Shown here piece by piece: positions 1 to 64,000 of a DNA stretch of 64,000 nucleotides (positions within the stretch are counted from its first letter, which is position 1; each line of letters starts with the position of its first letter). The notes beneath the pieces were generated by a model. That model was not told the DNA's origin and made no database searches. It worked only from the letters and a program-made list of their open reading frames with translations. The position numbers were made by a program, and so were the translations under genes. The stretch is taken from positions 96,001 to 160,000 of the IMG/VR virus record IMGVR_UViG_3300029288_000077; one strand, given 5' to 3'. This DNA comes from a virus. Its lineage: Duplodnaviria; Caudoviricetes.

Positions 1-868
1 GTGTGTCGTTGGCTCTGGTCCTAAAAATTATTATCTGGATTTTAGATCTATGACCTCGGCGCACACCACTCCTGGGGGAACGGGGTTTTTTTCTGTATAC
101 GCAGTTAGTTGGAGCGGGGCTGCTTGCGATGGTTCAAGACTAAGCGAGCCGCTGCTTTTAACAGTAGAAGATGTGGAGGGTGCTGGTTGGGTGTGGCATC
201 AGGATGCTTTTACAAGTCACGCAGACGCCGAAAGTATAAATCTGTGGTTTGTTTGGACTGATGGAGAGCCAGCATCCACAATGTGGATAGATGCTGTTCA
301 AGTTAGAGAATCAACATACCCTGTTTACGGGTTTTGCGGGCACAGTGCAACCGCTATAGCGACCTCCGTTTGCGCACAAATCGCTCCGAGTATTGAGCCA
401 AATCCCTTGAATATCTCTAATACAGGAATAAGCTTAAAAGTGATCCAGCCCTACAGCATCAGCGAGATTACTGGCGTAGGTTGGTATGTAATATACTCTA
501 GAGCAACCTCCGGAGCAAACAATTTACCTAATATCCAACTTGATACTGGTGGGGGGTACATCCGTAGTACTGTTCATTCTGGAACTGCTGGGGCGACAGA
601 CTCCTGCCGAAACTTTGGTGATCCCTGGGCTAAGGATGTGCAGCACGAGATTCATTTTAGTTACACTAACAACGTTGGCGGAGATGGTTATATCTGGCAT
701 GAAGTAGACGGCACGGACTACAATAACTTTATCTGCTTTGGGGTAGGTCCTGGGCGAGGGCTGGTAAACGGGATCGGTACAAGCCTCTGTATCGGCCACC
801 CCTATAGTTATGCAAAAGGCTCTGGTTACGTACAAGATTTTTATGTGTACTTGAGATCTCTTCCCTGA
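1..868 (+). CDS. Virion/fibre-associated beta-rich protein, 5'-truncated by the window edge
   Basis: Frame is open from base 2 through the ATG at 50. G/S/T/W-rich with lectin-like segments (MWIDAVQV, GYVQDFYVY). Confidence 0.5.
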   Translation, partial: CVVGSGPKNYYLDFRSMTSAHTTPGGTGFFSVYAVSWSGAACDGSRLSEPLLLTVEDVEGAGWVWHQDAFTSHADAESINLWFVWTDGEPASTMWIDAVQVRESTYPVYGFCGHSATAIATSVCAQIAPSIEPNPLNISNTGISLKVIQPYSISEITGVGWYVIYSRATSGANNLPNIQLDTGGGYIRSTVHSGTAGATDSCRNFGDPWAKDVQHEIHFSYTNNVGGDGYIWHEVDGTDYNNFICFGVGPGRGLVNGIGTSLCIGHPYSYAKGSGYVQDFYVYLRSLP

Positions 869-881
869 TAGGAGACAGAAG

Positions 882-1268
882 ATGCATACAATGCTGTTTC
901 TGATTTGGCTTCTTGCCCAAGTAAACCCGTTTCCTGTATATGAAAGTACTACTACAGTAGCTGTTGCAGGTACTGCTACTACAGCCTGCGTGGCTCAGAA
1001 GGTTTTGATTTATCAAAATATGACGTTTACGGTTAGGAACACAGGCGCTAATGTCCTTACCGCATGTACGGTAGAGCAATCTGCTGATGGTATAACCTAT
1101 AGTACTGTATCAGATTCGTGGACAGACTGTAGCGAACTTGCAGCGGGCGCACAAACAACGTGGTCGATAAGTGGACATAGCTTCAAGTACATTCGAGTGC
1201 GTGTCACTGCTGCTGCGGCACCCAATAATACAACCGTGTCTTGTATCATCACGGGTAATGCGGGGTAA
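882..1268 (+). CDS. Small beta-rich protein with N-terminal hydrophobic signal-like segment
   Basis: RBS AGGAG. Starts MHTMLFLIWLLAQ; VEQSADG...FKYIRVRV resembles small phage virion jelly-roll proteins. Confidence 0.55.
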   Translation: MHTMLFLIWLLAQVNPFPVYESTTTVAVAGTATTACVAQKVLIYQNMTFTVRNTGANVLTACTVEQSADGITYSTVSDSWTDCSELAAGAQTTWSISGHSFKYIRVRVTAAAAPNNTTVSCIITGNAG

Positions 1269-1271
1269 ACC

Positions 1272-2951
1272 ATGCATCGTTTGCTTATTGCACTATTGCT
1301 TCCTATACTGTTGGGTGCATCCCCTCCGTCCGTTCTAGAGGGAGATACTCAAACATTTTTAGGTCCAATAAAAGTAGTGGGTGAAATTTATCGGTGGTTG
1401 GATAGCGTGTTGGGCACGGCTACTTTGGCGACGGTAGCTCCGATAACCTTATACGTAGAGACTACGGGGAACGATTCGAATGACTGCCTCTCCGTTAGTA
1501 CAGCGTGTTTAACTATACAAGAGGCCATCAATAGAATCCCTAAAAATATAGGCCACACAGTATCAATAACGGTTGGATCTGGTAATTTTGCTGGTTTTGT
1601 TGTCAGTGGTTTTATTGTAACAGACCAAAATCAATTTTCTGTTCAGGGCACACTTGGTGCCTATTCTCCTGCAACAGGGTTGCAAACAGGTGTTGCTGAT
1701 GGTGCGGGGGGTAGCACCGAAAAACTAGTAGACAGTGATGGTGGATGGACCGTTAACAATCTAAAGGGGTCTCTTTTAAAGATAGGAACCGAATACAGAT
1801 TTATTAGGGACAATACAGCTACAGAAATAGAGGTAGTTGGTGCATTCTCTGCTACTTGTAACGGAAAAACTTATGAAATTGTTGAGTCTAAAACGGTGAT
1901 TACTTCCAATGCATCAGTGGGTAGCGCTAGAGTCTATATTACCGCCAATGTAGCACGATCGGGTGGCATTCGAATTCTCAATTTGAAATCTTCTGGAGGG
2001 ACATATGGGTTCTTTGCAGATGGGACATCTGGGACGCGTTTTCAATATCTACACGCATATGGTTTCAGTGGTGTTGGATTTATAAATCAATTCGTAGATT
2101 ATGCTACTATATTTGATATAGCCGCTTCCGCTGGTACGGGTACCTCCTACGGCATTTTTATTTCGCACTCACATATGAGTAGTGTCGGTAGGATGTTTTC
2201 ATTTTCTAGTACTGGGGCCTACGGTATTAGGGCATACTCCACAAGTATAAATTCGCCGTCTTATTGGGTAGTATATGATTTAACTGGCACATCTGTATAT
2301 GGCATAGCCTTGGAAGCAATGATGAATATGGAATTAACTGGCACCAATAGGATTAAAAATATTACTGGGTCTACAAGTGTATATGGGGCCGGTTTTTATT
2401 CTGGGGCCTATTATAAGATAAGTGGAACGCTACTGATAGATACGATTACTAAAACTGGAGCTGTCGATTTAACTACTGGCATTGGCTTATATCAAGGACA
2501 ACCATGTGACGTAAACCTTCACAATATTACAGTAACAAACTGTACTAGTCATGGAATTTCTGCTACAAGATCTACTAGTATTATGCTCGTTACTGCTAGC
2601 CTTACAAATAACGATGGGTATGGTTTGCATGCCATACAAAATTCTAATATAATTTTTCGTAATGGAACGCAAACTGTTTCTGGCAATGCCTTAGGAGGAG
2701 TATATGCAGGCACTTCGGCCAAGGTTCTTTTAGACAACACAGATGGGTCAAATACTGGATATGGTATAACCGTTGAACAGGGTGCAAGAGTCACGATTGA
2801 TAGCGGAACAGGGATTACGGGAACCACAAATAATATTTTGTTAGACGATGTGGAGAAAACCTATGCTGGTGATTTTGCAGTAAACAAAGACACAGAAATT
2901 GGTGTGTATGGCTCTGTTGTACAGCGTTATGATGGGCTCGACTTTATGTAG
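1272..2951 (+). CDS. Right-handed beta-helix (pectin-lyase fold) tailspike-like protein with predicted signal peptide
   Basis: LYVETTGNDSND...TIQEAINRIP cap motif and repeated YGI/HGI turns. N-terminus MHRLLIALLLPILLGA. Confidence 0.65.
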   Translation: MHRLLIALLLPILLGASPPSVLEGDTQTFLGPIKVVGEIYRWLDSVLGTATLATVAPITLYVETTGNDSNDCLSVSTACLTIQEAINRIPKNIGHTVSITVGSGNFAGFVVSGFIVTDQNQFSVQGTLGAYSPATGLQTGVADGAGGSTEKLVDSDGGWTVNNLKGSLLKIGTEYRFIRDNTATEIEVVGAFSATCNGKTYEIVESKTVITSNASVGSARVYITANVARSGGIRILNLKSSGGTYGFFADGTSGTRFQYLHAYGFSGVGFINQFVDYATIFDIAASAGTGTSYGIFISHSHMSSVGRMFSFSSTGAYGIRAYSTSINSPSYWVVYDLTGTSVYGIALEAMMNMELTGTNRIKNITGSTSVYGAGFYSGAYYKISGTLLIDTITKTGAVDLTTGIGLYQGQPCDVNLHNITVTNCTSHGISATRSTSIMLVTASLTNNDGYGLHAIQNSNIIFRNGTQTVSGNALGGVYAGTSAKVLLDNTDGSNTGYGITVEQGARVTIDSGTGITGTTNNILLDDVEKTYAGDFAVNKDTEIGVYGSVVQRYDGLDFM

Positions 2952-3036
2952 TAATTTTCTAAGTGGTAAATTTCTCGCCGTCCCTTAAATCTTCTCTGTT
3001 ACCACGCAGTATAATAATCAGCAAATAGGAGGTCCC

Positions 3037-3168
3037 ATGAACAAGCAGACTACCAAGATCCTAAACTCCGTGAAAGAGTTCATTTACAAGTACAAGATTC
3101 CTGTAATTCTTGTTGCTTTACTGGTGGTTGCATCTACCGCAATCACCTGTGCGACCTGCGGTGCTTAG
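3037..3168 (+). CDS. 43-aa membrane peptide, not in the ORF track
   Basis: TATAAT at 3010 and AGGAGG RBS. MNKQTTKILNSVKEFIYKYKIPVILVALLVVASTAITCATCGA. Confidence 0.6.
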   Translation: MNKQTTKILNSVKEFIYKYKIPVILVALLVVASTAITCATCGA

Positions 3169-3173
3169 CCGCC

Positions 3174-3374
3174 GTGTACGATTTTACACCTATGTGGACA
3201 CCTAAAATTAGGCGCATAGCCGAGTGTATGCACCAACAGCGCGAGTGGTGGGTGAATCGAAGGTCTTCTAAGGAAACTGTGCCGTTCGAGGCACTACCAG
3301 AATGTGATAAATTGGCCTACAAAATGGTAGCGGAACGCATATTGAAGATCACAGAAGATGAAAAAGACTATTGA
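3174..3374 (+). CDS. Hypothetical protein with RyR-domain-like motif
   Basis: HQQREW...VPFEALPECDK motif. Confidence 0.4.
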   Translation: MYDFTPMWTPKIRRIAECMHQQREWWVNRRSSKETVPFEALPECDKLAYKMVAERILKITEDEKDY

Positions 3375-3497
3375 AAAGCTTTTTATTGGTGGTATGAAAG
3401 TGTTGGGCACATGCGCGTACGTGTTCTGTTGCTTGTGCGCCTATGTGGATCATAAGATTAAAGAAGGCGATAGGTTAGAGAAGCTAGGTATGCGAAA

Positions 3498-3743
3498 ATG
3501 ACACGTCCCGATATAGATAAGCTAGTGCGTGATGTTTATCTGGACCCGAGCGTGCCTTCTCATGCTCTACGTGCAATAGACACCTTCGTAAGATACATTC
3601 AGCACTTAGAACATGAACTAGATTTTACGGAACCTTATGACGCCCCTGCTAAGATAGCGAAGTTGAAGCTGGAGAAGCAGTTCGATCCCAGGAACGTGCC
3701 GGAGTTTCTAGATATCGTGAGGAAACAACATGACAAAGATTAG
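3498..3743 (+). CDS. Hypothetical protein
   Basis: ORF packed in the operon. Confidence 0.45.
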   Translation: MTRPDIDKLVRDVYLDPSVPSHALRAIDTFVRYIQHLEHELDFTEPYDAPAKIAKLKLEKQFDPRNVPEFLDIVRKQHDKD

Positions 3744-4191
3744 AGTATATGCAAACCAAGAAGATCTTCAACTCGTTTTTGGAGACGAACTATTTGGAAT
3801 GGATATTCTTAATAACGATCCGTGGGCACTGGCGCAATTGTCCGACATCAACATCCTTTCTAATAAAGAACTTCTTGCTAGCTTTGTTGATGTGAATTTT
3901 GAAGGAGAAGGTGGCGTAGTTGTAGCGGCCATTTTCGATGCTTATGACGGCGAATCGTACGACTTTGATACAGTAGTGCATCCTAAGTACCAGGGGCGTG
4001 GTTTAGGAACACAGCTAATTGAAATAGCTATGGATCGGTTCAAGAGTGAAATATTAGAGATGAATCCTGATGCGAAGTTACATTTAGACGTAGTAAACCC
4101 GGGCATGGTTGATTTTCTAAAAACGAAGTATGGCCTAGAGGTAAAGGAAGAGGTTGGAAGTCACATAATTATGGGTGCTATTCTTGAGTAA
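3730..4191 (+). CDS. GNAT acetyltransferase
   Basis: Acetyl-CoA motif VVHPKYQGRGLGTQL. Confidence 0.85.
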   Translation: MTKIRVYANQEDLQLVFGDELFGMDILNNDPWALAQLSDINILSNKELLASFVDVNFEGEGGVVVAAIFDAYDGESYDFDTVVHPKYQGRGLGTQLIEIAMDRFKSEILEMNPDAKLHLDVVNPGMVDFLKTKYGLEVKEEVGSHIIMGAILE

Positions 4192-4342
4192 CCTTTGCAA
4201 ATTTTGTCATAAGCCGTTTACGAAAACTAGTTCTAGACAAGTATATTGTAAACGACCGGAATGCATAGCTAGAAAACGCGCACGGATGCGGTACGTAAAA
4301 AACGTGTTAGGAGTCTCGTGGGCAAGATATGAGAAAAGATAA
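4184..4342 (+). CDS. 52-aa Zn-finger-like protein (TTG start), not in the ORF track
   Basis: CKFCHKPFTKTSSRQVYCKRPEC; fills the gap and overlaps both neighbours. Confidence 0.5.
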   Translation: MSNLCKFCHKPFTKTSSRQVYCKRPECIARKRARMRYVKNVLGVSWARYEKR

Positions 4343-4766
4343 AATAATACTGTTTCTAGACATAGATGGGGTTCTAATTTGCAAGGGTGAGGAACAGCCG
4401 CGTTTAGAGGCTGTTTCTTCTATAAACAAATTAATAAAAATTTTTGATGCATATATAGTTATAACGTCTGCTAGAAGAATTGGAAAATCAACTGAAGAAC
4501 TTCAAGAAAAAATAGAGAAATACGGTATTTTGGGTATTGTTGTAGGAAAAACAAAAGATGCACCTATTATAAATAGAAGAGGAAATGATATTTATTCTTA
4601 CATAAAAGAAAATGGAGTACAAAAGTATGTTGTTGTGGATGACGTAGATCCAATTCAACTGATCCCTCCCTTAGATAAAAGTTGTGTTTTGCATGTCCCG
4701 TTAGGATTTAGGACCGGAATAACACGAGGTATGGTAGACAGATTCTTGGAGAATAGAATAATATGA
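4329..4766 (+). CDS. HAD-superfamily domain protein (Swiss Army Knife RNA-repair-like HAD)
   Basis: FLDIDGVL, VITSARR and YVVVDD motifs. Confidence 0.8.
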   Translation: MRKDKIILFLDIDGVLICKGEEQPRLEAVSSINKLIKIFDAYIVITSARRIGKSTEELQEKIEKYGILGIVVGKTKDAPIINRRGNDIYSYIKENGVQKYVVVDDVDPIQLIPPLDKSCVLHVPLGFRTGITRGMVDRFLENRII

Positions 4767-5107
4767 CTTCCATTAACCATGATCGCACAATACGTATGTT
4801 GTATGGTGAGTGTTCTGGGATTGAAGAGTTGGATTGCACTTATTGTGTGTGTACGGTATGTGGATCCTCATATATAGAGGTGTTCCCTAAGCACGCGTTA
4901 GATATCAGCAAAATGAAGAAGCTTACTATTGACCAAGCAAAAAATTTGGGTTTATATGAAGGCGCATATAAGGAGCACCTTCTGTGTGAAACGTGCCAAC
5001 AAAAACGAATAAAACACGAGGATATTTTACAGATACTTAGTTTTGTGTTTTGTGTCTTGTCGGTGATTGCATTGACAGTACTATTCTCTGTTGGAGGAAT
5101 TCCTTGA
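4763..5107 (+). CDS. Cys-rich protein with C-terminal TM helix
   Basis: CxxC pairs and hydrophobic C-terminus. Confidence 0.45.
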   Translation: MTSINHDRTIRMLYGECSGIEELDCTYCVCTVCGSSYIEVFPKHALDISKMKKLTIDQAKNLGLYEGAYKEHLLCETCQQKRIKHEDILQILSFVFCVLSVIALTVLFSVGGIP

Positions 5108-5574
5108 GTACAAAGCGAAAAGGCTGGCATGAATACTTTATGAATTTGGCTGAACTTACATCAACAAGGGGCACGTGTGATCGAGCTAGAGTGGGCTGCG
5201 TTCTGGTTAAAGATAAATTAGTTATTGCTGGTGGATATAATGGCTCGCTTCCTGGTGCGGATCATTGTGATGATATAGGACACTTTATGCAAGAAGGTCA
5301 CTGCCGACGCACGAACCATTCGGAAGCAAATATGATAGCTTCCGCAGCCAAACGCGGCGTTTCTACTGATGGTGGAGTTCTCTACTGTACGCACACTCCA
5401 TGCATTACGTGCCTAAAATTGCTTGTGGCAGCAGGGGTTCATACTGTATATTATCTTAATGAATATAGGATAGAAGATGTGCCAGATTTTGTTAAGGAGA
5501 AAGTAAGGTTGGTAAAATTCAACAAGAACCTAGACACTCTTAATGAAGTAATTGTTAGAAAGGATTATTTGTGA
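5104..5574 (+). CDS. dCMP deaminase (ComEB family)
   Basis: WHEYFM, TCDRARVGCVLV, GYNG, HSEAN, PCITC motifs. Likely TTG start at 5104. Confidence 0.92.
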   Translation: MSTKRKGWHEYFMNLAELTSTRGTCDRARVGCVLVKDKLVIAGGYNGSLPGADHCDDIGHFMQEGHCRRTNHSEANMIASAAKRGVSTDGGVLYCTHTPCITCLKLLVAAGVHTVYYLNEYRIEDVPDFVKEKVRLVKFNKNLDTLNEVIVRKDYL

Positions 5575-6023
5575 TGGAAGAACTATATGTAAACACGGAG
5601 CGTATGAAGCATCGCCCCGATAAACCAAAATCTAATCTTGAATTTTGGAAAGTGTGGGTGCCTGTTATAGTTACGCTTGTAACTGTGTTTGGCTCTCTTG
5701 TTGGTATTTACATCCAGGGAAATAAATCTGCTTCTAAGATCGAGTACATAGTAAGCCAAATCAATGATGCAATAATTCCTAGGCTAGAAAAAGCACTTGA
5801 AGGTAATAATACAGAAATAAAGATTTTGCGTGAGCGGGTGGCTGTTCTAGAAAAAATGAGCGAGGTTCGAAGATCTAGAGTAGTTCCAACCACATTTGGT
5901 TTTGGTAATCCATTGGATCTTCCGGCACCTGCTGTAAAGACGCTTTCTAAACCAGCTACAGAGGCACTAAAGACTTCTACTAAATATGATATACCTAGAT
6001 TGCAACATGAACAGGTAGAGTAA
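5571..6023 (+). CDS. Single-TM coiled-coil membrane protein
   Basis: TM helix followed by LRERVAVLE coiled coil. Confidence 0.5.
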   Translation: MMEELYVNTERMKHRPDKPKSNLEFWKVWVPVIVTLVTVFGSLVGIYIQGNKSASKIEYIVSQINDAIIPRLEKALEGNNTEIKILRERVAVLEKMSEVRRSRVVPTTFGFGNPLDLPAPAVKTLSKPATEALKTSTKYDIPRLQHEQVE

Positions 6024-6025
6024 TC

Positions 6026-8320
6026 ATGAAGAAACTGTTAATATCCGCTATTGCTGTTGTTTTTCTGTTTCCGTCCGCTGCTTATGCTGTTGCCTGCGTA
6101 TCAAACGGAACTGGTGGTGGCAACTGGAGCGATGAAGCTACATGGACTGACGCCTCGTGCGGTGCAGCACATTTTCCTATATCTGGAGATTCTGCTACCA
6201 TAGCCGCAGGAGACACAGTAACAATAGATGGAGATCTTACGGTAGGCACTTCTCCCGCAAGTGCTGTTACTTATGATTTAGATATTTCTGGCACGCTGTA
6301 TTGGCCAAACAATCCAGGCATAGATATGATTTTTACACTACAGTCCTCCATGAGAATAAACGCGGGAGGCATATTCCAGATTGGGGATTCTGGAACCCCG
6401 TTAAATTCTGCAGTTCGTGCCCACATACTGTTTAATAATACATCTCCTGTCCCCGATCAAAAATACAAAATTCTTGTAAATGGTGGCAAATTGTATGTGT
6501 ATGGGAACTCAAGTTATTTTATGACATCAGGAGCAAATTACAGGGCAAGGATTTTTGGGTGCATTCCGGACTGCAACGCCGGTGCCGGTAGAACTATAAT
6601 GCTAGACCGTGCTGTATATTGGCCTGCATCAGCCAGTCTCACACACGATGCGATATTGATCGGAATAGGAGGCAACGTATCAACTGCCCCGGCTGCTGGT
6701 GACGATGGGGAACTAATTACTAGTTGGGGATCTCCTGGTTCTAGCAGCATCAACGGGGTAACACTTACAGAAAATCATATGATTGGGGATATTGTAGTAA
6801 ACGTGTCCCGAAACGTTCTCTTTCAGGCGGATAGTGCTACTTATCATAGCATAGTAGAAACAACTGCTACAAATAATCCATACGATATAAATTATGCGAG
6901 GTTCGATGAATTTGGAGATAACACTACCACAGGATCTGGTATAACATTCAATGCTGCATCTAATACTGTTGGAACAATAAATCATGTATCCGTAACTAAT
7001 TGTGAAGATGGTGCCGGTACTACTTGTTTTTATATTAACTCTTCTGGATGGACTAAATTTGAAGGAAATACGGCATATGAATCAAGATCAACTGGAAATG
7101 GATTTTATTTTTTAGGTAATCAGTATCCAGCAGGAACATTTGAAATAAAAGATTGTACATATATTGAGGGACCACTAGGAAATGGAGATGGTATTGAATT
7201 CGCTTCAAACACTGTAAAAACTGATTTAACTGGATTTTGGTCATCTAACGCAAATTCTGGAATAAAAATAACTGCATCATATACTGATACTTATTCTTGT
7301 ATTCTTCATGCTACCACTACTTATGGGGTACAAATTACAAGCCCAAATTCTACGTATTATCAGTATGTAAAATTAAAAATAGATTCATGTGAAATAAGGA
7401 ATAGTGAATCGAATTCAATATATTTGCTCTCATTTGCAAATTTAATTTATTCAAATAATGATATAGATGGAGCAGAAGCTACTTGCTTCAATGTTGCTGG
7501 TAGTTTTTATGGTTATTTTGAAAATAATACTTACGATAGATGCAATACGAGCAATACAACAAACAGAGCAGGATTTGAAATACTTAATTCTGACAATAAT
7601 TTTGATGTATATGCAGTAAATGAATCATTTGGAGCAACAACCGCAAACAATAAATCAAATATAAATATAGATTCACCAACATTCAATGATACAATTACTG
7701 GATCTAATAGATATGTATGCAACAATTGCTTACTCGCAGAAGTTAATAATCCGATTACATGTAGCTCAATGCCAACAGATGGAATAATTATTCCATGTCT
7801 TACATATAATAATGCCGTGTATATTCCAGAGGAATCTTTTTATTCATTACATAATAAAGATCAAGTTGAAAATGCAAATTACGGATGGGGTCCTGGGGGA
7901 ATGGTATTTACTAGAGAAACCGTGACTGTCGTGGATAATACATTGAATGTTAAAGTTCAGCCAGGAAACGCTACTGACTATGGGTACCTTCCTTTAGGAA
8001 CTATAAGCGTTGTGCAAGGACAAACTGTTACTGTAAACGTACAAATACGCAAAGACGAATCTCAAAGTGCAGGATTTCGGCCAAGATTGGGTTTAGAAGG
8101 GGCAGGATTTAACAGGTACACCACATACGATGAAATGAGCGATGCTATAAACACATGGGAGACGGTCACTGTCACTGGTGTGGCCACTTACTCTGGAAGC
8201 GTTCATATTTATTTAGGCGTTAAAAATAATTTGTCTGGTGCGAACAACTATGAGCCGGAATGGCCACCAACACTAGAAATATATGCAGATGGAATCAGTG
8301 TTACAAAGACAGGGCCATGA
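6026..8320 (+). CDS. Large G8-like + beta-helix protein with Sec signal peptide
   Basis: MKKLLISAIAVVFLFPSAAYA, then GNWSDEATW...P..GDSATIAAGDTVTID, N/S/T-rich helix repeats and a C-terminal jelly-roll (TWETVTVT). Confidence 0.65.
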   Translation: MKKLLISAIAVVFLFPSAAYAVACVSNGTGGGNWSDEATWTDASCGAAHFPISGDSATIAAGDTVTIDGDLTVGTSPASAVTYDLDISGTLYWPNNPGIDMIFTLQSSMRINAGGIFQIGDSGTPLNSAVRAHILFNNTSPVPDQKYKILVNGGKLYVYGNSSYFMTSGANYRARIFGCIPDCNAGAGRTIMLDRAVYWPASASLTHDAILIGIGGNVSTAPAAGDDGELITSWGSPGSSSINGVTLTENHMIGDIVVNVSRNVLFQADSATYHSIVETTATNNPYDINYARFDEFGDNTTTGSGITFNAASNTVGTINHVSVTNCEDGAGTTCFYINSSGWTKFEGNTAYESRSTGNGFYFLGNQYPAGTFEIKDCTYIEGPLGNGDGIEFASNTVKTDLTGFWSSNANSGIKITASYTDTYSCILHATTTYGVQITSPNSTYYQYVKLKIDSCEIRNSESNSIYLLSFANLIYSNNDIDGAEATCFNVAGSFYGYFENNTYDRCNTSNTTNRAGFEILNSDNNFDVYAVNESFGATTANNKSNINIDSPTFNDTITGSNRYVCNNCLLAEVNNPITCSSMPTDGIIIPCLTYNNAVYIPEESFYSLHNKDQVENANYGWGPGGMVFTRETVTVVDNTLNVKVQPGNATDYGYLPLGTISVVQGQTVTVNVQIRKDESQSAGFRPRLGLEGAGFNRYTTYDEMSDAINTWETVTVTGVATYSGSVHIYLGVKNNLSGANNYEPEWPPTLEIYADGISVTKTGP

Positions 8321-8595
8321 ATAAAGAAATTGAAAATATACTTAGTTTTTTGTGTTCAGAATTGAAGAGTGTAATTGAAGGAGTGTTTTACAATGATACT
8401 ACCTTCAACAATGAATTGTGTGTTTATGTAATTGTACGTGAACATTTTAACAGGTTCTATGAAAAAATACTATTAACAGAAGGAAAAATAAATCAGACGT
8501 ATAAAACACCAGTTACAATACATGTGTGGGCATCTCAAGGTCGCACGATAGAAAAATGCAGACCTCCTAGTACCAAGCAGTGGGTATCTAAGTGA
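8317..8595 (+). CDS. Hypothetical protein
   Basis: ATGA overlap with the upstream stop. Confidence 0.45.
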   Translation: MNKEIENILSFLCSELKSVIEGVFYNDTTFNNELCVYVIVREHFNRFYEKILLTEGKINQTYKTPVTIHVWASQGRTIEKCRPPSTKQWVSK

Positions 8596-9146
8596 CTCCG
8601 TGGGGTGATGGGCTTCCTGGGTTAGATGACGTCCCGATTGGTGGGTGGGGCGACGGACTTCCTCTTGGGCCGTCTACTGTTGGACCTCAAGTCGTGTCTG
8701 CTGTGGCTGTGGATTCTACTACCACAAGACTTACCTACAATAAAGAAGTACAACATTCAAACCCAGGTAACATCAACGATTCTTTGAATCCAGCGAATTA
8801 TGCTTTTTCTGGTGGTTTATCTGCGGTGAGTGTGTCTGTTAACCAAGCCAATCCAACTGTAGTAGATATTATAGTAACGCCTGCAATGGAGAACATTAAC
8901 TACACTGTTGTAGTGTCTAATGTAGAAGATCTTGCGGGCAATCTGGTAGATCCACTATATAATTCTGCTACGTACTTGGGACCGGAAAATGACGAAGCCA
9001 ACGATTTTATTGCTGAAATACTCATTGGTGATGAGGTGGTGTGGAGTGCAAACAGTTTTGTAAACCAACAAAAAATAAAAATTGACGTGGCACGATTTTA
9101 CGGTAAATTTCCTCTAACGTTTAGGATAAGGGGTATTAGGATATGA
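8592..9146 (+). CDS. Ig-like (SbsA-type) domain protein
   Basis: PQVVSAVAVD...YTVVVSNVEDLAGN; two N-terminal WGDGLP repeats. Confidence 0.65.
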   Translation: MTPWGDGLPGLDDVPIGGWGDGLPLGPSTVGPQVVSAVAVDSTTTRLTYNKEVQHSNPGNINDSLNPANYAFSGGLSAVSVSVNQANPTVVDIIVTPAMENINYTVVVSNVEDLAGNLVDPLYNSATYLGPENDEANDFIAEILIGDEVVWSANSFVNQQKIKIDVARFYGKFPLTFRIRGIRI

Positions 9147-9406
9147 GAAAAAGAGACGTGGACTGCAAGCGCATAAGAGAGCGCATTGTTGCTCTGCTTG
9201 AAAAGGAACCGTGGCTTACTAATTACACCATCAGCCAACGATTTGGATGCCCTGTTGACTATGTAGGAGACGTAAGACGTTCTGCCGGTAAAAAGTCTCC
9301 TAGAACTGAAACACTTACTGATACAGACTTCAAGAAATCAAGATTTTCAAAGCTAATCAAAAAACTAAGAAACAACCCTCATTACATAACTGAGCGTAAG
9401 AAATAA
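9143..9406 (+). CDS. Small basic HTH-like protein
   Basis: LTNYTISQRFGCPVDYVGDVR. Confidence 0.5.
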   Translation: MRKRDVDCKRIRERIVALLEKEPWLTNYTISQRFGCPVDYVGDVRRSAGKKSPRTETLTDTDFKKSRFSKLIKKLRNNPHYITERKK

Positions 9407-9828
9407 TAGTACACAAAGACATACTAAATGTTGATGCAGGCATACTTGTACATCAAGTAAATCTGTGCGGGGTTATGGGTGCTGGTGTAGCCAAGCAAAT
9501 TAGACTAAAGTATCCACAAGTATTTACAGAGTACAGTGCAGCTTGCGCACACAATAACTGTGGATTGGGTGATGTTCAATTTGTTGAAATAAATGAGTAT
9601 TTGTACGTGTGTGATTTGTTCGGTCAAAGAGGGTATGGCAGAAATGAACTACACACTGATTATGCAGCACACAGAAAAGCGTGGCCGCTCATTAAGAACA
9701 AGTCGAGTGAACTGCAATTAAAAGTGTTTGCGCCTTACATGATAGGGTGTGGTTTAGGTGGTGGTAACTGGGACGTCTTGCGACCGATAATAGAGTCAGC
9801 GTGCGATGTAGTATGGTGCCGAAAGTGA
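9403..9828 (+). CDS. Macrodomain (Poa1p-like, ADP-ribose processing) protein
   Basis: KDIL...VHQVN..GVMGAGVAKQI and PYMIGCGLGGGNW. The conserved N-terminus extends upstream of ATG 9475 to ATA 9403. Confidence 0.85.
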   Translation: MIVHKDILNVDAGILVHQVNLCGVMGAGVAKQIRLKYPQVFTEYSAACAHNNCGLGDVQFVEINEYLYVCDLFGQRGYGRNELHTDYAAHRKAWPLIKNKSSELQLKVFAPYMIGCGLGGGNWDVLRPIIESACDVVWCRK

Positions 9829-9844
9829 AAAGGAAAGGTACACA

Positions 9845-10690
9845 ATGGAAGCCATAGTTGTAGACAAATTTATTGATAAACGCACCGACCCAGTAAACCT
9901 GACGGTCTATGGGGACCTGCACGAAGACTCACGCATGTGTAACATAAAGAAGCTGCACGAACATATGAATCATCGAGCGAAATTAAAGAATGCTATGTTT
10001 GTTGGTATTGGGGATATGAGTGACTGGATTTTACCTTCTGATAAAAGATACACACCATCAAATACACGTATAGATGCAATACACCCAGGGTACGATGATT
10101 TGATTGATCGTGAAATAATGCGACAGGCAGAGTTCTATAAGAAGTTTCCGTGGGCTGTGCTGGGAATGGGCAACCATTGTCTGAAACCACTAAAAGTGCA
10201 TTACACCAACCCAGCAGAGAGACTGGCACAAATACTTGGATGTAAATATGGTGGGTACAGTGGATTTTTGAGGATTCGCATAAGACAAAAAGGTAAGATG
10301 AAGAATTATGTATCTAGTGATATCGTTGGCTCAGTTACCATACTCTACCATCATGGTGCGTGGGGTGGAAGAGTAATAAAGGGTTTTGGTGGTGCCAGGG
10401 ATTGGGGTAGGGCGCATGAAGGATGGGACGTTCTTTGTTATGGGCACTCACATCAAACAGTAGTACATCAAGAAGTCAGAAAAATGATGACACACAGAGG
10501 AAACATCGTAGACAAAGACGTGTATATAGTAAACTGCGGCACATTTTACTCTGGTGTTGCGGATGGTGGTCCGCCATCCTATGCAGAGAGAGGTGGCTTT
10601 CCACCAGTTTCGGTGGGAGCCCCTCTTATTACCATAACTCCGTGTGAACAATCCATACCACACATATCCATAAGTGTTGGAGACTGCTAA
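9845..10690 (+). CDS. Calcineurin-like metallophosphoesterase
   Basis: GDLH, GD..D, GNH, HHG, GHSH motifs. Confidence 0.88.
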   Translation: MEAIVVDKFIDKRTDPVNLTVYGDLHEDSRMCNIKKLHEHMNHRAKLKNAMFVGIGDMSDWILPSDKRYTPSNTRIDAIHPGYDDLIDREIMRQAEFYKKFPWAVLGMGNHCLKPLKVHYTNPAERLAQILGCKYGGYSGFLRIRIRQKGKMKNYVSSDIVGSVTILYHHGAWGGRVIKGFGGARDWGRAHEGWDVLCYGHSHQTVVHQEVRKMMTHRGNIVDKDVYIVNCGTFYSGVADGGPPSYAERGGFPPVSVGAPLITITPCEQSIPHISISVGDC

Positions 10691-10691
10691 T

Positions 10692-11489
10692 ATGAACATT
10701 GGAATAGCTGGGTTCGGGTTTGTGGGTCAGGCTGTGTATGCTTCTTTGAAACCTGAGTACAAAAAACAGTGCATTATTTATGATCCCCCGAAAGGTTTTG
10801 ATAATTTTGACCAACTGATTGCCAGCGATTTTGTATTTTGCTGTTTGCCGTCACCAACCATAAAAGACGAAAACTTAGGAATAAGTGGTCTTAGACAGGA
10901 CTTTTCTGCATATGAACAGTTTTTCAAAGCAGTAATTGGTCAATTAAAAAACAAACAAACTGTATTTATAGTAAAAAGTACAGTGCTGTATAGCAATATA
11001 CTCCCTTATTTATCACAGCTAAACATAGTAATGAATCCAGAGTTTCTGAACCAAAATACGTCTATTGAAGATTTTATGAATCAAAAATGGGTGTTGTTGG
11101 GAGGAAGGACGGACCGCTGTTGCCAAGTTAGGGATATGTATGATGAGTGCTTTGACCTTGGGTACACTATATGTGAATTTTGTAGTGAAAAGGAAGCCAT
11201 AGAGGCAAAATACATTCACAACTTGTACCATGCGTATAAAGTACTGTTTTGGAACTACGTACAAGAAGTAACCGGCAATGAACGAAAGATTTATGATTTG
11301 TACAAGAAAGTGTTGAAAGAACCAACTGATATGGCCAAAATTTGTGCAGATGGCTCACCTGGATTTGGTGGAGCATGCTTTCCAAAGGATTTGGCCGCCT
11401 TTGACGGAGAATTTCCGCATATGTTGACCAGGTTCATGCAAGAGTACAATCACCGATTAAGGTCGATGGGCTTCAAAACAAATCTTTAG
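10692..11489 (+). CDS. UDP-glucose/GDP-mannose dehydrogenase family protein
   Basis: GFGFVG, CLPSP, KSTV, NPEFL, GFGGACFPKD. Confidence 0.9.
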   Translation: MNIGIAGFGFVGQAVYASLKPEYKKQCIIYDPPKGFDNFDQLIASDFVFCCLPSPTIKDENLGISGLRQDFSAYEQFFKAVIGQLKNKQTVFIVKSTVLYSNILPYLSQLNIVMNPEFLNQNTSIEDFMNQKWVLLGGRTDRCCQVRDMYDECFDLGYTICEFCSEKEAIEAKYIHNLYHAYKVLFWNYVQEVTGNERKIYDLYKKVLKEPTDMAKICADGSPGFGGACFPKDLAAFDGEFPHMLTRFMQEYNHRLRSMGFKTNL

Positions 11490-11582
11490 TTCGAACTTTA
11501 ATATTTAGTTCGAACCTTCAACCTCCCTACGAAATAACAGCGTATTTAGGAGCATGAAACGTTTTGTCCGACTTGTGTTATA

Positions 11583-11879
11583 ATGGAGGTGTTGGATAAC
11601 TGCATAAGGAGTTGTGCAATGTATAATGTAATAATTCAAAGATTGTGGAATTGCATTCTATGGTTATTTTACAAAGAAAGACGATCAATAGGTTGGTGGA
11701 TTAAGAACCTTGAAAGAAGGACTGGCGGCAAAACAATAAATATACCACAAAGTGTGCAGTATGGAAATCTGCTGGTCATAACACACGATGGCTGGAAAAT
11801 CACTGATCACAGTGGTAATGGAACCGGTTTTACGCTCATGCACTTACAATCTGGGAGGGTGTTGATAATAAGAAAATAA
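11583..11879 (+). CDS. Hypothetical protein
   Basis: ORF follows an extended -10 (TGTTATAAT); true start is probably downstream of GGAGG. Confidence 0.4.
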   Translation: MEVLDNCIRSCAMYNVIIQRLWNCILWLFYKERRSIGWWIKNLERRTGGKTINIPQSVQYGNLLVITHDGWKITDHSGNGTGFTLMHLQSGRVLIIRK

Positions 11880-11884
11880 CTATC

Positions 11885-11913
11885 TTTACTGATTATTATA
11901 TGTGTAGTATAAT
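11885..11913 (+). promoter_or_regulatory. Sigma70-type promoter, divergent member of the repeated family
   Basis: TTTACT-17-TATAAT; spacer shares TATTATA..TGT.G with the other copies. Confidence 0.65.
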
Positions 11914-11931
11914 GTGTACCAGGAGGTGCTT

Positions 11932-12096
11932 ATGATGGGTAGTGCTGTAAAGTTTATGAGAATGCTTTCTGAGGCCAAGACTGAAGAAGAAGTGACCAGA
12001 AAGTGGACCAAGAGACGAGTCTTGCAATTCGCAAGTGGTGTGAGGAAAACTGTATCGAAATGGGCGGAGGTTGGTGACATATGGGCAATTCAATGA
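11932..12096 (+). CDS. Small protein whose N-terminus resembles that of the 783-aa nuclease-MTase
   Basis: AGGAGG RBS. MGSAVKFMRMLSEAKTEEEVT vs MGSTIKFVKSLLNTKTESEVT. Confidence 0.6.
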   Translation: MMGSAVKFMRMLSEAKTEEEVTRKWTKRRVLQFASGVRKTVSKWAEVGDIWAIQ

Positions 12097-12245
12097 AACA
12101 TAAGCTGTTTTGGGTTGAGTATAACAACGGTAAAATCGAAAAGAAGTACAAGATTTTCAAGAATGTTAAAGACCGAGACAATTTTTCTAAGGAGCTGGTG
12201 AAGAAGGAACATTTTGTCGCTTTCAGGACATGGGCGTGTACATAG
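12093..12245 (+). CDS. 50-aa hypothetical protein, not in the ORF track
   Basis: ATGA overlap; MKHKLFWVEYNNGKIEKK... Confidence 0.5.
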   Translation: MKHKLFWVEYNNGKIEKKYKIFKNVKDRDNFSKELVKKEHFVAFRTWACT

Positions 12246-12262
12246 TTCGGTGGAGATTAGCC

Positions 12263-12694
12263 ATGCAATTTGTTTATGACGATGGTGGGCGTGCTGCTGC
12301 AGGGTTCAAGGGAGATGCCGGTGATTGTGTTTGTCGTGCTATTGCAATTGCTTGCCAGAAACCTTATTTGGAGGTGTACGACGCACTGAATGTGTGTGCA
12401 AAGGATGAACGTATTACAAAGAGACGGCCAAAAAGATCAAGTGCACGTACCGGTGTAAATAAGGGTATCATCAAAAAGTACTTGGCTGGTATTGGTGCTA
12501 AGTGGGTGCCGACCATGCACATCGGTGCGGGCTGTAAAGTACATTTACGAGACGGGGAAATTCCGATGGGCAGGCTGGTGGTGCAGGTTAGCAAGCACCT
12601 GGTGGCAGTAATTAACGGCGTAGTTCACGATACCTACAATCCAGATCGCGACGAAAGCAGGTGCGTGTATGGGTACTGGTGGGTGGTGCCATGA
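12263..12694 (+). CDS. Conserved phage protein (possible Cys/His thiol-enzyme-like motifs)
   Basis: GGAGA RBS; DDGGR..AG.KG..GDCV.RAIAIA, HLVAVING..HD, VYGYW. Confidence 0.6.
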   Translation: MQFVYDDGGRAAAGFKGDAGDCVCRAIAIACQKPYLEVYDALNVCAKDERITKRRPKRSSARTGVNKGIIKKYLAGIGAKWVPTMHIGAGCKVHLRDGEIPMGRLVVQVSKHLVAVINGVVHDTYNPDRDESRCVYGYWWVVP

Positions 12695-12873
12695 GTCGTA
12701 AAGAATTACTCGATGATAGATTTGTTCGGTGGGAGGTGGTGGTCTGTGACAAGTGCGGCGCAGAGTGGACTGTAGATGTTGCTGAGAAACGTGGGTGGGA
12801 TTTAGACAACAATGGACGTGATTTTTGTAATTACTGTGCTGTTGCGAAAAAGAAGAAAAATGTTAAGTATTAG
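12691..12873 (+). CDS. Small Zn-ribbon protein
   Basis: CDKC...GW...DFCNYC. Confidence 0.5.
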   Translation: MSRKELLDDRFVRWEVVVCDKCGAEWTVDVAEKRGWDLDNNGRDFCNYCAVAKKKKNVKY

Positions 12874-13075
12874 ATAGTCTTTCAATCTCTCTATTTACAT
12901 ACCACGCCGCTTTCTGTAAATCTTCAAGTTGATTGTTCTTCAAACCAGCGCGCCACAAATATTTTATGGCATTGCCGATGTTGAAATTGAAGTGTTCTAC
13001 CACCGTGATACACTCTACACCTGATGGGTGACTGTTGTAGTGTGGTGGGTGATTCACTTTTTCTTTCTTTGTCAT
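12863..13075 (-). CDS. DUF3310 family protein
   Basis: VNHPPHY...GNAIKYLWRAGLK...EDLQKA.WY. Confidence 0.9.
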   Translation of the reverse strand: MTKKEKVNHPPHYNSHPSGVECITVVEHFNFNIGNAIKYLWRAGLKNNQLEDLQKAAWYVNREIERLSNT

Positions 13076-13362
13076 TAATACAGCACCTTGTGTTTGGAGG
13101 TGTCCACCAATTCTATGTATATGCTTGAATTCATGGACTTTGCTAGTTTTACCATCATTCGAAGTGTGAGTTTGGCTGGGCTTATGGCTATGGCTCGCAA
13201 TTCCTTAACAGTCAATCCGAGTTCTTTTGATAGTATATCATAGTTGCACCGGCCGACTTCTTTTGATGCCTGTCTGAGTTTGTCTGTGGCATATGATATA
13301 GACTTATCCACTATCTGTTTGTTGATGTGATATAGTTCAATGTTGACCTCTTCCTCGGTCAT
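13075..13362 (-). CDS. HTH-like hypothetical protein
   Basis: LSKELGLT...LTLRMMVKLAKSM. Confidence 0.45.
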   Translation of the reverse strand: MTEEEVNIELYHINKQIVDKSISYATDKLRQASKEVGRCNYDILSKELGLTVKELRAIAISPAKLTLRMMVKLAKSMNSSIYIELVDTSKHKVLY

Positions 13363-13787
13363 GTATTCAGCCTCATTTTGGCTATGCCGTTACCGGTAGT
13401 AAACCACACGTCTCTGCACCCAAGCTCCCTTAGGTATGCAGAACAACACGGACACGGCTTGCTGTTTTTCAATATACCTTTCTTTGACATTCTGACATTC
13501 AAAACCTCCCAAGTCTTGTTTTGATTCAATATTCCTTTGGCTTTTCTGTAGGCATCAGTCTCTGAATGTATCTTTCCATATTTTGGGTATCCATGATAAA
13601 TCAAAGGATCAGCCGACCTATTGTAACCCACTTCTACTATAGCGTTGTCTTGTACCACAAAGGTGAAGTGTGCATGATACCTGATCTGCGGGTGTCTCTT
13701 CTCGAATATTTTCTTTCGAGCCCTGGCAACGCACTCGCGTATAACAGTATCCTTCATGCAGACTGGTTGTACTATTACTATGCTCAA
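13359..13787 (-). CDS. Zn-dependent cytidine-deaminase-fold protein
   Basis: VGYN, HSE, SKPCPCC. Confidence 0.75.
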   Translation of the reverse strand: MSIVIVQPVCMKDTVIRECVARARKKIFEKRHPQIRYHAHFTFVVQDNAIVEVGYNRSADPLIYHGYPKYGKIHSETDAYRKAKGILNQNKTWEVLNVRMSKKGILKNSKPCPCCSAYLRELGCRDVWFTTGNGIAKMRLNT

Positions 13788-13858
13788 TAGTAAATATACG
13801 AGGATTTATGATCTTGTTGCTGTGTTTGATTAAATTATTGTGAAAGGCGGGTAAATGC

Positions 13859-14254
13859 ATGGAAACCGTAAGTAATATCATAGACCAGGCATTTTTGAAA
13901 TCATTAGAAGAACGGATAGTTGCGTTTGTGCTAGATGACAACCACATTTACCTGTTCCTTGGTCTTATATCTATAATGGCGTTGCTTAGGTATGTACCAT
14001 ATTTTCAAAAAGTGGTTTTTACAGAGTCAAGAAAATGGTTAGCCGCTCCAATAAACGTAGCATTGAGCGTGGTTGGTGTATTTCTACTGAGTATGACGCC
14101 TGCTACCACCACGGGTTTGAAAATCGTGGTAGTTGCGGTTGAGTCTACGTTGGCAACCTTCTTGTATGAAGCAGCTCTGAAGAGACTCATTAGCATGGTA
14201 CAAAGTAGATTAGAAAAGTACAAGAATGGTGATGCTGCGCCGCCCACCGTATAA
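13859..14254 (+). CDS. Multi-TM membrane protein, possible holin
   Basis: About three hydrophobic helices and a charged C-terminus. Confidence 0.45.
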   Translation: METVSNIIDQAFLKSLEERIVAFVLDDNHIYLFLGLISIMALLRYVPYFQKVVFTESRKWLAAPINVALSVVGVFLLSMTPATTTGLKIVVVAVESTLATFLYEAALKRLISMVQSRLEKYKNGDAAPPTV

Positions 14255-14275
14255 CCGAATGGTGTTGTGTAAGTA

Positions 14276-15193
14276 ATGTCCCCGCACTGGATCAGCCCCT
14301 TCCGCGTAAGAAGAGTAACCAACATACTTAGTTTTGGTGTTCGCCAGAACTATGAATTACTGAACACTGGCGGCGAGGCGATGTTTCTGTTGAAACGCAT
14401 GTCTCGCTCCAATGCCACTTTTCAATTAGCAGACAGACGAATAGATACCATCACACAAATAGCTTCCGGAGGGTCATTTAGTACCGACCCAGAGACTGGT
14501 GATTATCGGTGTAAGCTGTGGGGATCACACTCAGATCCAGACACAGCTTATCCAGATCTTGGTACTCTTACATGCACTGTTCAAGCCAGTGGCGGGGCAG
14601 CCGGTGTCTGGGATCCTGCCATAGATAAATATAGCTTCATATTAGGCGCGGAGGAGTATTCACCAGATATTTTTCAAAATCAAATCGAGTCTGACGGAAC
14701 AGAACTAGAAGATGCTGTGTATATTGTGTTTAATACGCCGCCATTTTCTTTGGATGATATAGCTATTTTTAATTATGGTACTATCAATCCACAGGTTAAA
14801 TTTAACAGGATGCAACCCATCATAGATAGTTATTCGGTATTCAAAGATTCACTGTTTTCGTATGAACAGTGGTTGGACCCAAATTCAAGGATAAGATCTA
14901 GAAAGCAACCCAATAGACTGTTGGTGGCGTTTCCTGGTACTTTGATGGATTTCAAGGTAACAGATGGTGGTCTTATTAGACAGATGCAAGATACCTATTG
15001 GACTGTGCCGCCTCCGTACGGACCAAAAGTTCAAGAACACGACATATTAGTTCGTGAAAGTTCAGGGCAGAGGTTTCAGATTATAGATTTAACACCGATT
15101 TATGTAGAAGATATATTAGTTTCACAGCACTTTTCGTTGAGTGAGTATGATCCAAAGTCGTCAGTGTATGATATAGAAGTGCAAACGGTGTGA
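14276..15193 (+). CDS. Putative neck/head-closure protein
   Basis: Position before tail terminator and sheath; W.VP...P....DILV....RF.I. Confidence 0.45.
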   Translation: MSPHWISPFRVRRVTNILSFGVRQNYELLNTGGEAMFLLKRMSRSNATFQLADRRIDTITQIASGGSFSTDPETGDYRCKLWGSHSDPDTAYPDLGTLTCTVQASGGAAGVWDPAIDKYSFILGAEEYSPDIFQNQIESDGTELEDAVYIVFNTPPFSLDDIAIFNYGTINPQVKFNRMQPIIDSYSVFKDSLFSYEQWLDPNSRIRSRKQPNRLLVAFPGTLMDFKVTDGGLIRQMQDTYWTVPPPYGPKVQEHDILVRESSGQRFQIIDLTPIYVEDILVSQHFSLSEYDPKSSVYDIEVQTV

Positions 15194-15194
15194 C

Positions 15195-15803
15195 ATGGCT
15201 TTAACTATGGTGTACAGAGGTATTGAGTTTATACGAGAATACGTAGCGTTATATTTGAAAGCAGCATTTATGGCAAATACTAAAGGTGCTGTAATATTTA
15301 CAGACGGAACCAACAAAATTACTTTCAGTAGAGAACCGCACGTGTCAGTTGCACAGGAGTGGGTTGAACGAGAAATACCATCAGTGTTGATTGGTAGTCC
15401 CAGCGGTGAATTCGGACTTAGAACTTTTGCCAATGATTTACTCAGGAATGATGACAACACAGAAGGAACGGGAAGTGCGTATAAATATACAGGTGGTGAT
15501 ATAGAGCTTACCCATGAAATAGTGATACGCTCCAAAACCGCCGCAGAACGTGATAGACTGGTTGATACTGTTTGTTTGTTGTTGTCACACCCAGATGCAC
15601 GTGCATTTTTTGGAAAACAGAACATAGCGGTACCTAAACCTCCTTCAATAGGTGGTTATAGGGAGATAAATGAACCAACCATAGATTATCCTATATATGA
15701 AGGTACTCTATCTTTTTATACGTGCGGATATTGGCAAGACAAAGAAGAGTTGGGTGAGAAACTGTTGGATATCATAGTCGAAGTAATAACATATATGGAA
15801 TGA
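15195..15803 (+). CDS. Putative tail completion/terminator protein
   Basis: IPSVLI and SKTAAERDRLVD motifs; immediately precedes the sheath. Confidence 0.55.
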   Translation: MALTMVYRGIEFIREYVALYLKAAFMANTKGAVIFTDGTNKITFSREPHVSVAQEWVEREIPSVLIGSPSGEFGLRTFANDLLRNDDNTEGTGSAYKYTGGDIELTHEIVIRSKTAAERDRLVDTVCLLLSHPDARAFFGKQNIAVPKPPSIGGYREINEPTIDYPIYEGTLSFYTCGYWQDKEELGEKLLDIIVEVITYME

Positions 15804-15877
15804 TGACTACGCCCATTAATAAAAAGAAGTTCTTTTGTGTGACAATGTAAACACGTAGTTTCTGAGGAGAGCAAACC

Positions 15878-17242
15878 ATGGCAGAACGAGTACCGGGCGT
15901 TATAACAACGATCACTGATGATACTGGTCGGATAGTGCCCCCCACCTTTAGACGGTACGTTACAATCATCGGTGTTGGAGATGCTTACAAGCTTATTCAG
16001 AACCGCAGAATGGTACGTGGTGCAGGCACCAACGACGCAATTCCTACCGTTACTCAAGTAAACACAATTGTGTCTGTTGGTGATTTACCAGGCATTTCAA
16101 AATATATTGATGGTGCCGACTATCAATTGTCTGGTGATGAAGTAGAATGGTTGGCTGGCGGTGATGAACCGGGTGCTGGTGATGCGTATTACCTAACTTT
16201 TACAGAGACTCGTCCGGCAAGCGCGTATCAGCCCATTCTATATTTCAATGACAACCTTGCAATTGCCAATCACGGCAACGTACTTATGACTACTGGTCAA
16301 ATCAATGATGTTACTAAAGGCGTGCAATTGGCTTTGGAAAACGGCGGTAAAGGTGTAATAGCTTTACAATTAGACTTGAGAGCTGCAGTCAATCCAAATG
16401 CACCAACCGGGCAGGAGCTGGAAAACGCTTTCTTGGCCTGTATTGACAAGCTAGAGCGCATTACTGATGCCAAGCTGTTAATGGTGGGCATGTCAAGCGG
16501 TGTTATGCAAACCGTGACTGCCGCCAATATCCTGTACAGTCATGCCATACTGGCTTCACAGCCAGAGCGCAAGCAATGGCGCACGGTGATGATGGCCATG
16601 CCTGCTGGTACTAGTTATTTGGAATTTGTGGCTGCACAAGCAGCGTATGCTAATTCACGGATGGTTGTTCCGGCCATACCTACGAATCTGTCTATGCCGG
16701 GTTTGCTTGGTACCTATGATTCTCGGTATTACTGTGCTGCGCTCGCAGGAAAGCTGCTGTCAGGTGGTGTAGGCGACACATATTACGATGAAATAATCTC
16801 TGGTATCACCTTTGGTGACTCTTACAACTACACGCCAGACGAATTAGAGTACTTGGTGCAACACAGTGTGTCCCCAGCCAAGTCCTTGTCTGGTGTGGTC
16901 AGAAACGTGGCCGCATTCACTACTGATGGAACCAGTGCACTTACTGAGGATTTGGGCGTACAAGATATCAAGGACTACACTGCGTATGCTTGGAACAAGA
17001 AGTTGTGGGAAGTATTTCGCAACAAGCGGTCTGCAATTGGTTTAGCTGGTGAGATAAAGTCTGCTTCTGAGAACTTCTTAGATACTTTTATTGATAAAGG
17101 TACCATAGCTAACCACAGAAATGTGGCTGCATACCAAGATATAACTGAACCGAGGAAGTATCGGGTTACTGGACAGATCTTGCCGGTGTTTGGTGTTGGG
17201 TGGATGGACGTTGACTTCGTGTTCTTTATGTCATTTGTATGA
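15878..17242 (+). CDS. Contractile tail sheath protein
   Basis: N-terminal PGV, YYCAALAG, C-terminal V..QILPVFGVGWMDVDF; strong RBS. Confidence 0.85.
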   Translation: MAERVPGVITTITDDTGRIVPPTFRRYVTIIGVGDAYKLIQNRRMVRGAGTNDAIPTVTQVNTIVSVGDLPGISKYIDGADYQLSGDEVEWLAGGDEPGAGDAYYLTFTETRPASAYQPILYFNDNLAIANHGNVLMTTGQINDVTKGVQLALENGGKGVIALQLDLRAAVNPNAPTGQELENAFLACIDKLERITDAKLLMVGMSSGVMQTVTAANILYSHAILASQPERKQWRTVMMAMPAGTSYLEFVAAQAAYANSRMVVPAIPTNLSMPGLLGTYDSRYYCAALAGKLLSGGVGDTYYDEIISGITFGDSYNYTPDELEYLVQHSVSPAKSLSGVVRNVAAFTTDGTSALTEDLGVQDIKDYTAYAWNKKLWEVFRNKRSAIGLAGEIKSASENFLDTFIDKGTIANHRNVAAYQDITEPRKYRVTGQILPVFGVGWMDVDFVFFMSFV

Positions 17243-17260
17243 TAAACAAGGCGGTGATAC

Positions 17261-17725
17261 ATGGGATACCCACAAGTCAGTGTACCTGAAACCTCGAAAG
17301 TAGTTTCGTATGCTTACAGCATTACTGTGAATGGTGCTGCAATCGGCTCGTTTGAAAACTTTTCTTCACGTTCACAGCGTGTGGTCGAACGTGTACGCGA
17401 AATTTTATTTTCTCGTGGACCGGAAACAGTAGAGTTGCTGTGGGGCGGCACCGACACTAGCATCGACCTGCGATACGTGGAGATGTACGAAAAGTCGTGT
17501 TTTGAGGCCATTGGTTACCCAGTGTATGCTCTTGAGGACATGAATTTCCCAGTTACTATTATTGAAGTGATGAAGCTGCCAGACTCTATTGGTGGCATTC
17601 GTCAGATTGAATACATTGATGCTGTGTGTGAATCCTGGGGCAAGGAGCTTGAGGCTGGTGCGCCTAAAGTGGTTTCATCTATGACTTTCCAAATCAGGAA
17701 GGTGAAGGGTACCAGGCTCAGTTGA
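17261..17725 (+). CDS. Tail tube protein
   Basis: 154 aa directly after the sheath; ITVNG..IG...VREI. Confidence 0.8.
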   Translation: MGYPQVSVPETSKVVSYAYSITVNGAAIGSFENFSSRSQRVVERVREILFSRGPETVELLWGGTDTSIDLRYVEMYEKSCFEAIGYPVYALEDMNFPVTIIEVMKLPDSIGGIRQIEYIDAVCESWGKELEAGAPKVVSSMTFQIRKVKGTRLS

Positions 17726-17765
17726 TGCAATGTTTTCTTAGTACACGAAACGAACAGAGGATGAC

Positions 17766-18305
17766 ATGACCACTGAACCTTCCAAGTCTGACATCAGCAC
17801 ACCTAAAAGCAAAGACGCAGAATTTTTTAGAAACAAAAGCTTGGCTGCTATAGAAGATCTGTTCCGTGTGGGGTATACTGAATCGGGTGATATAGTTGTA
17901 TTTAGAGATGAGTCAAAAGAGATAGAAATTACAGCCAGATTTAGGACATTGACCCCTACCGAGATCAGAGACGTAGAGGAAATAGTTAGTAAGTATGAAT
18001 CTGCTGGTGCCAAAGGTGTTATGCAAGGTGTAGAAACACTGGCTCGTGCTATAATACACATCAACGGCAGACCACTTATATTACCGACCAACGAAGTTGA
18101 GGAGTTGAAAAAGCAAATAGGTAGAGAGCCTGACAGACTAGATCAGGCTCGGGAAATACTCCACAACAAAGTGCGAAGCTGGTATGTACTTGATGCGATG
18201 TTTGACGCGTACCAAGAGTTTACTGCTGAGCTGGACGGGTATTTTGAAGGTCTAAAAAAAAAGTTGAAGAGTCAACAGCCTTCCAGCTCGACTGGTCAAT
18301 CATAA
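17766..18305 (+). CDS. Tail assembly chaperone (gpG-like)
   Basis: Between tube and tape measure; FRTLT..E, TLARAI..ING; ends in a slippery LKKK. Confidence 0.8.
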   Translation: MTTEPSKSDISTPKSKDAEFFRNKSLAAIEDLFRVGYTESGDIVVFRDESKEIEITARFRTLTPTEIRDVEEIVSKYESAGAKGVMQGVETLARAIIHINGRPLILPTNEVEELKKQIGREPDRLDQAREILHNKVRSWYVLDAMFDAYQEFTAELDGYFEGLKKKLKSQQPSSSTGQS

Positions 18306-18811
18306 GGTACTTCAAAGTACTGCCTACAGATCCAAACTTTCAAAATCTAAGCCCACTTCAAAAAATAATACTGTCTACATTCATACAACGTCAAGAGGGG
18401 TATGAATATGACTTACAAAAGGCCATGCTAAACCAGTTAAAGATGTACATACGTCCAGAAATGTACGTTGAAGAGTTTGGCTTGGGGGATGACAAGACAG
18501 GTAGAACCAATTCGGAGTTTGAACAGCACTCCCAAACGGCCAGGATGACTGGGAAGCCCTTACTATCCAAGGAGATGAAAGAGGCCGTCCGGAGGGCCTG
18601 GGAAGGCCGGGAAAGGGTAAGAGGAAAGTCGTGCCTGTTCCCCGACCTGCAACAGCCAAAACAACGCCCCGAAGCGCCACTGCCTGTTGGCGCGGTGCGT
18701 CAAATAGTGCTCGATCCGGATGGTAATGTAATACATGAAACGGTGGTTACACCGGATGCCCCTGCATCCGATAAAATAAAATCTGATGAAGAAGACACTC
18801 CACTAGGATAA
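18254..18811 (+). CDS. Frameshift extension of the tail chaperone (gpGT-like)
   Basis: The -1 frame is open from the A9G run and continues into ORF 18425..18811 (W...YFKVLPTDPNFQNL...Q). Confidence 0.75.
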   Translation, partial: KKKVEESTAFQLDWSIIRYFKVLPTDPNFQNLSPLQKIILSTFIQRQEGYEYDLQKAMLNQLKMYIRPEMYVEEFGLGDDKTGRTNSEFEQHSQTARMTGKPLLSKEMKEAVRRAWEGRERVRGKSCLFPDLQQPKQRPEAPLPVGAVRQIVLDPDGNVIHETVVTPDAPASDKIKSDEEDTPLG

Positions 18812-18818
18812 GTACTAT

Positions 18819-21041
18819 ATGGCTGGCGACGTATTTACCGTAGACACAAAAGCCTTTGCGCAGGCTAATGAATCCCTGAAATCTATGCAGGGTAGTACCG
18901 AGAAGGTACGCAAAGGTATGGGTGATGTAGTAAGTGCTCTGCAGCTACTTTCTAAGACACAACAAGAAATAAGCAAGTCAGCCATAGTAGACCCCAACGC
19001 AAGTAAGGTGGTGGCAGATTTACGCAAGCAGCTTGAAGCTGTGGGGGTACAGGCCAGAACTATAGCAATAGCATCTAACAAAGAAGTAATCAATTACCGG
19101 CAGTTGGGCATAATGGACAAGCTTAGGGTCATGATGCTGTCTGCGCAGTCTGACAAAAAGAAGCGGATGGTAATGTATGGCGGCCAGATGATAGAACTGG
19201 CTGCTAAAGAAAATTCATTATTAAAAGCGTCTGCTAGTTTGTGGAATAAGAGCAAGCAAAGCATAACTGGTGCTGTTCGTGGTGTTACAAGTTATGCCAC
19301 GTCTATGACAGGAGTAACGCTTTCTCTTACTGGTATAATAGCACTTTTGTTGGATATATACAACAAGAGTAACCGTATTGGTGCTATGAGCAGACAAATT
19401 ACAGCGCAGTGGGGCTCTACCAACACAGGCATGAAAACAGCCTCGCGTGCTATGGCAGACCTTAGAAGCAGTTTCTACATGACTGTTGATGCTGCAGGTA
19501 ATATAGCTACATCCATAGCCAGGTCCGGTTTTGAAGAGAAAAACCTGGCCACTATAGCTAAAGACGCTGCTGCCATAGAACTGCAACATGGCATAGCTGT
19601 ACAGGATCATGCACAGCAGGTTAAAAACTTGGCCACCAGTTATGGCATGACTGCCGATTCTTCCTCCATGCTGCTGCACTTTGTGCGCGAAACCAGCAAA
19701 ACGGTGCCTTACCTCAGCATGCAGGAAGTAAGTCAAGACATGGCTGAGTTGATACACTCTACTCGCGCATTCAACAGTGACCTGCTCGGCACCATTTCTA
19801 TGTACAATACTTTAGCAAGACAGGACATAGCCGAGAAACTTGGATTAGGGAAGATGCCTATTGACATGCGCCGCGACATGATAAAAACTGCCGCCGCATT
19901 TTCCCAGAACTTGAATAAGGGGTTGCAGGCAACACTTGGTGAAGGAAGGACAGCGGCAGAACGTATACTGAGTTTCCGCAAGATGGAAACGCCTGAGCAA
20001 TTCTCAAAGATGGCTGGGTTTATTACTAAGAGTACTGCTGGATTTAAAGGTGCCGAAAAAGAACTTGCTACTATGCAATTGCTGGAGGAGTTTGGGTTCA
20101 ACCAGGATGAAATGAACGCTACTTTAGCAGAAGCTTTTGCTGGTGGTGGGTTTGAGCCAGAAAATTTGCAGGCAGTGATGGATGAAATAGCTGCCTCACG
20201 CAAGGTAGCTGAAGACGCTCAAAAGAACGAAAAAACTGCTCGTGCTAAATTGTACAAGGATGCCGGTCGCATAGCATATGGTTTGGAAAGTCTTGAAGAT
20301 AAACTGAAGAGAGCCATCGAAAATTCGATGTTGGGTGCTGCTGGATGGAAAGACATACAAGCAAACTTGGAAAAGATAGCTTCGTGGGCTCTTGAGAACA
20401 TACCGAAGTTGTTTAGAGATGCTGTAGACTTGCTGTCAAACATACTTGATGTGTTGGATTTTGATAAGCACGACAAGAACATCGCAGAAGGAAAAAAGAC
20501 TATCGCAGGAACGATGGTATCTGAAGGTTTTGGTGCAACAGCAAAACAAGCACTTGGGCAATTCAAGCGCATTGAAACTCAATTGGTTGGTATTGGTCCA
20601 AAAGGCCCTGTAGCCATGACAAATTTGCAATCATTGATACAGGACATTAGACTTGATCCTAAGTCTGTAGAAGATATGGCTAATTCTTTGAAAGATGTGA
20701 TTCCAGAAATTGCCAGGATGCGTATTGGTGAAAAACGCGGACTTATTACAAATGTGGCCCTTTCACAGCTTGCTACCACTGGAGTTGGAAGCCACGCACA
20801 AGAACTTGGCGTACCACAAGCAAGTGAATTGGAGACGTTTGTAATAGCTTTGGCCAGGGGTGAAATGGCCACTGCCAACAAGATTCTGCGAGCGCAGCTC
20901 AGAGAAAAAGCAAACATCAGAGAACAAGTTACACAATTGCGCAGTGCTTATGCTAAACATCAAAGTGGTATGAACTTCTGGACAACCAGTCCAACAGAAG
21001 CCGCTGAGTTAGCGGTGGCTGAATTTAAAGGTAAAATGTAA
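18819..21041 (+). CDS. Tape measure protein
   Basis: 740 aa, A/K/S-rich and helical, canonical position. Confidence 0.8.
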   Translation: MAGDVFTVDTKAFAQANESLKSMQGSTEKVRKGMGDVVSALQLLSKTQQEISKSAIVDPNASKVVADLRKQLEAVGVQARTIAIASNKEVINYRQLGIMDKLRVMMLSAQSDKKKRMVMYGGQMIELAAKENSLLKASASLWNKSKQSITGAVRGVTSYATSMTGVTLSLTGIIALLLDIYNKSNRIGAMSRQITAQWGSTNTGMKTASRAMADLRSSFYMTVDAAGNIATSIARSGFEEKNLATIAKDAAAIELQHGIAVQDHAQQVKNLATSYGMTADSSSMLLHFVRETSKTVPYLSMQEVSQDMAELIHSTRAFNSDLLGTISMYNTLARQDIAEKLGLGKMPIDMRRDMIKTAAAFSQNLNKGLQATLGEGRTAAERILSFRKMETPEQFSKMAGFITKSTAGFKGAEKELATMQLLEEFGFNQDEMNATLAEAFAGGGFEPENLQAVMDEIAASRKVAEDAQKNEKTARAKLYKDAGRIAYGLESLEDKLKRAIENSMLGAAGWKDIQANLEKIASWALENIPKLFRDAVDLLSNILDVLDFDKHDKNIAEGKKTIAGTMVSEGFGATAKQALGQFKRIETQLVGIGPKGPVAMTNLQSLIQDIRLDPKSVEDMANSLKDVIPEIARMRIGEKRGLITNVALSQLATTGVGSHAQELGVPQASELETFVIALARGEMATANKILRAQLREKANIREQVTQLRSAYAKHQSGMNFWTTSPTEAAELAVAEFKGKM

Positions 21042-21043
21042 AT

Positions 21044-21754
21044 ATGGCTATAATAGATTCATTGGCTGATTTTGCTCCGTCCGTAAACCAGGAGCGCCTT
21101 ACTTTTAGGCGTTTTGATGGGTTGGAACTGGCCAAAGCTGCAGAAAAAGGTACAGTCATCAGTCCTAAGTATGTCACTACAGTAACCTTATTAATAAACC
21201 CTACTGAGTTGTCCTGGAGTAGCACAAAGCTCACCAACAAAGTGCCCTCAAACTCTCCTGGCAGATTTATTGTGTTTAATTGGGGGAACGATTTAGATAT
21301 GTTAAACATATCTGGTACCACAGGTAACATGGATCCTGCCACTTCCGTTGCTAATACCCCTGATCAATTGGCCAGTTTCGTGAATGGTCTGTCGGGTCAA
21401 GTTGTTGAAGGATTTCATTCACCAGAAGTGCATAAAGCAGAAGTACTAACGCTCAAAACATTAATAAAATCTTTTAACTATTTTCAGTTACTAGATATGT
21501 CCCCGAAGTATAGGACCTTTAAGAAGTTGCAAGAAATGTACAAAATATCTGATCCAGATTCAGATGTGGTTACGTTAGAGATGTGTGAACAAATTTATCG
21601 CGGGTACTTTTCAGAATTCCGTTTTCAAGTACAAGAGCGCATGCCTTGGGTGTGGACTTACAACATGAGCTTTATCATATTACAGGACTTGGCTTTGTTC
21701 GATCCTAAACAGGATGGAACCTTTCCAACAGGTGCTGATATTCGTACTAAGTGA
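21044..21754 (+). CDS. Tail tube initiator/baseplate protein
   Basis: LLINP..L...WG.....I.G.TG...YRGYF..F......PW...Y...F. Confidence 0.65.
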   Translation: MAIIDSLADFAPSVNQERLTFRRFDGLELAKAAEKGTVISPKYVTTVTLLINPTELSWSSTKLTNKVPSNSPGRFIVFNWGNDLDMLNISGTTGNMDPATSVANTPDQLASFVNGLSGQVVEGFHSPEVHKAEVLTLKTLIKSFNYFQLLDMSPKYRTFKKLQEMYKISDPDSDVVTLEMCEQIYRGYFSEFRFQVQERMPWVWTYNMSFIILQDLALFDPKQDGTFPTGADIRTK

Positions 21755-21766
21755 GCAAATCACAGA

Positions 21767-23851
21767 ATGTCTAATGCTCAAGCACTCTCAGGTCTTATCC
21801 TGCAGGCACTGTATTCAGGGAAACTGAAACACGGCTTTGGTGACTCTGAAGATAGAAGGATAGTTAATCATCCTAGAGTAATATACGGTCTGTCATCATC
21901 GGATCCTGAAATACCATATGTTATACCCAACGAAGCGTTTACACCTCGATTTTGTGTGTCGTTCGATTTTACCCACACGTTTACCACTGCTGGCATAGGA
22001 TTTAAAAGGCCGGTTTCTGAAGATACGTTGTATCGGGTTGGTTCTGATCTGTCTCGGTTTTTTAGATACTATTTTGAGTATGTATTGTCATACGGAAAAT
22101 CAAACAAAAAATCGGCAGAAAGTAGATTGGTAGACTGGAGCATAGGTGTTTATGAAGATGATTTAAATTTGTTTGTTAACTGGATGATTAATTTATTTAT
22201 ATCTAGTGTAACCACAAACTCCGCCATTCATCAAATTGGTAGTGCTGTTATTGAAATAAATGACAACAACACGTATAAATACAATAACAGGAACAGGCTG
22301 TTTTATGACACATCATTTAGTATACTGAGCCAATTGTTTGTCCCAATGGTGCCAGTAATGATTTGGGCCAAGGGCAGACTGTACCCCAATTACTGGTTCC
22401 CCATTTTCGATGGGTTTATCACTGCTCCCAACATAGCTACGCGTGGCGGCTTTCAATCCATTACACTGAACTGCAAAGATTCTCTTGAAATCGCCAGGAT
22501 TAGCACTGAGATGGTAAATCCATCCATTTTGCAAATAGAAGAAGTAAAAACACAACAAAGCATAAACATTTTCAACATGCCATTCTATGGGTTAGATCAT
22601 TTTGACATTTTTCTGACCATGTTTCATGGCGGGAAGCTGGTATATCACGCTGAAAAAAACAGGCTGGTGCCGTCAGACCCGGAATTTCACAATACTAGTG
22701 CTACCAACTTTTCTGCTCTTTTAGGCTTCAACCGCATAGACGATTATCAATCACGCCTAAAGCCACATGAGATAGCACAGACAAAGTATGCTATTCACAG
22801 AGATGATTTTAGCCTGAAAAAGGCCATAAAGCAAACTTCGTACACAGAAAGAAAACGCAACACCGTTATGTGGGGCAACAAAATTACTCCATACCGCATT
22901 TTGAATTATGCGGCCCCTAAGGTATATGAGGCCGAATTTTCTTCAAGACTTGAGGTTATGCAAAACGTAGCACAGATGACCTATTATGATTTGTACGTGA
23001 ATGGGTACGGCGATGTGTGTTACCACCCCATGAGACTGTCCAATGAATTCCTGAGGAACGAGGCCATTTACAAGTCCGGTGATCAAAACGCCGAAGAGTT
23101 CAAACAAGCATTTCCAGGTGTAAATATAATTGGACCACACGAGTGTACGTCTACTAACGAGCTGCTGAATATCGACGAGCTGACTACATTCTTGCGGCTT
23201 ACCGGCAAACATCCATTCTTTTCTAGTGAAGTAGCTGAGACGCTGTTACTGACAGGATCTGCTGTAGATGAGAATCTGTGGAACCGGTTTGGGTACAGAA
23301 GAAAATCTCTTACTAACCCATTGTTTAACATAAACGTCGAACTATTCACAAAGAACGGTAAAAAAGTTCGTTTTATGGACATGGCTGCTCGTATTTTAAT
23401 GAGCTTCATGAATGCAGAACTTCATACCCTATCATATAGTATGATTTTTAGACCTGAAATGCGGTTGGCATTTCCAGTATTGAACCCCTACACTTCAGAT
23501 GTATTTTACTGTCAATCGCTGTCACACAACATTACTGTAAACGGTGAAGCTACCACCACAATCAACGGTGGGTATGCACGCAAAGAGCGTGAAAGTCCAT
23601 CAGACTTATTTAGCTTCCTGGTGATGTCGCAGAGACTGTTTGACTTGAACGGGAAACTTCCTGTACCACCAGCCTCATTCAACGCAGAAAGTGTAAAAGA
23701 GTATTATGAATCAAACTTTGGAATTAGCAGCATGCAATTTATTAGTTGGCTAGATGAAATGGTGAATCAACAGGAGAAGTTTGAAGAATATGAAAGACAA
23801 AAATCGCGAGAAAGGTCGGTTGATGTGAACGCACAAGAGGTGATAGCATAA
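21767..23851 (+). CDS. Baseplate hub protein
   Basis: FDGFI..., YVNGYGD, FRPEMR..FP, Y..SLSH.I; position in the operon. Confidence 0.6.
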   Translation: MSNAQALSGLILQALYSGKLKHGFGDSEDRRIVNHPRVIYGLSSSDPEIPYVIPNEAFTPRFCVSFDFTHTFTTAGIGFKRPVSEDTLYRVGSDLSRFFRYYFEYVLSYGKSNKKSAESRLVDWSIGVYEDDLNLFVNWMINLFISSVTTNSAIHQIGSAVIEINDNNTYKYNNRNRLFYDTSFSILSQLFVPMVPVMIWAKGRLYPNYWFPIFDGFITAPNIATRGGFQSITLNCKDSLEIARISTEMVNPSILQIEEVKTQQSINIFNMPFYGLDHFDIFLTMFHGGKLVYHAEKNRLVPSDPEFHNTSATNFSALLGFNRIDDYQSRLKPHEIAQTKYAIHRDDFSLKKAIKQTSYTERKRNTVMWGNKITPYRILNYAAPKVYEAEFSSRLEVMQNVAQMTYYDLYVNGYGDVCYHPMRLSNEFLRNEAIYKSGDQNAEEFKQAFPGVNIIGPHECTSTNELLNIDELTTFLRLTGKHPFFSSEVAETLLLTGSAVDENLWNRFGYRRKSLTNPLFNINVELFTKNGKKVRFMDMAARILMSFMNAELHTLSYSMIFRPEMRLAFPVLNPYTSDVFYCQSLSHNITVNGEATTTINGGYARKERESPSDLFSFLVMSQRLFDLNGKLPVPPASFNAESVKEYYESNFGISSMQFISWLDEMVNQQEKFEEYERQKSRERSVDVNAQEVIA

Positions 23852-24913
23852 ATGGCAATGTCTACGCAGAGGATTGTGTGTCCCGCAATAGTACTGGCGG
23901 TTCACCCAGAAGATAGACTTGTGGACGTGAAGTGGGCAGATGCCGAAGGTGGCAGAAAAGGCGTAGTGATGATTAATGACATGGGGTCTTACTCCATGCC
24001 AAACATAGGAGACTCTGTTCTGGTGCTTGGTACTGGTGTAGATTATTTTTGTGTAGGTAAAATAGAATACGGATACAAAGCCAAACTTAACGGAAAGCAG
24101 CGCGTGCAGGGATCTAGCACGCCTCTGAAGTATAAAAATGTTGGTCCGGGAGAAATCATAATCAACCACATACGCAAACTGTCATGGCTAAAACTTGCTA
24201 ATAGCGGCGACTTTTCGCTAATGAATGGATTCATTGAAGGATTTAAATATCTAAGAAGCATAAGAACAGCCCGCGTATTGGGTCGTACCATAGAACTAGT
24301 AGCTAATGGTGTTAAGATTGGGGCAGGTACGGTTATTAGAAATATACCAGGAAAAGGCGAACAGCCGATTACCGGGGAGTCTGGCGGAAAAGCTCTAGAA
24401 TACTACATACAGATAGCATATAACAGCATACAGTCAGTGCGTTTTCATTTGGGTGAGATTCGTGATATGACTTTGGGGGTAGTGCCGGAAGTAAGTTCAC
24501 TTGGTGGTAGAGTAAAAGCACTATTGGAGGTTACACAGGCCGCAGTAAGAATGGGATTCTTGGTTATTGATGAAGCTGGTAATGTCGAGCTGACATCAAA
24601 AGTGGCTACGACTGTGGTAGGTGGGACAGAGGTAAAACTTGGTGGTGTGGCTGCACAGGAGCCAGTAATAAAAGGACAGTCTTATTCTACTGCGGAAATA
24701 AATTTTTTGTCGAAGATGACTTCGTTTGTAACTGCGCTGCAGGCTTACATAACTGCTTGTTCTACAGAAAAGACAACGGCCCCCACACTGTTAACTGAAA
24801 CTGCTGCTAGTGCCGTTGCGTTTATGCCACTTATAGCTGAATTTCTGTCTGCTATTTCAGAATTCAACGGAAAGATAACACCGGCACTGTCTGCTGTAGT
24901 AAAAACTACTTGA
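23852..24913 (+). CDS. Baseplate central spike (gpV/gp5-like)
   Basis: N-terminal OB-like MPNIGDSVLV; C-terminal VKLGG...EPVIKG...LS.VVKT. Confidence 0.65.
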   Translation: MAMSTQRIVCPAIVLAVHPEDRLVDVKWADAEGGRKGVVMINDMGSYSMPNIGDSVLVLGTGVDYFCVGKIEYGYKAKLNGKQRVQGSSTPLKYKNVGPGEIIINHIRKLSWLKLANSGDFSLMNGFIEGFKYLRSIRTARVLGRTIELVANGVKIGAGTVIRNIPGKGEQPITGESGGKALEYYIQIAYNSIQSVRFHLGEIRDMTLGVVPEVSSLGGRVKALLEVTQAAVRMGFLVIDEAGNVELTSKVATTVVGGTEVKLGGVAAQEPVIKGQSYSTAEINFLSKMTSFVTALQAYITACSTEKTTAPTLLTETAASAVAFMPLIAEFLSAISEFNGKITPALSAVVKTT

Positions 24914-25829
24914 TTGCAGACATTTTACTAACTACAAAATTTACTACTTCTGGAGATACTTCCATCTTTGTGCCTGCGGCTTGTCTGTGACCGCCACCAC
25001 CAAATTTATTAGCGATTTCTGATACATCTACATCACTTTTTTCAGTATATAGTGAAACCCTGTTTTCATCTGCGTTTACTATTATTACATAGTCTATTTC
25101 ATTGTGACTTTTCAGAAATTTGTGACCGGTTTCTGGTTGATACTGTGTTGCTAATATTACTGAATATCTGTGCCCGTTAGGATCACAAAAAACTGTAATT
25201 GGCGAATTCTTTTCTACTGTTCTGGTTATTTGTTCGTTCCTTCTTTCTCTGGTTGCTTCTATAATCTCTTTCATTTTCTCTAGATCTGCATTAATGTTGA
25301 TGTACATGTGTTTTACAAAAGAGTTAAACCCGAGTACCTGCAACAAATCATTTAATCCTTCTCCCCTAAATCTGTGATGTGACGATAATTTCCACATGTC
25401 ATAGGCATCAATTGCCTTTGAAAATATGTATTTGCTGTCTGACTCATTTATTTTTGCGTCATCGTTCTGAATTTTCATGCAAAAATTGTAAACAAGGGAT
25501 GTTGCACACCTATTTGGATTAAAAGACGACCCAAAATCATACTTTGAAAGCCACTTCTTTGTTTTGTGGTGATCTATAATCAATACCTGGTTTTTGTATT
25601 TGTGTGCATTTATTTGATCGCATACTTCAATAGATGGGCAAATGTCGGTAATCATAAGCAGAGTAGAATCGTCTAACTGCTCCAGGGCCTGCAATACATG
25701 CTTGTCTATCTTTTCGTATCCACACTGTTGGTATCTTGTTACGTTAAAAAATAATTTCAGCAATATCAAACACCCGGCACCGTCTAAATCTGAGTGTGTT
25801 ATTGCTATTACTTGTTTTTCGTTGTCCAT
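24906..25829 (-). CDS. DHH/DHHA1 phosphoesterase (nanoRNase NrnB-like)
   Basis: THSDLDG, ITD, IDHH, GGGGH.QAAG. GGAGGA RBS precedes ATG 25829. Confidence 0.9.
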   Translation of the reverse strand: MDNEKQVIAITHSDLDGAGCLILLKLFFNVTRYQQCGYEKIDKHVLQALEQLDDSTLLMITDICPSIEVCDQINAHKYKNQVLIIDHHKTKKWLSKYDFGSSFNPNRCATSLVYNFCMKIQNDDAKINESDSKYIFSKAIDAYDMWKLSSHHRFRGEGLNDLLQVLGFNSFVKHMYININADLEKMKEIIEATRERRNEQITRTVEKNSPITVFCDPNGHRYSVILATQYQPETGHKFLKSHNEIDYVIIVNADENRVSLYTEKSDVDVSEIANKFGGGGHRQAAGTKMEVSPEVVNFVVSKMSAIK

Positions 25830-25929
25830 GTGTTCCTCCATTACCTTGCCAGAAGTGGTACCGTATAGGACACGGTAGTCAACACAAGAATTTATTTTGG
25901 AGAGCGGCATGATTGTAAAATGGTATGCA

Positions 25930-26394
25930 ATGGCTTTTGCTGACATAGAGAATAAGGAGTGTTTGTGTGCGTGGTTGGCTGGATTGGGTGAACCACCAAA
26001 GCAGCAGCTAAAAACCTTGATTCAGGTTGCAAATGGGCTTATTCAAACGGCTAAGGCTGTATACATACTCATAAACACTGATTTTGAAGATCTGTTGAAA
26101 AAAGAGGCTTTAGAGAAGTTACTTGAAGTATATAAATTAGCCACAAAACCGCTAGAGATGCCGTTAAATTATTTGTCGGCGGTGACTGCCCCTGCGGCTG
26201 ATTGTCCACCAGTAGCACAAATTGCCGCCACTATGTATGATCTGAAAAATACTTTATTGGCACCAGTAAAAGATTTGGAAGAAGAAATAGAAGCATATAT
26301 TAGTTCCATAGAACAGTCACAGGCGAATTCTGAGTTTTTAGATATGTTGTCTAGTGTATTGGATGACATAAGCCAAGCTATAAATGAGTGTTGA
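25930..26394 (+). CDS. Helical hypothetical protein, probably baseplate-associated
   Basis: In the late operon; likely start MAFADIE. Confidence 0.5.
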   Translation: MAFADIENKECLCAWLAGLGEPPKQQLKTLIQVANGLIQTAKAVYILINTDFEDLLKKEALEKLLEVYKLATKPLEMPLNYLSAVTAPAADCPPVAQIAATMYDLKNTLLAPVKDLEEEIEAYISSIEQSQANSEFLDMLSSVLDDISQAINEC

Positions 26395-27127
26395 CATGGT
26401 AGATTATCAATCTGACCTAAAAGTGATACTTCCGGATGGCACTCGCTTCAGAAGTTCCATAGCCCTATCCCCCTCTGGTGACATACAACTTGTTACTGGC
26501 AGGGAAAAACTGATATCACAGCTCGTGTTTGCTATACTGAATGAAAATACGTTTCCTGAAGGGGTTGCAAATTCTAAGTCTAATGCACTAGGTGATTTGA
26601 AAACCGCACTGAATGTTATATTGAGAAGATTCAAGCAAAACCAAATAGCGTATGTGCAACAGTACGCTGATTCTGATTTTTTGGGTTTTGGTATTTACAG
26701 AAAAGAGGCTGGCGCTGATACAGATTATGCTAGAATTTCTAACCAAGCAGTAACTTGGAATTTTGAAGACACAGATGTATACAACGAAAAGGAGTATTTA
26801 TACGGAATCTCCAAATTATATAAAGGTATGCTAGAATCCAAGTATGTTGATGTATTTAGAATTGCTCCTACCTCTAACACTGAAAATGTTACTGTGTTGT
26901 CTGGTAGATATGCTGCCATTGTAAACGGCAATAAATCTGTGTCCATCTATGTTGACTACAATAAGACATTTAAAGCGTCAGAACTATTGCAAAACATAAT
27001 CAGAATACAGGCCACTTTAGTAAAGACAGACCCCAGAAGGGTGTTAATTGATTTGGTAATAGAGAATTACTTAGGTGAGCAAGTGTCGCTGTCTTCATAT
27101 GGCGCTGCTAATGCGTACGGTGCATAA
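26384..27127 (+). CDS. Baseplate wedge subunit (gp25-like) with insertion
   Basis: GDIQLVTG.EKL.Q...ELLQ.I..I......DPR.V.I; precedes baseplate J. Confidence 0.6.
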   Translation: MSVDMVDYQSDLKVILPDGTRFRSSIALSPSGDIQLVTGREKLISQLVFAILNENTFPEGVANSKSNALGDLKTALNVILRRFKQNQIAYVQQYADSDFLGFGIYRKEAGADTDYARISNQAVTWNFEDTDVYNEKEYLYGISKLYKGMLESKYVDVFRIAPTSNTENVTVLSGRYAAIVNGNKSVSIYVDYNKTFKASELLQNIIRIQATLVKTDPRRVLIDLVIENYLGEQVSLSSYGAANAYGA

Positions 27128-27130
27128 ATA

Positions 27131-28549
27131 ATGGCTGCTATAAAATCAATACAAACTATGTTCGCAGAATTGAAGACCTATTTAAGAGCCAGATCTAAGT
27201 ATTTAGATTTGAGCGACAACAGCCTATTGAATGAGCTAATATTGAAGTCTTTTTCTGTCGGTGGAAAACTTATTATGGATCAAGTAAACAAATTCAAAAA
27301 TTTGCACATACTGTCCTTGACTACCGGATCTGATTTAGAAGACGAAGCTGGCAATTATTTATTGGAAAAGTTAAGCGGCAACTATGCAAAAGTGATACTG
27401 ACATTATGGACCAACACCAAGCCCACGAGCAATGTAGTAATACCGATAAGTACTCAGGCAAAAACCAGTGGCACAGCGTTTGTATCACCAGTAACCTTTT
27501 CAACACTTAGCGAATTGAACGTACCTGTTAGTGCTGTAGACTCGTATTTCTCATTCGACAGAAACAGGTATGAATTCAACGTGTTGGCGCAGTGTGATAG
27601 TATAGGCAGTGTGGGTATTGTTGGTTCGAACCTTGTAAATGAACTCATTACTTCGGTTTCTCAGATTGACAGTGTTACAAACCTGCGCGCTTCATACGGG
27701 AACAATCTAGATTCAGAGTCGGATTCTGGCTTGCAAGAGAGAATTCGTCTTGCCCGTGTGGGTAGAAACAAAAACGTGTTGAACGGCATCAAGAAAACGA
27801 TGAAGGATCTTGGATTTTTTGATGCTAATGTGGTGCGTCCTGGAGACACGTATTCAGAAAAAGCTACCGGAATTGACACTTTTGTGGTCGATACCTCCTC
27901 TGAAAAAGCTGAAGACGTGTTTGTATATGATCCATCGAATGTAAGATATTATTTTACCCACAGACCAATTTTGGAAGTAACTTCTGTAGTGTCCGAAATA
28001 AACGGCGCACTGGTAGCATCACAGTACAGTGTTACTATAGACTCAGACTCCCCTGTGAGAAGGAGCGTTGATGCGTTAGATTATATTGAGTTTTTGCCGC
28101 CTGTGTCGTTGGTTCCTGGATCTAGAATTACCGTCGTCTATAACTACGCCTCTGCAATAAAAAATGCACAAGATATAATAAATTTAGATAATAGCAAAGT
28201 TTTGACCTCTAATGTGTTGGTAAAAAGAGCGTACCCTTTATATCTATATCTGAATGCACAATTGACCTTGAAGGCAAATGCAGATGGGCCTACCACAAGA
28301 AACAAGTGTAAAAATGCATTAGCTCAGTTTATGTCTACGTACATACTTGGGCAGCCATTGCAAGAGAGTGATTTGATAGTAACCTTGCAATTGGGGTACG
28401 GAGATTATCCAATTGATACTGTAGACGCTGTTAGGATAAGTCAATTCTATTTACAAGATGAATATGGCAATAACTACCCATCAGTAAATGGTGTAATATC
28501 TTTGAACAAAAAGCAGCATGCAGTATACGGGTCTACTTCTATAGTGTAG
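27131..28549 (+). CDS. Baseplate J/gp47-like protein
   Basis: DLE.EA.NY, V.AQC..G..G, VTN......ESD..LQERI. Confidence 0.85.
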   Translation: MAAIKSIQTMFAELKTYLRARSKYLDLSDNSLLNELILKSFSVGGKLIMDQVNKFKNLHILSLTTGSDLEDEAGNYLLEKLSGNYAKVILTLWTNTKPTSNVVIPISTQAKTSGTAFVSPVTFSTLSELNVPVSAVDSYFSFDRNRYEFNVLAQCDSIGSVGIVGSNLVNELITSVSQIDSVTNLRASYGNNLDSESDSGLQERIRLARVGRNKNVLNGIKKTMKDLGFFDANVVRPGDTYSEKATGIDTFVVDTSSEKAEDVFVYDPSNVRYYFTHRPILEVTSVVSEINGALVASQYSVTIDSDSPVRRSVDALDYIEFLPPVSLVPGSRITVVYNYASAIKNAQDIINLDNSKVLTSNVLVKRAYPLYLYLNAQLTLKANADGPTTRNKCKNALAQFMSTYILGQPLQESDLIVTLQLGYGDYPIDTVDAVRISQFYLQDEYGNNYPSVNGVISLNKKQHAVYGSTSIV

Positions 28550-28555
28550 GTATAT

Positions 28556-29149
28556 ATGAATATCTGGTGGTGCTCACCTAACGGAAACAACGTCTTTGGC
28601 GTTGGAAGCAGGGAAAACCCGTTCCAAACCATCGAAAAAGCCTTGTCTGTGTTTCAAGATGGAGATCAGATTAGACTGCTACCAGGAACGTTTACTCCTA
28701 CAGACAGTGTGTTGATTAGTGGTAAAAGTGGATCTATATTTGCAGATGTACCAAAAGCTAGCTTTATACAGCCGCAAAAGACACTCAATCACCGGGCTGG
28801 GATAGCTGTAATAGATGCAGAAAGGTTTACTATAGCTGGCATAGTATTGTTACAAGCTTCTGACTCTAGCGGCAATTTGATGGGTATTTATGTTAATAAT
28901 ATAGAGAAATTTCTGTGTCTAACCTGCGATGTAAAGAATTTCACAGTTCCGTCTGGAGATGCTATTGGAATTTTTGCGTCTGGTGGTGGACGAGTAGAAA
29001 ACTGTACAGTAAGTAACTTGAACGGCGCAGGAAACAAAACTATTGGAATTTGGACTATAGGTATAGTGCCAATAGATTGTCACACAGAGGAATCTTCCGG
29101 TGTGAATTACTTCCGTGGGATGCTGATAGAGGGGTTAAATTATCCTTGA
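28556..29149 (+). CDS. Short beta-helix (DUF1565-like) protein
   Basis: GSRENPFQTIEKAL.....GD.I.LLPGT. Confidence 0.7.
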   Translation: MNIWWCSPNGNNVFGVGSRENPFQTIEKALSVFQDGDQIRLLPGTFTPTDSVLISGKSGSIFADVPKASFIQPQKTLNHRAGIAVIDAERFTIAGIVLLQASDSSGNLMGIYVNNIEKFLCLTCDVKNFTVPSGDAIGIFASGGGRVENCTVSNLNGAGNKTIGIWTIGIVPIDCHTEESSGVNYFRGMLIEGLNYP

Positions 29150-29760
29150 TAACTGCTTCTTTAATACGTGGTAATGGTTATTTGCCAGGAAATGCCTCTG
29201 TTGGTGGAGTGGTGTTCTTTAGCTTGACCGATAGCAACCCACAGAACGTGCTGTGGAATCTAGAAAGTGCACCTAATGGATCTGTGGCCAGACTTTTTAA
29301 TACGAACGGTGCAACCACCAAGTTGTTGGACATAGATAAATATGGCGTATACTTTGTAAAGGCAAAATTGTTTGTTGGTACCCCAACAGAAAAAGAGTAT
29401 TCCTATTCAGTATCGGTACCTCAAACTGTACACAACGTAATCCCCCCGGAACCGGTGTTTGAGGCAAGTGACCGGGTTAGAAACTTCAATTTTGAATTGC
29501 CCGGTGAATTTTTTGGGGAGGCACACTACTGGAATACAGAAGATGACAACGGCATTTTGTTTGGCGGGGGAGGTGCGACCCGTGGTAGAATTGAGCATCC
29601 TATTGGCTACGATAAAGATACTGGATTTATATTTTGTTTGGGGGATGATTTGAATGAGGAGTCTGTGTTCTACAGAGACACACTATTTTCGATATCGCAA
29701 GTTGTAGATTTTAGCAATATTGAAACACTAGAAATAGCATTGAAGTTTAGAAAAGGATAA
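29146..29760 (+). CDS. PKD/Ig-like + jelly-roll virion protein
   Basis: WNLESAPNGS...D..G.Y and N.NFE.P motifs; likely TTG start overlapping the upstream TGA. Confidence 0.5.
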   Translation: MITASLIRGNGYLPGNASVGGVVFFSLTDSNPQNVLWNLESAPNGSVARLFNTNGATTKLLDIDKYGVYFVKAKLFVGTPTEKEYSYSVSVPQTVHNVIPPEPVFEASDRVRNFNFELPGEFFGEAHYWNTEDDNGILFGGGGATRGRIEHPIGYDKDTGFIFCLGDDLNEESVFYRDTLFSISQVVDFSNIETLEIALKFRKG

Positions 29761-29764
29761 TACT

Positions 29765-31894
29765 GTGTCCACCCTCCCAGCATTTTATGTAGATAACATA
29801 AAGGTCATAGAAGACCGTACGTATGTTGTGCGTGGCAATGTCGTATCTAACTGCTATGGATCAGATGCAATTGGCATAGAAATAAAGAACTGCAACACAG
29901 TTCGAGCAAAAAATAATCGCACTCACAGAATTAGATCTGTGTTGGGTAACAGCATTGGTTTGAAAATAGTTGATTGTGAAGACGTAGTGTCAGTATACCA
30001 TGTATCTTCGCGGTGCAATGCTGGAGTGCATTTAGAAAACATAGAGAAACTATATTTTTATAACTATACGTCCCACGATTGTGACATTTGCGGCACACTC
30101 GACAACCCATCAGTGGTGTCAACATTAAGAAACATCAGTCTGTCGGTGTACGACAATGTGCCTATATTTAGAAAAGGATCTGGATTTGTGCTGTCATCAG
30201 GCAGTGTGCTTGACATTGATTACATGTACCACTACGGTATTGGTGACTTATATGTGGGCGGTTCTGTTACTGAAGGATCTAGTATAACATTAGACAAACC
30301 TATCTATGTTGATGAGGAAAACGACGATCTTACTCCGGACAATTTGTCGGTTTTGAACAATGCGGGTACGGACAACCCACTCTATGAGGCAAATCCAGAC
30401 ATAGGAGGAATAGAGAGTGAGGTTGTAGACGAACAAACCACAGACCAGGATTATTATTACAAGTTACTTGATAACACATTCTGGGACATAGGTAATCAAA
30501 GTGCGGTTGAAGTGTCGCTCATCAAAGCATTTCAAAGCAGGATTTTAGCTAATTGCGAGTTGGCTGTCAGTACAGCTAAAAGAGACTATTTTATTAAAGA
30601 CGCACAATCTTTGACTGGGTTTTCTGAGATATTTCCGTGTCAGGCATACTATTTCAACAGCTCAAAATTCAAAAAACGTGTGATGGATCTGTGGTTCAAC
30701 ACCATAAATCCTTCTACGTTGTATTCCATGAATTGTTCAATTGGTGGGTACAACCTGTTTCCATCATACTTCAAGAGAACTGAAGATGATATACGTTATT
30801 GGCTGCTAGGAAGCTCGGCAGTAAATATTGATAATATGCTTTCTAGTGTAGAAAATCTTAGGTATGGTATAACCATAGACGTGCTGGGTTTGTCAACTAT
30901 GTCTTCGATGGCTTCTGCAGAATGTTACAGCCATTTCAAGGAAACTGTGGCTGATGCCGGTCCGTTTGTGTGGACTATGCACAATGAACCACAACCCAGT
31001 GGCTATTTATTATTTACAGATATGTGGAACGACTTTGAAAGATGTACCCTAAATAAAATGTTCTACAACAATGATTTCAACATAAGTCCGGAGTCTGCCG
31101 AAGATTGTTCACTTGTTACCCCATTGTTGATTACAGGAGCAAATCCCATTTCTGGATCCGTAACTCTTGGGCCTGCTCCATCAGGCGGAGGAGATGTAGA
31201 GCTTTCTTTGTTAGACCGTATTTGGGGCGAGTCTCTGAACAGACAAGCCCATTACAGACTTGGGGATTCAGAACCATCTATGGGTTCGTGGAATGAATTG
31301 GACAATGTTATAGGAAAAACGATATCAATCAATAACAGATACATACAATTTCGAATAAACGTGTCCGACTTGAAAAGAAAAGATGATTATGAATTTATGG
31401 GATTGTGTTTACGACCACTACAAAACAGACGTGTGTGGTCAGAACCACAAGAATATACACAAAGTTACATAGAAATAGTGCCTGGCGAGTGCTGTTTTGA
31501 TAAGACCAATCCTCCTATTTTAGACGAGGGTGGTATTAGGTTCTCGGATGATGGTGTTCCGCATATTTGTGGATGGAGTTATTTTGTGCCGAAAGAAATA
31601 AGAGAGAGTGCGTCTGAACTTATTCTGATGATTTCTTCTGCTGGGTTGGGTGATTTGTATATGCAATATTCAATAATTACTTTATTGAATACCGGTTTTA
31701 TGGGTGCATCGTTGGTGTCTAATTTTATACAAAATTTCGATGGTGTTGGCTTCTTCAAAACCGTGAAAATAAATATGAGTGGCTTGTTTAATAATGCAAC
31801 TACGCATATTATACTATTGCTAACTCGTGATTCTACGAACATAAACGACACACTCAACGGAAATGCTACTATGTTGCTTGGGAAAATAGAATAG
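29765..31894 (+). CDS. Baseplate wedge/tail protein with beta-helix N-terminus
   Basis: Beta-helix repeats, D.DL.P.....NAG.....DIG cap, RYIQFRI. Confidence 0.55.
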   Translation: MSTLPAFYVDNIKVIEDRTYVVRGNVVSNCYGSDAIGIEIKNCNTVRAKNNRTHRIRSVLGNSIGLKIVDCEDVVSVYHVSSRCNAGVHLENIEKLYFYNYTSHDCDICGTLDNPSVVSTLRNISLSVYDNVPIFRKGSGFVLSSGSVLDIDYMYHYGIGDLYVGGSVTEGSSITLDKPIYVDEENDDLTPDNLSVLNNAGTDNPLYEANPDIGGIESEVVDEQTTDQDYYYKLLDNTFWDIGNQSAVEVSLIKAFQSRILANCELAVSTAKRDYFIKDAQSLTGFSEIFPCQAYYFNSSKFKKRVMDLWFNTINPSTLYSMNCSIGGYNLFPSYFKRTEDDIRYWLLGSSAVNIDNMLSSVENLRYGITIDVLGLSTMSSMASAECYSHFKETVADAGPFVWTMHNEPQPSGYLLFTDMWNDFERCTLNKMFYNNDFNISPESAEDCSLVTPLLITGANPISGSVTLGPAPSGGGDVELSLLDRIWGESLNRQAHYRLGDSEPSMGSWNELDNVIGKTISINNRYIQFRINVSDLKRKDDYEFMGLCLRPLQNRRVWSEPQEYTQSYIEIVPGECCFDKTNPPILDEGGIRFSDDGVPHICGWSYFVPKEIRESASELILMISSAGLGDLYMQYSIITLLNTGFMGASLVSNFIQNFDGVGFFKTVKINMSGLFNNATTHIILLLTRDSTNINDTLNGNATMLLGKIE

Positions 31895-31903
31895 GAATAA
31901 TGA

Positions 31904-32350
31904 ATGCCCGCGAAATTGGAACTTGTTCCTGGTGCTGCTGGTATGGACGGCACCAACCCCGCCACACAGGATGCACAAGATATAATTTTTGAGGGGGACA
32001 ACGCAGATCACATATGTGGTTGGGTTAAATATGTATCTCCCGAGTTGAGGCTTCTCATTAGTAAAATCCTGCGGTTGGGGTTTGGGTATGATGGTGCAGT
32101 TGGTACCGCTAGGTTTGATATTACTGTTGCCACTTTTGATGCGGAAGGTAACTTGACGGGGTTTACCGTTGTTCCGTTTTATGTGTCAATTTCGAATGTT
32201 CCTAATTACATATTTTGGGGAGTGTTTGATTTAACGAATTACATACATGACAATGATGTGGTGGTGTTCATACTAATGAACAGAAATTCATCAAACCCAG
32301 GTGATACACTTAACGGTGATATACGATTCTTTCACGGGTACGTGGAGTAA
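31904..32350 (+). CDS. Paralogue of the C-terminal domain of 29765..31894
   Basis: Shared E.VPG..D.TNP, HICGW, R.S.N..DTLNG. Confidence 0.65.
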   Translation: MPAKLELVPGAAGMDGTNPATQDAQDIIFEGDNADHICGWVKYVSPELRLLISKILRLGFGYDGAVGTARFDITVATFDAEGNLTGFTVVPFYVSISNVPNYIFWGVFDLTNYIHDNDVVVFILMNRNSSNPGDTLNGDIRFFHGYVE

Positions 32351-32356
32351 TAAATC

Positions 32357-35300
32357 ATGAAACGTGCAGAATATTTTAATAAGACCATACCAACCGAAGA
32401 TCAGCTTAATTATACAGAAGATTCAAAAGTAAGTGCGTTGTTGGAGCGACTGCGTTCTGACTCCCAGTTGGGCGTGGTAAATGGGTTTATAGTAACAGTA
32501 AACCCAGTTGATTCAACATTGATAGATGTTGGTCCGGGTGAAGGGTACACAGGCGGGAAATACCGTCAATTAGATATAAAGGGTGAATACTCCGGAGAAA
32601 GAATATCTACCATCAATGATTCTACTTCTGGAAGTACAAATTTTTACACAGTACAAGGACAGGCACTAGCATCTTATGTGGCAGGCATAAAGAACTATGT
32701 TTCACTGGTATATGCAGAGGTTGAAGATACAGCACTAGCAGAAATCGACTATCCGTTCACACCGCACAATACAATAGTTAGAGACAGCTTTTCTGTATCA
32801 GTACTTGCAGAAACTGATTGGAACTTACTATCACTAAATGAAAAACGAAGACGTTTTCTTGTAGCTATAATAACAGCCAATGGGGCTGGTGTGCCGTTAA
32901 CAGCTTCTAGTATCCAACAAGTGGTACAACCGAAGAGCCACCCTACGCCCACGCAGCCTTCAAATGTGTCTGGTGCCATAATTACATCATTATCACAAGA
33001 AACATTAATAGGTGCCGGTACACTAAGATATGAATCAAGTACTAAAAAGTTGTATTGGACAGCACCAGGAAGTACAGAAGGAGCAGGTGTTACAGTAACT
33101 TCTTCTGGCTCGTTTACTTTATACTCTTTCGATGTAATTTACTGGATCACTGTTGAAGTTACGTACGCCTCTCTTCCGGCCGGTGACGAAACAGACTCAA
33201 TTGACATAATATCATTATATGGTAGTATTATACCGCGTTTTAGTGCAGTTGATTCAGTGCACCGTGATATGGTTGGTTCTGGTGTGCCCACACTCAGCAA
33301 CCCACACGGCATGACTATTGATGATTTGCCGGGTGGTGGATTTGACCACGCGGACTTATTTCACAGAAATGGTATTTCGTATGACTCCGATCCAGCACAG
33401 TTAGAATGCATCATAAACCCAGATCCTGGTGTGGATGAAATACTGATTAATAACCTTGGAGGGTTCGACAACAGTTTCTTGGTAGATGGTCGTGTGTATG
33501 AAGTGGTGGAGGGCGTGCCTGCGGGTACGGATGCTGTGCTGTCTTTTGATACTGTACCGTCTCCGGACAGTGGAGAGTATCTGATTTATTTAGACAGTGC
33601 TGGGTCGCTGCATAGTGTCAAAATTGGTGAAGTGTTGTGGGATGCTAATATTTATATTGTTGACATGTCCAACAAAACCCCCGGCAACGCTACTATTACG
33701 TGGAATGCTATTGGTAATGTACTTACTTATCAAGCCCCCGGTGATGGAGCACCGGGCGCTGCTGTTAGAATAACTGGATTTGCGTCCCCTACCGATCCTC
33801 AGCTTTATAAATTATACTCTAGCGATCTTGATAATTGGGTGATAGTAGAGATGATCGGTTCTGTTGGGTTAAATAACTCAACCACATTTGATACTGATAA
33901 AAACAATACCACCAATGATAATGAAGTAATATTGAAGCTTGCGGTGGTGGGGTGGGATGCAGTAACCGAAACCCTGTCAAATGTACGTGATATCAGGAGA
34001 TTTTTTACCGCAGACATTGGTTTTCAATTTGAGGAAGAACATGATTCTGATGGTTCACACACAAAAGTGCTGCAAAATACTCTAAGATTGGTGAATACCA
34101 CTAACCCCACAATACGTGCCATAGCTGAATCTGTAGTAATCTCAGCTTATGCAGATGATTCTACTGCTGTTTATGGAGCTGCGTATGACAGTTATGGTGT
34201 GTATGGTTTGGCGGGGGGATCATACGGAGTATTTGGTAGTGCTGGAGGAGCATACGGAGTATGTGGAAAAGCTAGTAGTTATGGTGTGTATGGAACCGCT
34301 AGCAATTATGGGGTCTACGGCTCAGCAAACGGAAATATACCAATAGGACACGTAATAGGCGTATACGGATCTGCAGTTAATGTAGGTGCGCCCAATAGTG
34401 CTGTTGGTGCTGTTGGAAATGCCGCTGGTGTCAATGCAACGGGTGTGGCAGGCTACGCTGCCAATGGAACAGGTGTTTACGGATCTGGAGATGTTTATGG
34501 TATTTACGGTACCGCTGCTGAATACGCTATTAGGGGTGTGGCTGCACAAAGCCACGCTGTGTGGGCTTCTGCTCCACAATCAGCCATACATGCTCGCGCC
34601 GGTCAATACGCGGTATGGGGCAGTGCCAACTCGAACTCTGTTGGTAATATATACGGTGTGTTCGGGTCTGCTGTAAACGGATTAAACGCACACCTAGCAG
34701 TGGGTGTAATTGGACAGGCTGGTGGTGTTGCAGCAACTGGTGTATTTGGAAGTGCAGCACAAGGTAGGGGTGTGGTTGGCATTGGTGTTGTAGGAGTATA
34801 CGGGTCAGCAAACACCAATGGAGTATACGGGAAAGCATTAGTTGAACAGGGTGTGTATGGAGAAGCGGTTACTGCAGGCGTATACGGATTTGCGAGTACC
34901 TATGGTGTATATGGAGAATCGGATGATGATTACGGTGTGTACGGTACGGCTTTAGTAAGCTACGGTGTTTTGGGCAAAGCAGCCACGGTTGGAGTAAAGG
35001 GGATAGCATCAACATATGGTGTATACGGGGAAGCAGACACCTACGGTGTCTATGGATTGGGTGGTGATAGTTATGGTGTGTATGGTCAGGCAGCAACTAT
35101 TGGGGTTATGGGAAAGGCTACTGGTATTAATTCACGCGGTGTTAGGGGCGTGTGTACTGCCGCTGGTGGTTATGGCGTAGAAGGGGTAGGAGACTCTGTT
35201 GGGGTGTTCGGTGATGGTGATGCCGGTGGGTGGTTTGAAGGAGATACCTTTGGTGTAGTGATAAGCAACACAGCAAGTTTCATTGTGGCGTTACAAGGCG

Positions 35301-35410
35301 GTGCTGTAAGTATTGCCGGTGCTGCAGTCCCGGCATCCGCTACATTCATGCCAATAGTGGCAAATGGTGGAAATACATACCTTGTAGCTTTATTTGCGGT
35401 TCCACCCTAA
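32357..35410 (+). CDS. Tail fibre protein
   Basis: N-terminal GVVNG..V.......V.PG.GY baseplate anchor; C-terminal (Y)GVYG repeats. Confidence 0.75.
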   Translation: MKRAEYFNKTIPTEDQLNYTEDSKVSALLERLRSDSQLGVVNGFIVTVNPVDSTLIDVGPGEGYTGGKYRQLDIKGEYSGERISTINDSTSGSTNFYTVQGQALASYVAGIKNYVSLVYAEVEDTALAEIDYPFTPHNTIVRDSFSVSVLAETDWNLLSLNEKRRRFLVAIITANGAGVPLTASSIQQVVQPKSHPTPTQPSNVSGAIITSLSQETLIGAGTLRYESSTKKLYWTAPGSTEGAGVTVTSSGSFTLYSFDVIYWITVEVTYASLPAGDETDSIDIISLYGSIIPRFSAVDSVHRDMVGSGVPTLSNPHGMTIDDLPGGGFDHADLFHRNGISYDSDPAQLECIINPDPGVDEILINNLGGFDNSFLVDGRVYEVVEGVPAGTDAVLSFDTVPSPDSGEYLIYLDSAGSLHSVKIGEVLWDANIYIVDMSNKTPGNATITWNAIGNVLTYQAPGDGAPGAAVRITGFASPTDPQLYKLYSSDLDNWVIVEMIGSVGLNNSTTFDTDKNNTTNDNEVILKLAVVGWDAVTETLSNVRDIRRFFTADIGFQFEEEHDSDGSHTKVLQNTLRLVNTTNPTIRAIAESVVISAYADDSTAVYGAAYDSYGVYGLAGGSYGVFGSAGGAYGVCGKASSYGVYGTASNYGVYGSANGNIPIGHVIGVYGSAVNVGAPNSAVGAVGNAAGVNATGVAGYAANGTGVYGSGDVYGIYGTAAEYAIRGVAAQSHAVWASAPQSAIHARAGQYAVWGSANSNSVGNIYGVFGSAVNGLNAHLAVGVIGQAGGVAATGVFGSAAQGRGVVGIGVVGVYGSANTNGVYGKALVEQGVYGEAVTAGVYGFASTYGVYGESDDDYGVYGTALVSYGVLGKAATVGVKGIASTYGVYGEADTYGVYGLGGDSYGVYGQAATIGVMGKATGINSRGVRGVCTAAGGYGVEGVGDSVGVFGDGDAGGWFEGDTFGVVISNTASFIVALQGGAVSIAGAAVPASATFMPIVANGGNTYLVALFAVPP

Positions 35411-35421
35411 TTCATAATGAT

Positions 35422-36012
35422 TTATGAACAGTTGCTGTTGCAGTATTCGCTGCACACCGTCTGTTCGCATTTGTTTGCCTGATCTTCTTTGTACGTCTCT
35501 TTGTTGATACCGTTTCTTTTCACCAACATCAGAAAAAACGGATTACCGCAGTCAACTCTGTTTTCTTCACAGCCCCCAAATCCATCATTAAGTTCCTGAT
35601 TGTAATCAAAAAACGGACCATTGCTCAGACAACAACATGTGCTGCACTCATTACTCATGCCTCCGCACGCTTCGTTCCTCCCAGCAGTATATTCCTTTGT
35701 ATACTGAATGCATGTTTCCGTGCACGTTCCATTTACACAAACGTTGAAATCACCGCAGTCCTGGTCATACATACAGGCGTCGCCGGTGCTGGAATCATAT
35801 TGACGTGCATCGAATGTACATGAATAGGTGCCGTCTGAAAGCACAGAACAGTCGTTTTTGTTGTAACAGAACACCATTCCGGTGTCAAAGTCACTCAAAC
35901 ACAACTCTGAATCACCGCCGCACCCATTCAGGCTGATGATTGCCCAGGCCACCAGCACGGCCAGGATCATGAAACAAACGGCGTAAAGGATCTCTCTAAA
36001 AAATTCCTTCAT
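35422..36012 (-). CDS. Cys-rich lipoprotein
   Basis: Hydrophobic leader + LNGC lipobox-like motif; C..D.DC....VC..G.C; own promoter and AGGAGG RBS. Confidence 0.7.
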   Translation of the reverse strand: MKEFFREILYAVCFMILAVLVAWAIISLNGCGGDSELCLSDFDTGMVFCYNKNDCSVLSDGTYSCTFDARQYDSSTGDACMYDQDCGDFNVCVNGTCTETCIQYTKEYTAGRNEACGGMSNECSTCCCLSNGPFFDYNQELNDGFGGCEENRVDCGNPFFLMLVKRNGINKETYKEDQANKCEQTVCSEYCNSNCS

Positions 36013-36032
36013 TTGAGTGACCTCCTACCCAC

Positions 36033-36061
36033 ATTCTACCACAGCTATAATATCCTGTCAA
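36033..36061 (-). promoter_or_regulatory. Repeated sigma70 promoter, copy 1
   Basis: TTGACA-GGATATTATAGCTGTGG-TAGAAT. Confidence 0.85.
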
Positions 36062-36077
36062 GTATCAAAACGTATAG

Positions 36078-36278
36078 TCATGTATGGTCATTGTTGTACT
36101 GTTCTGAGCATTCTGGGCAATAATACTCCGCATCAACGGTACCTGGGTGGGGTAATCTACACCAACCAGCATTTACTGCGGCACGTATAACGCCATTAGG
36201 CAGAATACCTTCAAAGATCTGTGATTTTCCGCACTTATCACAAACCACAACAAGCGTAATTTGCAGAGTTGCTGTCAT
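36078..36278 (-). CDS. Small Zn-ribbon protein
   Basis: CDKC...AGW...YCPEC. Confidence 0.6.
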   Translation of the reverse strand: MTATLQITLVVVCDKCGKSQIFEGILPNGVIRAAVNAGWCRLPHPGTVDAEYYCPECSEQYNNDHT

Positions 36279-36293
36279 ACTTGGAAAAGGAAA

Positions 36294-36482
36294 TTACACG
36301 CATTTGCATCCGAGTGATTTGGCCTGCAGGATTTCGTGCAGTTCTTCGATCTTCTCTTTGGCTTGTTCCAGTTCTTGTTCCAGAGATGAATTTGATTCTC
36401 GAAGACGGATAATTTCCTTTTGTAGACGTACGATTTCCTCATCCGCTTTTGACATCAGCGCTGCGTCAACTTGAAGGCCCAT
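36294..36482 (-). CDS. Small coiled-coil protein
   Basis: AAGGAG RBS; heptad pattern. Confidence 0.55.
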   Translation of the reverse strand: MGLQVDAALMSKADEEIVRLQKEIIRLRESNSSLEQELEQAKEKIEELHEILQAKSLGCKCV

Positions 36483-36494
36483 AGATATCTCCTT

Positions 36495-37898
36495 TCAAAT
36501 CTGGAAGATGGTTTCCTTGATGTGCTCAGTGTTGTTGAGATCGGAAGCGTCAATCGACCACAGCTTGTCGGACAGGGACTTGAGGTCGTCGCCGTCTGCG
36601 GGTACACCACCAATGACCACAGAAAAGAGCCTGGCACCCAACTTCTTCTTGGTATTAGAGAGTGCTTCCTTATCGGGGATGTTGCACAAACCGTCTGTGA
36701 TGAACACAATGTCGGCTTTGGACATGGAAACGTTCTCCGTAACAGAGGAGAATGCCTTTCCAAGGGCTGACGAAAAATCTGTGCCTCCGCCGAAAAACAT
36801 TTCCATGCACTTGAGCAAATCCTCGGTGTTGAATGGAGAGGTGAACTCCTGCTCGTGTCTGACGCACTCCGAGAAGTGGATGATGCGGAAAGCGCGCTTT
36901 TGCTTAGAGGCCACGAAAGCCATCGCAAGTCCTACTGCTTTTGACCAGATCTCGGGTGCCCCTACCATGGAACCACTGTTGTCGATGCACACGACGATGG
37001 GACCCTTCTTCTCGGTGATGTGCTCGTCGAGCCGGTACTGTACCAGCCCCTTCTCCAGGTACCTCTTGAAGAAATCGAGTTCGAGATCCCCAGCCACCAG
37101 TTTCATGGCCTCAGCGGGGATCAACCGGCCGATGTCATTGCCCATCTCGATGTCGGTGATTTCATCGGGTCCCGGCTGCTTCTTGTTGGCCTGGTGCTTC
37201 TCCGCTTCGTTCTTGAAGCGACCAGCCATTTCCATGATCTGCTTCAGCTTGGCGCTGTTGCGGATCATTTCCATGACGCGCAGCTTCTGCTGGTCGCCGG
37301 TTAAAGAAGCCGCCCCGGAAGTCGAATTGTCATATCCAAAGACGGAGTTTGCTTCGCTGGCATCGTCAAGGGCTTCCTTGGCCTTTCCGAGCCCACGGCG
37401 GATTGCCTGGCGCACCTGGTAGCCATCCAGGTTATTGATGGCCTCAGACCACGCTTTCTTTGAATTGGCCAACTCCTGCTCCAGCTTTTCCTTGGTAACT
37501 TGGTAGTTGGGCCGATCCTGCATGTCTTCCAGGCCGTTCAGATCCCTTTCCACGTCCTTGGGATTGCGATCTTCCATCTTGGGCAGGGTACTGAGGATCT
37601 GCTCGGACAAAACGGAGGTGCCAAGGCCAGACTGGAAGGAATCAAACACCGTGCCTTGGCTGCGAATATCCTTCCACTCCTTCATGCCGCGCATCTCGTT
37701 GAACACCTTGGATGCCCACTCAGGAGAAGGATTATCAAAGTCGGGGTTGGACTGGAATAGGCTACCAAACACACCGGCTTGGAAGTCCCTGAAGTCCGAG
37801 TAACCCTTCGAGACACCACTGTTTTCCACCGTCTTCAGGCCACCGTGCGCCTCGAAGAAGTTGTCAAAGGACATCTTTTCCCAGGAGGAAAGCTTCAT
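36495..37898 (-). CDS. VWA domain protein (ViaA/CoxE-like)
   Basis: MIDAS DNSGSM, GGGTDF, FITDG; GNDI.RL.P.E. Start reassigned to ATG 37898. Confidence 0.9.
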   Translation of the reverse strand: MKLSSWEKMSFDNFFEAHGGLKTVENSGVSKGYSDFRDFQAGVFGSLFQSNPDFDNPSPEWASKVFNEMRGMKEWKDIRSQGTVFDSFQSGLGTSVLSEQILSTLPKMEDRNPKDVERDLNGLEDMQDRPNYQVTKEKLEQELANSKKAWSEAINNLDGYQVRQAIRRGLGKAKEALDDASEANSVFGYDNSTSGAASLTGDQQKLRVMEMIRNSAKLKQIMEMAGRFKNEAEKHQANKKQPGPDEITDIEMGNDIGRLIPAEAMKLVAGDLELDFFKRYLEKGLVQYRLDEHITEKKGPIVVCIDNSGSMVGAPEIWSKAVGLAMAFVASKQKRAFRIIHFSECVRHEQEFTSPFNTEDLLKCMEMFFGGGTDFSSALGKAFSSVTENVSMSKADIVFITDGLCNIPDKEALSNTKKKLGARLFSVVIGGVPADGDDLKSLSDKLWSIDASDLNNTEHIKETIFQI

Positions 37899-37908
37899 GA
37901 CAGCACCC

Positions 37909-40056
<2,148 letters not shown>

Positions 40057-40091
40057 GCGAACCTCCTAATTGAAAACTTGATCCTAAGACC

Positions 40092-40120
40092 ATTATACCA
40101 CAGCTATAATACGCTGTCAA
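40092..40120 (-). promoter_or_regulatory. Repeated sigma70 promoter, copy 2
   Basis: TTGACA-GCGTATTATAGCTGTGG-TATAAT, perfect consensus. Confidence 0.9.
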
Positions 40121-40170
40121 GTATTTCGAACAAACGACGACGTATGGTCATGTATGGTAAATAAGACGGT

Positions 40171-40467
40171 TTACCCGATCAACAACTTGGCGTGTTCTTT
40201 TAGTGCTTCATTGAATGTGCCTGAAGCAATAAGATTACATGAACACTTGTTTGATACCAGTGGTGAAATATCGACTTTGTAGATGTCCACTTCAAACTCA
40301 GAATAAAAGTTTGGATCCAAAGCCCTTTTCTTTTTAACCAAATCCTCGCGCATTAGCATATGATCTGGGTATGTTAATACTTCACGGTGTAGAAGTGTTG
40401 GACCAAACTTGGGTTTATCGGTTTGGGTGATGATTACCATCAAGAAAGAAGCGTTATTTAGATCCAT
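40171..40467 (-). CDS. Hypothetical protein
   Basis: ORF in a packed minus-strand run. Confidence 0.5.
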   Translation of the reverse strand: MDLNNASFLMVIITQTDKPKFGPTLLHREVLTYPDHMLMREDLVKKKRALDPNFYSEFEVDIYKVDISPLVSNKCSCNLIASGTFNEALKEHAKLLIG

Positions 40468-40557
40468 TTTGTGTACTACCCTTTCTGGTAACTACTTTGC
40501 TGTAGATTATCAAAATGGTCAACAGTATCCCGATACCAGTATGCACAAATTCGCTCA

Positions 40558-40830
40558 TCAGAACAGCTTCTTGCCGCTGATTCTGAATTTGACTGTGCCG
40601 TTGTCCAGGGTAAATTCGCATAACATTTCCTTGCAATTAGTCTTGTTGCCGTACTGCTTTTCGTCCAACACCTTCCAATGTCCGTGTACGGTACACCCAG
40701 CCACAAACCTGCTTCTGATTTTCTCAGCCTCTGCGAAAAATTGATCCCACGAAGGATCCTTTTCAAGTGCAATACGCTCGTGAAGAAAACCCTCAGTGTC
40801 ACGCACTTCGTACACAGCCTTAGTAATCAT
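40558..40830 (-). CDS. Hypothetical protein
   Basis: GGAGAAGG RBS. Confidence 0.55.
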   Translation of the reverse strand: MITKAVYEVRDTEGFLHERIALEKDPSWDQFFAEAEKIRSRFVAGCTVHGHWKVLDEKQYGNKTNCKEMLCEFTLDNGTVKFRISGKKLF

Positions 40831-40857
40831 ATTCCTTCTCCTGTGATAGTATGAGTT

Positions 40858-41088
40858 TTATTCCTCTGTGAAATGTCCGGGTGACTGCAATTGACTGTGG
40901 AGTCGGAGTATTCTTTCTTTGTCTTCGGGCTTTACTTCCACGTCTTTGTAAAAACACGTTGAAGCAATTGAATCTAGTGCGCGTGGGTACGATACGGATT
41001 GCAGGTAGTATCCTGCATTTTCTTGGCAACATACTCCATATTCAACCAAACAACGTTCTAGAAAATCTTTTAATGTTTCCGCTTTCAC
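40858..41088 (-). CDS. Hypothetical protein
   Basis: ORF in a packed run. Confidence 0.45.
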   Translation of the reverse strand: MKAETLKDFLERCLVEYGVCCQENAGYYLQSVSYPRALDSIASTCFYKDVEVKPEDKERILRLHSQLQSPGHFTEE

Positions 41089-41091
41089 AGT

Positions 41092-41310
41092 TTACCACCC
41101 CACATTTCTATGTCCAGTGGTTTTGCTGTATACTTGGTTTCCGTATTCATCCCAAACGGCGTCAATTTCGTAACCATAAAAGGTTCCGTGTTTCTTGAGG
41201 TACTTCTCTTCTGCTGCGTGCATGGCATCCACGGTGTTTTCAGCACGTACACGCACCTGTGATTTGCACTCACCGTCAGTTTCCTTGAACTTGACTGTGT
41301 ATAGATTCAT
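41092..41310 (-). CDS. Hypothetical protein
   Basis: AGGAG RBS; V.AEN..DA...A motif common in small phage proteins. Confidence 0.55.
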   Translation of the reverse strand: MNLYTVKFKETDGECKSQVRVRAENTVDAMHAAEEKYLKKHGTFYGYEIDAVWDEYGNQVYSKTTGHRNVGW

Positions 41311-41341
41311 ACGCTTTCTCCTTTGCGTATTCTTTATTGTA

Positions 41342-41414
41342 TGGGACCGGTGGGATTCGGACCCACATTCCCTTGATTAAAAGTCAAGTGCGTTACCAAT
41401 TGCGCCACGGTCCC
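41342..41414 (-). tRNA. tRNA-Lys(UUU), CCA not encoded
   Basis: Acceptor GGGACCG/CGGTCCC-A, anticodon arm CTTGA-CTTTTAA-TCAAG, T arm GTGGG-TCCGAAT-CCCAC. Confidence 0.92.
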
Positions 41415-41461
41415 GTATTACCAAAGATCAACAACATTTGTATTATACTGCGAGGAGTGTG

Positions 41462-41755
41462 TCAGTAAATCGGTTTGGTCCAGTCTGGTGTGGTGCCGGT
41501 ATTCTCCATTTCTTCGATCTCATCATCCTCCATATCCAACCATTCGTTGTCATGAAAGATTTGTATTCTGCCCGCATTGCAGTAATCAGGCTTGATGTTG
41601 TGCTGGAGCTGGAAAAGATCGTAATCACCCAGCACACTGAGCAACAGCCTGGCATCCCTGATGCTGCTTACAGGGACCTCGAATCCCTCCATGGGCACCT
41701 GTGGGATCCACCAAATCCTCAGATCTCCCTCTGCAGGTTCGTGCTTTGTAGCCAT
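41462..41755 (-). CDS. P22 gp17-like protein (often annotated superinfection exclusion protein)
   Basis: LRIWWIPQVPM..F.V.V...YDLFQ...IKPDYCNA. Confidence 0.75.
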   Translation of the reverse strand: MATKHEPAEGDLRIWWIPQVPMEGFEVPVSSIRDARLLLSVLGDYDLFQLQHNIKPDYCNAGRIQIFHDNEWLDMEDDEIEEMENTGTTPDWTKPIY

Positions 41756-41950
41756 CTAAACCTCCTTAATCATTTCCACGGACAGTTCGTAGATAGCGAA
41801 CTCTACATTCCATCCATATTTCTCGTCCAGCTCCTGCTTGAACTTTTCGGCGTCTTCTGCAGTGAAAAAGATCCTGTCGTGTTGCGCCTTGCACAGCTTC
41901 GGCATCGAGCCGTCTGAGCGTCGAGCTGCTACAATAAATGCCTGGTACAT
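41756..41950 (-). CDS. Hypothetical protein
   Basis: ORF with GC3-rich codons. Confidence 0.55.
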   Translation of the reverse strand: MYQAFIVAARRSDGSMPKLCKAQHDRIFFTAEDAEKFKQELDEKYGWNVEFAIYELSVEMIKEV

Positions 41951-41959
41951 AATATCACT

Positions 41960-42790
41960 TCACAGCTCCATCAACTTGGCCTTGACCTGGTTCTCCATGG
42001 CATTCAACTTCTCCAGCACGTTCTCACCAGAGAACTTCAATCTCTCGGCGTAGAACTCCACTTCCTTCTTGGTTTCACGGAAACGTTCGAGAGTGGCTGC
42101 CCAACCCTTGGGGGTGCTGAACTTGTTGTTGTTGATCTCCTCCTGGAAGTTATCCAAACGACGGTTCATGTCTTCCATGAGGCTGTTGTAAATCGCCTTC
42201 TTGGTGTCTTCGGTGTTGATCTGAGGCACCAACACCATGCTGCATCCCTCCAGGGACTTGAGCAGTGCCTCCACCTGCTTGAGTTCCCTGGTGAACTTCT
42301 CATCAGCGTAGTAGATACCGCCGCCTTCACGGACAGTCACAGGCGTCATCTTGTCGATGATGTCCTTGATGATCAAACGCATGTCGTAGGACGTGAGGTT
42401 TTCCTTGAAGGAGTTGTACTTGTCCTTGATGAGATCAAAGGCGCGGTGTGGATGATCACAGGTCAGCAACCCGGTCTTCTGATTGAAAGACATGGTAGCC
42501 GAGTGGTGGTACTGCAGGTCCTGTGCCTTGGGGTCAACCTTTTCATCCACCAACCCCACCAGGTGCTGGTCTTTGTCCTTGGCGATCATACGCACCAAGA
42601 CATGGTGCTGTCCCTGTTGCTGTTTGACCTGACGCACTGCATTGAGGTAGGCTGTGCGGTCGCAGTCCTTGATGTCGTACTTGATGCCCACCTTTTTACA
42701 GGAGGCGAGGAAGTCCACCTTCTTGACCAGGACTTCGCGGATGCTCCACCAGAAGAAGTACCCCATGATCACGAGTCCGTTGGCTGTCAT
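41960..42790 (-). CDS. DUF6744/DUF3150-like protein
   Basis: G.FFWWSI, VREGGGIYY, C-terminal coiled coil; own promoter and AAGGAG RBS. Confidence 0.6.
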   Translation of the reverse strand: MTANGLVIMGYFFWWSIREVLVKKVDFLASCKKVGIKYDIKDCDRTAYLNAVRQVKQQQGQHHVLVRMIAKDKDQHLVGLVDEKVDPKAQDLQYHHSATMSFNQKTGLLTCDHPHRAFDLIKDKYNSFKENLTSYDMRLIIKDIIDKMTPVTVREGGGIYYADEKFTRELKQVEALLKSLEGCSMVLVPQINTEDTKKAIYNSLMEDMNRRLDNFQEEINNNKFSTPKGWAATLERFRETKKEVEFYAERLKFSGENVLEKLNAMENQVKAKLMEL

Positions 42791-42812
42791 GTCTAAATCT
42801 CCTTTCGATCAA

Positions 42813-42841
42813 ATTGTACCACATCTATAATAACGAGTCAA
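42813..42841 (-). promoter_or_regulatory. Repeated sigma70 promoter, copy 3
   Basis: TTGACT-CGTTATTATAGATGTGG-TACAAT. Confidence 0.8.
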
Positions 42842-42862
42842 GTATCTGTCGTTGTGTGCATA

Positions 42863-42901
42863 CGTCCCCAAGGGGATTCGAACCCCTGTACCAAGCTTGA
42901 A
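42863..42901 (-). tRNA. 3' half of tRNA-Glu(UUC), positions 34-73 only
   Basis: TTC-AA-GCTTG-GTAC-AGGGG-TTCGAAT-CCCCT-TGGGGAC-G. No matching 5' half found in the window. Confidence 0.8.
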
Positions 42902-42936
42902 GAGACAAACGCCATTTATGTTGAGAAAAATGATCA

Positions 42937-43506
42937 TTAAACGCACTTTTTGCCATTGCGGATGTGCTTCTTTACTGTTTGAAAACTTACACCAAACATT
43001 TTACTAACTCCTAAAATACTATTATCTTTTATTAATTTCATAAGTTCATTGTGAGTAGGCCAACACACCTTTTGATGGTCTAACTGGCAACATTTAATAG
43101 AACAATAACGGTGTCCGTTTCTTTTCACAGGAAAACTGCAACCACAGTGTTCACACACAGATGTTGTACCTCTCTTGGTGTTTTTCTTGCTGTTCTTTTT
43201 ATTTCTAATCCACTTTGAGTACTCATTTGATTTATCTGAATTAAAATGAATCTCAGAGTGACAATTTGCACACAGTAATTGGCATTTATCTAACTCTTCC
43301 TTCATTGTTTCTAGACTACGTTTTCTCATGTGATGCCAAGAAAATTTTTTATTTAATGGGTCTTTATGGTGAAACACAAGAGCACCTATACATTTATTGT
43401 ACCCACATATTTCGCATTTGCCTCCTTTATACTCTACAGCCATCTCCTTCAAATACACATATCTACGTTTTATGTATTCAGAATTATATTTTTGATCATC
43501 ATTCAT
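42937..43506 (-). CDS. HNH endonuclease with C-terminal Zn-finger and HTH
   Basis: YKGGKCEICGY, FHHKDP, LLCANCHSEIH, CEHC...YCSIKC. Confidence 0.9.
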   Translation of the reverse strand: MNDDQKYNSEYIKRRYVYLKEMAVEYKGGKCEICGYNKCIGALVFHHKDPLNKKFSWHHMRKRSLETMKEELDKCQLLCANCHSEIHFNSDKSNEYSKWIRNKKNSKKNTKRGTTSVCEHCGCSFPVKRNGHRYCSIKCCQLDHQKVCWPTHNELMKLIKDNSILGVSKMFGVSFQTVKKHIRNGKKCV

Positions 43507-43638
43507 GTTTGTTAGGTACCACTTTTCTCAGACAGGGCATCATCTCACTTTCCTACTTTCTTGGCGCGTCGCTTTCGGGCGCGCTTGATGGCCTGAATGA
43601 CTACGTTGATGATGCTCACCCCCATAAATCCACCTTCC

Positions 43639-43803
43639 CTAGAACAACTCAGAATCTGTTCTTGAAAGTAAACATGCAACTATGTAAATACCAGAAAAAA
43701 TGTTGTTAAATGCTCCTCCTCCAGTATATTGTGCCTGACAACTATCCCATCTAATACAGTTGTGACAGTTGTAATGCTCACCATTTTGTAAATAACGATT
43801 CAA
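43639..43803 (-). CDS. 54-aa Cys-containing protein (TTG start), not in the ORF track
   Basis: AAGGAG RBS; CHNCIRWDSC. Confidence 0.35.
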   Translation of the reverse strand: MNRYLQNGEHYNCHNCIRWDSCQAQYTGGGAFNNIFSGIYIVACLLSRTDSELF

Positions 43804-43806
43804 TAT

Positions 43807-44049
43807 CTACTCCTTCATGCTCAAGAAATTGTCATAGAATGACATACGACCACTTACACACTCCTGGAAATTGAAGTAGCACCCGCATGCAGGATCGTAG
43901 TGTTCGCAATCCTTGCAGTCCTTGCTTATTGCCCACTGCAAGAACGCCTGGACCATGGTGGCTGCTCCAATTTCTGCCAGCGTTTGCATGCGCCTGTCCT
44001 GATCGTGAGAGGAACTGTATGACGTGTGCAAGTCTTCCCAGGAAAACAT
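43807..44049 (-). CDS. Small Cys-rich protein
   Basis: CKDCEHYD...C. Confidence 0.5.
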   Translation of the reverse strand: MFSWEDLHTSYSSSHDQDRRMQTLAEIGAATMVQAFLQWAISKDCKDCEHYDPACGCYFNFQECVSGRMSFYDNFLSMKE

Positions 44050-44061
44050 TCCCTTCCCCCT

Positions 44062-44211
44062 TTACTGTTCGCTGCAAAAAACGTTCAGGACGATGAAAGC
44101 AAACGTGTCAAGCACGGCGCTGAAAAAGGACTTACAAAATCCGTGCTTCATATATTTGTGGTAAAGGTACTCACCACGAAAGTTGGCCAAAATTTTGTTG
44201 AAAAAACTCAT
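44062..44211 (-). CDS. Small hypothetical protein
   Basis: ATGA overlap with the upstream chimeric ORF. Confidence 0.4.
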   Translation of the reverse strand: MSFFNKILANFRGEYLYHKYMKHGFCKSFFSAVLDTFAFIVLNVFCSEQ

Positions 44212-44372
44212 GCCAAACCGTTCTCTTTCATGAACTTGACGGTCTTTTCCGCGTCCTGCATCACCTCCTGCACGGCACACACCCCATGCACTCCGTCGTG
44301 TTTGTTGAGCAGCTCGGCCATGGCCTGGTTGAGTTCACTGATGAGAGAGGAAACTTTGTCGAGAACTGGCAT
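44208..44372 (-). CDS. 54-aa chimeric protein sharing its first 20 aa with the AAA ATPase, not in the ORF track
   Basis: MPVLDKVSSLISELNQAMAE-LLNKHDGVHGVCAVQEVMQDAEKTVKFMKENGLA. Confidence 0.7.
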   Translation of the reverse strand: MPVLDKVSSLISELNQAMAELLNKHDGVHGVCAVQEVMQDAEKTVKFMKENGLA

Positions 44373-44476
44373 GTGAACCTCCTAATTGAAAACTTGATCC
44401 TAAGACCATTATACCACAGCTATAATACTCTGTCAAGTATTTCGAACAAACGATGACGTATGGTCATATATGGTAA
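44312..44476. repeat. 165-bp direct repeat, copy B (contains promoter copy 4 at 44408-44436)
   Basis: Matches 39996-40160. Confidence 0.95.
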
Positions 44477-44538
44477 TTAGAACAAGCTAAATGTACGATG
44501 GTTAATTCATCTTTATTTTTCAATGTTTTACTTTCTTT

Positions 44539-45678
44539 GTGCATAAGACTTTCAAATACCGTCTCTATCCAACACATGTGCAGGTCACTTTGCTAAATAC
44601 TACATTAGAAATCTGTCGTCAAGTCTATAATAAAACATTGGGTATGAGAAAATATACTTACGAGACTGAGAAAAAGTCTTTATCTTTGTACGATACTCAC
44701 AACCTATTAACTAAATGGAAAAAGGATAGTGTTCATTGGAACAGTGTTTATTCACAAGTACTAACTAATGTACAAGTCCGAGTCGATTTAGCCTATAAAG
44801 CTTTCTTTCGCAGAGTTAAAGCTAAGCAAACTCCTGGTTTTCCGCGTTTCAAGGGCAAGGGGCGTTATGATAGCTTTACTTTTCCTCAAGCTAGTAATCA
44901 AGGTGCTAAAATCGTTGGAGGTGGTCTTAGACTCAGCAAGATCGGTATTATATCTACAGTCTTTCATCGTCCAGTCCAAGGCAAAATCAAGACGATCACT
45001 ATACGCAAATCATCTACTAACAAGTGGTATGCCTATATCAATGTAGAAATAGATCCTGTACGTTTACCAGCAAATGACTTGGCAGTAGGTATAGATTTAG
45101 GTATAAAGACTTTTGCTGTCTTGTCCAATGGTGAGACTGTACCCAACCCAAGATTTTTCAAGAGATCAGAAAAGAAATTAGCTAAAGTACAACGCAAGTA
45201 TTCAAAGCTTGAAAAAGGATCAAGTAAGAGACGTGCGTATCGTAAAGTCGTAGCACGAGTCTATGAAAAGATTTCAAATCAACGCAAAGATTTTGCTCAT
45301 AAACTTAGCAGAAGTCTCGTTCATCAGTTTGGTACAGTGGTGTTCGAGGATCTCAACATACGAGGCATGATACAAGATGGTCACTTAGCAAAAAGTATCC
45401 ATGACGTAGCTTGGCATCAGCTAGTACAATACACTATCTACAAAGCGGAAGAGGCTGGTAGGAGTGTAATACTAGTAGATCCAAGAAACACGTCGAAAAA
45501 GTGCAGCAGATGTGGTAGCATAAAAGAGGATCTAACGCTTGATGACAGGACTTACATTTGTACGAGGTGTGGCTTGGTCTTAGATCGTGACTTCAACGCA
45601 TCCATAAATATCTTGGCGCTGGGGCTGCAGCGCCGGGGGCGCTGTGCCCCGCGTAGACGTGTAGACCTAAGCACGTAA
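44539..45678 (+). CDS. tnpB: RNA-guided endonuclease TnpB (IS200/IS605 family), no tnpA
   Basis: KYRLYPT, GFPRFK, RuvC GIDLG / FEDL / DRD.NA, Zn finger CSRC..CTRC. Confidence 0.95.
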   Translation: MHKTFKYRLYPTHVQVTLLNTTLEICRQVYNKTLGMRKYTYETEKKSLSLYDTHNLLTKWKKDSVHWNSVYSQVLTNVQVRVDLAYKAFFRRVKAKQTPGFPRFKGKGRYDSFTFPQASNQGAKIVGGGLRLSKIGIISTVFHRPVQGKIKTITIRKSSTNKWYAYINVEIDPVRLPANDLAVGIDLGIKTFAVLSNGETVPNPRFFKRSEKKLAKVQRKYSKLEKGSSKRRAYRKVVARVYEKISNQRKDFAHKLSRSLVHQFGTVVFEDLNIRGMIQDGHLAKSIHDVAWHQLVQYTIYKAEEAGRSVILVDPRNTSKKCSRCGSIKEDLTLDDRTYICTRCGLVLDRDFNASINILALGLQRRGRCAPRRRVDLST

Positions 45679-45705
45679 CAGCCACGAGCACACGATCTTG
45701 AACTT
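45615..45705 (+). ncRNA. 3' part of putative TnpB omegaRNA scaffold plus guide
   Basis: Hairpins GGCGCTG/CAGCGCC, GGGGC/GCCCC, ACGTG/CACGT. Loop GGCTG is complementary to terminal CAGCC(AC) ending at 45685. Confidence 0.6.
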
Positions 45706-45912
45706 TCCATTCACACACTTGGCCCTGATCTTGATTGTGTCTTTGTAGATCTCAACCAGCTTATTGATTAGCTCCGTGGCTTGTGCTTCGGTGTCAAAGC
45801 TACCAGGCAGGATGCAGATTCTGTCAGTTTCTGATGCTGGTGCAGAAGCCTGCACTTCGATTTCGATGTATTTACCTGTAGCTGGGTCGAAGGCTTTGAT
45901 GAACCTGTTCAC
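45667..45912 (-). CDS. Hypothetical protein, probably leaderless; 3' end overlaps the tnpB right end
   Basis: GTG start 7 nt after the TATAAT of promoter copy 5. Confidence 0.55.
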   Translation of the reverse strand: MNRFIKAFDPATGKYIEIEVQASAPASETDRICILPGSFDTEAQATELINKLVEIYKDTIKIRAKCVNGKFKIVCSWLLRA

Positions 45913-45918
45913 AAGTCC

Positions 45919-45947
45919 ATTATACCACAGCTATAATACGCTGTCAA
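45919..45947 (-). promoter_or_regulatory. Repeated sigma70 promoter, copy 5
   Basis: Core identical to copy 2. Confidence 0.9.
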
Positions 45948-45996
45948 GTATTTCAAACAAACGACGACGTATGGTCATGACCATACGTCTGGTAGA

Positions 45997-48348
45997 TTAT
46001 ACTGGTTCTAGTACATCTATCTTTTTGAAATCTGGTGGCAGGCACCCAAGTCTGTACATGATTGGTCGCAGTCTGTTTCCGATTTCCTTATGCAGTTTCT
46101 CAATGTCTTTCAGTAACACCCTATACTGTTCTAGCTCCTCTTCTGAGCTGTTTCCAATCCATTTACGTACTTGGTACCATCCGGCATCATCCCTTGTAAG
46201 TTGCAATCTATACGGTGCTGTGTTTCGGTATCCTATTGTCTCTGTTACCAGTCTTGTGGCCGAATCGATTAGCAGCCTCACATCACTACTAAAAAGGTGT
46301 TTATGGCTTTCAACCCACTTCGACACAAATGACTGATTGGTGCCAGTATTCACCCAAAAGAATTCGTTTTTGATGTCGTAGGAGTTACCATTGTATTGCA
46401 CACCTCCAAGTGACGAAGACTGATTGGAATTATGAAACAGTGACCAGATCACCGCGTCTACTGCAAACTGTCTATACTCAGGGTGTGTGGTGTCTGGGGT
46501 GTTATACTGGTCTTTGTTATTTAGCCACCTTCCCTTCGTCAGTCTTCTGATAGTAAACACTGTCATAGACTGCTCAAAGTTTTCTGGAGTAATAGACCAT
46601 CCATTACTATTTGCATATGGTCCAGACAGTATTTCAGTAAAGTCCCTGTGCTGTACTTCGTTAGCATTAGCCAAAAGATACCCAATGGCATCTTCAGACA
46701 ATCTATTAAGTCTACCTTTTTCCACCACGTTCAGTGCACTTTTCATTGGTGGTCTAACTACCGTGTTCTTAGGTCTATTAATCCACTTATTCAACGGATC
46801 CTTAGCAGGACCAAAACCCTTAGTACCTGTCTTTACCAATGCCCCGTTTTTGTCCCTTTCTAACACATCCAACTCAACTATATCAATGTTGATAGTGTTT
46901 GAATTTTTTCCTTTTACCCACACAGTAAACAATACTGGCCAGTTGTTGGCAATATCGCTGAACTCTGTTGTCTGGAAACCAGAGCCTTTTACAAACTTCC
47001 AGTTACTGAACCAAAATTTTCTGAATGACTCATAGTTTTGCCCAACCAGGAAAGATGCTGGTGTGAAGATGCCCAATACTGTTCCCTCAGGCATGAGTTC
47101 GGTGAGCCTAAACATAAATTGTGGGTATAGATTATTGCAAGTGATCTTTTGATCCTGCATTCTTTCCTGTGTTTTTGTTCCAGTTACCCCTTTGATGGTG
47201 TGTCCGCGTCCGCTGGTATCACCAGCCCACGGCGGATTAATCAACACCGCCCAATTGTGATCATTAGTTAATAGTTCATGGATGCCTTTTGGAATATCAT
47301 CATTCAAAAAGTCTAACTGGAAAATCCTTGCCTTGACCCCGTGTTGAATCATGTTTTCTACATCATATGACATTAGCGTAGATGCAAAAATTTTGCCTGG
47401 TGGGGTTCTGCAGTTCTTTACTAAATTACCTGTTCCAGCACAGCAATCCCAGAAATATATACTATCATAATCCAGGGCTGCTTTCTGTAAGTATGAGTGA
47501 GCCATCAAACACATATCAGGGGGCGTATTTACTTCTCCTGTGTTTCTGCGATCAGAAAGTTCGATTAGTGTATCCTTATATGGCATTATGTTGGAAAGAT
47601 CTTCTGTGGTGATTCTCTTGTAAACACTCCAGAAGTCATTGTACTCTTTGATGTCTTCAATTACTCCTTCGATTGACATCGTTTCGCCATTCCAGGAGAT
47701 TCTTCCATCCTTGCGGAGTTCATACTTGTTTTGTAGATCAAGAAAAAATGCGGATACCAGAATTTGACTGATTAGATCCTTGCTTCCGAGCACCGTTTTC
47801 TTGATCCTGCTGTTCCATTGTCTGTATACATCGCACACGTTCTCTGCATTTACCGTCCTGGTAATTGCGGAATTATCCTCCTGAAAATACGCTTTCATGA
47901 AACAAGATGCTTCGTACTCATCTGTCATACTGTAGATGTGTGGAGTGCTGATCAGTTCTTCTACTGCATCAATGATATCTTGACTTGGGTTGCTTGGTAC
48001 GCTCCAATCCTTTGAGTCATCCTGGATTAGTTGTTCAAATGGCTTTGTTGAGACAATGAATGCTTCATTTTTGTCCGCAATTGACACCTTCTTTGGTACA
48101 CTGAGTGTGCAGTCCTTGTAAATAGATCTTACATAGTGCAATACTTGTGCTGTGCACCTAGACCACTGTTTCTTCATGTTGTAGTCGAACTTGAATTCAA
48201 ATATCACACCACGTACATCATCCACCCCATCGCAATTGTGTACTCTATGCAACATATCAACATTAAGCCATTGGACATAGCAGTCAGTTACTTCTGATTC
48301 AGTCTTGGTATTGAGTAATGATTTCACGAACTTTATGGTTGATCCCAT
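45997..48348 (-). CDS. Fused PD-(D/E)xK nuclease + amino-DNA methyltransferase (Type IIG/IIL-like)
   Basis: CDG...IFEFK...AQVLHY, then TP, WDCCAGTGNL, LDFL, INPPW. Confidence 0.75.
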   Translation of the reverse strand: MGSTIKFVKSLLNTKTESEVTDCYVQWLNVDMLHRVHNCDGVDDVRGVIFEFKFDYNMKKQWSRCTAQVLHYVRSIYKDCTLSVPKKVSIADKNEAFIVSTKPFEQLIQDDSKDWSVPSNPSQDIIDAVEELISTPHIYSMTDEYEASCFMKAYFQEDNSAITRTVNAENVCDVYRQWNSRIKKTVLGSKDLISQILVSAFFLDLQNKYELRKDGRISWNGETMSIEGVIEDIKEYNDFWSVYKRITTEDLSNIMPYKDTLIELSDRRNTGEVNTPPDMCLMAHSYLQKAALDYDSIYFWDCCAGTGNLVKNCRTPPGKIFASTLMSYDVENMIQHGVKARIFQLDFLNDDIPKGIHELLTNDHNWAVLINPPWAGDTSGRGHTIKGVTGTKTQERMQDQKITCNNLYPQFMFRLTELMPEGTVLGIFTPASFLVGQNYESFRKFWFSNWKFVKGSGFQTTEFSDIANNWPVLFTVWVKGKNSNTINIDIVELDVLERDKNGALVKTGTKGFGPAKDPLNKWINRPKNTVVRPPMKSALNVVEKGRLNRLSEDAIGYLLANANEVQHRDFTEILSGPYANSNGWSITPENFEQSMTVFTIRRLTKGRWLNNKDQYNTPDTTHPEYRQFAVDAVIWSLFHNSNQSSSLGGVQYNGNSYDIKNEFFWVNTGTNQSFVSKWVESHKHLFSSDVRLLIDSATRLVTETIGYRNTAPYRLQLTRDDAGWYQVRKWIGNSSEEELEQYRVLLKDIEKLHKEIGNRLRPIMYRLGCLPPDFKKIDVLEPV

Positions 48349-48380
48349 CTTTAACCTCTTATACAGGTAATCACAAACGT

Positions 48381-48647
48381 TTATTGAACCTTCAATCTCT
48401 GTCTAATGTACTTGTTTCTCAGAAGAAAATTTTTCCTGTGTGCCTCTTTCAATTCAAGATCGTATTTTAACCTCTTTTGAGGGTTTGTAAGAATTGAATA
48501 TGCTTTATTCAGCAAAGCCATCTTCTTGACATCACCTGTTTCTTTGTTGTCGGGGTGATAATGCTTGGCAAGAGCAAAATAAGATTGTTTGATGTCTTCA
48601 ATCCTACAATCCTCAGTGACGCAAAGGATTATGTAATAGTTGATCAC
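48381..48647 (-). CDS. Stand-alone DnaJ J-domain protein
   Basis: NYY.IL, AKHYHPD, AYSIL.NP.KR..YD. Confidence 0.9.
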   Translation of the reverse strand: MINYYIILCVTEDCRIEDIKQSYFALAKHYHPDNKETGDVKKMALLNKAYSILTNPQKRLKYDLELKEAHRKNFLLRNKYIRQRLKVQ

Positions 48648-48653
48648 ACCTTA

Positions 48654-48683
48654 ATTTTACTACGACTGTAATAATTTTGTCAA
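48654..48683 (-). promoter_or_regulatory. Repeated sigma70 promoter, copy 6
   Basis: TTGACA-18-TAAAAT with the upstream TTACCATATATGACCATAC box. Confidence 0.75.
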
Positions 48684-49057
48684 GTATTTTCTGTGTATGG
48701 TCATATATGGTAAATGTGAAAGGAAGGAACACCCCAACCTCGTTAATTATTATCTACATGCTTTTCGGATAGCCTGAAGTGTTTGGTCCAGCTTTTATGG
48801 GCTGATCGGTGGCATTGTGCTCGATGATATTAAGAGTGAGTATTATTGGAATCTTCCGTAGTGTTGGGGACACCAATTTCCATAACAGTAAACTCTTCGT
48901 ACCCTTCAGATTGATTTAATAGATGAGCAACTTCAAGTGCCTCACCTCGCGAATTAAATTTTTTAGCCTTGGTGGGGTTGTTCGTCAAGCAGTTTCGCCA
49001 CGGCTCATTTGGATCCCACCTGTTGTTACTATACGTCTAATTACTTGTCCTGTTGAT

Positions 49058-49597
49058 TTAGTCTTCACGATCGGGCTCTGTATCTGTTTCAGGCACTTCA
49101 GATTCTAAATTTTTCACTGCTTCTGCAAAATTCTCAAGATCCTTCATGTACAGTCCATGTCGTTCAATCACGGAGCAGAATTCTTGCACATCGTGTTCTA
49201 TGATAGTGTATTTTGTGTCACCATCTTCAGACTCATCATCTGTTTGAACTAACATATGCGACAGCTCATGGTCGATTACTGCCAATTTTTGAGCATCTGT
49301 TAGTGTCTGCCACACGGGATACGACACAATCAACAAGAAGTCAAAACCTTCAACGTCCACGTCACTCATACCGTTGTTGTACTTAGCGAGTGCGTTTTCT
49401 TTAGGTGAGCACTTCCCGGCAGTAGCTATTACAATCTTCCCGCCTTTCTTTATTTCTTTATTCTTGAATAGATAAGCGATTCTGGCATTTACTAAGTGGG
49501 TGTGAAACTTTGGAATCAGTCTTTTTGCTATTTCTGCTACAGTATCAGCACGATCAAATTGCAGCGGAACATTTTTCACTTGCTTATTATCAGGCAT
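49058..49597 (-). CDS. Putative phage metallopeptidase
   Basis: ARIAYLF, IDHELSH, HDVQEF..VIERHG. Confidence 0.85.
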   Translation of the reverse strand: MPDNKQVKNVPLQFDRADTVAEIAKRLIPKFHTHLVNARIAYLFKNKEIKKGGKIVIATAGKCSPKENALAKYNNGMSDVDVEGFDFLLIVSYPVWQTLTDAQKLAVIDHELSHMLVQTDDESEDGDTKYTIIEHDVQEFCSVIERHGLYMKDLENFAEAVKNLESEVPETDTEPDRED

Positions 49598-49688
49598 GCA
49601 GAACCTCCAGTTTTGCAGAAGTTACCGTGTTTTCATTTGTTGGTCAATGTTCATAAAATATACTTCATTTACTGATCGGTAAAACGGC

Positions 49689-49998
49689 CACCAGTGACAC
49701 TGGTGAGAGGTGACCTCTTACAGGTACAGGTTGCCTAGGTCACCAGGTAACCCGCATCTGGTGCAGGTAGAGGTCGCCAGGTCACCTATGTGAGGTTGCC
49801 TAGGTGCCTAGGTACGGTCGCCAGGCGACCTAAAACTTTTTTAAAAACAAAGATCGAAGAAAGATCCGGAAAAAATGAAGGAAAAAGGGGTTTGGGGGAG
49901 AGGGGAACAACGATGCATGACGCATAAACCCAAGACTAAACTGTATACTGTGTGGCGGCATTCGCCGCCACGTGGTGACTGCGAAGCGCAGTCACCAC
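49689..49998. repeat. Iteron-like AGGT array, AT tract and twin hairpins; candidate replication origin
   Basis: About a dozen AGGT(N)NCC units, then AAAACTTTTTTAAAAAC, a purine tract and two perfect hairpins. Confidence 0.5.
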
Positions 49999-50068
49999 CC
50001 CCACATCTATAGAAATACTTTACCCTGAAAGGAAAGGAAGTACGGCACTCGAAACATGGAGGAATAAC

Positions 50069-51049
50069 TTGCCTAATAAAGAAGAAAAACAACACATAGT
50101 AATTTATACACAGGGTGGATCGGGAGATATAATTGCTTCTACTCCTATGTTGCGTTGCATACATAGGGATTACCCAAATCAAGAGTTGGTTGTGGTAACT
50201 ACATATCCTGTTATCCTAAAAGATAATCCTAATATCAGCAAGGTATTTCCATTCAATGAGGGAATGAATGTTTATTCAGAATATAAAGATACCGCTGTTA
50301 TGTTCAAGAAGAGATTTGCTTATGATTATTTTAGAGACGAACACAGAGCAAAAAGCAAGAACATACTTGATTTTATTTGCAATGTGTATGATACTAAGTG
50401 GGATGGTGATCCTCCTGAGGTGTTTTTAACAAAACATGAGCGTGAGTTTGGTCAATACTTTATGAGTCAATTCAAGAAACCTGTAATACTGATACATGCG
50501 TTTGGTGCTGTCCCCTCTGAGGGTCAATCTAGAAAAATACACGCTCACAAAGATATGCGGATGGATTTGATCTCTGAATTGGTTAGAAAATACAGTAAGC
50601 ATTTTGAGTTCGTGCAAATTGGATTAGCTGGTGAACAGCTTGTTGAGGGTGCGTTTGATGCTCTTGGTATGCAGATGCGTGAGACTTTTGCGATCATTGA
50701 CCTGTGTAAAACGTTCGTGTTCATAGAAAGTTTGTTTGCACATTATTCTGCGTGCATTAACAAGACTGGTGTAGTGTTGTTCAATAATACTGATCCAAGA
50801 TTCTTTGGACATCCACACAACATTAATATCAATGCACCGCAAAGCTTGTGTGATGAGTGGCCTTGCAATCGACCGGTTGGTGCTTTGTTGGATCTGGAGC
50901 CTGGATACTTAAACCCCAAAACCCGTGAACGCAATTTGTGGACATGTAAGAGAGATATAGTATGCAATCAGATACCGTATGCTACTCTTGAGTCTGCGTT
51001 TCTGCGCGCTATAGAAAAGAACACCGAAAAAGACGAAAAGAGTGCATAG
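50069..51049 (+). CDS. GT9-like glycosyltransferase (heptosyltransferase-like)
   Basis: GGSGDII.STP.LR, FVQIG, FIES..AH, FGHP.N. Confidence 0.75.
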   Translation: MPNKEEKQHIVIYTQGGSGDIIASTPMLRCIHRDYPNQELVVVTTYPVILKDNPNISKVFPFNEGMNVYSEYKDTAVMFKKRFAYDYFRDEHRAKSKNILDFICNVYDTKWDGDPPEVFLTKHEREFGQYFMSQFKKPVILIHAFGAVPSEGQSRKIHAHKDMRMDLISELVRKYSKHFEFVQIGLAGEQLVEGAFDALGMQMRETFAIIDLCKTFVFIESLFAHYSACINKTGVVLFNNTDPRFFGHPHNININAPQSLCDEWPCNRPVGALLDLEPGYLNPKTRERNLWTCKRDIVCNQIPYATLESAFLRAIEKNTEKDEKSA

Positions 51050-52132
51050 ATGGAAAATCGCCCATATCAATTCCTGACTGAAGACAAGAATGAAGCCAAG
51101 ACAAAGATCATAGCCTACAAGGCTGATAGTGGTGCGTGTTGGTTTTATAGGTTGCATAGTCCGTTGAGTGCTCTTACTAGAAACAACAAGTCATTTCTGA
51201 TTTCTGTATATCCGTATATGCATGAATCTCACATGCTAAAGAAAAACACCGATTTGGCTATATTTCAACGTCAATATTCTGCACAGGTGTTGCAATATGC
51301 CATGCAGATGAAGAAAGATGGCATAAAAATAGTTTATGAAACTGACGATGACCTGTTTCATATACCTGATTGGAATCCAGCACATCACACCTACGCAAAA
51401 AGACAAACTCAAGACGTGATCAGAAAGTTTTTGGAAATAGCAGACGCTGTTTTTACCACCACACAGCCGCTAGCTGAGGAACTTTTGCAGTATAATGATA
51501 ATGTGTACATACTTCCAAATTCAATAGATTTTAGACTGATTACCGAGAGTCCGCACAATTCAATCAAGAAAGTGGCGGTGTGGCAAGGATCCGCTACTCA
51601 TAAAAATGATTTAAAATTGATTACTCCAGCCATAAAGAGGCTGTGTTCTGAAGATAAGTACATGGTGAAACTGATGTATGCTAAAATAGAGGGAGCTTAT
51701 TCTGTTCCGCCTGTTGAACTGCAGGCATTTTACCAGATGATGAGCCAATTGGACGGTACTGTTGGTTTTGCACCAATAATAGCAAACAAATTTAACGTGT
51801 GTAAATCTAATCTAAAGTTTCTTGAATATGCTGCACAAAAGATAATTACCGTAGCATCTGATGTACACCCATATTCAACTTCTATAGTTGATGGTGAAAC
51901 CGGATTTATAGTAAAGGATAATAAGGAATGGTACGACAAGGCAGTGTGTGTTCTGGAGAACGAGGAACTTATTGAAAAAGTTACCTCTGCCGCATATGAG
52001 TACGTGAAGGATAATTTTGATATAGATGATACATATAAGTATTGGGAGACAGCAATAACAGAAGTTCTGGAAGGAAAAGACGCAGATAACCAGGAGAATG
52101 AAGATGACAGGTCTGTCGCTAGTATTGATTAA
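51050..52132 (+). CDS. GT-B glycosyltransferase of a common phage family
   Basis: GAC.FYR..P, YETDDDL, WQGSATH..DL, FN.CKS.LK.LEY. Confidence 0.85.
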   Translation: MENRPYQFLTEDKNEAKTKIIAYKADSGACWFYRLHSPLSALTRNNKSFLISVYPYMHESHMLKKNTDLAIFQRQYSAQVLQYAMQMKKDGIKIVYETDDDLFHIPDWNPAHHTYAKRQTQDVIRKFLEIADAVFTTTQPLAEELLQYNDNVYILPNSIDFRLITESPHNSIKKVAVWQGSATHKNDLKLITPAIKRLCSEDKYMVKLMYAKIEGAYSVPPVELQAFYQMMSQLDGTVGFAPIIANKFNVCKSNLKFLEYAAQKIITVASDVHPYSTSIVDGETGFIVKDNKEWYDKAVCVLENEELIEKVTSAAYEYVKDNFDIDDTYKYWETAITEVLEGKDADNQENEDDRSVASID

Positions 52133-52586
52133 TGGAAGCTTTGTTGGCGCGGTGTCTGATAAAGAATTTTCAGAGTGGGTTGATGGTACAAAAAATCGCC
52201 TGTTGATGTATTTTCCGAAAATGCTGCAAATACAGCCTGTTATGGAAAATGAACAGATGGCTGGCTTTAAGACCATGGTTTTGCCCATGCATTTGTTGAA
52301 GGTTAAACAGGAATTTTTGATGGTGAGTCCTACTACAATAGAAGTGTTGTGTGTAATAAATAAAGATCAAGATGAGGCGGAACAAGATATAAACAACTTA
52401 TCACAAAAAGACATACGCGATTTTATTTTAGAACATCTGCATGCATTCAGTACCATGCCGCAAATTGAGCTGTTTGGCTTGTGGACCAACGCTATTAACA
52501 TGTGGCGCGCTGAGTTGGCTGGTATAGCTGTTCCGTCTGGTCCTGTTCCGAGACCTAGGAACATTTCAAGATTGAAATTGAAGTAG
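52098..52586 (+). CDS. Hypothetical protein
   Basis: ORF in the operon with GGAG RBS. Confidence 0.5.
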   Translation: MKMTGLSLVLINGSFVGAVSDKEFSEWVDGTKNRLLMYFPKMLQIQPVMENEQMAGFKTMVLPMHLLKVKQEFLMVSPTTIEVLCVINKDQDEAEQDINNLSQKDIRDFILEHLHAFSTMPQIELFGLWTNAINMWRAELAGIAVPSGPVPRPRNISRLKLK

Positions 52587-52593
52587 GTGGTGC

Positions 52594-52929
52594 ATGGCAG
52601 ACAAAAGACAGCTTTGTAAAATCGGAAAAAATGCAGAAATTGTGTTTGATGGTAAGTGCTTTACTCTTAGATTTCTAGAAGGAGGATCTGTGGTTGATGA
52701 GTTTAATTTTAGCTGGATAGCAGATGCATTGCGTGCGTATGTATTGTACTCATTAAACAAGGTTGCTAGAATAGAGCCTTCTGTGTCGGGGCTTGTAAAG
52801 AAAGTGGATAATTTATCGGCATTAATTAGTTCTGTGGGGTGTGTTCTTGGGGATGAATGGAGGAAATTTGTTAACGATCCTGTAGAAAAAGTAATAGAAG
52901 AAGAGGATACTAGAAATGAAGACGAATGA
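52594..52929 (+). CDS. Hypothetical protein
   Basis: ORF in the operon. Confidence 0.5.
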   Translation: MADKRQLCKIGKNAEIVFDGKCFTLRFLEGGSVVDEFNFSWIADALRAYVLYSLNKVARIEPSVSGLVKKVDNLSALISSVGCVLGDEWRKFVNDPVEKVIEEEDTRNEDE

Positions 52930-53497
52930 GAATGTAATAATACTTACTAAAGCGTATATAATAGAACTATTTGATAGCATGTTTTTTAGTAATAGGATAA
53001 ATTGGGGAGGGATAGACTTATTCAACACCCTTCCGATTATAAATTCAGAAAAAAACGGTGAAGAAGGTATTGAACAAAGATTTGCTTTTATGGTGCATGA
53101 ATCTGCTCCAATGGCACTCAAACTACTAATCACTGCGTCTGTAGGAAAAGAAATACACAAGGTGTGCTACAGAGTAAAAACGGTCAATAAACAAATTGAA
53201 ATAGATGACAGAAAAATGAAAATTCCGGTGGCTATGATTGACTGTTCTATAGCAAACTTGTCACTGGGGTTCAAAGATCCATCAGCACTCATTTTTAATA
53301 TAAATACGGAGACTTCTGATGCTGCGGAAGGTTCTGTTGTGTGGAATCTAATGAAGTTTATAACAAATTCCTACATGGTGTCTCATGAATTAGATAATGA
53401 TGACAAAAATTTGTTCGATGAAGTGGTATTAGACTTGAAGAGTCTGCCTCCTGTACCTGGTGATGAACACTACAGACAAGTGTACGCCATATCATGA
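52916..53497 (+). CDS. Hypothetical protein
   Basis: ORF in the operon. Confidence 0.5.
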   Translation: MKTNENVIILTKAYIIELFDSMFFSNRINWGGIDLFNTLPIINSEKNGEEGIEQRFAFMVHESAPMALKLLITASVGKEIHKVCYRVKTVNKQIEIDDRKMKIPVAMIDCSIANLSLGFKDPSALIFNINTETSDAAEGSVVWNLMKFITNSYMVSHELDNDDKNLFDEVVLDLKSLPPVPGDEHYRQVYAIS

Positions 53498-54036
53498 AGA
53501 GGTTGTTTGTAGATCCAGGCAGTGTGTCTGGGTATGCTTGTTATAACAACGGCAATTTGTGTGAACACGGTTATTGTAATTGTAAGGTGTATGATAAGGA
53601 GTGCGTTGACTACGTAAAATCAATCATTGAACTTACAAAACCAGAAGAAGTATATATTGAGCGACAGTTCCTGCCTGAACCAAAAAAAGAGAACGGAAAA
53701 GTAACAGGCAGAACACTTGGTATATTCACACTGGTTTTGAATAGGTCTGTGTGGGATGTGTTATCTACACTTATTATTGGCAGTGATGCTGTTAAAGAAG
53801 TGAATGTTGCTAAGTGGCAATCACATTTTGGGCTAAAAGTGGACAAATCTATTAAGAGCAAATACTCCAGAAAGAAGAAGCTGAAGCAAGATATGATTTG
53901 CAAGGTGAAAGAGCTGTTTGGTATTGAAGTGTGTGAAAATGAGGCAGATGCTGTACTAATAGGTAAGTATATAACCGACAAAGAGAGCAGCGATGTCACT
54001 GGACCTGACAGCACTAATAGCGGTAAAGGATCGTGA
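53494..54036 (+). CDS. RuvC-like Holliday junction resolvase
   Basis: FVDPG..SGYA, VYIE, KWQ, NEADAVLIG. Confidence 0.8.
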   Translation: MKRLFVDPGSVSGYACYNNGNLCEHGYCNCKVYDKECVDYVKSIIELTKPEEVYIERQFLPEPKKENGKVTGRTLGIFTLVLNRSVWDVLSTLIIGSDAVKEVNVAKWQSHFGLKVDKSIKSKYSRKKKLKQDMICKVKELFGIEVCENEADAVLIGKYITDKESSDVTGPDSTNSGKGS

Positions 54037-54727
54037 GTTCAACATAAATTACTGTTTGTCGTCGATAGATAAGTGCAATCCGAAACCGAAGTGTATTTTA
54101 GTTGATTTTGGTAGCAAGATACCTTTGTCCGGGAGATTCAACTATGACTGGTTGCAAGTGATTAGGGTTACTCGCAATACTAGCCTGTTTCATAAAGCAA
54201 GAGCACTGAACATAGGACTGAAGAAAACCACTACCAAATATGTGTGTGCTACGGACGCTGATCAGGTCTTTAACCCATCATTTTTTGGTGTGGTGCATGA
54301 TTTGCTCATGAAGAACCCAAAAGCGTTCGTGATGTGTTATACATATTTTTTGTATAAAGCTCCAAATTTTAAGCCGCATGAACTCAATTATCACGCGCTA
54401 CTAAAACAAGTGCGTGCATCAAAATCCAAATTGAGTGGAGATGGATGTTGTAATGGTATAAACAAAGATTTTTTGATGAGTGTGCATGGATGGGATGAAA
54501 GATACATTGGGTATGGTGCAGAAGACAGTGATATGAATCTTCGTGCGCGGTTACGCGGGTATAACATAGTATGGGCACATAAATATACTAATATGATTCA
54601 TTTACCTCATAGCAGAAGTACGCCATATCACTCAGCTTCATATTTATCTGCAAATAGAAAGATGTATTATACAAGAAGAAGAATCAAAGACGTGGTTGTA
54701 AATCCCAGGAATTGGGGTGAGATTTAG
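53993..54727 (+). CDS. GT2/GT7C glycosyltransferase
   Basis: LVDFGS, KARALNIG, TDAD, GWDERY.GYG.ED.D. Confidence 0.9.
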   Translation: MSLDLTALIAVKDREFNINYCLSSIDKCNPKPKCILVDFGSKIPLSGRFNYDWLQVIRVTRNTSLFHKARALNIGLKKTTTKYVCATDADQVFNPSFFGVVHDLLMKNPKAFVMCYTYFLYKAPNFKPHELNYHALLKQVRASKSKLSGDGCCNGINKDFLMSVHGWDERYIGYGAEDSDMNLRARLRGYNIVWAHKYTNMIHLPHSRSTPYHSASYLSANRKMYYTRRRIKDVVVNPRNWGEI

Positions 54728-55662
54728 TGTCAAGACCAAAGATCATAACGATACGAAAATGGGGCACCGCAAACTGTATGCGTGAGTTTGGGTTTGATGT
54801 GTATTCTGTTCCAGTTAATAATTTGAAGAGCGCGCGTTTGTTTATGATGGCAGTTAAGGAGATTCAACCTGATATATTCTTTTTCTCTAAAGATGAGAGT
54901 GTGTCGCCCAGTGTATTTAAGAGGGTGAGAACTTTGTCACCCAATACAGCTTGTGTGATGCTGTACTGGGATCAACGTGGGCGTGTTCCTGGGATAATCA
55001 AGGCCAGGAGAGGGTGCATAGACTCCATTATTATAAATAATGCTGATCCAAAACAATTTTTGATGTATAAAAAATTTGGAATAAAAAATGTGTATACGCT
55101 GTATGATTCTGCAAACAGTAAGATATTCAATCCTATTAATAAAAAGAGAACATATGATTTAATATTTGGTGGCTCGAACTACAAAAATTTGTTTCCGCTG
55201 TCTAATATGAGATTGTGTTTATTGGGAGAATTGAAAAGGAAATTTAATATGATAGTCTATGGTAATGGTTGGCCATTTCAATCTATGCCTATAGTAAGAA
55301 AAAATAAATATTGTGAGGCTATTCAGAATGCAAAAATTAGTTTAGGTATAAATCATTATGATGTATATAAATATTATGAGGAAAGATTTATTGAGTGCAT
55401 GGCAGCAGGAAGAATGCATTTAACATATTATATACCTGGAATGGAAAACGATTTTGGAAATAGAAAACATGTGGTGTGGTTCAAAAGTGTTCCTGAGTGT
55501 GTTGATCTTGTGCGTTATTATTTGAAATACCCAAATAAGAGGGAAGAAATAGGGAGGGATGGGAGGAAAAGGATTTTTGAGCTTTTTGATATCAAAAAGA
55601 ACACACAGAGATTATCAAATATACTTAAGGATTCATATACAAGAAAGCAGGCGGCAACGTGA
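54727..55662 (+). CDS. CgeB-like glycosyltransferase
   Basis: YDLIFGG, YGNGW, AKISLGIN, RF.E.MA.G, REEIG..G. Confidence 0.8.
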   Translation: MSRPKIITIRKWGTANCMREFGFDVYSVPVNNLKSARLFMMAVKEIQPDIFFFSKDESVSPSVFKRVRTLSPNTACVMLYWDQRGRVPGIIKARRGCIDSIIINNADPKQFLMYKKFGIKNVYTLYDSANSKIFNPINKKRTYDLIFGGSNYKNLFPLSNMRLCLLGELKRKFNMIVYGNGWPFQSMPIVRKNKYCEAIQNAKISLGINHYDVYKYYEERFIECMAAGRMHLTYYIPGMENDFGNRKHVVWFKSVPECVDLVRYYLKYPNKREEIGRDGRKRIFELFDIKKNTQRLSNILKDSYTRKQAAT

Positions 55663-56711
55663 AAGTTGGTGTGATATTGGATGATTTTTCCTATTATAAC
55701 TTCTCTCCTGAATTTCAGGCCATTAAAATAAGTAGTAAAAATTTTATGAATGACATTAAAAATATAGATATGTTGTTTGTTGAATCTGCCTGGGCCGGAA
55801 ACAACAATCAATGGAGACTAGTTATAGGTCCTAACAATAGGTGGGTTGATGGTGCTATTAATTCTATCATAAATGTGTGTAAAAAAAGAGGAATTCCTAC
55901 AGTTTTTTGGAATAAAGAAGATCCCGTACACTTTAAGAATTTTTTGTGGTTAGCAAAAAAGTTTGATTTTGTTTTCACTACAGATGATGGTTCCATTAAT
56001 AAATATAGAAGTGCTTTGAAACACAACAGAATCTATGCGCTTCCTTTTGCCGCCCAACCAATGTATCAATACCCTTCTGTGTTGTCTGGAAGGAACAAGA
56101 ACCCGTGTTTTGCTGGTACATACTGGAATAAACAGCATTTGCATCGGAAAAAACAAATGGAGTGCGTTCTGAAACCATGCATTCCATATGGTTTGCATAT
56201 TTATGATAGAAAGAAAGTTGGTGGTGCCGGTAATAGTTTTCCAGGCCCATATGATAAGTGTGTGGTGGGTGGAGTTCCGTTTTTGGAGTTAATGAATAAA
56301 TATAGAAATTATAGGTTTTTTGTAAATGTTAACATAGTTACGAATTCAAATACGATGTTTTCTAGAAGAGTTTTTGAAATAGCATCCTGTGGTACGCCTA
56401 TTTTGAGTTATCCTTCTTTGGGAATGAAAAGGGTTTTCGGTGATTCCATTGTGTTTTCTGATTCAGAGGAAAAATCGCGTGAATATATAAGAAACATACT
56501 GTCTAATGATGCATATTGGGAGGAGTTGTCTATTAAAGGGATAAAGGTTGTATATGGTAAAAATACCTATTCGCACAGATTTGATAGGATATGTAGGATT
56601 GTCGGTGTTCGTACTCCGGATGTTGTTACTAGAAGGATCGAGTTATACGATAGGGTTATGAAATGCAACTCTGTGTCTGAGGCATCATTGTTGATGCGTG
56701 AGATACTATGA
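55659..56711 (+). CDS. CgeB-like glycosyltransferase
   Basis: ILDDFS, FVESAW, FWNKEDP, LPFAAQP, MFSRRVFE. Confidence 0.85.
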   Translation: MKVGVILDDFSYYNFSPEFQAIKISSKNFMNDIKNIDMLFVESAWAGNNNQWRLVIGPNNRWVDGAINSIINVCKKRGIPTVFWNKEDPVHFKNFLWLAKKFDFVFTTDDGSINKYRSALKHNRIYALPFAAQPMYQYPSVLSGRNKNPCFAGTYWNKQHLHRKKQMECVLKPCIPYGLHIYDRKKVGGAGNSFPGPYDKCVVGGVPFLELMNKYRNYRFFVNVNIVTNSNTMFSRRVFEIASCGTPILSYPSLGMKRVFGDSIVFSDSEEKSREYIRNILSNDAYWEELSIKGIKVVYGKNTYSHRFDRICRIVGVRTPDVVTRRIELYDRVMKCNSVSEASLLMREIL

Positions 56712-57397
56712 CAGATTCAAACATTTTATCCGCAATAAAGAAAAATACAATGCTAGGTAGCATTACGTTTAATAATATCATAAAACAAGTAAAATACGTA
56801 ATAAAGAATGGTGTGGAAGGGGACTATGTGGAGTGTGGTGTTTGGAAAGGTGGGGGTGCTGCTATTGCAGCAAAAACCTTTTTAGATAATAAATCTGTCA
56901 GATGCATGCACTTGTTTGATGTGTTCGATGATCCTCCTATGCCCACCGTACATGACGATGAAAAACTTGTGAAAAAACTTGGAGGAATAAGGACAGGTGA
57001 ATGTAAATCTATAAAAGGATGTTATGCAAGAATGGGTAAATCCGGTCCAGGGACAGAAAATGGTGCAAGGAATTTAATAATTAATAAAGTTGGGTATTGT
57101 GAAAAGAACGTGCAATTCTATAAAGGTTGGTTTCAGGACACTGTTCCTGCAGCAAAAGAGGGCATCAATAAAATTTCTGTGTTTGTGTTAGATTGTGGGT
57201 ATTATGATGCTAGTGTTGTTTGTTTAGAAAATTTATATGAAAAGCTGGAAGGAAAAGGTATTATGATTGTTGATAATTATTTTACGTATTCTGGGTGCAG
57301 GAAGGCAGTGGATGAATACTTAAATAAAATTGGCGAAAAACCAAACATGGTTCGAGTTAATAAAGACTGCGTGTGTTGGCACAGGCACAGGATATGA
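56708..57397 (+). CDS. TylF/MycF-type O-methyltransferase
   Basis: GDYVECGVWKGG, FD.F, KGWFQDT. Confidence 0.9.
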   Translation: MTDSNILSAIKKNTMLGSITFNNIIKQVKYVIKNGVEGDYVECGVWKGGGAAIAAKTFLDNKSVRCMHLFDVFDDPPMPTVHDDEKLVKKLGGIRTGECKSIKGCYARMGKSGPGTENGARNLIINKVGYCEKNVQFYKGWFQDTVPAAKEGINKISVFVLDCGYYDASVVCLENLYEKLEGKGIMIVDNYFTYSGCRKAVDEYLNKIGEKPNMVRVNKDCVCWHRHRI

Positions 57398-59178
57398 AAA
57401 TATTACACATTGGGGGATCTCATTCCATACACTTATCAGATTTGGTGTATGAATTAGATAAGTTGGGTCACAAACAATGCGTATTTAGTTACAGGAAAAA
57501 GAGCACACTAAAAAATTCAATACCGGTTTATTATTATCCATATGATTCTTTCTATCCTGATGTAGTTGACGCAAACAAATCAGCGTGTGTTAGGGGCATG
57601 CTGAAGAGAATTGTTGAAAAAGAACAGCCAGATTTAGTCCATGTGCATTTTATTATCGTTGGGTGTGTACCGTTGTTGCTTTTAGATTCTATAAAGAAAC
57701 TGCCGGTAATTGTATCGCCGTGGAACCTTAGGTTTATGGGCAGCGTGGGAATATTAGGCAAAAGGATAAGACGTTCATTTGAAATATGCGACAGAGTGTT
57801 GTTTGGATCAGATGTAATATTTAGATGTTTTCAAAAAGACTATCAAATTCACGAAAATAGGTATTCGTTCTACAAACTTCCCCTTGATTTAGACTGGTAC
57901 ATGCATTCTGATGTAGACTGTTCATGTCCTAAAATACTCTCTGCCAGGGTTATGCAACCAACAAACCACCAAGATTTGCTATTATATGCAATTAAGAAGA
58001 TGAGAGAGGGTGGTGGGGATGTGCACGCAACATTTATTGTTGGTCAAAGCCGAGAGCAAGGTATCAATTACTTCAATAAAATGAAGGCACTCTCACGCGG
58101 ACTTAATATTGAAAAACTGTGTACTTTTATAGATCGCAGTTTATCTCAAGATGAGTTTAAAAAGCTTATTGCAAAACACAATATTGTGTATTCTGTGTCT
58201 GAAGACTCTGGTTATTCACAAACAACAATACAATCATTGTGTGCCGGTGTGGTCACTTTAGTAAGAGAAAATGTACTAGAAAAAAATCTTGCTGATAACA
58301 ACAAGAATTTACTTCCAGTTAAACTAGACGTAGCTGGGGTGTATAATGGGCTAAAAAAAGCAGTTGATGGTCTGCAGAATCTGTGCATACCTGTCGGTGA
58401 ACGAAACAAAGCATTGTTGTTGTATGATAAATCTGTAACTATGCCGACATTGAACTGGATTTATCTGAATATCAACAAATGTAAAATTTGTGGTGATGTT
58501 GTGAGAATAGAAGAAATTTCTGGGCATGATTTGTGTATATGTAATGCGTGTGGTGTTAGGTATCATCGTAGTACCCCCTCTGGTAGATTTTTGGATAATT
58601 ACTACAAAGGTCTTTCGAAGAGATTTGGTAGTATTCAGAAGGCCATAAACAGAAACCACAATCAGAACAAAAAATCTTTTGAGGTGTATGTACGCGAGGT
58701 TAAAGAGAACGTGCCTGTTGGATCAAGAATTTTAGACGTAGGATGTTATGATGGACTATTAGTAAAGATGTTGGTTGATGCCGGTTATTTGGCAGAAGGA
58801 ATAGAGATAAATAGTGAATTGGTGAGGTGCAGCAAAAAATATGGAGTCAATGTAACGAATTGCGACATAAGCAATTTTAATAATAAATTCCAATACGATA
58901 CGGTTATATCTCATGCAGTTTTGGAACACCAGCCAGATCCATTCATATTTATTGATAAAATAAAAAGTGTGCTGTCCGAGGGAGGCACAGTTATTGTGTC
59001 AGTTCCTGACTCTTGTAGAAATTTTTCAGTTTCTTATCCTGCACATTTGTGGCACTATACTGCCCATTCATTAAAAATTCTTTTCAACAAGTGTGATATG
59101 GTTTGTGAAGTGCACCCGAGACAGACATCCAAATCATTGGTGTGTGTTTCTAAAGTGAGAAGGTGCTGTGTTGAGTAA
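57394..59178 (+). CDS. GT4-like glycosyltransferase fused to a class I SAM methyltransferase
   Basis: PDLVHVH; CKIC...CNAC; ILDVGC.DG, HAVLEH..DP, HLWHY. Confidence 0.8.
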   Translation: MKILHIGGSHSIHLSDLVYELDKLGHKQCVFSYRKKSTLKNSIPVYYYPYDSFYPDVVDANKSACVRGMLKRIVEKEQPDLVHVHFIIVGCVPLLLLDSIKKLPVIVSPWNLRFMGSVGILGKRIRRSFEICDRVLFGSDVIFRCFQKDYQIHENRYSFYKLPLDLDWYMHSDVDCSCPKILSARVMQPTNHQDLLLYAIKKMREGGGDVHATFIVGQSREQGINYFNKMKALSRGLNIEKLCTFIDRSLSQDEFKKLIAKHNIVYSVSEDSGYSQTTIQSLCAGVVTLVRENVLEKNLADNNKNLLPVKLDVAGVYNGLKKAVDGLQNLCIPVGERNKALLLYDKSVTMPTLNWIYLNINKCKICGDVVRIEEISGHDLCICNACGVRYHRSTPSGRFLDNYYKGLSKRFGSIQKAINRNHNQNKKSFEVYVREVKENVPVGSRILDVGCYDGLLVKMLVDAGYLAEGIEINSELVRCSKKYGVNVTNCDISNFNNKFQYDTVISHAVLEHQPDPFIFIDKIKSVLSEGGTVIVSVPDSCRNFSVSYPAHLWHYTAHSLKILFNKCDMVCEVHPRQTSKSLVCVSKVRRCCVE

Positions 59179-60037
59179 TTTTCCAAAGACCATAGTAATC
59201 GATAACTGTGGTTTTTGTAATTTGAACTGTGTGATGTGTGATCACAAAAACATACTCAGATATAGAGACAAAAGGAGCATGGATATAAGTTTATATCGTA
59301 AAATAATAAAGGAGATTTCTGTTGAAAATAAAAATGCTAGAGTTTGGGAAATATTTTTTGGCGAGCCGTGTCTATGCAAGGATATGAGCAGTAGAATCAA
59401 AGAAGCGAAAGAAGCTGGTCTTAATGATGTTGTGTTGAACTCAAATGGAGTATTGCTCACAGATGGAAAATCGCGTTCATACATAGAATCTGGGCTTGAT
59501 TGTATGTATGTTGGTCTGGATGCAATAACTGAAAGTACATATGATCTAATGCGTGTTGGTGGAGATTTCAAGAAAGTGGTGAAAAACATACTTTTGTATA
59601 GAGACAATTTGCAGAAATTTGGTACTACGAAACAAAAGCTGTTTGTGCAGTTTATAGAAGGTAAGTACAATGCACATGAAAAGAGTGAGTTTGTGGAGCG
59701 TTGGTACAATCAAGGTGTGGAAGTGAAGGTCCGAAGTATGCTGGGGTGGGCCGGATTACTGGGTTCGTCACCAATTGCTGATTTTTCAAACAGGAAACCA
59801 TGTTATTGGATTCAAGATACTATGGTAGTATGTTCAAATGGTTGTGTGCCCTTGTGTGCGTGTGATGTACATTGTAGGGTTGAATGTGGTAATTTAAATA
59901 ACAGTACTATGAAAGAAGTTTGGGGCGGAAAATTGAAAACATACAGAGAATATCACATAAATAATGAATGGGATAAAATTCCTGATATTTGTAAGTCGTG
60001 CACAGACTGGGTTTTTGGTCGTGCGGAGTATGCATGA
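59168..60037 (+). CDS. Radical SAM protein with SPASM/twitch domain
   Basis: CNLNCVMC, GEP, SNG; PC...G.V.LC.CD...C..C. Confidence 0.9.
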   Translation: MLSNFPKTIVIDNCGFCNLNCVMCDHKNILRYRDKRSMDISLYRKIIKEISVENKNARVWEIFFGEPCLCKDMSSRIKEAKEAGLNDVVLNSNGVLLTDGKSRSYIESGLDCMYVGLDAITESTYDLMRVGGDFKKVVKNILLYRDNLQKFGTTKQKLFVQFIEGKYNAHEKSEFVERWYNQGVEVKVRSMLGWAGLLGSSPIADFSNRKPCYWIQDTMVVCSNGCVPLCACDVHCRVECGNLNNSTMKEVWGGKLKTYREYHINNEWDKIPDICKSCTDWVFGRAEYA

Positions 60038-61113
60038 AGGTATTGCATATTGGCGGCAGCACTGCCGTGCATGTTATAGATGAACTAAGGTTCTTAGATA
60101 AGAGAGGTGTACATCAGTATTTGCTGAGTTACAATTTGGAAAATAGAATGCCTGAGTATTTGAAGAAGAAAATACCTACTTATTATTTATTTGATTTTAA
60201 AAAAGAGTTTGGTCCAGGTCATGTCAAGCCCGGAAAACAAAAAAAGCTTATGGTATTTGCAAAAAGAATTATGAATAAAATTAGACCAGATATCATTCAT
60301 GTGCACTGTCCGTCTTATTGTGCGGTAGCTGCTTTGTTGTGTTATAGAATGAGAAAAACACCTATGCTGATTACTTTGTGGGGTGTTCCTGACATATCTA
60401 TAAACTCAGTTAATAAAAAGAGGATCAAAAAACTGACTGAATGCTGTACCTACATGAATGCGAAAAACGTGAATTTTCTGAGGTATTTCTGCAAATTTTA
60501 TGGTATGAAAAGAGGCAAAGGAATAATATCTGGTTATCCGATAAGACTTAGCGGTTATGTTGGGCATGTACCAGATTATTCTCTTCCTAGGGTATACATA
60601 CCACGGTCTTATTTCCAGGACATGATTGTTTATGCGATTAGAGATGTGTTGAAAGCAGGAAGAGACTTTAGAGTTACTTTACATGTCCCGTCAAAAACAC
60701 GGAACAAGATACTTTCGTTGATTCATAAGCTTGGTATAGAGGATAAATTCGATTATGTATATAAAATGCTTCCTCAAGAAGCATTCATTGAAAATATGAA
60801 AAAACATAATATATTAATATCTATAAGTTCCGATCCTGGTACATCTGCAACTACTGTTCAAGGGGCGTTTAGTGGGATGATAGTACTTTCACACCACTCT
60901 CCGTACTCTCATGGTATACTAGATGATAATGTTAATGTTATTAAATGTGCAAAAACAGTGAAGTCCATCAGTAAAAAACTGAGATACGCCATTGACAACT
61001 TAGGTGTGTTGGGGCCTAAATTTCATAAAAATAATAAAAAATTGATAAAATTTGACGCCGAGTGCTCCATAGATGCTATAATGAATACATATAAGAAGAT
61101 GGTTGGCGGGTGA
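60034..61113 (+). CDS. GT4-like glycosyltransferase, paralogue of the 57394 N-terminal domain
   Basis: MKVLHIGGS, PDIIHVH, KHNI..S.S.D.G.S.TT.Q shared. Confidence 0.75.
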   Translation: MKVLHIGGSTAVHVIDELRFLDKRGVHQYLLSYNLENRMPEYLKKKIPTYYLFDFKKEFGPGHVKPGKQKKLMVFAKRIMNKIRPDIIHVHCPSYCAVAALLCYRMRKTPMLITLWGVPDISINSVNKKRIKKLTECCTYMNAKNVNFLRYFCKFYGMKRGKGIISGYPIRLSGYVGHVPDYSLPRVYIPRSYFQDMIVYAIRDVLKAGRDFRVTLHVPSKTRNKILSLIHKLGIEDKFDYVYKMLPQEAFIENMKKHNILISISSDPGTSATTVQGAFSGMIVLSHHSPYSHGILDDNVNVIKCAKTVKSISKKLRYAIDNLGVLGPKFHKNNKKLIKFDAECSIDAIMNTYKKMVGG

Positions 61114-61116
61114 CTA

Positions 61117-61797
61117 ATGGTGGTTGGCGTTCTGCAGCCCAGCTACTTACCGTGGTTGGGGTATTTTGATCAAATAGATCAATCTAATATATTCATATTC
61201 TATGATACAGTTCAATATGATAAAAATGGGTGGCGAAACAGAAATAAAATAAAAACAAAAAATGGAATACAGTGGCTTACTGTTCCCATCACTAAAAAAG
61301 ACGGTTTGCTAAAAGATGTTGAAATAGTTTACGAGTCAGACTGGGTTAAAAAGCACCTAGAGTCAATAAAACAAACCTATGGCAAATATCGATTCTTTGA
61401 AGAAGTATATGAGATTATTAGTAATAGGTTGTTGCTGAAATATGGTAATTTAAGTATGCTGTGCTGCGATTTGATTGTTGACATTTGCAGATATATGGAC
61501 ATGGATAACATCATGTTCATGAAAGCATCTGATCTGCCTGAATTTACCGGTGATGCAAATGAGAGACTTGTGAAGATGTTGATGCACGTGAATGGTACAA
61601 TGTTTATAGAGGGTGCTTCTGGCATTAACTATATTAATGATAAAATGTTTGCTAGGAATGGCATAGAAGTTAAATTTCAGAACTATGAGTGTGTTAAATA
61701 TGATCTTACAGTCAATGAAAATTTGTCGGTGGTAGATGCATTATTTAGATTCGGAAAAGACACGATAAACGTGGTACAAAAAGGAAGAAAATCATGA
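61117..61797 (+). CDS. WbqC-like protein
   Basis: QPSYLPWLGYF, WRNRN.I, WLTVP, LSVVD.LF. Confidence 0.9.
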   Translation: MVVGVLQPSYLPWLGYFDQIDQSNIFIFYDTVQYDKNGWRNRNKIKTKNGIQWLTVPITKKDGLLKDVEIVYESDWVKKHLESIKQTYGKYRFFEEVYEIISNRLLLKYGNLSMLCCDLIVDICRYMDMDNIMFMKASDLPEFTGDANERLVKMLMHVNGTMFIEGASGINYINDKMFARNGIEVKFQNYECVKYDLTVNENLSVVDALFRFGKDTINVVQKGRKS

Positions 61798-62825
61798 AAA
61801 TACTGGTAACAGGTGGGGCTGGGTTTATTGGATCAGCATTTTGTCATTATATGAAAAATAAATATGGAAAGGAAGTCGAATTAGTTGTATTAGATGCTCT
61901 TACTTATGCTGGTAGTATAGAAAATCTGCCAGTTCATTATTCGCAAATCAATGAGGTTGAAGGGTTTTCGTTTTGGTATGGTAATATTACCAACAGTCAA
62001 TTAGTGAATGAACTTGTATCACAAGTAGATGTGGTGGTGGGGTTTGCCGCAGAAACCCACGTTTCACGTTCCATATATGACAATCAATTGTTTACTGTTA
62101 CAGATGTATTAGGTACTCAATGCATAGCCAATGCCGTTTGCAAACACAAAAAGTCCATTAAAAGATTCATACACGTGTCTACTTCTGAGGTGTACGGAAC
62201 TGCAGAAGCTGAAAGCATGTCAGAGGATCACCCTTTGAACCCAGCCAGTCCTTATGCTGCAGCTAAAGCAGGTGCTGATAGACTGGTGTATTCATATTGG
62301 AGAACATACGGCATTCCGGCCACAATAATTAGACCGTTTAACAATTATGGCCCAAGACAGCATCTAGAAAAACTTATTCCAAGATTCATAACGAACATGA
62401 TCATGGATGAACCATTAAGAATACATGGCGACGGAAGTGCTTCCAGAGACTTTGTGCACGCCGACGATACGTGTCGTGCTATTGATTTGTTGTTAAATAT
62501 TGATTCAGATTCCATAGACGGTAAAGTGTACAATGTGGGATCTGGTGTTTCTAGATCCATACTTGATATTGCAAAAGACATATCCTCTTTATTTGGTAAA
62601 GAGGCGAAACTGGAGAAAGTTGGTGATAGACCGGGACAAGTTGTTAGACATACGGCAGAATGTCATAAGATTGCAAGTCTGGGGTGGATTCCGCGAGTGG
62701 ATTGGATGGATGGGCTATCACAAACTATAGAATGGTACAAAAACAATAGAGACAGATGGGAAAAACAAATATGGATGCGATCAGTTCCTATAGTAACGGC
62801 ATCTGGGAAGAAGGAGTGGCACTGA
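61794..62825 (+). CDS. rfbB: dTDP-glucose 4,6-dehydratase (RmlB-like)
   Basis: TGGAGFIG, D.LTYAG, AAETHV.RS, ST.EVYG, Y.AAK, NNYGP.Q..EKLIP. Confidence 0.85.
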   Translation: MKILVTGGAGFIGSAFCHYMKNKYGKEVELVVLDALTYAGSIENLPVHYSQINEVEGFSFWYGNITNSQLVNELVSQVDVVVGFAAETHVSRSIYDNQLFTVTDVLGTQCIANAVCKHKKSIKRFIHVSTSEVYGTAEAESMSEDHPLNPASPYAAAKAGADRLVYSYWRTYGIPATIIRPFNNYGPRQHLEKLIPRFITNMIMDEPLRIHGDGSASRDFVHADDTCRAIDLLLNIDSDSIDGKVYNVGSGVSRSILDIAKDISSLFGKEAKLEKVGDRPGQVVRHTAECHKIASLGWIPRVDWMDGLSQTIEWYKNNRDRWEKQIWMRSVPIVTASGKKEWH

Positions 62826-63358
62826 TACGGTTGGTGCTTTCCGATCTTGAGCGCTACAAAGATTCATATAAGGCCAGAGGTTCGAAATTTTCCAAAAAAG
62901 CGTATTTGGAAAGTTTTGTGTTTAAACCTGGATTCCAGGCAGTGTTGTTATACAGAGTTTCTCATTTTTTGTATAAGGTTGGTATGAATTATGCAGCCTG
63001 GGCGGTTTCTAGAATCAATCAAATTTTGACGTCTGCAGAGATTGAATTCAACGCAGAGTTCGGCCCTGGGTTGTTTATTGCCCATCCCTCCGGTATTGTT
63101 GTTGGCAGAGGGTCGAAAGTCGGCAAGAATTGTACAATGTTCCAACAAGTTACATTAGGTGTTAGGAGTTGGGAGGATATGCGATATCCTGCTATAGGGG
63201 ATGGTGCTGTGCTTTTTTCTGGATCTAAAGTACTTGGTGGTATAAGAATTGGTAATAATGTTACAGTGGGTGCCAATGCCGTTGTGTTTGACTGTGCTGG
63301 TAATGACATGTTATGTGTTGGTAACCAAACCACAAAACATAAGAGAATGAAAACATGA
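62816..63358 (+). CDS. CysE-like hexapeptide O-acetyltransferase
   Basis: GPGLFIAH..GIVVG, P.IGD, IG..V.VGANAVV. Confidence 0.85.
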   Translation: MALIRLVLSDLERYKDSYKARGSKFSKKAYLESFVFKPGFQAVLLYRVSHFLYKVGMNYAAWAVSRINQILTSAEIEFNAEFGPGLFIAHPSGIVVGRGSKVGKNCTMFQQVTLGVRSWEDMRYPAIGDGAVLFSGSKVLGGIRIGNNVTVGANAVVFDCAGNDMLCVGNQTTKHKRMKT

Positions 63359-64000
63359 AGGTTGAATTCTTCAAACATTCTGTTGGTGATGAGGAAATAG
63401 AGTCTATAGCTCAAGCAATAAGAGGCAAGTTTCTTACTAATGGGCCAATTGTAGAAGAGTTTGAATGTGCCCTTGCTGAGTACATGGGCATGAAGTACGC
63501 TGTGGCCGTTTCTAGTTGTACTGCTGCCTTGCATTTGTCCCTGTTGGCGGTTGGTGTTGAGCCATGTTCGGAAGTGATAGTTCCAGCAATGACATTTGTG
63601 GCAACCGCTTTGGCAGTCATGCACGCTGGTGCTTCTCCTGTGATTGTTGACGTGTTGAAAAAAGACGGCAACGTAGATCCAGAAAAAGTTTATCAACGAA
63701 TAAGAGAAAAAACTAAGGCTGTGGTGCCAGTGCGTTTATATGGATCGTGTTGCGATGAAGAAGCAGAAATAGGAAGAATGTGTAGCAGAGATCACGTGCC
63801 TGTGATTGTTGATGCTGCACATGCTTTGGAAATGACCAAAGGTCGTGTTGTAAGCAACTTTGATGGTGCATGCCTAAGTTTCTATGCCACTAAGAGCATA
63901 ACGTGTGGTGATGGTGGCGCTTTTGTTACAGACAATGAGCATTTATATGAAAAAGTGAAACTGCTGAGAACGCATGGTATGAGTGCTGATGCCTCCGCCA
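63355..64000 (+). CDS. DegT/DnrJ/EryC1/StrS sugar aminotransferase, 3'-truncated by the window edge
   Basis: SSCTAALHL, PAMTFVAT, VDAAHA, SFYATK..T.GDGG; ATG at 63355. Confidence 0.92.
   Translation, partial: MKVEFFKHSVGDEEIESIAQAIRGKFLTNGPIVEEFECALAEYMGMKYAVAVSSCTAALHLSLLAVGVEPCSEVIVPAMTFVATALAVMHAGASPVIVDVLKKDGNVDPEKVYQRIREKTKAVVPVRLYGSCCDEEAEIGRMCSRDHVPVIVDAAHALEMTKGRVVSNFDGACLSFYATKSITCGDGGAFVTDNEHLYEKVKLLRTHGMSADASA

Follow-up and report, generated by a model that had tools for sequence, protein, structure and literature searches.

An HNH homing-endonuclease-type gene abutting an orphan 3′ half of a tRNA-Glu gene in a large phage genome

How does a phage come to carry only the 3′ half of a tRNA-Glu gene, broken in the anticodon loop, with a gene for an HNH endonuclease on the other side of the break? 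The locus is in a 64,000-nucleotide stretch of viral DNA (the window), which is C2:96001-160000 of a 183,765-bp contig, C2; coordinates below are those of the window where no contig is named. A preliminary description had noticed complementary arms on the two sides of the HNH gene and a possible RNA stem running up to the anticodon, and had proposed a mobile tRNA insertion defined by that stem, with a 5′ exon that was lost or lies in trans, or else a repair donor for anticodon-cleaved tRNA-Glu or a phage attachment site. The best reading of the locus is now that a mobile nuclease gene has left an ordinary scar there; a new type of tRNA intron, a split tRNA and a repair donor are not supported.

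The phage and its early region

The first ~127 nt of C2 recur at the contig end, so it is circularly closed at ~183.6 kb, and we read it as a complete large phage genome. It has six intact tRNA genes, none with an encoded CCA, and its phage-type genes include those for a superinfection-exclusion GP17-like protein and a phage metallopeptidase, together with a DUF6744-MoxR-VWA set. No close relative of the phage was present in the databases searched, the nearest DUF6744 neighbor being 43% identical and the nearest HNH protein 44%. Megablast against phages gave no match, and DUF6744-MoxR-VWA relatives (~40% identical) have neither a tRNA nor an HNH gene upstream of the set and lack homologs of the small ORFs. 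C2 was binned with a 775-kb contig, C1, all of whose relatives are 0.5-1.2 Mb; binning is the sole basis on which C2 is assigned a host, and the locus is absent from 60 relatives of the co-binned genome.

A consensus sigma-70 promoter (TTGACA-17-TATAAT; 44408-44436, minus strand), recognized in an alignment of six promoter copies, heads a transcription unit whose last features are the HNH gene and the tRNA half. The end of that unit runs from a small ORF (ending at 43545) through a 40-nt leader, the HNH ORF and a 35-nt trailer into the tRNA half. Just 22 nt past the half is the start of the −35 hexamer of another sigma-70-type promoter (TTGACT-17-TACAAT; 42813-42841, minus strand), which heads the next early cassette, with the DUF6744 gene first. 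An intact tRNA-Lys(UUU) gene, found by both ARAGORN and Rfam (41342-41414, minus strand), is 1.45 kb downstream of the locus, and so tRNA genes are scattered among the early cassettes.

The HNH gene has other mobile elements for company. A TnpB gene (OrfB_IS605 plus Cas12f1-like TNB plus HTH; 44539-45678, plus strand) is ~1 kb upstream of it on the opposite strand, and a gene for a MoxR-type AAA ATPase (37909-40056, minus strand) has two bpMoxR/AAA_5 stretches separated by an insert that has a Hom_end match and is an intein; the MoxR relatives in L046, L048 and L050 are uninterrupted, with 372-375 aa. With a TnpB gene, an intein and HNH genes all present there, the early region is a hot spot of selfish elements.

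A free-standing HNH gene

The ORF that had been taken for an HNH gene is intact and encodes 189 aa (42937-43506, minus strand). Its product has matches to PHROG HNH families (E 3.8e-25 and 4.9e-23), and its translation contains the catalytic motif, CEIC...FHH...N...CANCH..EIH, with zinc-binding CxxC pairs. Behind an N-terminal HNH domain (beta-beta-alpha-Me) come a zinc ribbon rich in Cys and, at the C terminus, a helix-turn-helix. With this protein Pfam PF01844 fell short of E 0.01; it is recorded for several of the homologs, of which there are more than 1,465, with the 44% mentioned above as the highest identity.

Base composition sets the gene and its trailer apart. The ORF has 33% GC and the AT-rich 35-nt trailer (42902-42936, minus strand) 34%, compared with 56% for the tRNA half and 48-53% for the flanking genes, and the GC drop of the cassette ends at the break in the tRNA. 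The trailer is as long as a tRNA 5′ half, but neither ARAGORN nor Rfam finds a cloverleaf fold in it; when 33 nt of it were read as a degenerate 5′ half, there was weak acceptor pairing only, with the D-stem and the anticodon stem unpaired, and that candidate was rejected. Terminal inverted repeats of the kind that transposons have were also considered and rejected: there is only an 11-nt inverted repeat in the DNA, and inspection by eye revealed no direct repeat at the junctions.

The gene is free-standing in that no intron RNA matches at the locus and its homologs occur in differing phage contexts, always beside tRNA genes. The evidence supports a gene of the free-standing homing-endonuclease type that was inserted as a mobile element and is linked to a tRNA gene. 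The mobile HNH gene at a tRNA anticodon loop is thus the part of the original proposal that survives, and an intron defined at the RNA level by a stem is the part that does not.

Genomic context was taken for ten independent homologs, two of them on two contigs each, sampled mostly from large phages. At all ten loci there is a tRNA gene within 0-180 nt. The HNH ORF overlaps tRNA-Arg in L032 and tRNA-Asn in L062; it is between tRNA-Lys and tRNA-Gln with gaps of 1-2 nt (L033/L034), just downstream of tRNA-Glu(UUC) (L053), 1 nt after tRNA-Ile (L061), 57 nt after tRNA-Lys (both L054 and L063) and 39 nt from tRNA-Lys (L055/L056). In L051, which has the closest homolog, tRNA-Met is upstream and a tRNA-like gene without a D-arm overlaps the 3′ end of the HNH gene. 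An intact tRNA accompanies the HNH gene at many of these loci, but none does so at the locus in the window.

The phage itself has a paralog, outside the window, with 335 aa, two tandem HNH domains, a zinc ribbon and an HTH, whose gene starts 267 nt after tRNA-Ile(UAU). It is followed by an ORF of 277 aa for an HTH plus PD-(D/E)XK_5 endonuclease, the last 43 nt of which overlap tRNA-Leu(CAA), so that this pair of genes (C2:10814-12685; L057:1315-3186) is between tRNA-Ile and tRNA-Leu. As all ten loci and the paralog are near tRNA genes, the HNH clade is a resident of phage tRNA gene clusters.

Some further observations concern these arrays. L061 and L062 also have PDDEXK_5 genes within their arrays of tRNA genes. 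ARAGORN missed two tRNA-like genes in L051 (2830-2896 and 3532-3607, both minus strand): one, which overlaps the 3′ end of the HNH gene and scores 43 bits with Rfam, combines an anticodon arm of the tRNA-Arg(UCU) type with a long variable region and next to no D-arm; the other is a weak, shortened match of 21.5 bits. A 13-kb contig of the same bin, C8, has an RNA_ligase (PF09414) ORF of 449 aa (C8:4640-5510) ~120 nt from tRNA-Thr(UGU).

The orphan tRNA-Glu half

What abuts the trailer is a pseudogene fragment comprising positions 34-73 of tRNA-Glu(UUC), with no CCA (42863-42901, minus strand). Read from 42901 to 42863, it has the anticodon TTC, the 3′ strand of the anticodon stem, a 4-nt variable loop, a perfect T-arm (AGGGG/TTCGAAT/CCCCT), the acceptor strand TGGGGAC and the discriminator G. 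The clean 3′ half that had been reported is therefore there, and neither ARAGORN nor Rfam finds a full tRNA: 42863-42936 fails the full-tRNA test for a cloverleaf with both acceptor strands (ARAGORN, Rfam tRNA), and the half matches the tRNA-like clan only if it is read as 5′-truncated. The best matches among the 160 tRNAs compared are mostly tRNA-Glu genes. The preceding bases are T at position 32 and C, instead of U, at position 33. The break had been placed precisely between positions 33 and 34; its location in the anticodon loop stands, but the exact base does not, since the junction is placeable only within ~2 nt.

The half appears undecayed, as its last 30 nt are identical to natural sequence, that of tRNA-Glu(UUC) 3′ halves in five IMG/VR contigs. 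Such a pristine state would fit a recent event, and it would equally fit selection on the fragment. A search of 185,579 species genomes and of IMG/VR gave no exact match to its first 30 nt, from the anticodon to the T-arm, and the half has no match among the tRNA-Glu genes of the co-binned genome (C1). It is closer to tRNA-Glu of the proteobacterial type, by comparison with the E. coli sequence, than to that of the co-binned genome.

The lack of a 5′ half, first remarked for the window, extends to the whole assembly. A pattern search (exact or with one mismatch) and two structure-based scans found none in any of the ten contigs; all that came back was noise and intact tRNAs belonging to the co-binned genome, and none adjoins the 5′ arm. 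The suggestion of a 5′ exon acting in trans consequently has no support from either the closed phage genome or the co-binned genome.

How the locus may have arisen

Most probably, a cassette with the HNH homing-endonuclease gene entered a tRNA-Glu gene of the phage at the anticodon loop and left the 3′ part behind as a pseudogene. The order of events may be pictured as follows. Repair of a double-strand break or recombination event, within the tRNA gene or close to it, would have used a donor bearing the cassette. The AT-rich cassette, made up of leader, ORF and 35-nt trailer, would have replaced all of the sequence 5′ of the anticodon, since homology would have been on one side only, and positions 34-73 would have been left as a non-functional scar. 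With no intact replacement tRNA at the locus and a scar that is non-functional, the phage has therefore lost its tRNA-Glu. The half shares features with the tRNAs of the phage: it has no CCA, and it is among early cassettes that hold the intact tRNA-Lys. Counting against this account are the many homolog loci where the HNH gene has an intact tRNA beside it, and the distant DUF6744-MoxR-VWA loci, which have neither a tRNA nor an HNH gene in this place.

The chief competitor, an unlikely one, takes the tRNA half to be a passenger or debris of an array and not the scar of a resident gene. Either of two variants could apply, the small probability being for both jointly: the half may be flanking DNA co-converted from a donor phage along with the HNH cassette, or it may be left over from an unrelated rearrangement of a former tRNA cluster, the HNH gene being a mere neighbor. 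Homolog loci do hold orphan tRNA pieces and degenerate tRNA-like genes, among them the orphan T-arm at L053:2578 and a below-threshold tRNA match at L051:2830-2896. Homing moves flanking DNA with the nuclease gene (PMC2330249). Also, no relative has an intact tRNA-Glu at the site, the DUF6744 loci available for comparison being distant. Against these points, the low GC of the cassette stops precisely where the tRNA is broken, the half itself being at the GC level of the resident flank, and its lack of CCA is in the style of the phage's own tRNAs. A scar of the resident tRNA-Glu gene is preferred.

The flanking arms

Complementary arms are present where they had been described, at 43518-43546 and 42902-42934 on the minus strand, but the stem that they form exceeds chance only marginally. 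The 5′ arm is in the leader of the HNH gene, starting inside the stop codon of the small upstream ORF, and the 3′ arm is in the trailer; their pairing appears in both the MFE and the centroid fold of a 706-nt excerpt. With RNAduplex, the 60-nt flanks give −34.0 kcal/mol compared with −23.9 ± 4.0 for dinucleotide shuffles, 1.55% of which match that value, and 1.5% of 3,772 random pairs of windows 570 nt apart in the contig match it also. The flank complementarity ranks 4th among those of 209 phage ORFs, three being equal or stronger; the strongest in the phage is outside the window, at an ORF of 410 aa with no Pfam family (C2:84479-85711, minus strand; −43.1 kcal/mol). For both helices the probability of pairing, ~0.8 in the 706-nt excerpt, drops to 0.1 when the context is 900 nt and to 0.0 when the whole 1.6-kb transcript from promoter to promoter is folded. 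At the DNA level the arms amount to an 11-nt inverted repeat only, among longer chance-like ones.

The argument that had been offered for the arms being selected as RNA, that several imperfect positions are G-U pairs, carries little weight, since a helix found by allowing G-U on one strand contains such pairs by construction. Absence of the arms from homologous loci had been named as a finding that would refute the proposal. The arms do not recur there: at six homologous HNH loci the duplex energies of the flanks are −6 to −27 kcal/mol, with a mean equal to background, and no conserved leader or trailer was seen by eye among the HNH homologs. This is a weak test because the homologs are distant, at 44% identity or less. 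Most likely the complementarity between leader and trailer is fortuitous, or at most a minor local feature of the cassette mRNA.

Scar and stem need not exclude each other, and it is conceivable, if quite improbable, that the locus is a scar and the stem is real, either as a processing site of the RNase III type or as a structure that keeps translation of the nuclease low on early read-through transcripts. Local hairpins limit translation of some T4 homing-endonuclease genes. Here the HNH gene lacks a good Shine-Dalgarno sequence and its ATG comes 11 nt after the end of the 5′ arm; the stem is within the top 1.5-2% of controls and in both folds of the excerpt, and the flank duplex is stronger on the transcribed strand (−34.0 versus −20.5 kcal/mol for the other). 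These properties are countered by the fall in pair probability to 0.1 and then 0 as the transcripts become longer and more natural, by the three other phage ORFs that equal or surpass this one and by the background average of the six homolog loci. In addition, ribosomes would open a helix of 580-nt range around a translated ORF.

The pristine half and the helix would have more meaning still if they made up a working RNA unit, in which processing of the helix freed the 3′ half for use in trans, for example in joining to the 5′ half of a cleaved host tRNA-Glu or in drawing off, as a decoy, an anticodon nuclease of the host. A working half would be a counterpart, in a virus of bacteria, of split tRNAs; we give the idea very little credence.

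Attachment site, split tRNA and intron

An orphan tRNA fragment of this kind also calls to mind an attP core, whereby the phage would integrate into the anticodon loop of a host tRNA-Glu gene and its 3′ half would regenerate the gene. In the classic attP/tDNA arrangement, blocks of identity start in an anticodon loop and reach the 3′ end (PMC4383910). Furthermore, five related IMG/VR viral contigs (L035-L039), with no full tRNA, have an orphan tRNA-Glu(UUC) 3′ half extending from loop position 32 to CCA, a textbook attP/att-type fragment, and it is these halves that share the 30 identical nucleotides with the half in the window. For the phage itself such a role is highly improbable. The closed C2 has neither a tyrosine nor a serine recombinase (PF00589 and PF00239 match C1 only), the tRNA-Glu of C1 differs, and the 30-mer from anticodon to T-arm is the one that has no exact match in genomes or IMG/VR; the half has no CCA, and its neighbor is a gene for an HNH nuclease and not for an integrase. 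With neither a recombinase on the contig nor an exact host tRNA-Glu match, the attachment-site alternative of the preliminary description is largely refuted.

The reading that first drew attention to the locus is that of a tRNA intron defined by its stem, archaeal-like or new, or of a split tRNA: the arms would bring the exon ends together, the RNA bearing the HNH gene would be cut out and the 3′ half would be ligated to a 5′ half supplied in cis or in trans. Split tRNA-Glu genes with a complementary leader and trailer occur in Nanoarchaeota, the stem here abuts position 34 and the trailer is as long as a 5′ half. Nevertheless this reading is barely credible. A 5′ half was found neither by the 5′ arm nor elsewhere in the assembly when G-U pairs and one mismatch were tolerated; that assembly, 97.55% complete, has no match to the tRNA splicing endonuclease family (PF01974), with four archaeal controls positive; the stem is statistically marginal; and there is no group I, group II or other Rfam match. 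For a group I intron in the tRNA anticodon loop in particular, Intron_gpI was not found at the gathering threshold or at E<=5, and a 5′ exon is lacking; a group II intron or another known RNA family was rejected for want of an Rfam match at the locus. That there is no room for a group I core had been pointed out from the start and is borne out: the non-coding RNA is only ~40 + 35 nt, which leaves no space for a ribozyme core. As for a donor for the repair of anticodon-cleaved tRNA-Glu, the RNA ligase family PF09414 has no match on the phage contig (its match is on C8 only), and nothing else speaks for it.

Relation to known systems

Among known selfish genes, SegB of T4 offers a close parallel in setting. 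It is a free-standing homing endonuclease in a tRNA cluster, the site that it recognizes takes in the conserved T-psi-C stem-loop sequence, and it drives the inheritance of its tRNA region (PMC2330249); SegB-type genes are often associated with tRNAs and rearrange them (PMC13096335). Like the HNH gene in the window, SegB of T4/T6 is a selfish nuclease gene among phage tRNA genes, and its homing carries flanking DNA of the tRNA region and reshapes the cluster (PMC2330249; PMC13096335). SegB is, however, a GIY-YIG enzyme with demonstrated cleavage and homing, whereas the gene in the window would encode a homing endonuclease of HNH type, and, unlike the situation with SegB, the tRNA gene in the window has been left truncated, with no intact copy remaining.

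Many lytic phages have HNH homing endonucleases in their tRNA clusters, where these are likely agents of rearrangement (PMC10194208). Those of T5-like and other lytic phages are of HNH type, free-standing, between tRNAs and linked to insertions and deletions (PMC10194208), and the homologs of the gene in the window match that pattern at ten out of ten loci. The copy in the window differs in being in a scattered early-gene region, beside half a tRNA, in a ~184-kb phage of an uncultured host.

Two other comparisons are instructive for what is not shared. With attP/tDNA modules as defined for Islander (PMC4383910), the locus has in common an orphan 3′ tRNA fragment that starts in the anticodon loop, but not an integrase, a matching host tRNA or a CCA. 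With the HNH-encoding group I introns of bacterial tRNA anticodon loops it has in common an HNH ORF at such a loop, but a 5′ exon, room for a ribozyme core and an Rfam intron match are all missing.

As matters stand, the locus adds to the natural cases in which a homing-endonuclease gene has damaged a tRNA gene of a phage. Beyond the single case, the clade to which the nuclease belongs (HNH plus zinc ribbon plus HTH, ~190 aa) is a good candidate for an HNH analog of SegB, because it is adjacent to tRNA genes at all ten loci, and as such an analog it would recognize the DNA of tRNA genes.
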